Positions 1-26,408 of a stretch of DNA of 26,408 nt are shown piece by piece (position 1 is the first letter of the stretch; each line of letters opens with the position of its first letter). The stretch is from Rickettsiales bacterium (lineage in GTDB: Bacteria > Pseudomonadota > Alphaproteobacteria > Rickettsiales > UBA1997). The translations under genes and the position numbers were made by a program. Below the pieces are notes generated by a model. That model saw nothing but the letters and a program-made list of their open reading frames with translations. It made no database searches and was not told the DNA's origin. The stretch is from contig JBMSPZ010000001.1 in assembly GCA_049423025.1 (NCBI GenBank), positions 1-26,408 of the forward strand, in the 5' to 3' direction.

Positions 1-139
1 CGAATTTGATTGCTCGGTTGCAATTTATAATTTGCTCTTCCAGCTTCACCACATTTCGGGGGGGTTCCGAATAAGATTATGTCGTATCTTAATAAAATGT
101 TATCTTCCAGCTTCACCACATTTCGGGGGGGTTCCGAAT
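1..139. CRISPR. CRISPR array, truncated by the window edge: two full 37-nt repeats plus the tail of a third, and two 30-nt spacers
   Basis: Identical TCTTCCAGCTTCACCACATTTCGGGGGGGTTCCGAAT at 36-72 and 103-139 (period 67). Window positions 1-5 (CGAAT) match the repeat's last 5 nt exactly one period earlier. Unique spacers at 6-35 and 73-102. Internal palindrome TTCGG-N7-CCGAA. Orientation unresolved. Confidence 0.88.
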
Positions 140-140
140 A

Positions 141-174
141 GGAACCGCCCGATTTATTGTGGCTGTAGATGGAA
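141..174. ncRNA. Inverted anti-repeat directly abutting the outermost CRISPR repeat (candidate tracr-like or scaffold RNA segment)
   Basis: Pairs with repeat 103-139: GGTTCC(130-135)/GGAACC(141-146), TCGGG(123-127)/CCCGA(148-152), CCACA(116-120)/TGTGG(158-162), CA/TG, CT/AG, TTCCA(105-109)/TGGAA(170-174). Hand count about 25 bp. Function is inferred. Confidence 0.6.
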
Positions 175-217
175 ATGATAATTCTGTTTTACAAAAATAT
201 GAAAAAAATTAAATAAA

Positions 218-246
218 AATTTAAAATTTATCATTTTTTTTAACAA
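218..246 (-). promoter_or_regulatory. Possible sigma70-like promoter reading toward the anti-repeat and array
   Basis: Minus strand TTGTTA(246-241)-N17-TAAATT(223-218). The region is very AT-rich, so a chance match is plausible. Confidence 0.3.
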
Positions 247-280
247 AAAATAATACCCCCTCTATTTCTAGAATTATTTA

Positions 281-360
281 CTGTGGCTGTAAATTTTATT
301 TGCATAAAATTAATTACCACAGTTGCTATAAATTTTATTTGCATAAATTTAATTGCCAAG
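281..360 (-). repeat. Tandem ~39-nt hairpin-forming repeat in the 3' flank of the HEPN gene
   Basis: GCTGTAAATTTTATTTGCATAAAATTAATTACCAC from 286 and GCTATAAATTTTATTTGCATAAATTTAATTGCCAA from 325. Unit 1 has stem AATTTTAT/ATAAAATT closed by CTGTGG(281-286)/CCACAG(317-322). The loop reads GCAA (GNRA) on the minus strand. Confidence 0.7.
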
Positions 361-370
361 ATTTTATTAC

Positions 371-2152
371 TTAATTTTTGGCGTTTATTTTTTTTAAAAC
401 TTGTCGATGAGCATCAAAAATTAAAGAAGTTTTAAGCGAAGAATAATAATGAAATTTGATTAACATTAACTTCTTCTTGTCAATTTGTTTATGTTTAATG
501 ATTTCCTTAATTTTTTTATTAATTATTTTATGGACTTTAGATCTTGGTTTGCTATTTTTTGAACAATTATTTTCAAGGTTTGCTTGGACTTTTTTTGAAT
601 TATTATTTTCTAAATTTGCATCGTCTTTATTGTTTTTATTAATCCTAATATCTATTTTTTGAAAATTACCATTTTCATCAGAAAATCGTAAAAATAAATA
701 ATCATTTTTGGTAAATAATTGATAAAGACGATTTAAAAATTCCTTGGCAATTTTATCTAAATTTTGGTGATGATATTCTTCAATAAAATCAATAGCGATT
801 TGCAAATTATTAGAAAAATTTTCTGCAATTGATAGGTTTTGCTTATCTTGCGAAAGCAATATTTGCAATATATTGGAGTGGTCAATATTGTTTCTTAAGT
901 TTTTAAAATCGTTATTTTTTAATATTTTTCTATATGTTCCTAAAATATTATAATCTTGCCATTGCTGTTTAGATCTTTGTTTAGAAGATATATTATGAAT
1001 TTGATTATATTGTTGATTAATTTTATCGTAATTATCATTCAGCTCATTAAACTTATCGGTAAAATAAATTCGAAATAAAATATTAATTTCTAGGGCAAAA
1101 AGATAGATTTTATTGATTTCTTCAAAAGATTTTTGATGATCTTGTTGAGCTTTTTGATTATATTTATTTATAAATTCAGCAGATTTTTTAGGCTTTTTTT
1201 CTTCATCAATTTTAATATCTTTTATTTGATAAGGAATCATAATTTGCTCTTTAATTTTATCATAATTTTCTTTACCGATAAAAACATAATTTGTGGCATC
1301 AATGGTTAATTTTCCTTGGTTCTTGTGCTTAGATTTTCTTGAAGCCGAGTTGTTTGATATATTTTTTTGTTTATTCTTGAAAATAAATTTTAATTGGTTA
1401 ATTTCTTTTAATAATTCATTATCTTTTTGTAGCTTCGAATTGATTTTTGTTATAAAATCTTTTTTATCTTTTTTTATCTTATCCAAATTTTTTTTATATT
1501 CAGAATCCTTAAATTCAGATTCTTTTTGATTGTCATTTAGTAATTTCTTAAAATCAAATAATTGGTGATAAATTTCGTTACATAAATCGTGCGGAAGTAT
1601 CTTAAACAAGCCACCTTCAAGATTTTCTAAAAGGTTTTTTAGAATATTTTCATCAATTAAATCATTCTTAAAATTAAAATTTGCTCTGGGAAATTTATTC
1701 CTTTCATCTTCGAATTTTTGATAGTTTTGATCATTAATTTTTTGATTATTATTTTTATTATTATTTTTATTATTATTTTTATTATTATCCAAAATATGAT
1801 GAACCAGCCAATCTCTTAAAACATTAATTTTGATAAAAATATCCTCGAAATTTTTTTCATTTATATCAATTAAATGTTCAAATTTAATCTTGTTATAAAA
1901 ATTTTCTAAATTTTCAGTATTCTTATATTTTGTATTAGTTAAAAATTCTGGCTTGCCAAAAAAATCAGATGACTTATTTTTTTCATCTTTAATATTAAAA
2001 GCATCATTTCTAACTTGGCTAAAAATCTTATCGCATAGCGAGATGCAGGCTAATATTCTAAAGCGAATATTGTTTTGCTTGGCGATTTTTAATGCAGGGG
2101 TAATGTTTTTATTCTCTTTCCCATTTGCTTCGCCAACTTTACTAGCCAACAT
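371..2152 (-). CDS. Putative compact dual-HEPN CRISPR effector (Cas13-like RNase), 593 aa
   Basis: Two RxxxxH motifs: LRDWLVH (R113/H118, nt 1816-1799) and LRNNIDH (R420/H425, nt 895-878). K/N-rich and apparently helical. Adjacent to a CRISPR array with 30-nt spacers. No RuvC, HNH or Zn-finger motifs seen. The ORF is solid; the family call is an inference. Confidence 0.7.
   Translation of the reverse strand: MLASKVGEANGKENKNITPALKIAKQNNIRFRILACISLCDKIFSQVRNDAFNIKDEKNKSSDFFGKPEFLTNTKYKNTENLENFYNKIKFEHLIDINEKNFEDIFIKINVLRDWLVHHILDNNKNNNKNNNKNNNQKINDQNYQKFEDERNKFPRANFNFKNDLIDENILKNLLENLEGGLFKILPHDLCNEIYHQLFDFKKLLNDNQKESEFKDSEYKKNLDKIKKDKKDFITKINSKLQKDNELLKEINQLKFIFKNKQKNISNNSASRKSKHKNQGKLTIDATNYVFIGKENYDKIKEQIMIPYQIKDIKIDEEKKPKKSAEFINKYNQKAQQDHQKSFEEINKIYLFALEINILFRIYFTDKFNELNDNYDKINQQYNQIHNISSKQRSKQQWQDYNILGTYRKILKNNDFKNLRNNIDHSNILQILLSQDKQNLSIAENFSNNLQIAIDFIEEYHHQNLDKIAKEFLNRLYQLFTKNDYLFLRFSDENGNFQKIDIRINKNNKDDANLENNNSKKVQANLENNCSKNSKPRSKVHKIINKKIKEIIKHKQIDKKKLMLIKFHYYSSLKTSLIFDAHRQVLKKINAKN
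1745..1788. repeat. 12-bp in-frame tandem repeat (ATTATTATTTTT x3.7) encoding NNKNNNKNNNKNNN
   Basis: Read directly from the sequence; lies just after the first RxxxxH motif. Confidence 0.9.
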
Positions 2153-2942
2153 CTAACACATCGCGCATTGAGTAGAAGCCCGGTTTTTGGGCGGTGCCCC
2201 AAATGCAAGCTCGAATTGCCCCTTTGGCAAAAATATCGCGATTTGAGGCTTTGTGGGCGAGTTCGAGTCTTTCGCCATCGCCAGCAAAAATCACATTATG
2301 ATCACCAATTACATCGCCACCTCGAATAGTAGCAAAGCCAATTTCGCCCTTTTGGCGTTTGGCGTCCTTGCCCATTCTTGCCATTACCGCATTTTTTTGT
2401 AAATCAACGCCACGGCCTTTGGCAACAGCATTACCAAGAGCCAAAGCTGTACCCGAAGGGGCATCGATTTTGCGGTTATGGTGCATTTCGACAATTTCAA
2501 TATCAAAGTCTTCGCGTAAAATATTAGCGGTTTTTTCGACTAAATTCATCAATAAATTAACTCCAAGCGACATATTTGCTGACCAAATAATTGGAATTTG
2601 TGAAGAAAAACTCGCAAAATTTTGCTTTTCTTCTTCGCTAAAACCAGTGGTTCCGCACACTAAAACTTTTTTATGTTGAGCACATTTTTTTACTAATTCC
2701 AAACTAAGTGCTGGCGAAGAAAAATCGATGATGGCGTCGGCTGATTGTACAAATTCATCAAGGTTAGTTGTAGTTAAAATATGATTTTTTTCAAAGCCAA
2801 GTAACTCCCCCAAATCATGCTTATCAAGCCCCGAAGAGGTGCGAACTAAACCCGAGGATAACTCGGCAATTGCATCTTGCATAATAAGAGTGGCAATAAT
2901 TTTGCCCATTTTTCCAGAAATTCCAGAGACTGCTATTTTCAT
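2142..2942 (-). CDS. dapB: 4-hydroxy-tetrahydrodipicolinate reductase
   Basis: N-terminal GxxGKMG dinucleotide-binding motif, DFS, GTTG, and the substrate motif EMHHNRKIDAPSGTA. Confidence 0.97.
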   Translation of the reverse strand: MKIAVSGISGKMGKIIATLIMQDAIAELSSGLVRTSSGLDKHDLGELLGFEKNHILTTTNLDEFVQSADAIIDFSSPALSLELVKKCAQHKKVLVCGTTGFSEEEKQNFASFSSQIPIIWSANMSLGVNLLMNLVEKTANILREDFDIEIVEMHHNRKIDAPSGTALALGNAVAKGRGVDLQKNAVMARMGKDAKRQKGEIGFATIRGGDVIGDHNVIFAGDGERLELAHKASNRDIFAKGAIRACIWGTAQKPGFYSMRDVLDVG

Positions 2943-3017
2943 AAATAAAAAATTAAATTGTTTTCTTTAAATTTAATGAAAATGAAATTTAAAAAAAAGC
3001 AATTTTATAAAAAATTT

Positions 3018-3884
3018 TTAAAGATTTTTTGCCAATTTGATAATTTCTTTGATTAAATTTTTGCGAACCGAGGATTTACGATAATAAATGCCAATGGTTC
3101 TAAAGGGTGCATTAAAAATTTTTACATAATTTATTTTATCATCATTTCGCACCGCAATTTCAGGCATCAATGTAATACCAGTGCCGTTTGCAACCATATA
3201 ACGCAGAGTTTCCAGCGAAGTCGCCTGAAAGTCGCTATTTTCATAAGCTTTAATGGTTGAACATATTTCTAAAGCTTGATTACGAAGGCAATGACCATCT
3301 TCGAGTAGCATTAATTCATGATTTTTGAGTTCCTTGATTTGAATTTTAGTTTTTTTAGCAAGAGGATGATTCTTTGGGGTGGCTAAAATAAATTTTTCAC
3401 TAAAAATTTTTTCACCGATGATGGTTTCATCAATTTGAGGCATAGCGAGAATGGCACAATCAATTTCGCCATTTTTTAATTTATCAATTAAATCATCGCT
3501 TTTGGCTTCAATTAAATATATTTTAAGCTGTGGAAATTTTTTATGCAAATTTTTGGTAAAATTTGGTAGATAATATGGTGCAACGGTTGGAAAGGCTCCA
3601 ATCTTGATTTCACCCTGCATTGGGTCTTTGAAGGTCTTGGCAATATTTTTCAATTCCTCACTTTCTCGCAATATAATTTCGGCTTTTTTTAAAATTTCTT
3701 CACCCGCAGGAGTAATTAAAAAATTCTGCTTGTCGCGCTCAAAAATATCGACGCCCAAAGTCTCTTCGAGCTTTTTAATTTGCATGCTCAAGGCGGGTTG
3801 GCTGACGAAAACAGCTTGCGAAGCCTTAGCAAAATTTTTTTGGCGAGCGACTTCAACGATATATTTTAAATCACGCAGGTTCAT
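3018..3884 (-). CDS. oxyR: LysR-family hydrogen peroxide sensor OxyR
   Basis: LysR HTH (NFAKASQAVFVSQPALSMQIKKLEE) and GHCLRNQALEIC with both redox cysteines at OxyR spacing. Divergent from dps. Confidence 0.93.
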   Translation of the reverse strand: MNLRDLKYIVEVARQKNFAKASQAVFVSQPALSMQIKKLEETLGVDIFERDKQNFLITPAGEEILKKAEIILRESEELKNIAKTFKDPMQGEIKIGAFPTVAPYYLPNFTKNLHKKFPQLKIYLIEAKSDDLIDKLKNGEIDCAILAMPQIDETIIGEKIFSEKFILATPKNHPLAKKTKIQIKELKNHELMLLEDGHCLRNQALEICSTIKAYENSDFQATSLETLRYMVANGTGITLMPEIAVRNDDKINYVKIFNAPFRTIGIYYRKSSVRKNLIKEIIKLAKNL

Positions 3885-3930
3885 AAGAAAAACTTATTAT
3901 TTTTATAAAATCAATATATTTAACTTATAA
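3883..3930. promoter_or_regulatory. Candidate OxyR operator overlapping the oxyR start
   Basis: ATAA(3883)-N7-TTAT(3894)-N7-ATAA(3905)-N7-ATAT(3916)-N7-ATAA(3927) resembles the ATAG-N7-CTAT repeat. The AT-rich background lowers specificity. Confidence 0.4.
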
Positions 3931-4081
3931 GTGATAATAGTTAGATTTCAAGAAGTTTTTATTCTCAATTTGAGGCGAAAAAAAACTGATTGGAATTTAA
4001 AAATTTAATTAATTTTATTGTAAAAAAAATTTAATTTAAAATTCTAAAAAATAAAGTAAATAATAAATTATGGAGTAAAAA

Positions 4082-4519
4082 ATGAAAAATCATAAAACTT
4101 TAGAAGCATTAGAAAAAATCTTAAGCGATTCCTATGTGTTAATGCTAAAAACCCAAAATTATCATTGGAATGTTGTTGGCAACAATTTCAAGCCTTTACA
4201 CGAGCTATTTCAAATTCAATATGAAGAATTATTCACTGCAATTGATGAAATTGCCGAGAGAATTAGAGCTTTAGGTTCAAAGGTTGACGGCACTTTCGCC
4301 CATTTTGAAAAATATAGCGATTTAAAAAACGCCAACAAAAATCTTTCCAGCCAAGATATGGTTAAGGATTTAATCAATGACAATCAAATTGTGGTTAAAC
4401 AATTACATGAAGCCATAAAAACTGCACAAGCCGAAGGTTATGAATCTAGTGCTGATATTTTTATTCAACGAGCTAAGTCTCACGAAAAATCAATTTGGAT
4501 GTTGCAGTCTTCTTTGTAA
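4082..4519 (+). CDS. dps: DNA starvation/stationary phase protection protein (Dps family)
   Basis: KTQNYHWNVVG, LHELF, DEIAERIRALG ferroxidase motifs; GGAG RBS upstream. Confidence 0.95.
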   Translation: MKNHKTLEALEKILSDSYVLMLKTQNYHWNVVGNNFKPLHELFQIQYEELFTAIDEIAERIRALGSKVDGTFAHFEKYSDLKNANKNLSSQDMVKDLINDNQIVVKQLHEAIKTAQAEGYESSADIFIQRAKSHEKSIWMLQSSL

Positions 4520-4543
4520 AAAAAATTTATTTTGACAAATTAT

Positions 4544-4576
4544 CGCGAATATGAAATGTTTATATTCGCGTTTTTT
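4544..4576 (+). terminator. Intrinsic terminator after dps
   Basis: CGCGAATAT(4544-4552)/ATATTCGCG(4562-4570) stem followed by TTTTTT. Confidence 0.8.
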
Positions 4577-4598
4577 ATTTAATTTCCAAAAATAATTT

Positions 4599-4838
4599 AT
4601 GAAAATAAATAACCCAATCAAGCAACATCTAATCGATACTGATGAGAATTATTTTGAGCATTTTGGTTTTGCTTTCAAAAATGGTTCGCGCTTGATTCTA
4701 GTTGCATCGGCATTAATTGTTCACTCAGTTTTGCCCTGTTTTTTTAAAACCACCGCCAGTAGAAATGTAAGCAAAATGAATGAGATTTTTAATGACCGAC
4801 GAAATCAAGCGCATCTTCGCAAAGCCAATAAAAAATAA
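4599..4838 (+). CDS. Small protein resembling the DUF6356 family
   Basis: HL..ENYFEH..A...G..L....ALIVHSVLPCFF..TAS pattern, recognised from memory. Confidence 0.6.
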   Translation: MKINNPIKQHLIDTDENYFEHFGFAFKNGSRLILVASALIVHSVLPCFFKTTASRNVSKMNEIFNDRRNQAHLRKANKK

Positions 4839-4841
4839 GCT

Positions 4842-6167
4842 ATGAAAAAAATTGCAATTATAGGTTTTGGTTTTTGTGGAATTATGGTATTTGGCAATAT
4901 TTTAAAAAAAATCTCTCAAGAAAAATCTAAAAATAACATCAAATTTATAATTTTTGAAAAAGATGGCCTGTCTTCTGTCGGAGCAGGTTTTAGCAATTTT
5001 AACGATAATTATATTTTGAATGTTCCTGTAAAAAAAATGAGTCCATTTGATGATCAGCCCAATTGCTTTTTGGATTTTTTGCAAGAAAATTATCCTGCAA
5101 TTTATGAAAAATCTGGAGCTGACGGCTTCGTTCCTCGCAATATTTATGGTGAATTTTTGAAAAAAATTCGCCAAGAGTTTTTTCAATTAGCTAGTGATTT
5201 AAAAATTGAATATGAGGTTTTTGAAAAGCAAGTTTTGGATGTTGAAGATGGCTTTAAAATTGTTGGCGATGGCATAATTATTGAAGCCGATGAAGTTGTA
5301 CTTTCTTCAAGTTTTCGACAATCGCAATTAAATTATGTTGAAAATGATGAAAATTTTATCTCGTCCCTATGGTCAAAAAATTCCGTAAATTTTCATAAAA
5401 AAAATAATTTTAATATTGATGACAAAATATGTATAATTGGCACTGGATTAAGCTCTGTTGATGTTTTGGTTGGACTTAATTCTAAAAATTTTTCTGGCAA
5501 AATTTATGCAATTTCTCGCCGAGGAAATTTTCCAAAACCGCATTTTTCTCATCATAATATTTTACCTACTAACAACCAAATTGATATTATCGATGAAAGC
5601 GATGCCAGAGCGGGAATAATTAATATCTCTTTAAAATTTAGAAATTTTTTAAGAAATTATAAAACTCTTGACTTGCGACATCTAATCGATTCAATTCGTC
5701 CGAAAACCAAATCTTTTTGGCATAATTTGGATGAAAAAAATAAAAAGCTTTTTTTAAAAAAAATTCTCCCTTATTGGAATATTTTCCGCCACCGCGTTCC
5801 AAATATTTCCCTAGAGATAATTGATAAAATGATTAAAAATAATCAATTACAAATTTTTAAAAACTCGATTAAATCAATTCATAAAAAAAATAATAAGTTT
5901 GTGGTTGATTTGGGTGGTCAAAAAATTGAATGTGATTATTTAATAAATTGCTTAGGATTTGATTTTAATGTTAAAAATTATCCATTAATTAATTCAATGT
6001 TGAATAAAAATTTATTAAAAAAAGATATGATTTTTATGCATAGCAACAACAGCAATATACATTTAGTCGGCGGGCTGAATATAAGTCGAGACTTCGAAAT
6101 TACTGCAGTTCCAGACCTTCGAGTTGATGCAAATTTAGTTGCAAATAAAATCTTTGCCAATATTTGA
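4842..6167 (+). CDS. FAD/NAD(P)-binding oxidoreductase (FAD-NAD-binding_9-like)
   Basis: N-terminal IIGFGFCG, LNVPVKKMS, FVPRNIYGEFL, second IIGTGLSSVD motif, SRRG. 3-nt gap from the upstream small gene. Confidence 0.8.
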   Translation: MKKIAIIGFGFCGIMVFGNILKKISQEKSKNNIKFIIFEKDGLSSVGAGFSNFNDNYILNVPVKKMSPFDDQPNCFLDFLQENYPAIYEKSGADGFVPRNIYGEFLKKIRQEFFQLASDLKIEYEVFEKQVLDVEDGFKIVGDGIIIEADEVVLSSSFRQSQLNYVENDENFISSLWSKNSVNFHKKNNFNIDDKICIIGTGLSSVDVLVGLNSKNFSGKIYAISRRGNFPKPHFSHHNILPTNNQIDIIDESDARAGIINISLKFRNFLRNYKTLDLRHLIDSIRPKTKSFWHNLDEKNKKLFLKKILPYWNIFRHRVPNISLEIIDKMIKNNQLQIFKNSIKSIHKKNNKFVVDLGGQKIECDYLINCLGFDFNVKNYPLINSMLNKNLLKKDMIFMHSNNSNIHLVGGLNISRDFEITAVPDLRVDANLVANKIFANI

Positions 6168-7433
6168 TTATATCATTTTCTTTGGGTCAAGGCACTAAAT
6201 TTGATTGGTGTTAAGAACTATGTTTAACAAACAATGAATTATTTTGATAACATTAATTTTTAACACTATCTCCCCATCACTGGACCTGAAGCTGCCACTG
6301 CAACTGGGCTAGAAATAGTATGACCTCTCAAAATCTCTAAAGTTTTTTTGGCCACAACACATTTTTCTTGCAAACTCAATTTTTTATGAGGGTCATCTAT
6401 ATCTGAAAATTTTAATTTATTTATACTTTCCAGTTCAACCTTATAATTTCCAAAATCAAAATTTTGCTGCTGAAATCGTCGCCTTTGGGAAACCAAATAT
6501 TCCTTTATAGCTATTTTGTTATCATGGTAATCCATAATAACTCTTAAATGATTATTCAAATTAGATTTAGTTACTTCGTCAACTGCTTGTTTTCTAGATG
6601 ATCCTTGCACATCAACTGAATTTGCAAATTGAATTTCATTACCATCTACAAATATTCCAACATATTTTTTTCCATTATATTCAACTTCAATTAAATCATC
6701 ATGATCTACTTTTTTAAATTTAACACCCGTTTCTTCTTCATCAAATGACAACTTATCTTGCTTCCTATTTAATAGTTGTGCAGGAATAGAAAATACTTGT
6801 TCATGACGAGTTAATAACTTAGAAGTAGTTTTTTTTTGATCTAACATTGAAATTTCATAAGCCAGTCTTTCCTTGTTATAATTTGAATCCAATTTACTAA
6901 CATTTTCTAAACTTAATTCTATTGCTTTTTTTATCATTAAACTTTCTACTTCTGAATCTTGTTGTTCTATTGGGGGTTGATAACTTGCTGGAGCATCGAC
7001 TGAATCAAGGTTTTCAAATAAATTTTTGCAATTTTGACCAAGATTTTGTTCGAGTGCTAAAAAAATATCATGATGTGTTTTCATTCCACCGAATTCATCG
7101 TCGCTTTCATTAACATATTTTACACATGCCATTAATTGTCTCAATTTTTCATTTTCCTCTAAATTATATTTTATGTATGGAAGTTCAGACGGCAGATGTC
7201 TATCACCTGGTTTTATATTTGAATTAAATATTCGAATATCAGAAACTAAATCTATAAGTTCATTGTCTCTAATTAGGTCTTGATATAATTTTATTAATTG
7301 AGGAGGTGTTAAATCTTTTATTTTTTTCATAAATTTAATTAAATAAAATTAATATATTTCAATAATTAATTCATATTTTTAAAAAAAATAAAAACTATGT
7401 AATTTTAAAATTATATCATTTTCTTTGGGTCAA
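6167..7433. mobile_element. 1,243-bp insert bounded by a 24-bp direct duplication of the fumC 3' end (att-like or target-site duplication)
   Basis: ATTATATCATTTTCTTTGGGTCAA is identical at 6167-6190 and 7410-7433; the latter includes the last 23 nt of fumC. No integrase or transposase inside. Confidence 0.7.
6266..7330 (-). CDS. Hypothetical protein (354 aa) with a UIM-like motif; possible host-directed effector
   Basis: Long ORF with no recognisable family. SEVESLMIKKAIELSLEN (aa 126-143) fits the ubiquitin-interacting motif pattern. Confidence 0.75.
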   Translation of the reverse strand: MKKIKDLTPPQLIKLYQDLIRDNELIDLVSDIRIFNSNIKPGDRHLPSELPYIKYNLEENEKLRQLMACVKYVNESDDEFGGMKTHHDIFLALEQNLGQNCKNLFENLDSVDAPASYQPPIEQQDSEVESLMIKKAIELSLENVSKLDSNYNKERLAYEISMLDQKKTTSKLLTRHEQVFSIPAQLLNRKQDKLSFDEEETGVKFKKVDHDDLIEVEYNGKKYVGIFVDGNEIQFANSVDVQGSSRKQAVDEVTKSNLNNHLRVIMDYHDNKIAIKEYLVSQRRRFQQQNFDFGNYKVELESINKLKFSDIDDPHKKLSLQEKCVVAKKTLEILRGHTISSPVAVAASGPVMGR

Positions 7434-8961
7434 CCCATTCATTAAATTGCTGTTCGCTGACTAAGCCGAGTTCGAGAGCTGACTGCTTCAATGTTGTGCC
7501 GTCATGATGAGCTTTTTTGGCGATTTTAGCTGAGTTATCATAGCCAATATATGGATTTAAAGCAGTTACCAACATTAATGAATTATTTAATAATTCGGTA
7601 ATTCTTTCTTGATTAGCAACAATTCCAAGCAAGCAATTATCGATAAAACTATTGATACCGTCGGCAATTAAATTAATCGATTCTATAATGTTGCGAATAA
7701 TCATCGGGCGAAACACATTTAACTCGAAATGCCCATTCATTCCACCAAGAGTGATAGCGTGATGATTGCCGATAACTTGGCAGGCAAGCATTGTTAAAGC
7801 TTCACACTGTGTTGGATTAACCTTACCGGGCATAATTGATGAACCCGGTTCATTTTCGGGCAACGAAATTTCACCCAAACCTGAACGAGGACCAGAAGCT
7901 AAAAAGCGAATATCATTGGCAATTTTCATAAGCGAAGTAGCGGTGGCATTAAGAGCGCCAGAGAAATTAACCAAATCATCATTACAAGCTAGGGCAAAAA
8001 ATTTATTTTTGTTACTAAAGAAATTATCGGCATAATTTAGTCCAAGCTTTGCTAAGTTAGAATCCTTAACCTGCCAATGACCGTCGTCAGCGTTGGTTCT
8101 GCATAATTTTAAATTCATTAAATCTTGGTGCAATTTTTTTAAACCCGAAACTTCGGTGATGACTTCAGCAAATTTATTGGCAAATTTTGGATGACAATTC
8201 AAGCCAGTGCCAACTGCCGTTCCGCCTTGAGCTAAATGACAAACAAAGGCGATAGATTGCGAAACAAAAACACTAGCGCTCTGAATCTGCACCTTGTAAG
8301 CCGAAAATTCTTGCCCCAAGGTAACTGGGGTAGCATCTTGAGTGTGAGTGCGACCAATTTTGATAATATCTTTAAATTCAGCTTCTTTATTGCCAAGTTC
8401 ATTGGCGAAACGAACTAAGGTTGGCAATAATTTTTGCACTGTGCTTAAAACGGTAGCAATATTCATGGCAGTTGGAAAGGTATCGTTTGAGCTTTGTCCT
8501 AAATTAACATGATCATTAGGATGAACGGGAGATTTTCCACCTTTTTTGCCAGTTGCTTTTTCGTTGGCAACTGAAGCAATAACTTCATTGACATTCATAT
8601 TAGTTTGCGTGCCTGAACCAGTTTGCCAAACCACCAAAGGAAAATGATTTTCGTAAAAATAATCGAATTTTTTTAAGATTTCATCAACTGCATCGATAAT
8701 TTTATCAGCTAATTCTGGGGAGAATTTTTTGAACTCATCGGATTTTGGGTCAATTGCCATCAAGTCCTTATTGGTAATAGCGCAGGCTTTTTTTATAAGG
8801 AGCATTGCATAAATAACTTCCTTTGGCATTTTATGTCCAGCATGTTGATTGCAAATTGGAAAATTTTGAACACTGCGTTGAGTTTGTGCGCCATAATAAG
8901 CTTGAGCGGGAACTTTAATTTCACCGAAAGAGTCGGTTTCGATACGAAAATCTTGAGTCAT
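7411..8961 (-). CDS. fumC: Class II fumarate hydratase, with insertions
   Basis: [39 protein letters not shown] and the signature [11 protein letters not shown]. Confidence 0.97.
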
Positions 8962-9027
8962 ATAAAAAAATTTAAATTTTAAGAGAGCATTTTTGACCCA
9001 TAAATTTTAACTTTTTAAAATTCGCTT

Positions 9028-9774
9028 TCAAGATTTTTTTTGTTGAAAAACCATCATATAATTTATCGATAAATCTTTGCCAAGACTCCACTGATCTTTA
9101 AAAAAATTATAGTTAAAACCTTGAATTTCTTGAAGCTTTAGACCAGATTTGCGAGCAAAGATTTCAATTTCCGATGGCTTTAAAAATTTATGCCAATCGT
9201 GAGTGCCAATTGGAAGCCATCTTAATACATATTCGACTCCATATTTTGCCATTATCAATGATTTTGCGGTGCGATTTAAAGTGGCAACAAACAATAAACC
9301 CTCTGGTTTTAAAAGCTTAGCACATGATTGCACGAACTTTTCAACATCACTAACATGTTCAATTATTTCAAGAGCAAAGACTACATCAAATTGCGGTGAT
9401 TTTTCAGCAAAATCTTCGGCACTTGCAACTTCGTAATTGATATTTAAACCAGATTCACTGGCATGAATTTGAGCAACTTTGATGTTTTTATCACCTGCAT
9501 CAATTCCAGTAATATCGGCTTGCATTCTGGCAAATGGTTCGGTAATCAGGCCACCGCCACAGCCAATATCAATAATTTTCAGCCGATTATCTGGGCTTTT
9601 GAAAGGAGCAATTGCCGAAACATCTAAAGCAAAATGCTCGCAAATTTTTTGTTTTAAATATTTGATTCTAATTGGATTAAATTTATGTAATGGTTTAAAT
9701 TTTCCGTGAGGATTCCACCATTCTTGAGCCATTTTGGTGAATTTTTCAATTTCTTGCGGGTCGATTGTAGTCAT
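9028..9774 (-). CDS. ubiG: Ubiquinone biosynthesis O-methyltransferase
   Basis: EIEKF..MAQEWW.P.G.FKPLHKFNP.R, IDIGCGGG SAM motif, EIIEHV. Confidence 0.95.
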   Translation of the reverse strand: MTTIDPQEIEKFTKMAQEWWNPHGKFKPLHKFNPIRIKYLKQKICEHFALDVSAIAPFKSPDNRLKIIDIGCGGGLITEPFARMQADITGIDAGDKNIKVAQIHASESGLNINYEVASAEDFAEKSPQFDVVFALEIIEHVSDVEKFVQSCAKLLKPEGLLFVATLNRTAKSLIMAKYGVEYVLRWLPIGTHDWHKFLKPSEIEIFARKSGLKLQEIQGFNYNFFKDQWSLGKDLSINYMMVFQQKKS

Positions 9775-10730
9775 TATTTATTTGGTTTTTTTAAATAGTT
9801 ATTGGTTTTTTTATTGTTATTTTTAGCAGGTAATTTATCAATATCAAGTTTTTCAAAATTTTCAATATTTCGCATCCAATCTTCTTTGACTTTAACAAAC
9901 AGAAATAAATGCACTTTGGCACCCGCAACTTCAGCAATATCAACCCTTGCTTCTTGACCAATTTTTTTAATCATTTGTCCATTTTTGCCAAGAATTATTG
10001 ATTTTTGACTTTCTTTTAGCACATAAATTGTTTGATGAATTTTTATTTCTCCATTATTTAAAACTTCATATTTATCATTTTTGACACTTACCGCATAAGG
10101 CAATTCTTTGACTAAATTTAAAAATAATTTTTCCCGAGTAATTTCGCTGGCTATAAAAGCCATTGGGGCATCGGATAGCTGATCTGCATCATATATCCAA
10201 TCTAATTCTTGGCATTTACTTGCAAAGAAATTTTTTAGCTCCAAAATGCCATAATTATCTTTTGCAGAAATTGGGAAAATATCGCTTATACCCTCTTGCA
10301 CAAATGAATTAATAATATCGAGTAATTTGGATTTTTTTACCAAATCAATTTTATTAATTAACACCACAATTGGCAAATTTTCTTTTTTTAAATCTTGCAA
10401 AATCTGTAAATTATCAGCACTGGCTCCAATTTGTGCATCAATGACAAAGGCAACTAAATTAGCCTCTCTTAAGCCTTGCCAAGCCGATTTTACGATTATT
10501 CTTTCTAAAATTTTATCTTCTCTTGGGATAAAAATTCCGGGTGTATCGATTAAAATAATTTGCTTATTTTCCATCATCAAAATTCCACGAATTGAATTTC
10601 GAGTGGTTTGGACTTTTGGCGAAACTATTGATAATTTTTGACCAAGTAAAGCGTTAGTAATCGATGATTTACCTGCATTTGGGGCACCGACTATGGCAAT
10701 ATTTCCGTGTTGTTTTTGAAGTGAATTCAT
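9774..10730 (-). CDS. era: GTPase Era
   Basis: GAPNAGKS, VSPKVQTTR, DTPG, NKID, KH-domain GKNG. 1-nt stop/start overlaps with both neighbours. Confidence 0.96.
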   Translation of the reverse strand: MNSLQKQHGNIAIVGAPNAGKSSITNALLGQKLSIVSPKVQTTRNSIRGILMMENKQIILIDTPGIFIPREDKILERIIVKSAWQGLREANLVAFVIDAQIGASADNLQILQDLKKENLPIVVLINKIDLVKKSKLLDIINSFVQEGISDIFPISAKDNYGILELKNFFASKCQELDWIYDADQLSDAPMAFIASEITREKLFLNLVKELPYAVSVKNDKYEVLNNGEIKIHQTIYVLKESQKSIILGKNGQMIKKIGQEARVDIAEVAGAKVHLFLFVKVKEDWMRNIENFEKLDIDKLPAKNNNKKTNNYLKKPNK

Positions 10731-12085
10731 TATTTAATTGATTTTGCTAATTCATAAGCGATTGTAAAAGCCATTTCTATACTTTGCGATGAATTAAGTC
10801 GTGGGTCACAATGAGTATGGTATCTATCACTAAGGTTAATTTCAGAAATTTTTTGGTTGCCTCCTAAACACTCTGTAACATCTTGACCCGTAAGCTCAAA
10901 ATGCACGCCACCAGCAATTGAATCATTATCATGATGTATTTGAAAAAAGCTTTTTACTTCACTTAAAATATCTTCAAACTTTCTAGTTTTGAAGCCATTA
11001 TTAGTTTTAATGGTGTTACCATGCATCGGATCACAAGACCAAACTACATTATTTTGGTTATTTTTAATTGCCTTAACCAAAGGTGGAAGCAGTTCATGAA
11101 TTTTATCCTTACCCATTCTAGAAATTAAAGTTATTCTTCCAGATTCATTTTCAGGATTCAAAACATCTAACAAATTCAACAGTTCACTTTCAGTAATTGA
11201 CGGACCAACTTTGAAGGCAATTGGGTTAGAAATACCTCGCATAAATTCGGTGTGGGCTTCGCCAAGATTACGAGTGCGATCGCCAATCCAAAGTAAATGC
11301 GCACTTAGATCATAAAATTTTTGATAATCTTTGCTATATCTAGTAAAAGCCTGCTCATAATTTAAAAGTAAAGCTTCGTGAGATGTGTAAAAACTTGCAG
11401 TAGTAAATTGAGGCATTGACTTATAATCAATTCCACAAGATTTCATGAAAGATAAAATCTCGGTGATTTTTGAAGTTACTTCCTCGATATTATTTTTGTT
11501 GTTAAAATTATGAGAAAATTCTTCTATCCATTTATTAACCTTATCAAGATTTCCGTAGCCTCCTAGGGCAAGACTTCGAAGGTAATTTAAAGATGCAGAA
11601 GAATAAAAATAGGCTTCGCTTAAACGATTTGGGTCAGATTTTCGGGCGATTTCTTCAAACTCAATTCCGTTAACAATATCTCCACGATAAGCTGGTAAAG
11701 CCTTTCCATCAATTACCTCTTCGCCTTGGGAGCGAGGTTTGGCATATTGACCAGCAATTCTACCCACCTTAACTACAGGCTTTTTCAACCCATACATTAA
11801 AGCAATGGTCATTTGCATGATGGTGCGAAAATAATTTTTTAAATTAGCATGAGAAAATTCAACGAAACTCTCGGCACAATCCCCGCCTTGAAGCAAAAAG
11901 GCTTCACCCTTACTAACTTGAGATAATTCAGCCTTGAGCCTTTCAATTTCATCAATAGAAACCAAAGGTGGAAATTTTGCCAATTCTAATTCGACCTTGG
12001 CAAGCTCTTTTAAATCGTGATATTGCGGTTGTTGCTTGATTGGAAAATTTCGCCAACTATCAACGCTCCAATTTTTATTAGACAT
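10730..12085 (-). CDS. Class II 3-deoxy-7-phosphoheptulonate (DAHP) synthase
   Basis: LLQGGDCAESF, GRIAGQYAKPRS, LWIGDRTR, CDPMHGNT, CDPRLN. Confidence 0.95.
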   Translation of the reverse strand: MSNKNWSVDSWRNFPIKQQPQYHDLKELAKVELELAKFPPLVSIDEIERLKAELSQVSKGEAFLLQGGDCAESFVEFSHANLKNYFRTIMQMTIALMYGLKKPVVKVGRIAGQYAKPRSQGEEVIDGKALPAYRGDIVNGIEFEEIARKSDPNRLSEAYFYSSASLNYLRSLALGGYGNLDKVNKWIEEFSHNFNNKNNIEEVTSKITEILSFMKSCGIDYKSMPQFTTASFYTSHEALLLNYEQAFTRYSKDYQKFYDLSAHLLWIGDRTRNLGEAHTEFMRGISNPIAFKVGPSITESELLNLLDVLNPENESGRITLISRMGKDKIHELLPPLVKAIKNNQNNVVWSCDPMHGNTIKTNNGFKTRKFEDILSEVKSFFQIHHDNDSIAGGVHFELTGQDVTECLGGNQKISEINLSDRYHTHCDPRLNSSQSIEMAFTIAYELAKSIK

Positions 12086-12205
12086 ATTTTTTAACTTTTA
12101 AACAATTTAAAATAAATTATCTAATATTTTTTCCCTTTGTCAATTTAATTTTATCAGCTAAAATCATAAAGAGAATAATTTCTTCTAAATTTAATATTAA
12201 CATTT

Positions 12206-13072
12206 ATGGCCATCTCTCCAAAAATTATCGCCTTTCAAGGCACTAATGGTGCCAATTCAAATTTAGCTTGCTTAAAATTTTATCCAAAATATCAAGCAGT
12301 AGCCTATCAAACTTTTCAAGAAGTTTTTAATGCGGTAGAAAATAATGAGGTTGAATATGGAATGATTCCTCTAGAAAATTCTTATGCTGGTCGTGTTTCA
12401 GAGATTCATGATTTGTTACAAAAATTTGATGTTTCGATTGTTGCCGAACATTTCTTTTTAATTTCTCATCAATTATGTGGGGTCAAGGGTTCAAAAATTG
12501 AGGATTTAAAAGAAGTATATTCTCATCCACAGGCTCTAATGCAATGCCAAAATAATTTACAAAAACTCAATTTAAATATCGTTGAATATTCAAACACCGC
12601 AAAGGCCGCTGAATTTGTGGCCAAATTAGGTGATAAAAGTAAAGGAGCAATTTGCTCAAAATTAGCCAGCGAGTTATATGGGCTTGATATTTTACAAGAA
12701 AATGTTCAAGATTCTTGCAATGACAACATCACTATTTTTATAGTTATTTCTAAGAATCCACCCGAAATTGACTATAATTTAAAACCCGCTCTAACATCAT
12801 TGCTATTTACCATTCGCAATATTCCCGGCTCTTTATACAAAGCACTTGGTGGCTTTGCAACCAATGGTGTAAGTATGGTAAAACTTGAAAGCTATATTCC
12901 TGGAGGCGTTTCCAAACAAGCAAAATTTTTCATTACCATCGAAGGACATCCAGCTCAAAACAATGTTGCTTTAGCACTTGAAGAACTCGGGTTTTTTTCT
13001 AAAAATGTAAAATTACTCGGGGTATTTTACGCCGATGAACTTAGATTTAATCGGGAAAATGAGAATAATTAG
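12206..13072 (+). CDS. pheA: Prephenate dehydratase (monofunctional, with ACT domain)
   Basis: IAFQG..GANS, PLENSYAGRV, YSHPQALMQC, ACT domain with KLES. Confidence 0.92.
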   Translation: MAISPKIIAFQGTNGANSNLACLKFYPKYQAVAYQTFQEVFNAVENNEVEYGMIPLENSYAGRVSEIHDLLQKFDVSIVAEHFFLISHQLCGVKGSKIEDLKEVYSHPQALMQCQNNLQKLNLNIVEYSNTAKAAEFVAKLGDKSKGAICSKLASELYGLDILQENVQDSCNDNITIFIVISKNPPEIDYNLKPALTSLLFTIRNIPGSLYKALGGFATNGVSMVKLESYIPGGVSKQAKFFITIEGHPAQNNVALALEELGFFSKNVKLLGVFYADELRFNRENENN

Positions 13073-13652
13073 CGGAAAATTCAAGGGTAGAAAATTAGCC
13101 GATTCCTTTAAAATCAAAGACTTAAGACCAACAACTGATAAAAATCGTGAAGCTCTTTTTAATATTTTATTAAGCGCCAATTTTATGCAAGAATATCAGC
13201 TCAAATTTAAAGAGTCAGTGTTTTTAGATGTTTGTTGTGGAACTGGAGCGATAGGCATTGAAGCCTTATCAAGAGGAGTAAAAGAGGTATTATTTATTGA
13301 CAGTAGTTTAGAACATATAAATCTTTTAAAAAAGAATTTACAAATTTTGAAGATTGAGGAAGAAGCAACAATAATCAATAAATCCGCAGAATATATAAAA
13401 AATAATTATGATAAAATATTCGACATAATTTTTTTAGATCCGCCTTATGAATATGATTATTTAACTATAATTAATAATTTGCTTAAACAAAATTTTTTTA
13501 GCACCAAAACCTTATTTATAATTGAAAGTGACAAAAAATATTTTGAAAAAATTCAAGATAAAATTTTAGTGAATTTTCAGATATTGGATCAGCGAAATTT
13601 TGGTAAAAGTCAGTTCAATTTTTTGTTAAAAAAACCGACACAACTTTGTTAA
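13059..13652 (+). CDS. rsmD: 16S rRNA (guanine(966)-N2)-methyltransferase; start revised to ATG at 13059
   Basis: MRIISGKFKGRKL, LRPTTDKNREALFNIL, FLDVCCGTG, DPPY. Confidence 0.93.
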   Translation: MRIISGKFKGRKLADSFKIKDLRPTTDKNREALFNILLSANFMQEYQLKFKESVFLDVCCGTGAIGIEALSRGVKEVLFIDSSLEHINLLKKNLQILKIEEEATIINKSAEYIKNNYDKIFDIIFLDPPYEYDYLTIINNLLKQNFFSTKTLFIIESDKKYFEKIQDKILVNFQILDQRNFGKSQFNFLLKKPTQLC

Positions 13653-13658
13653 GAATAT

Positions 13659-13853
13659 TTAAACTTCGTCAAGATTTAGATGGAGATTTCCAGCCTGATT
13701 TTTGCTAACTTCAGCCATAATTTTTTTGCGAAGTTCAGCGGTGTGATTTTCAATTTGCTCTAAGGTTTCAAGAATTTCTAAAGCCTCTTTAGACAAGGAT
13801 TGAGCTTGATTTTCGGTAAGTGGAAATTGAATTTTTGGTAATTGATTTTGCAT
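13659..13853 (-). CDS. Small hypothetical coiled-coil protein (64 aa)
   Basis: ATG start, amphipathic heptad-like composition, fills the gap after birA. No family recognised. Confidence 0.55.
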   Translation of the reverse strand: MQNQLPKIQFPLTENQAQSLSKEALEILETLEQIENHTAELRKKIMAEVSKNQAGNLHLNLDEV

Positions 13854-13913
13854 ATCTATATATGTTTTTTTTAAAAAAATTAAATCATTTTTTTTAAGCT
13901 GTCAAATTCTTTT

Positions 13914-14660
13914 TTAAGATACATCGCCATAATTTATTTTTTTATCAATATTATTTGCTTTTAAAATAATGCAACCATCATCACTCACTCCAGTAAAAAT
14001 GCCAATTTCATTGGCGTTAGAGCAATTAATTTTAATTTCTTCGCCAATTTTATAAGCATTTGCCAACCATAATTCTCTTATATTTTTAAAACCAAAATTT
14101 AACCAAATATTATATATTTTTTGAAATTCTGGTAAAAAAATTTTTAAAAATTCTATTGGGGTGATATTAATCTTTAAATCTCGCAAATTATTTGCCAAAA
14201 ATAATGAATTTTGCGGATGAGACATCAAATTCACTCCAATTCCAACAATAATATTACTTAAATTATCAGTAATCGACTCGCCTTCAATAAGTATTCCCGC
14301 TACTTTTTGCTGATTAATCAATAAATCATTTGGCCATTTATTTTGGATTTGCAAATCGATTTTTGCTAATTTAGATATAGTCTGATTCAAGGCACAACTT
14401 GCCACAAAGCTTAATTGATTATTTTTTGTTAAAGGTAAATTATTTTGTAAAAAAATTGAAAAATACAAATTGCCAATTGGCGACTGCCACTGCCTATCTA
14501 GCCTGCCCTTCCCTTTGGTTTGAGTTTTTGCCAAAATAATTTGATTCGGCAATAATTGCTGATTTTTTATTAGCGATTTAGCTAAATCATTGGTGCTTTC
14601 AACTTCATTGAAATTGAAGATTAAAAAATTATCAATATAAAAATTTTCAACATTTATCAT
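13914..14660 (-). CDS. birA: Biotin--[acetyl-CoA-carboxylase] ligase; start revised to 14660
   Basis: STND, QTKGKGRLDRQW.SP.GNLY.S, KWPND, KVAGIL, GIGVN. ATGA overlap with the yaaA stop. No N-terminal HTH. Confidence 0.93.
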   Translation of the reverse strand: MINVENFYIDNFLIFNFNEVESTNDLAKSLIKNQQLLPNQIILAKTQTKGKGRLDRQWQSPIGNLYFSIFLQNNLPLTKNNQLSFVASCALNQTISKLAKIDLQIQNKWPNDLLINQQKVAGILIEGESITDNLSNIIVGIGVNLMSHPQNSLFLANNLRDLKINITPIEFLKIFLPEFQKIYNIWLNFGFKNIRELWLANAYKIGEEIKINCSNANEIGIFTGVSDDGCIILKANNIDKKINYGDVS

Positions 14661-15403
14661 CGGCAAAATACCCAGTTTTGCTCACTTGAAAGCTTTTGAT
14701 TAAAATTGTAATTATCAAGATTAAATTTTTGTAAATCTGTTGGTTTAGTAATTTTATTTTTAATTGCATAATTTGCCATCGTCCCCCGAGCTTTCTTAGA
14801 GCTGATTCCAACTACCTTGAATTGACCCTGTTTTTTTTCTTTAAAACTAATTTCAACGATTTTTTTATTAATTTTTTTAGAATTAACCGCCTTAAAATAT
14901 TCTTGAGAAGCAAGATTTATAATATATTCATGACAATTTTTATTTAGTTCATTAGTGATTTTTTCTTGCCAAAAATCATATAAGTTTTTTACGATAAAAT
15001 TGAATTTTTTAAAATCCGTACCCATTTCCAGACGGTGAGGCTGAATCAGGTCAAGAGGCTTAAGTAAGCCATACAAACCCGATAAAATTCGCAAATGTTC
15101 TTGAGCAAATTCATAATCAGATTTATGGAAATCATGCTTGTTAAAACCATCATAAACATCGCCATCAAAAGCTAAAATAGCTGGACGCAAAGGCTGATTT
15201 TCAAAATTTTGATAGCGTTGAAAATTTAGGTCAGACAAATTTTCACTAATTGCCATTAAATCTTGAATGTTTTTGCAAGAAAATTTTTTTAAATTAGCGA
15301 TTAGTTGGTTTTTTTCGGCTTCAAAAATAGCATTACTTGGTTTTGGATGTTGAAATTTAGTCTCGAAATCCAATGATTTTGCTGGCGATAAAATAATTAG
15401 CAT
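14657..15403 (-). CDS. yaaA: Peroxide stress protein YaaA (UPF0246)
   Basis: MLIILSPAKSLD, AF.GDVY, ILSGLYGLLKPLD, RLEMG, NLASQEY, KKARG. Confidence 0.93.
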   Translation of the reverse strand: MLIILSPAKSLDFETKFQHPKPSNAIFEAEKNQLIANLKKFSCKNIQDLMAISENLSDLNFQRYQNFENQPLRPAILAFDGDVYDGFNKHDFHKSDYEFAQEHLRILSGLYGLLKPLDLIQPHRLEMGTDFKKFNFIVKNLYDFWQEKITNELNKNCHEYIINLASQEYFKAVNSKKINKKIVEISFKEKKQGQFKVVGISSKKARGTMANYAIKNKITKPTDLQKFNLDNYNFNQKLSSEQNWVFCR

Positions 15404-15445
15404 AATTGAATACTTGCTTTTATAAGTTTGGCAGATTAAAGTTAT

Positions 15446-15454
15446 TGTTATAAT
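15446..15454 (+). promoter_or_regulatory. Extended -10 promoter candidate upstream of the DUF1013 gene
   Basis: TGT-TATAAT at 15446-15454, with TTGGCA at 15428-15433. Confidence 0.4.
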
Positions 15455-15506
15455 ATTTTAAAAAAAAATTTTTAAAATCCCATATAAAATTTAAATTGAT
15501 TTCAAA

Positions 15507-16061
15507 ATGCAAGAATTACCATTGATGAGAAAGGCCACTGCAGTTTGGCTAGTTGAAAATACCTCACTTACCTTCGCCCAAATTGCGAGATTTTGTGGTC
15601 TACATGAGCTTGAGGTTCAAGGTATTGCCGATGGCGATGTTGCCAATGGCATTATAGGGCAAAATCCAGTTTTATCAGGTCAACTTTCGGAAGAAGAAAT
15701 CAAAAGATGCGAGCTTAATAGCCAATCATCATTGATTATCAATAAATCCTCTGGCGCCGATATCAAGCCAGCTCAAAAGCAAACTAAATATACCCCAATT
15801 GCTCGTAGACAAGACAAGCCAGATGGTATCGCATTTTTATTAAAATATTATCCAGAAATTTCCAATTCGCAAATCAAAAAATTAATTGGCACTACCGACA
15901 ATATGATTGATTGCATTCGCAATAAATCGCATTGGAACATGAAAAATATTAAACCAAGAGATGTGGTTTTGCTTGGTTTATGTAGCCAATCGCAATTTAA
16001 TGATATTATTTCGCAAATCAAAACCGAGGAAACTTCCACAAAAACTTCGAAAAAAAATTAA
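15507..16061 (+). CDS. DUF1013 family protein (TrcR-like alphaproteobacterial transcription regulator)
   Basis: PLMRKATAVWLVENTSLTF.QIA.FCGLH.LEV.GIADG, RRQDKPDGI, PRDVVLLGLCSQ. Confidence 0.9.
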   Translation: MQELPLMRKATAVWLVENTSLTFAQIARFCGLHELEVQGIADGDVANGIIGQNPVLSGQLSEEEIKRCELNSQSSLIINKSSGADIKPAQKQTKYTPIARRQDKPDGIAFLLKYYPEISNSQIKKLIGTTDNMIDCIRNKSHWNMKNIKPRDVVLLGLCSQSQFNDIISQIKTEETSTKTSKKN

Positions 16062-16062
16062 T

Positions 16063-16539
16063 ATGACCCTTGAAATTAATAGCCCTGCCCCTTTATTCAC
16101 ACTGCCAAGTGACGAAGGAAGTGAATTTAATTTATCAGAATTAAAAGGAAAATTTGTGGTAATTTATTTTTATCCAAAAGACGATACTCCCGGTTGCACG
16201 ATTGAAGCCCAAGATTTCAGTAAAAAATTACCTGAATTTGAGAAATTTGATTGCGTTGTCGCTGGAATTTCTCGTGATAATGTTGAAAGTCATTGCAAAT
16301 TCATTAACAAATTTAAACTTACAATCCCACTTTTATCTGACGAAAATGGTGAAGTTTGCAAAGGCTATGATGTATTAAAAGAAAAATCTATGTTTGGCAA
16401 AAAATATATCGGTATTGATCGCACCACAATTTTAATCGATAAAATGGGAAAAATTTTAAAGATTTGGAACAATGTCAAAGTTAAAGGACATGTCGAAGAA
16501 GTTTTAAAAGAGCTTGAAAAACATTTAAAATCCACTTGA
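16063..16539 (+). CDS. bcp: Thioredoxin-dependent thiol peroxidase; start revised to ATG at 16063
   Basis: YFYPKDDTPGCTIEA, GIDRTT.LID, VKVKGHVEEV. Confidence 0.93.
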   Translation: MTLEINSPAPLFTLPSDEGSEFNLSELKGKFVVIYFYPKDDTPGCTIEAQDFSKKLPEFEKFDCVVAGISRDNVESHCKFINKFKLTIPLLSDENGEVCKGYDVLKEKSMFGKKYIGIDRTTILIDKMGKILKIWNNVKVKGHVEEVLKELEKHLKST

Positions 16540-16564
16540 TTTTGTTTTTTAATATCAATAAAAT
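16536..16564 (+). promoter_or_regulatory. Sigma70-like promoter candidate for rplY
   Basis: TTGATT(16536-16541)-N17-TAAAAT(16559-16564); GGAG RBS just before the 16675 start. Confidence 0.4.
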
Positions 16565-16674
16565 ATTTGCCTTCTAAAATAAATATCTATTTGATTTGTT
16601 AAATTTTTTTAATTTAAAAATTTTTTCACCCTAGATATTTTAAATACTAACAACATAATAAATTTGGAGAATAT

Positions 16675-17328
16675 ATGTCAATCTTGTTGCAAGCTGAAAT
16701 CAGAGAAAATCTTGGAACCCAGGCATCAAAAAAAATCAAAAGAGTCGGCAGAATCCCTGCAGTTATCTATTCTAAAAATGGTAACATTAATTTGAGCATT
16801 AATTCAAAAGAGTTTGAATTACATTATTCAAAAGGCTTTGCTTTAAATAGCGTCATTGATCTAGAAATTTCTGGCAAAAAAAACCGTGTAATTGCCCATA
16901 AAATTGAGCTTGACCCAGTTTCTGATGCTCCAGTTCATATCGATTTTATCCAATGCCAAGAAAACGCTCCAATTCCTGCCCAACCAAAAATTAAATTCAC
17001 CAATAATGACAAATCTCCAGGATTAAAAAAAGGTGGTTTCTTGCATGTTGTAGCTAGAAGAGTAAGTGTTTTATGCGATGGCGAAAAATCAATACCAGAA
17101 TTTATCGAAGCTGATGTTGCTTCACTTCATGTTGGTTCAAAATTCCGTGCCAATAGCTTAAAATTACCAAATGGTGTAAAATTAAAAAAGAAAGGAAATT
17201 TTTTAATTGCTAGTATCGTTGGTCGTGGCAAATCTGAAGAAGAAACTCCAACCGCTCAAGCAACAGCAACTCCAACTTCCTCAGCAACTCCTGCTAAAGC
17301 CGAAGAAAAAAAGGACGCTAAAAAATAA
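16675..17328 (+). CDS. rplY: 50S ribosomal protein L25 / general stress protein Ctc (long form)
   Basis: GRIPAVIYS, DPVSD.PVHIDF, GLKKGG.L, IP..IE.DV..L.VG, acidic Ala/Thr-rich tail. Confidence 0.93.
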   Translation: MSILLQAEIRENLGTQASKKIKRVGRIPAVIYSKNGNINLSINSKEFELHYSKGFALNSVIDLEISGKKNRVIAHKIELDPVSDAPVHIDFIQCQENAPIPAQPKIKFTNNDKSPGLKKGGFLHVVARRVSVLCDGEKSIPEFIEADVASLHVGSKFRANSLKLPNGVKLKKKGNFLIASIVGRGKSEEETPTAQATATPTSSATPAKAEEKKDAKK

Positions 17329-17354
17329 TTTTATCACTAAAATATTTTTCATAG

Positions 17355-17411
17355 TCGCTTGTGATTTGCATATTTTTTATAAATATGTTTAAATCACAAG
17401 CGATTTTTTTT
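17355..17411 (+). terminator. Long intrinsic terminator hairpin after rplY
   Basis: TCGCTTGTGATTT(17355-17367)/AAATCACAAGCGA(17391-17403), inner CATATTT/AAATATG stem, followed by a T-run. Confidence 0.8.
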
Positions 17412-17749
17412 ACGATTTATTTGGAATTTAAAAAATTAATTTAGAAAAAAATTTAAATTTTTGTATTACAAAATTCCTCCCTCCCAAAATTTTTTTTGGT
17501 AAAAAAAATTTTACCCTCCTTCAAGAGAAGGGTGATAACACCGCTAATATTTTATGTAAGATTTTGTTATTTAAGCCAAGGGATGAGAGATAACACCGCT
17601 TTGAAAGTTGGGCTTTATGCACACCCCCACTATGATTCCGCCAAATTAACTACATTTAATTTTTGGAAATCTCTCTGCCCCCTTAAAGTCAGGGGAGCTG
17701 AGAACTGATAGCTTTTCCAGTATTTCAATATTTTACAAAGCTTATATAA

Positions 17750-18283
17750 CTACTTGGCTTTATTAAATCTTTCCACCGCTTCGCCGATAAGTTTCTTGGC
17801 GGTGTTAGCACCTTCGAAGCTTTTTACTTTAACCCATTTGCCTTTTTCTAAATCTTTATAATGCTCGAAGAAATGCTTGATTTTATTGATAAGTCTTTCT
17901 GGTAATTCAGAAATATCATCAATTTTTTCGTAAGTTGAATTGAGTTTAACAGCAGGAACCGCTAAAATTTTTTCATCCATTCCCTTTTCATCTTCCATGA
18001 TTAAAACACCAACTGGTTTTACCGCAATAACAGCACCAGGTACAATGGCGAAATCAGAAACCACTAAAACATCGGCAGGGTCGCCATCTTCAGATAAGGT
18101 GTGTGGAATAAAGCCATAATTACACGGGTAATACATTGGAGTGGCAATAAAACGGTCGACAAAAATTGCACCGCTATCTTTGTCCATTTCATATTTGACT
18201 GGATCAGCATTCATTGGCACTTCAATGATAACATTAACATTATTTGGAACATCCTTTCCAATTGAGATTTTTTCAATATTCAT
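17750..18283 (-). CDS. ppa: Inorganic pyrophosphatase (family I)
   Basis: KYEMDK, DRF, YP.NYGFIPHTL.EDGDPADVLV, DEK, HYKDLE. Confidence 0.96.
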   Translation of the reverse strand: MNIEKISIGKDVPNNVNVIIEVPMNADPVKYEMDKDSGAIFVDRFIATPMYYPCNYGFIPHTLSEDGDPADVLVVSDFAIVPGAVIAVKPVGVLIMEDEKGMDEKILAVPAVKLNSTYEKIDDISELPERLINKIKHFFEHYKDLEKGKWVKVKSFEGANTAKKLIGEAVERFNKAK

Positions 18284-18347
18284 AAAATAAAATTTAGGTT
18301 AGTTTTTAATAATTTTAATATTTATTATAATTTTTTCTAGCTTTTTT

Positions 18348-19652
18348 TTAATTGACTTCAAGCAAACATGCTCCACCTTGTCCACCACCGATACAAAGGC
18401 TTGCCAATCCACGATTTTTACCTCTTCGCTTTAATTCTCTAAGCAAGTGAATAATAATTCTAGCACCCGACATACCAACTGGATGGCCAAGAGCAATGGC
18501 TCCGCCATTAACATTTACAATTTCTGGATTAATTTCACCAAGAGGGGTCGACATGTTAAAATGATCATGACAATATTCATCGCTTGCAAAAGCTCGCAAA
18601 CAGCCTAAAACCTGAGCACTAAAAGCTTCGTTAATTTCTACCAAATCAAAATCACTAAGTTTTAATTGAGTTTTATCGAGTAGTTTCTTGGTGGCATGAA
18701 CTGGACCAAGACCCATTCTTGATGGCTCCAAACCAGCATAAGCAAATTCAGTTAAATATCCTAAAATTTCAAAACCAAATTCTTGTTGTAATTTTTTGGC
18801 ATAGCTTTCTTTGGCAACCAAAGCAAAAGCTGAGCCATCGGTGATTTGCGAAGAGTTGCCGACAGTAACTGAACCTGCAACTTTTTCAAAATATGGTTTT
18901 AATTTTTGTAAATCTTCAATTTTTTGATTCTTGCGAATTCCCTCATCTTCTTCAATCATTTGCGAATTTTTTTCGTCATTATTGAAAATTGGAATAATTT
19001 CTGCCTTGAAAATATTTTTTTCGGTAGCATTTTGAGCTTTAATATGCGAATTCAATGCGAATTGATCTTGCTCTTGCCTTGAAACATAAAGATCGCGAGC
19101 GACATTTTCTGCGGTGCAACCCATAATTAATCCTGAAATTGGATCAGTTAAGCCTTGAACTAAACCAAGAACTGGATTTAGATGATGAAATTTAAAGCCG
19201 TTAAAGCTACGAATTTTTTCAATCGTGGTTTTGCTTTTACTTAATTTAGTAAAAATTTCGACCATTTTTTTGCCATAAAAAAGCGGAATATTGCTCATCG
19301 ACTCAACACCGCCAACCAACATCAAATCTCCATAGCCAGCATTAATTTTGGCAAAAGCCGTGGTAAAAGCTTCCATTCCTGAAGCACAATTTCTATGCAC
19401 TGTATATGCAGAAACTTCATTATTCAAGCCAGCTTTTAAAGCAATTACTCGAGAAATATTAGCGCTATCTGCAGGTTGAGCGACATTGCCGATTATCACT
19501 TCGTCGATTAATTTATTGTCAATATTGCTTCGAAGCAAAACTTCCTTGGCAATTCTTGCACCAAGGTCGCTAGCACTAAGGTTTTTAAGGGCTCCACCGG
19601 CTTTGCCCATCGGTGAGCGAAAACCAGAAATTATTGCAATTCTTTCTTTCAT
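18348..19652 (-). CDS. Thiolase (acetyl-CoA C-acyltransferase, FadI-like)
   Basis: RNCASG, GGVESMS, NEAF, GHPVG and CIGGGQG catalytic motifs. Confidence 0.92.
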   Translation of the reverse strand: MKERIAIISGFRSPMGKAGGALKNLSASDLGARIAKEVLLRSNIDNKLIDEVIIGNVAQPADSANISRVIALKAGLNNEVSAYTVHRNCASGMEAFTTAFAKINAGYGDLMLVGGVESMSNIPLFYGKKMVEIFTKLSKSKTTIEKIRSFNGFKFHHLNPVLGLVQGLTDPISGLIMGCTAENVARDLYVSRQEQDQFALNSHIKAQNATEKNIFKAEIIPIFNNDEKNSQMIEEDEGIRKNQKIEDLQKLKPYFEKVAGSVTVGNSSQITDGSAFALVAKESYAKKLQQEFGFEILGYLTEFAYAGLEPSRMGLGPVHATKKLLDKTQLKLSDFDLVEINEAFSAQVLGCLRAFASDEYCHDHFNMSTPLGEINPEIVNVNGGAIALGHPVGMSGARIIIHLLRELKRRGKNRGLASLCIGGGQGGACLLEVN

Positions 19653-19722
19653 TTTTTTAAAAATTAATTTAATATTTACTAATATTTATAAACTATAAAA
19701 AATAACTTTCACGAAAAATTTT

Positions 19723-20517
19723 ATGATAAATAATGAATTAATTGCATTTGCCAACAAACTTGCTGATATAGCTACCGAAATTTCCAAAAAATATTATCGA
19801 GTAAGTAATGAAGAAATGGCAAAAGATGACGACTCGCCCGTCACTATTGCCGACAAAACCATTGAAGAAAAAATTCGTGAAGAAATTTTTTTGCATTATC
19901 CAGATCATGGAATTATTGGCGAAGAATATGGCAATCATCAAGAAAATGCCAAATATGTTTGGATTATCGACCCAATTGACGGCACTTCTTCTTTCATTGT
20001 TGGACGCCCGATTTTTGGCAATTTAATTGCCCTAACTGAAAATAATAAAGTAATTTTAGGAGTCATCAACCAACCAATCAATGGTGAAAGATGGCTTGGT
20101 ATTGAGGGTCAAGGCACTTGGTTTAATGGCAATAAAATTCATACTCGTAATTGTCAAAATATTGAAAATGCTGTTTTAAGTTCTAGCTCCCCATTCTTTT
20201 TTAAAGGCGAAAATAAAATAATTTTTGAACAAATTTGCTTGCTCACCAAATATCAAAAAATTGGTGGAGTAGTTTATGGTGGCGATTGCTATGCTTATGG
20301 CTGTTTAGCCTCGGGTTTTGTAGACTTAATTATCGAACCTGAATTAAAAATTTATGATTTTGCCTCACATATTCCAATTATTAAAAATGCTGGCGGTATT
20401 ATTACTGACTGGAGCGGGAATGAATTGAAGCTAGAATCTAACACAAAATTAGTGGCTTCGTCAACGCCAAAACTTCATGAGCAAGTTTTAAAAATTATTA
20501 GCAATTTAAGACAGTAA
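19723..20517 (+). CDS. hisN: Inositol monophosphatase family protein, histidinol-phosphate phosphatase-like
   Basis: DDSPVT.AD, GEE, WIIDPIDGT.SF, GGDCYAY, YDFA. HisN versus other IMPase paralogues is not provable from motifs. Confidence 0.75.
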   Translation: MINNELIAFANKLADIATEISKKYYRVSNEEMAKDDDSPVTIADKTIEEKIREEIFLHYPDHGIIGEEYGNHQENAKYVWIIDPIDGTSSFIVGRPIFGNLIALTENNKVILGVINQPINGERWLGIEGQGTWFNGNKIHTRNCQNIENAVLSSSSPFFFKGENKIIFEQICLLTKYQKIGGVVYGGDCYAYGCLASGFVDLIIEPELKIYDFASHIPIIKNAGGIITDWSGNELKLESNTKLVASSTPKLHEQVLKIISNLRQ

Positions 20518-20518
20518 T

Positions 20519-21697
20519 TTAAGAAACTTTTTCAACTTCTTCAACCTTTGGATTACAATATAAATCAATGGTTTTTTGACACATTAAATCATTAGAAAAA
20601 TTTTCTTCAATATTTTTTCTACCTGCCCGACCAATTTGATCGGTTTGCTCTTTTGACATTTCTAAAACTCTGTCTATAACTGCACTTAAAGCATCAACAT
20701 CGAATGGCTCAACTAAAAAACCTGTTTTTTCATCGATAATAGTTTCAAGCGAACCGCCAATTTTAGTTGCAATTACCACCCTCGAAGAAGCTTGGGCTTC
20801 AATTGAAATTCTTCCAAAAGCTTCTGGACGAACACTTGGGGCAATAACAAAATGAGATAAATTATAGCAAGCAGGCATATCTTTACAGGCTCCAACAATA
20901 CGGATTTTTCCTGCCAAATTTTCTTTAATAATTTTTTGCTCAATTTTTTTACGATAATTTTTATGACCGTGATCAGAGCCAACCATAACACAAAAAAAAT
21001 CATTTTTGACATTTTTCAAAGCATCAATTAAAAATTCATGCCCCTTCCAAGAAGTAAATCTTGCGGGCATTAAAATAATTTTTTTATCTTCGGGTAAATT
21101 CCATTTTTTAATTAAATCAATCACACGATTTTTTGAAACTTTTTCTTCATTAAAATATCGAAGGTCAACCCCTCTTTGAATGACAGTGATATTGCTTGCA
21201 AAATTACCTTGGTAATTTCTGAGTAAGTAATTTTTAATATAATTTGAAACCACAATAATAGATTCCGCTTTCAACATTATAGAATTGTAGAATTTTTTTG
21301 GTGGAAAAATTTGCCAATTCAAAAAATTTAAGGAATAAGTGCCATGAACAGTTGAAATCAATCTGGTTTTAGTTCTTTTGCAGGCAAAATAAGCGCTCCA
21401 CATTGGCGCTCTTGACCTAACATGAACAATATCTACCTTATATTCATTAATGATTTCTTCAATTTTGGCGATGTTAAAAAAAATCGTAAAAGGATTTTTT
21501 GATTTTACATTAAGTTGAATATGATTAATTTTGGCTTCTTTAAGTTCATAAACCAAAATTCCACCGCTAGAAACCACGATTGGAATAAAGTTTTGGGCCT
21601 TAAGATTCTTGGCGATGTCAATAGTTCCTCGCTCCACTCCCCCACTTTCCAGAGAAGGAAGAATTTGTAGGACTACTAATTGTTTGTTATTTTCCAT
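20519..21697 (-). CDS. Glycosyltransferase family 4
   Basis: GGVERGT, HVRSRAP, STVHG, EAFGR..IEAQA motif. Confidence 0.92.
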   Translation of the reverse strand: MENNKQLVVLQILPSLESGGVERGTIDIAKNLKAQNFIPIVVSSGGILVYELKEAKINHIQLNVKSKNPFTIFFNIAKIEEIINEYKVDIVHVRSRAPMWSAYFACKRTKTRLISTVHGTYSLNFLNWQIFPPKKFYNSIMLKAESIIVVSNYIKNYLLRNYQGNFASNITVIQRGVDLRYFNEEKVSKNRVIDLIKKWNLPEDKKIILMPARFTSWKGHEFLIDALKNVKNDFFCVMVGSDHGHKNYRKKIEQKIIKENLAGKIRIVGACKDMPACYNLSHFVIAPSVRPEAFGRISIEAQASSRVVIATKIGGSLETIIDEKTGFLVEPFDVDALSAVIDRVLEMSKEQTDQIGRAGRKNIEENFSNDLMCQKTIDLYCNPKVEEVEKVS

Positions 21698-21700
21698 ATT

Positions 21701-23187
<1,487 letters not shown>

Positions 23188-23270
23188 TTTTTCTATATTA
23201 AATTGTAATTTATTTTTTTAAAAATATTATAATACTAACTTAAGATTTTCAACATAGATTTTAAAAAAAT

Positions 23271-25085
23271 ATGAAATTATTCGCCAAAATATTGTTTGCA
23301 TTTGTTTTTTTTGCCAGCAACTCCTTAGCATCTTCATCGCCATGGCAAGATCATGAAATTAGCGGAGTTAAAACTTCATTAATTGGAAGTTATTATGAAA
23401 AAAACGGACATAGAAATGTCATTTTAGGAGTTGAATTCAAGCTTAAGGAAGGCTGGAAAATTTACGGCAACGACAGCAACTCAATAGGCTCCCCTCCGAC
23501 TTTTAATTTTAGCAAAAGTGAAAATTATGATTTTCATAATGTGATTTTTCCGCAGGCAAAAACTGGCTCTGAAGAAATTGGTGTAGAAAAAATTAATTAC
23601 AAATACTATAATGACTATATTTTAATCCCGATTATTGTTGAGCTTAAAGACCAAAAAGCAAATTTTAAAGTGAATATGGACTTAAATTTTGCAATTTGCA
23701 AAGATGTTTGCGTTCCTGTTTCTCAAAATTTTTCCCTTGATTTATCAAGCAATATCGACAAAGCATCACTCAAAAAGATTCAAGAGTATTTTGGCTCTCA
23801 ATTGTTAGAACCTAACTCCGGCGGTAATTTTGAAGATATCGATATGAGCCTCGAAGCTAATAAAGAAAATAATCTATCAAACTTTTTAGTTAAGATTATT
23901 TTAGCTATTATTGGTGGATTCATCTTAAACATCATGCCTTGCGTATTGCCAGTTTTATCAATTAAACTAATGAGCATAATCAAGCACTCTGGCGCTTCTC
24001 AAGCCAAAATTAGAGAGGGTTTTATTGCCACCATTATTGGCATTGGATTTTGTTTCATAATTTTAGCCTTGATAACCTATTCCATCAAAGCGGTTGGTTC
24101 GAATTTAGGATGGGGTTTTCAATTCCAAAATCCATATTTCATAATCTTTTTAATTGTAATTCTAATATTGTTCACCGCTGAATTAATTGGATTCTTTGAG
24201 TTAACTTATAGCCAGTTCTTGGCAACAATTTTGAACAAAAAAATTTCACAAAAAACTGCAGAAAAAAATATTTTTGTTCCAAATTTTTTATCTGGAATTT
24301 TAGCGGTTTTATTAGCTACCCCATGCTCCGCTCCATTTCTTGGAAGCGCTATATCTTTTGCTTTAACCCAAAATTTCCTTTCTATATTAACCATTTTCTT
24401 TTTTATCGGTGTTGGTTTTAGCTTGCCTTATATTGCACTAATTTTATTTCCAAAATCTTTAAAATATTTTCCAAAACCTGGTAGTTGGATGCAAAAAACC
24501 AAACAGATTTTAGCTGGATTTTTATTTGCAACAGCTGTGTGGTTGACTTATGTTTTATGCAATATTATTGGATATTTCCCTGGTATTGTAACTGGTGTTT
24601 TGGCTTTGGTATTGTTTTTTTCATTTAAAATCAAACAAAAACTTATCAAAAATATATTAATTTTATTCATTATCATCACTTCATTTATTTTACCAATTGA
24701 ATTTCACGAATGGGAATCGCAAAAAAAACAAGAATTTAATTCTTTATGGCTTAACTTTGATGAGTCATTATTATCGACTCAAATTGCTCAAGGCAAAGTT
24801 ATTTTAGTTGATGTAACTGCCGATTGGTGCATAACCTGCAAATTTAACAAAATAATGGTTTTAAATAGCGAAGAGATTAATTCTCTTTTAAAAAGCGGTG
24901 AGGTAGTTGGTTTTAGAGCCGATATTACTAAACCCGATGATGAGGTAATGAAATTTATGGCCAAATACGATAGATACGCCATTCCATTTAACATAGTTTA
25001 CGGTCCAAATGCACAAAACGGAATTTTAATGAGTGAGCTTTTAAATAAAAATGAAATAATTGAAGCTATAAAAAAAGCTAAGTAA
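23271..25085 (+). CDS. DsbD-family protein-disulfide reductase (ScsB/DsbD-like)
   Basis: Signal-peptide-like N-terminus, CKDVC, membrane-domain NIMPCVLPV and LATPCSAPFLG, C-terminal thioredoxin TADWCITCK. Confidence 0.9.
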   Translation: MKLFAKILFAFVFFASNSLASSSPWQDHEISGVKTSLIGSYYEKNGHRNVILGVEFKLKEGWKIYGNDSNSIGSPPTFNFSKSENYDFHNVIFPQAKTGSEEIGVEKINYKYYNDYILIPIIVELKDQKANFKVNMDLNFAICKDVCVPVSQNFSLDLSSNIDKASLKKIQEYFGSQLLEPNSGGNFEDIDMSLEANKENNLSNFLVKIILAIIGGFILNIMPCVLPVLSIKLMSIIKHSGASQAKIREGFIATIIGIGFCFIILALITYSIKAVGSNLGWGFQFQNPYFIIFLIVILILFTAELIGFFELTYSQFLATILNKKISQKTAEKNIFVPNFLSGILAVLLATPCSAPFLGSAISFALTQNFLSILTIFFFIGVGFSLPYIALILFPKSLKYFPKPGSWMQKTKQILAGFLFATAVWLTYVLCNIIGYFPGIVTGVLALVLFFSFKIKQKLIKNILILFIIITSFILPIEFHEWESQKKQEFNSLWLNFDESLLSTQIAQGKVILVDVTADWCITCKFNKIMVLNSEEINSLLKSGEVVGFRADITKPDDEVMKFMAKYDRYAIPFNIVYGPNAQNGILMSELLNKNEIIEAIKKAK

Positions 25086-25088
25086 TTT

Positions 25089-26408
25089 TTATTGTTTTAA
25101 ATTAAAAACCCCATTTAGTTCAATCAAAATCCCGTCTTGACTCGAAATCAAATCTTGTAAATATTTATCTTTATTTTGATAAAAAATTTTGCTATCAAAT
25201 TTTTTACTTAAAGTGGTAATAATTTTATCAAAATTAAATAAATAAAGCTTATCAATAAATATTTTTGGCGAATCAAGGGCAAAAATCATATCGAATTCAT
25301 TATTTTCTCGATTCAAAATCTGAATATTTTGTAATTTTGAAAAAATTACAAAACCATCTAAGTTAAATTTATTATGAACGAGTGATTCATTATTTAGATT
25401 ATCACCATTTTCGATATAAAAATGATTTTTATAATCTATACCGATTTCAGTTATTTTTTTAGCATTTTCATTAGCATAAATACCAAATACCTCAAAATAT
25501 GAAGTTGTATGATATTGATAAAATAAAGAACCATGAAAAGCATTTATATTATCAACCAAAATCATTTCATCCTTATTAAATTTATTTATCTCATATAATT
25601 TGGTTTGTGGATTATATTCTAGACCTCGCCAATAATCAAAGCGATGATATTTATTTGGAACTTCATTGATATTTTTCGATAAAATATTTTTTGGTATCTC
25701 TTTCATTATTCCATTATTTATAGCTTTAATGACAATTTCGAGATTATTTATTAAAAAATTTTTCTTCTCAAAAGTTGAATAATTTATAATATGAACTATC
25801 GCCACCACTGCCGAGATTAAAAAAGCCAGTAAATTAATCAAAAGTTTTTGCATAAAATATGAGCGATATTTTTTGGAATTTTTAATTACATAATTAAAAA
25901 AAACCAGCATCAAAATACCCATACCAATATATTGTAAATAAATTTGAACAAAGGTCTGCGGATTTTCATCATTGAGAAGCAAATTTTGATAGAAGTTTGA
26001 AAAACTGATCATGAGTGTTGGAAATACTGATAAGGCAATACCAATAATTAAAAAAGTGGCGGAGGTTTTTTTGGAGAGTTCAATTTTTTTTAAAAAAAAC
26101 TTAATTGCAAAAAAGAAAGAAATGAATAAAAAAATTGCAGGCAAAACTCTATCAAAACTAGGGTCGAAATAATAATAACCTTTCCGAAACGCACCGAGTG
26201 GGAAGGCACAAATTATTTGATTAATAAAAGTTAAATATATTAATTCAGGATTAATTGAAAATTCAATTCCACCATAGACCGAATCTGCATTTTTGTAATT
26301 AAGAATATATATTATCAACCAAATCAAGATCATCAGATTATAAAATTTCAATTCTTTAAAATTAACCTTAATAGCCGATATTATGTAGCTAGAGAAATTA
26401 TATTCCTT
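25089..26408 (-). CDS. Hypothetical polytopic membrane protein, 5'-truncated by the window edge
   Basis: The frame stays open from the track's TTG start (26351) to the window end (...KEYNFSSYIISAIKVNFKE). About 5-6 hydrophobic segments precede a soluble C-terminal region. Confidence 0.75.
   Translation of the reverse strand, partial: KEYNFSSYIISAIKVNFKELKFYNLMILIWLIIYILNYKNADSVYGGIEFSINPELIYLTFINQIICAFPLGAFRKGYYYFDPSFDRVLPAIFLFISFFFAIKFFLKKIELSKKTSATFLIIGIALSVFPTLMISFSNFYQNLLLNDENPQTFVQIYLQYIGMGILMLVFFNYVIKNSKKYRSYFMQKLLINLLAFLISAVVAIVHIINYSTFEKKNFLINNLEIVIKAINNGIMKEIPKNILSKNINEVPNKYHRFDYWRGLEYNPQTKLYEINKFNKDEMILVDNINAFHGSLFYQYHTTSYFEVFGIYANENAKKITEIGIDYKNHFYIENGDNLNNESLVHNKFNLDGFVIFSKLQNIQILNRENNEFDMIFALDSPKIFIDKLYLFNFDKIITTLSKKFDSKIFYQNKDKYLQDLISSQDGILIELNGVFNLKQ

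Follow-up and report, generated by a model that had tools for sequence, protein, structure and literature searches.

Compact Cas13 enzymes are sought for RNA knock-down and editing and fit small delivery vectors. To our knowledge, only about fifteen proteins of the Cas13an type have been described so far. A type VI (Cas13) effector carries two Rx4-6H motifs in a single polypeptide, each within a HEPN four-helix fold; the folds join into one active site, and crRNA guides the cutting of RNA. Cas13an, the 'ancestral' type VI effector that is called Cas13e/c13c1 in another nomenclature, is a single small protein of 429-577 aa with two Rx4H motifs, and for some members type II cas1-cas2 genes lie elsewhere in the genome (PMC12165695). 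Both of its HEPN domains have their helices in a rearranged order, N-2-3-4-1-C. Its loci are without cas genes, and the array lies immediately downstream in the orientation of the gene; the 36-nt repeats fold, and the 30-nt spacers match dsDNA phages. Cas13b and Cas13bt/X (VI-B/VI-Bt) are proteins of 775-1200 aa with recognizable domains, hairpin-forming repeats and a guide-repeat crRNA layout. [quoted passage not shown] AbiF (AbiF/AbiD, Pfam Abi_2; PDB 8vz6), a type III toxin, has a single HEPN domain, forms a ~300-aa homodimer and is paired with an ncRNA antitoxin encoded in cis (RF03085).

Here, we analyzed a 26,408-nt stretch of DNA from a Rickettsiales bacterium (the window), which begins at a contig end, inside a CRISPR array. 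A preliminary description had proposed that the 593-aa ORF beside this array encodes a miniature Cas13-like effector. We favor, with some reservation, the view that ORF and array together make up one self-contained module, type VI-like and of class 2, whose protein is a candidate compact two-HEPN RNase. On similar balance, the protein appears most like Cas13an in size and locus layout and seems to have diverged too far for sequence comparison to connect the two. We regard it as most likely a highly diverged relation of these miniature RNA-cutting proteins and probably a type VI-like effector of a variant not described before. The proposal is supported in part: it gains from a conserved linkage to the array, invariant motifs, matches of the N-terminal model, a transcribed and changing array and a phage match, but not from any significant similarity to Cas13an. 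The features of the locus are as follows.

1..5, minus strand: beginning of repeat 3, truncated where the contig ends; the array goes on in contig C100
6..36, minus strand: spacer 2, no exact IMG/VR match
37..72, minus strand: repeat 2
73..103, minus strand: spacer 1, no exact IMG/VR match
104..140, minus strand: repeat 1, the leader-proximal acquisition end; other populations have different spacers directly after it
141..175, minus strand: leader segment, an imperfect inverted copy of the repeat, predicted (MFE) to form a hairpin with repeat 1
176..324, minus strand: transcribed A/T-rich leader, found in RNA-library contigs
280..357, no strand assigned: tandem pair of 39-nt units with 87% likeness, taking in the promoter-like element
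332..359, minus strand: the intergenic region's best sigma-70-like promoter (TTGGCA, 16 nt, TAAAAT), 10/12 matches, predicted start ~325
371..2152, minus strand: candidate dual-HEPN effector ORF (P0001), 593 aa, with homologues P0002-P0006 and P0017
878..895, minus strand: second RxxxxH, R420-H425, LRNNIDHS, a classic R-N-x-x-x-H; R420, N421 and H425 invariant in the family alignment (A6)
1799..1816, minus strand: first RxxxxH, R113-H118, LRDWLVHH; R113 and H118 invariant in A6

The ATG of the ORF overlaps the end of dapB (2142-2942) by 11 nt, and the two genes are translationally coupled. As first described, RxxxxH occurs exactly twice in the ORF, at residues 113-118 and 420-425. The accompanying caution that motifs alone are no proof, with an estimated ~0.4 expected by chance, was also sound: for a protein with 16 Arg and 15 His we obtained 0.40, and at least two motifs occurred in shuffled sequences with P = 0.059, indicating that the motif count by itself is not significant. 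The family is tiny, with five close relatives among billions of proteins, and the 28%-identical member (P0017) is present in 3 of the 23 species of the genus. Searches with phmmer against 1.84 billion representatives, and word-indexed searches with the whole protein and with residues 275-510, returned nothing beyond this close family. Pfam, NCBIfam and PADLOC gave zero matches, a profile search of the PDB and the features of the ESM Atlas gave none, and the Atlas's own model of the protein was poor. In the A6 alignment, which takes in P0017, 16% of columns are invariant; among the invariant residues are only 2 of the 15 His (H118 and H425) and 3 of the 16 Arg (R113, R361 and R420). Conservation singles out precisely the motif R, N and H, which are the most conserved residues in the protein.

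The protein has an extreme N/K-rich composition (20-25% GC). This composition, the lack of a family match in any library and the chance probability of at least two motifs (0.06) would all suit a product that is not a nuclease, such as a low-complexity effector that a host-associated bacterium secretes and in which RxxxxH is kept for structure; eukaryote-like features elsewhere in the window, recorded in an earlier note, point the same way. We consider this very improbable, given the selective conservation of the motif residues, the Cas13 and AbiF matches in both structural models and a strict link between gene and array. The preliminary description had named array linkage and R/H conservation in homologues as checks of the Cas13-like reading, and both came out in its favor: every intact homologue, even at 28% identity, has the array 3' of the gene, and both motif pairs are invariant in A6. 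The same kind of repeat begins 140-240 nt past the gene at L002 and L007, at L003-5 (46% identity) and at G021 (28% identity), where an intact gene and a mini-array are kept. In G013 and L006, a single deletion took the 3' part of the gene and the array together.

Family proteins range from 593 to 654 aa. Since 593 aa is not below the known size of Cas13an, the gain would lie in diversity and mechanism, not in size. Unlike Cas13an, the window protein has long N/K-rich inserts and a gene coupled to dapB. Within Cas13an, we compared it with the Cas13an3-like clade (A2) from metagenomes; against A2, BLASTP gave an E value of 0.39 and hhalign a probability of 0.1-0.4%, HMM scores were not above shuffles, and the cross-family permutation score with MAFFT was within shuffles. 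By eye, several collinear short blocks look alike between the family and the Cas13an sequences of Table S3. A gap-tolerant profile alignment to the A2 clade (z 3-4) was rejected as evidence because its path follows K/N-rich stretches and the HEPN motifs are not paired. Compared with the VI-B/VI-Bt effectors, the protein is smaller and without a sequence match.

Structure prediction, another of the checks suggested at the outset, succeeded in part. Mean pLDDT was 47-51, and it was less than 50 in the C-terminal half; the models therefore do not show the second HEPN fold or whether the two motifs come together. In two independent models, AbiF, Cas13d and Cas13a were nearly the only matches of the N-terminal domain, and AbiF-ncRNA was the top match of model 1. 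Foldseek against the PDB and AFDB clusters returned noise only for both models.

We turn to the array. It has a period of 67, with full repeats at 37-72 and 104-139/140 and a 5-nt fragment at 1-5. The regular 37/30-nt array first reported is real, and its boundaries can also be read as 36/31. The distance from the ORF stop (371) to repeat 1, given before as ~230 bp, measured 231 nt. The far end of the array lies on contig C100 (L001:1-138) and has a single spacer, a terminal repeat of variant sequence and a further, decayed copy. There are no cas genes in the 26-kb window, as had been stated, or on contig C100. However, that statement misled: the same genome carries a type II-C cas9-cas1-cas2 locus with its own array on contig C42. 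The picture of an orphan without cas genes does not stand: elsewhere in the genome there are type II adaptation genes whose array has a repeat related to that of the window, and type II adaptation genes in trans have been reported for some Cas13an genomes (PMC12165695). The window repeat and the C42 repeat are alike in their first ~17 nt (14/17) and share the last GAATA and the GGAAC flank next to repeat 1, which reads GTTCC on the other strand; the 36/30 spacing is alike as well. Their middles differ, with a C-run in the window repeat and a G-run in the Cas9 repeat. Moreover, at the end of the Cas9 repeats there is an extended -10-like TGTTATAAT, which is absent from the window array, and the inferred sense of transcription is opposite. 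The match of the repeat ends and of the 5 bp beside repeat 1 to the type II array points to the type II Cas1-Cas2 as the integrase, which would insert spacers into the window array in trans. The core ACCCCCC(C)GAnnnTGTGG is common to the window repeat and the Cas13an3-like locus, and the repeat core of Cas13bt/X resembles it too.

These likenesses raise the question of whether the array is a satellite of the type II-C Cas9, with the 593-aa ORF as an unrelated, fast-evolving N/K-rich neighbor by chance. The resemblance in the first ~17 nt, GAATA and the GGAAC flank would be expected in that case, type II repeats are conserved genus-wide, leader-repeat hairpins are known from type II-A too, and the phage match described below fits DNA targeting equally well. 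Nevertheless, we judge this unlikely. By hand count, the Cas9 tracrRNA anti-repeat pairs with its own repeat at 22/22 positions but with the window repeat, the middle of which is changed, at only ~13/22, of which just the first 7-9 are contiguous. Transcription on the strand opposite the Cas9 crRNA sense is suggested by both the hairpin and the promoter-like site, and cas9 was not found in G021, which has gene and mini-array. Gene and array were lost together in G013 and L006, and the motif residues are the most conserved of the 593-aa protein.

We next consider transcription of the module. Metatranscriptome contigs from four runs in three studies cover only 104-310/324, that is leader and repeat 1, and not the ORF. 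The contig of run X16 ends at 324, next to the predicted start at ~325. Shares of RNA-library words were 0.42-0.47 for 1-420 versus 0.05-0.08 for 150-2600; these libraries may include DNA. Leader and array are apparently transcribed from the promoter-like site just past the ORF stop. The strand of the ORF is probably also the one on which the array is read; Logan contigs carry no strand. L002 and L007 have one 39-nt unit here, not two.

Leader RNA was far more abundant than ORF mRNA in the four metatranscriptomes, as an antitoxin RNA might be. The protein could then be a HEPN toxin that works, as AbiF does, in an RNA toxin-antitoxin or abortive-infection module, with the leader/repeat RNA mainly an antitoxin and the spacers guiding little or nothing; the top structural match of model 1 agrees with this, and according to a review that describes work of the Zhang lab, the RNase of transitional Cas13 is restrained by crRNA as well (PMC12737573). 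We find this quite unlikely. The window protein has two motifs in one ~600-aa chain, unlike the ~300-aa AbiF homodimer, and had no Abi_2 match in Pfam even at E 10. A search of Rfam with positions 1-2600 at E 5 found no family, RF03085 included. Furthermore, the locus has a spacer-bearing, changing array, and array turnover and a perfect phage match would be superfluous for a pure antitoxin.

The hairpin between leader and repeat 1 has an MFE of -34.2 kcal/mol (z -5.1) in the window and of -37.9 (z -6.0) at L003; at the divergent G021 locus it was not significant. Between the window and L003, the leader segment 141-175 is conserved as well as the repeat itself. Without the hairpin partner, the window repeat gave -4.8 kcal/mol (z +0.4), compared with -20.7 (z -4.4) for the Cas13an3-like repeat. 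Thus, the window repeat alone does not fold, in contrast to those of Cas13an and VI-B/VI-Bt, while the strong leader-repeat hairpin resembles VI-B/VI-Bt and sets the locus apart from the ancestral subtype. We had first read 141-175 as a tracrRNA-like anti-repeat and dropped this in favor of the described leader-repeat hairpin (PMC13187072). A related and decidedly speculative idea, to which we give little credence, is a new type VI subtype with non-self-folding repeats, in which the usual repeat hairpin is divided, its C-rich arm in the repeat and its G-rich arm in the leader. The abundant leader RNA of ~200 nt would serve the repeats in trans as a tracrRNA-like pairing partner or would be an antitoxin in the manner of AbiF. 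The repeat would be a chimera, its type II-C ends serving the borrowed integrase and its Cas13an/bt-like core the effector. If true, this would be the first Cas13-type effector to need a second RNA.

Returning to the type VI-like module that we favor, we examined its spacers. The first spacers vary between populations; new spacers enter at the ORF-proximal repeat, and the array turns over. A target was found for 1 of 9 spacers, a 30/30 match to a T4-like phage contig in IMG/VR; seven other spacers and the one from the Cas9 array were without an exact match there, and no self-targets were found. All genes of the T4-like contig are on the strand matching the spacer, so an ORF-sense crRNA is antisense to phage mRNA. 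The match, with one protospacer, has the sense that RNA targeting needs.

In the mechanism that we propose, the 3' part of the leader would fold back on repeat 1 and prevent a leader-derived 'extraneous' crRNA. Downstream units would be processed to guide-repeat crRNAs with the spacer 5' and the repeat 3', a layout like that of VI-B/VI-Bt. The protein would bind these crRNAs and cut complementary phage transcripts at a putative composite site of R113/H118 and R420/H425, and collateral cleavage would be possible. The family stands out as one beyond the reach of sequence searches, with a repeat that lacks a hairpin, apparent expression and a traceable phage target. If active, it would widen the range of type VI effectors and provide a natural case both for an RNA-targeting effector that borrows a type II adaptation module and for the evolution of guide RNAs from AbiF-type antitoxin RNAs. 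The source of the window is a common, abundant freshwater bacterium.

The ORF beside the array was described from the sequence alone as encoding 593 residues with exactly two RxxxxH motifs and as adjoining a regular array, and both features were recovered:

371-2152, minus strand: candidate effector ORF, 593 aa
37-72 and 104-139, with a fragment at 1-5: direct repeat, period 67

The ORF is very rich in asparagine and lysine, has a GC content of 20-25% compared to ~30% in the remaining window, and its start overlaps the dapB stop by 11 nt. The two motifs are R113-H118 and R420-H425. With 16 arginines and 15 histidines, 0.40 motifs are expected by chance and at least two were present in 5.9% of shuffles, indicating that the motif count by itself proves nothing, as the preliminary description had cautioned on the basis of a similar estimate (about 0.4). 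However, in a four-member alignment of the family, in which 16% of positions are invariant, H118 and H425 are the only invariant histidines and R113, R361, and R420 are the invariant arginines; N421 is also invariant. All four motif residues are thus conserved in the homologues, and this selective conservation is the strongest evidence from sequence that the motifs are important. That the ORF product is not a nuclease at all appears very improbable.

The window is the beginning of its contig in an assembly of 206 contigs that is 79% complete. The far end of the array lies on a second contig, C100 (L001), which carries, in order, the tail of the window's repeat, a 30-nt spacer, a variant repeat ending ...GAAGTTGGCAC in the ORF sense, a decayed copy, and then unrelated genes, among them an ABC-F ATPase and:

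C100, 853-3565: ImmA/IrrE-like HEXXH peptidase-like protein (164 aa), small membrane ORF, 555-aa pentapeptide-repeat protein

This layout indicates that the ORF borders one end of the array and non-cas genes the opposite end.

Searches of 5.8 billion and 1.84 billion proteins found no homologues beyond five close relatives, and the gene is present in 3 of the 23 species of the genus and absent elsewhere (126 genomes of the taxonomic family examined). Whether homologues also flank arrays had been proposed as a check, and intact copies do. At L002, L007, and L003-5 (46% protein identity), the gene is followed 200-240 nt on by a like repeat where contigs reach far enough. The copy in G021, the genome of a relative (P0017; 600 aa, 28% identity), precedes a mini-array of two repeats and one spacer. 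In a second relative, G013, and at L006, a deletion took the 3' part of the gene and the entire array, leaving a junction with a C100-like trailer:

L014 (G013:C16), 1501-2250: truncated effector gene, cut at ~residue 231 and fused directly to the post-array sequence of C100
L006, 2754-3929: truncated effector gene, cut at ~residue 380 and fused directly to the post-array sequence of C100

Since both truncated genes abut post-array sequence, the 3' end of the gene and the array were lost together. A compact, probably dual-HEPN, array-linked effector is supported in outline, and we consider a type VI-like reading of the ORF and array probable.

Structure prediction had also been suggested as a check. 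AlphaFold2 models had a mean pLDDT of 46.9 with a five-sequence alignment and 51.0 with seven sequences including P0017, residues 20-240 reaching 65-86 and the C-terminal half remaining <50. Foldseek returned no matches for these models in the PDB or AFDB. A VIA search of 48,161 PDB chains, which is independent of Foldseek, matched the N-terminal domain of model 2 to 5wtj (7.3) and 8h4u (6.8), spanning residues 16-476/501; nearly all others in the top 50 were generic helical bundles on the poorly modelled 340-500 region.

The preliminary description had also read the protein as a miniature Cas13-like effector, either from a clade such as Cas13an or from a new one. The 13 Cas13an proteins of one study are 429-577 aa, lack neighbouring cas genes, and have downstream arrays with 36-nt repeats, 30-nt spacers, and guide-repeat crRNAs (PMC12165695). 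At a Cas13an3-like locus (L011), the array begins 75 nt past the stop of a 492-aa protein (P0009), and its repeat has the core ACCCCCC(C)GAnnnTGTGG in common with the window's repeat in the ORF sense. However, the ORF family had no significant similarity to the P0009 clade by BLASTP (E 0.39) or hhalign (probability 0.1-0.4%), HMM scores were not above shuffles, and MAFFT cross-family scores fell inside column-shuffled controls. A gap-tolerant profile alignment (z 3-4) was discounted because its path leaves the HEPN motifs unpaired. Several short blocks collinear with other Cas13an clades of Table S3 (PMC12165695), seen by eye, are only a lead. The likeness to Cas13an is therefore one of architecture, and membership cannot be shown by sequence.

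The window's repeat and leader behave unlike those of described Cas13an loci. The lone repeat is unstructured (z +0.4), whereas that of the Cas13an3-like locus forms a strong fold (z -4.4). The 35 nt ahead of repeat 1 form an imperfect inverted copy of the repeat, and leader and repeat 1 are predicted to pair in a long hairpin in the window (-34.2 kcal/mol, z -5.1) and at L003 (-37.9, z -6.0); no significant leader-repeat hairpin was predicted in G021. The inverted copy and the repeat are equally conserved, in contrast to the rest of the interval from gene to array, which has diverged. Leader-repeat hairpins block extraneous crRNA in type II-A and in guide-repeat type VI systems, but for the ancestral subtype no obvious ones were reported (PMC13187072). 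The interval has two further features:

359-332, minus strand: best promoter-like site of the region, 10/12 matches, start near 325
280-357: tandem duplication of a 39-nt unit that contains the promoter-like element; unit single in L002 and L007

The leader anti-repeat has a stretch (152-170) similar to a 19-nt piece at 276-294.

The ORF had been called an orphan with no other cas gene in 26 kb. Type II adaptation genes exist in trans, however, so the module is not a full orphan: contig C42 (L010, ~1-5300) of the same genome encodes cas9 (TIGR01865, 596 bits), cas1, and cas2. It also carries a tracrRNA-like anti-repeat, which has a terminator hairpin, and the contig ends in an array; together these make up a complete type II-C-like locus. 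We infer that its Cas1-Cas2 serves the window array; similar service has been proposed for Cas13an, with type II cas1-cas2 in trans in 4 of 10 genomes (PMC12165695). On the window's plus strand, the two repeats start similarly (TTCCAGCTTgACtACA vs TTCCAGCTTcACcACA) and both finish GAATA, then GGAAC, but their middles differ. Furthermore, Cas9 repeats finish TGTTATAAT, an extended -10-like box with no counterpart in the window's repeat. The box suggests that the Cas9 repeats may contain internal promoters, which are found in the CRISPR array of Neisseria. The repeats of the relatives L007 and L003, like the old terminal one of C100 (L001:38-73), end in GTTGGCAC or GTTGGTAC, and young repeats of this genome (window 37-140) end in GCTGGAAG, as the Cas9 repeat does. 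The repeat thus appears to drift toward the type II end. The mini-array repeat of G021 (L015 = G021:C150, 1230-1305) has ACTACAAATT in common with the genus's type II repeat and, in a run of five, the complementary base (C for G, ORF sense). The likeness of the two repeats counts for a rival explanation, in which the array is a satellite of the Cas9 system and the ORF a bystander; we consider this explanation unlikely. Across the genus, Cas9 was present in 8 of 23 species but was detected in neither G013 nor G021, and its apparent absence from G021, which keeps the gene and a mini-array, counts against the rival.

The locus was found in many freshwater metagenomes. Metatranscriptome runs contained 42-47% of the words of 1-420 and only 5-8% of those of 150-2600, and contigs from four runs, placed on 1-600, covered 104-310 (X18 and X25), 111-309 (X17), and 111-324 (X16), leaving the ORF uncovered. 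Coverage confined to this one stretch is consistent with an abundant leader/pre-crRNA transcribed in the direction of the ORF, although the contigs are strandless and RNA libraries can hold DNA. Past position 104, the contigs run into spacers unlike those of the window, indicating that the ORF-proximal end of the array turns over. The remaining rival, in which the ORF encodes an AbiF-like toxin and the RNA is its antitoxin, is in our judgment quite unlikely. Eight other spacers, including one from the Cas9 array, had no exact match in IMG/VR. One spacer, known only from metatranscriptome contigs of other populations, matched 30/30 to a T4-like phage contig (L012:12392-12421; IMGVR_UViG_3300011116_001105). 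All genes of this contig lie on the matching strand, and the protospacer crosses a stop codon together with the following ribosome-binding site and start, so that a crRNA in the ORF sense would be antisense to phage mRNA. The perfect protospacer ties a T4-like phage to the host genus.

Follow-up and report, generated by a model that had tools for sequence, protein, structure and literature searches.

A conserved leader-repeat hairpin, predicted at a CRISPR array beside a candidate compact HEPN effector gene of a freshwater Rickettsiales genome

Introduction

According to Migur et al. (EMBO J 2026; PMC13187072), type VI arrays with a spacer-then-repeat layout begin with a repeat that has no acquired spacer ahead of it, and this first repeat would give rise to an extraneous crRNA with leader sequence as its guide. 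The end of the leader pairs with the first repeat and blocks both the binding and the processing of this repeat by Cas13b, which was shown in the VI-B2 system of Porphyromonas gingivalis (PMC13187072). Disruption of this hairpin can diminish the other crRNAs and weaken phage defence (PMC13187072). Leader-repeat hairpins have been predicted in the VI-B, VI-BtA and VI-F subtypes and in others, and no obvious leader-repeat hairpin was reported for the 'ancestral' (Cas13an) subtype (PMC13187072). A description of the leader-repeat hairpin has been available only since 2026, and tests of it are limited to a single Cas13b system.

In this study, we analysed the first 26.4 kb of a contig, hereafter called the window (26,408 nucleotides), that belongs to a 1.42-Mb metagenome-assembled genome of a Rickettsiales bacterium, 79% complete. 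The gene fumC (window 7411-8961) encodes a FumC that is 99% identical to those of two metagenome-assembled genomes, labelled 'Rickettsiales bacterium' and 'uncultured Rickettsia sp.', and 85-87% identical to those of several freshwater metagenome-assembled genomes of Rickettsiales or Alphaproteobacteria. These matches indicate that the host is a freshwater alphaproteobacterium with a small genome and a GC content of 30%.

Results

The CRISPR array is cut by the contig start and comprises two full, identical repeats (36-73 and 103-140, period 67). Unless stated otherwise, features are given on the minus strand, which is the strand of the neighbouring gene. In this direction, repeat 1 (103-140), the leader-proximal repeat and presumed site of spacer addition, is followed by spacer 1 (74-102, 29-30 nt), repeat 2 (36-73) and a segment (1-35) in which spacer 2 (6-35) is followed by the initial 5 nt of repeat 3 (1-5). 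Immediately ahead of repeat 1 is the anti-repeat (141-174), which forms the final 34 nt of the leader and is complementary to repeat 1; in plus-strand reading, 141-174 corresponds, with imperfections, to the reverse complement of the repeat next to it. The anti-repeat takes the place and has the approximate length of a spacer, and it occurs as a single copy in this assembly. Viral contigs searched with the repeat and with four spacers gave 0 matches in both cases, and the protospacer strand is therefore of no use for orienting the crRNA.

Folding with ViennaRNA turns the segment 95-185 into one long hairpin on the plus strand (-37.3 kcal/mol, z = -5.16) as well as on the minus strand (-33.0 kcal/mol, z = -4.87), and 0 of 200 shuffles were as good on either strand. 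The stem, with 24 bp here and 25 bp in the related locus L003, is interrupted by bulges and is closed by a 5-nt loop (136-140; UAUUC on the gene strand) that is formed by the first 5 nt of repeat 1. In total, 33 of the 38 repeat positions are spanned by the hairpin. The original prediction had described a bulged fold-back of this size with a 5-nt loop and had proposed that it competes with the TTCGG/CCGAA hairpin of the repeat itself. The fold-back proved to be as described, with 24-25 bp and a z of about -5, and the competition is decided in its favour because the long hairpin displaces the small one completely, with a pairing probability within the repeat of approximately 0. Without the anti-repeat, the repeat forms only its 5-bp hairpin (-4.8 kcal/mol).

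The same hairpin is found in each of the four related loci in which the downstream DNA is readable, namely, the window, L007, L003 (with L004 and L005) and L061, which belong to two clades. The minimum free energy of the hairpin in these loci is -29 to -35 kcal/mol, compared with -3.9 to -5.8 kcal/mol for the repeat alone, and in all four, most nucleotides of repeat 1 have a probability of approximately 1 of being paired with the leader and of approximately 0 of being paired within the repeat. When the full leader is included, 23.7 of 37 repeat-1 nucleotides of the window are expected to be paired with the leader, compared with 11.4 +/- 3.5 for shuffled leaders, and the range over the four loci is 23.6-25.1 nt against 11.4-13.3 nt. 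The observed pairing was reached by 1, 8, 2 and 6 of 150 shuffles in the four loci; the statistic is modest in two of them (6 and 8 of 150), and the tests are not independent because the loci are related.

The anti-repeat occupies the same place in all four of these loci (4/4), and the original prediction had named its absence from homologous loci as the result that would speak against it. On the gene strand, the order is always the stop codon, 140-215 nt of AT-rich sequence, CAGAATTAT, the anti-repeat, the 5-nt loop, and then the first repeat and the array. Between the clades, which share 46% protein identity, the anti-repeat is identical at 28 of 32 positions in an ungapped alignment and the repeat at 28 of 31, whereas the middle of the leader is identical at 59 of 117 positions and requires gaps. 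A comparison of fold and covariation across homologous loci, which had been suggested as a check, gave a divided result: the hairpin is present in all four, and compensatory double changes were found at none of its base pairs. Of 28 pairs, 21 are invariant, a few mismatches occur in some loci and not in others, and L061 has one broken pair; 89% of the cells are paired, compared with 29-56% in shifted registers. Given the lack of covariation, the structural support consists of the conservation of both arms.

A sigma-70-like promoter, TTGGCA-N16-TAAAAT (332-359, minus strand), which matches at 10 of 12 positions, is located directly beyond the stop codon of the gene, and its predicted transcription start is near 325. 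The form TTGG(C/T)A-N16/17-TAAAAT is present in all four loci (TTGGTA in L007, L003 and L061), and in the distant clade the promoter overlaps the last codons of the gene. The leader RNA upstream of the anti-repeat (175-324) is transcribed and AT-rich, with a conserved G5 run and the CAGAATTAT that abuts the anti-repeat. A second promoter-like site just before the anti-repeat (203-175) was dropped because the RNA contigs are continuous from approximately 324, and a short leader ORF (21 codons from approximately 307, minus strand) was disregarded because it is not conserved in L007.

Several other peculiarities of the leader deserve description. A tandem duplication (2 x 39 nt; about 276/280-357, minus strand) comprises promoter and leader sequence, and L007 has the unit only once. 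Over 19 positions, copy B (276-294) agrees with the anti-repeat (152-170) at 17, copy A has the repeat-like CTGTGGTAA inside it, and the two copies can pair (280-286 with 316-322). The leader segment 208-262 (minus strand) and its counterparts in L007, L003 and L061 keep a G5 run that precedes a U-run, which a short loop separates from an A-run; pairing between this G5 run and the repeats' C7 run would be possible.

The original prediction had placed the anti-repeat after the array's last repeat. In the locus L062, which represents the opposite end of such an array, the last two repeats, in the same reading direction, are progressively decayed; repeat decay is usual at the array end that is far from the leader. 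The loci L003 and L004 have an identical protein, leader and first repeat, and differ in the spacer that adjoins the first repeat; similarly, the RNA runs X17 and X18 have different spacers after repeat 1. Because of the promoter, the decayed repeats of the far end, the spacer turnover at repeat 1 and the RNA contigs, the anti-repeat most likely belongs to the leader and precedes the first repeat, which would reverse the earlier placement. With the strand so inferred, the hairpin is situated at the array end where transcription starts, beside the repeat at which spacers are added. Anyone who wishes to test the compact effector will need this orientation of the array.

Evidence of transcription was taken from four metatranscriptome runs of three studies, whose assembled contigs, which are strandless and carry no processing sites, were aligned to positions 1-1000. 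The contigs cover 104-310 (three runs) or 111-324 (the fourth run) with zero mismatches, and the region, whose silence would have counted against the original prediction, is thus transcribed. No contig of the four runs covers the gene over 371-1000, which argues against DNA carry-over. Among the words sampled in the RNA runs, 58-75% of those of 100-372 were found, compared with 6-8% of those of 1-2200. The contig of run X18 folds back at 324 onto 278-257 and then enters adapter sequence, as would be produced by self-priming through the 280-286/316-322 stem, which makes 324 a true end of the molecule. This position is 7-8 nt past the -10 box. At the level of contigs, the RNA is unbroken from the leader through the anti-repeat and repeat 1 into spacer 1, and the depth in X18 is 26 over the leader and 10-14 over the array units. 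Considering the promoter and the end at 324, the transcript is probably read from the minus strand. The public runs with the locus comprise metagenomes of freshwater, riverine, aquatic and marine origin.

The gene at 371-2152 (minus strand) encodes P0001, an orphan protein of 593 aa, and an array comes after the gene in the window, L007, L003-L005 and L061. The two RxxxxH motifs that had been noticed in its product are genuine in the sense that both, R113-H118 and R420-H425, are located in conserved blocks of every homologue that covers them. Their sequences, LR(N/D)WL(V/I)HH and LRN(N/A)IDHS, are kept in all of these homologues, and directly after the arginine of the first motif the window protein has D where the others have N. 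Searches of Pfam, NCBIfam, PADLOC and PDB sequences with P0001 gave no match. Among 5.8 + 1.8 billion proteins, only two clades of homologues were found (72-77% and 46% identical), and P0001 was not found in the 185,579 species genomes searched, in which a 16-nt core of the repeat gave single chance matches only and the published Cas13an2 repeat gave none. An AlphaFold model built from a 6-sequence alignment has a pLDDT of 39.4 and a pTM of 0.26; fold searches with this pLDDT-39 model (VIA-align) and searches of the ESM Atlas returned helical-bundle noise, the best Cas-related match having a Z of 5.8 over residues 28-124. On the basis of its two motifs and its position beside an array, we consider P0001 to be a candidate compact type VI-like HEPN effector and not a demonstrated Cas13.

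The homologue in L061 (528-2627, minus strand) has 699 aa, and six or seven tandem copies of a six-residue unit are located right after its second Rx4H motif. Among near-identical strains, whose flanks are 96-97% identical, the module of effector and array is either present or absent. In G001 (L146), dapB is directly joined to the DNA that follows the far end of the array in L062, whereas in G002 (L145) and in L006 only the N-terminal part of the gene is left, fused to that same downstream DNA. The DNA downstream of the array contains GC-rich palindromic units (CACCCTCCC...GGGAGGGT, GCTCCCC...GGGAGC) in an AT-rich background (L062 230-600; L146 4090-4400; L145 4630-4983; L006 3860-4020), and these units mark the deletion junctions. 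A tandem 16-nt unit occurs among the palindromes of G001, and the units resemble repetitive extragenic elements.

The genome also has a type II-C locus with cas9, cas1, cas2 and an array, which is located on contig C42 (L063, 1-2938; L154, equal to C42:3660-6679). Each of the II-C repeats contains a full promoter, TTGACT-N16-TAGAAT, and the II-C tracrRNA, upstream of cas9 (C42, approximately 5144-5260), combines a long anti-repeat with tail hairpins, a GC-rich terminator hairpin and a U-tract. The duplex of this tracrRNA with the repeat of the array beside P0001 amounts to -18.2 kcal/mol, compared with -44.6 kcal/mol with its own repeat; conversely, the anti-repeat of the window gives -11.6 kcal/mol with the II-C repeat and -35.0 kcal/mol with its own, which is the complementarity to the repeat that a tracrRNA would have. 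Because the non-cognate duplexes are weak, we reject both cross-talk with the II-C system and a reading of the anti-repeat as a type II tracrRNA.

The 36-nt II-C repeat and the repeat of the window (103-145 compared) match at 21 of 36 positions. The ends, TATTC... and ...AAGCTGGAA, and a 5-nt flank, GGAAC, are common to both arrays, a degree of likeness that 3 of 100,000 shuffles reach. This likeness suggests that the array beside P0001 may borrow the type II Cas1-Cas2, as has been proposed for Cas13an. The II-C array has the GGAAC flank and these repeat ends without an anti-repeat, and an anti-repeat is therefore probably not required for spacer insertion.

Discussion

The element described here has each computable feature of the leader-repeat hairpin class: a pairing that dominates the fold of the first repeat, that exceeds the pairing of shuffled leaders, that is located at the leader end, and that is conserved. 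By analogy with the Cas13b systems, we believe that the hairpin probably masks a surplus first repeat. In this mechanism, transcription would begin past the stop codon of the effector gene (approximately 324-325, minus strand) and would proceed through approximately 150 nt of leader, the anti-repeat, repeat 1 and the array. The anti-repeat would be made first, only 5 nt from repeat 1, and the two could snap into the 24-25 bp hairpin as soon as the repeat emerges. If the crRNA is built as guide-repeat (spacer and then repeat, as in Cas13b and Cas13an), repeat 1 would have no acquired spacer ahead of it, and a free repeat 1 would yield an 'extraneous' crRNA with leader sequence as its guide. The hairpin would hide repeat 1 from the effector, no such crRNA would be formed, and the effector would be reserved for crRNAs that carry spacers; at the same time, the DNA of repeat 1 would stay intact for the insertion of new spacers. 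We infer the strand of the RNA, the guide-repeat layout and the blocking of the effector on repeat 1. Other observations count against the mask: Cas13an, the nearest subtype in size, is reported to have no obvious hairpin of this kind, the repeat lacks the large internal hairpin of the Cas13b or Cas13an type, the effector finds no place among the Cas13 families, and the base pairs show no compensatory changes.

The original prediction had preferred a tracr-like RNA or a natural single guide, and neither is supported by the present results. A tracr-like RNA acting in trans would be freed from the leader and pair with each pre-crRNA repeat, and the duplex would be seen by the effector and perhaps by RNase III. 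Indeed, the repeats are identical and the anti-repeat is complementary to all of them, the imperfect duplex of 25 bp is a plausible RNase III substrate, and in X18 the leader is no less abundant than the array units. However, there is one anti-repeat per array and per genome, the 5-nt tether to repeat 1 favours an intramolecular hairpin that forms first, and the RNA contigs run unbroken into the spacer, unlike an RNA that is separate and has ends of its own. Neither a terminator nor a module of 3' hairpins comes after the anti-repeat (no terminator-like site was detected in 1-500, where the flank is AT-rich and has no GC-rich stem), whereas the bona fide tracrRNA of this genome is a separate gene with all of these parts. 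We know of no characterised type VI system that needs a tracrRNA, and we regard a trans-acting role as very improbable. A scaffold in cis, in which the effector binds the hairpin of anti-repeat and repeat 1, spacer 1 serves as the guide and the newest spacer is privileged, accords with the order of leader, anti-repeat, loop, repeat 1 and spacer 1, which is that of a single guide with a 5' scaffold, as in Cas12 single guides. The lone repeat has a weak 5-bp hairpin, whereas the Cas13an2 repeat alone is a long hairpin, and RNA of leader and repeat 1 is well represented in the RNA libraries. Nevertheless, arrays with six or more well-kept repeats, such as that of L061, cannot use a scaffold in cis; for the spacers beyond the first, which have none, the repeat alone must suffice. 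In addition, no processed product is in evidence, and the related small and Cas13b-like type VI systems have spacer-then-repeat crRNAs (PMC12165695), which argues against such a scaffold. The role in cis that the original prediction considered is thus upheld as a mask on a surplus repeat and not as a guide scaffold, for which we see little chance.

Terminator, antitoxin-like RNA and signal in the DNA are other explanations that must be weighed. The original prediction had listed a terminator, in which the last repeat of a plus-strand array and the anti-repeat would be the stem, and the related II-C repeats are indeed transcribed in the plus sense from promoters inside the repeats. The repeats of the window have no plus-strand promoter, the conserved promoter points the opposite way, and the RNA contigs do not stop at the hairpin but reach 310 or 324, which is 150-180 nt farther on. 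Furthermore, the plus-strand stem is followed by AUGAUAAUUCUG in the window and by AUUUAAUAAUUCUGCUGA in L003; a U-tract is lacking in the window, L007 and L003, and a terminator scan finds none. Orientation and the missing U-tract lead us to reject the terminator, which we consider hardly tenable. A regulatory or antitoxin-like function would mean that the leader hairpin, or a crRNA-like RNA derived from it with a repeat-complementary 'guide', restrains or autoregulates the HEPN RNase. Migur et al. left open a regulatory role for such RNAs (PMC13187072), and parallels are found in CRISPR-encoded antitoxin RNAs and in the RNA partner proposed for AbiF-like ancestors. The anti-repeat has the approximate length and the position of a spacer, and its sequence is as conserved as that of the repeat. 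However, a cmscan of 1-420 for the abiF RNA motif (RF03085) and other Rfam families, with E up to 10, gave only unrelated matches at chance level, pairing with its own repeat would keep the guide unavailable, and the known blocking role suffices to explain the element; we therefore consider this function improbable. The palindrome is located exactly at the leader-repeat junction, where spacers are inserted, and its first 5 nt, GGAAC, are common to the flank of the II-C array, as would be expected of a DNA-level signal for the spacer integrase; alternatively, the inverted repeat could be a leftover with no role. Against the signal, the II-C array, whose Cas1-Cas2 are the only ones found (in an assembly that is 79% complete), has GGAAC and no anti-repeat. 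Against the leftover, a neutral relic would not be expected to keep 28 of 32 positions while the neighbouring leader keeps approximately 50%, and on this comparison of sequences we reject it. Taken together, a signal in the DNA or a roleless leftover is an explanation to which we give very little weight.

It is unlikely, although worth stating, that the hairpin is more than a mask and acts as the scaffold or regulator of the effector. It might serve the newest spacer as a naturally fused guide, hold back the HEPN RNase as a crRNA-like RNA, or survive from a free-standing hairpin RNA that gave rise to this array. In the last of these cases, each repeat might retain only the loop and the 3' arm of a hairpin RNA that once stood alone. 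Each of these, if true, would for the first time make a step of a HEPN-based CRISPR system depend on an anti-repeat and would link the RNA-partnered Abi-type nucleases with Cas13. If the hairpin is a mask, as we consider probable, our understanding of type VI systems is unchanged; the case would add an example with an unusually complete anti-repeat, present in two clades, in RNA libraries of natural freshwater communities and in freshwater Rickettsiales. It would also extend the mechanism beyond the subtypes listed thus far, in contrast to its reported absence in the small Cas13an systems.

Compared with the tracrRNA of type II and some type V systems, the anti-repeat is likewise a repeat-complementary stretch encoded beside an array; unlike a tracrRNA, it is not a separate gene, it has no tail hairpins or terminator, and it is linked to a single repeat through a loop of 5 nt. 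The type II-A leader stem-loop (Liao et al. 2022), as far as it is summarised in PMC13187072, is similar in that a surplus first repeat pairs with the leader; in that summary, the II-A hairpin competes with the tracrRNA and favours the newest spacer, whereas the array studied here has no tracrRNA and its effector is an RNase candidate. The resemblance to Cas13an (PMC12165695) concerns the layout of the system: the effector is very small (429-577 aa there and 593-699 aa here) and has two Rx4H motifs, a lone gene is located by an array with repeats of approximately 36 nt and spacers of 30 nt and without adjoining adaptation genes, and another part of the genome carries a type II system with Cas1-Cas2. 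Nevertheless, sequence similarity between the effectors was not detected, and the Cas13an2 repeat folds into a long hairpin on its own. The VI-B2 system of P. gingivalis (PMC13187072) differs in that its effector is Cas13b and its repeat has a repeat-wide internal hairpin; here, the effector belongs to an unclassified family of 593-699 aa that is known from sequence alone, and the repeat has an internal hairpin of 5 bp. Like the VI-B2 hairpin, the hairpin of the window outcompetes the fold of the repeat, occupies the array end of transcription start and spacer addition, is conserved, and adjoins the gene of an effector with two HEPN motifs, without the involvement of a tracrRNA. As in the guide-repeat type VI hairpins in general (PMC13187072), it is the last 30-34 nt of the leader that pair with nearly the whole of the first repeat.
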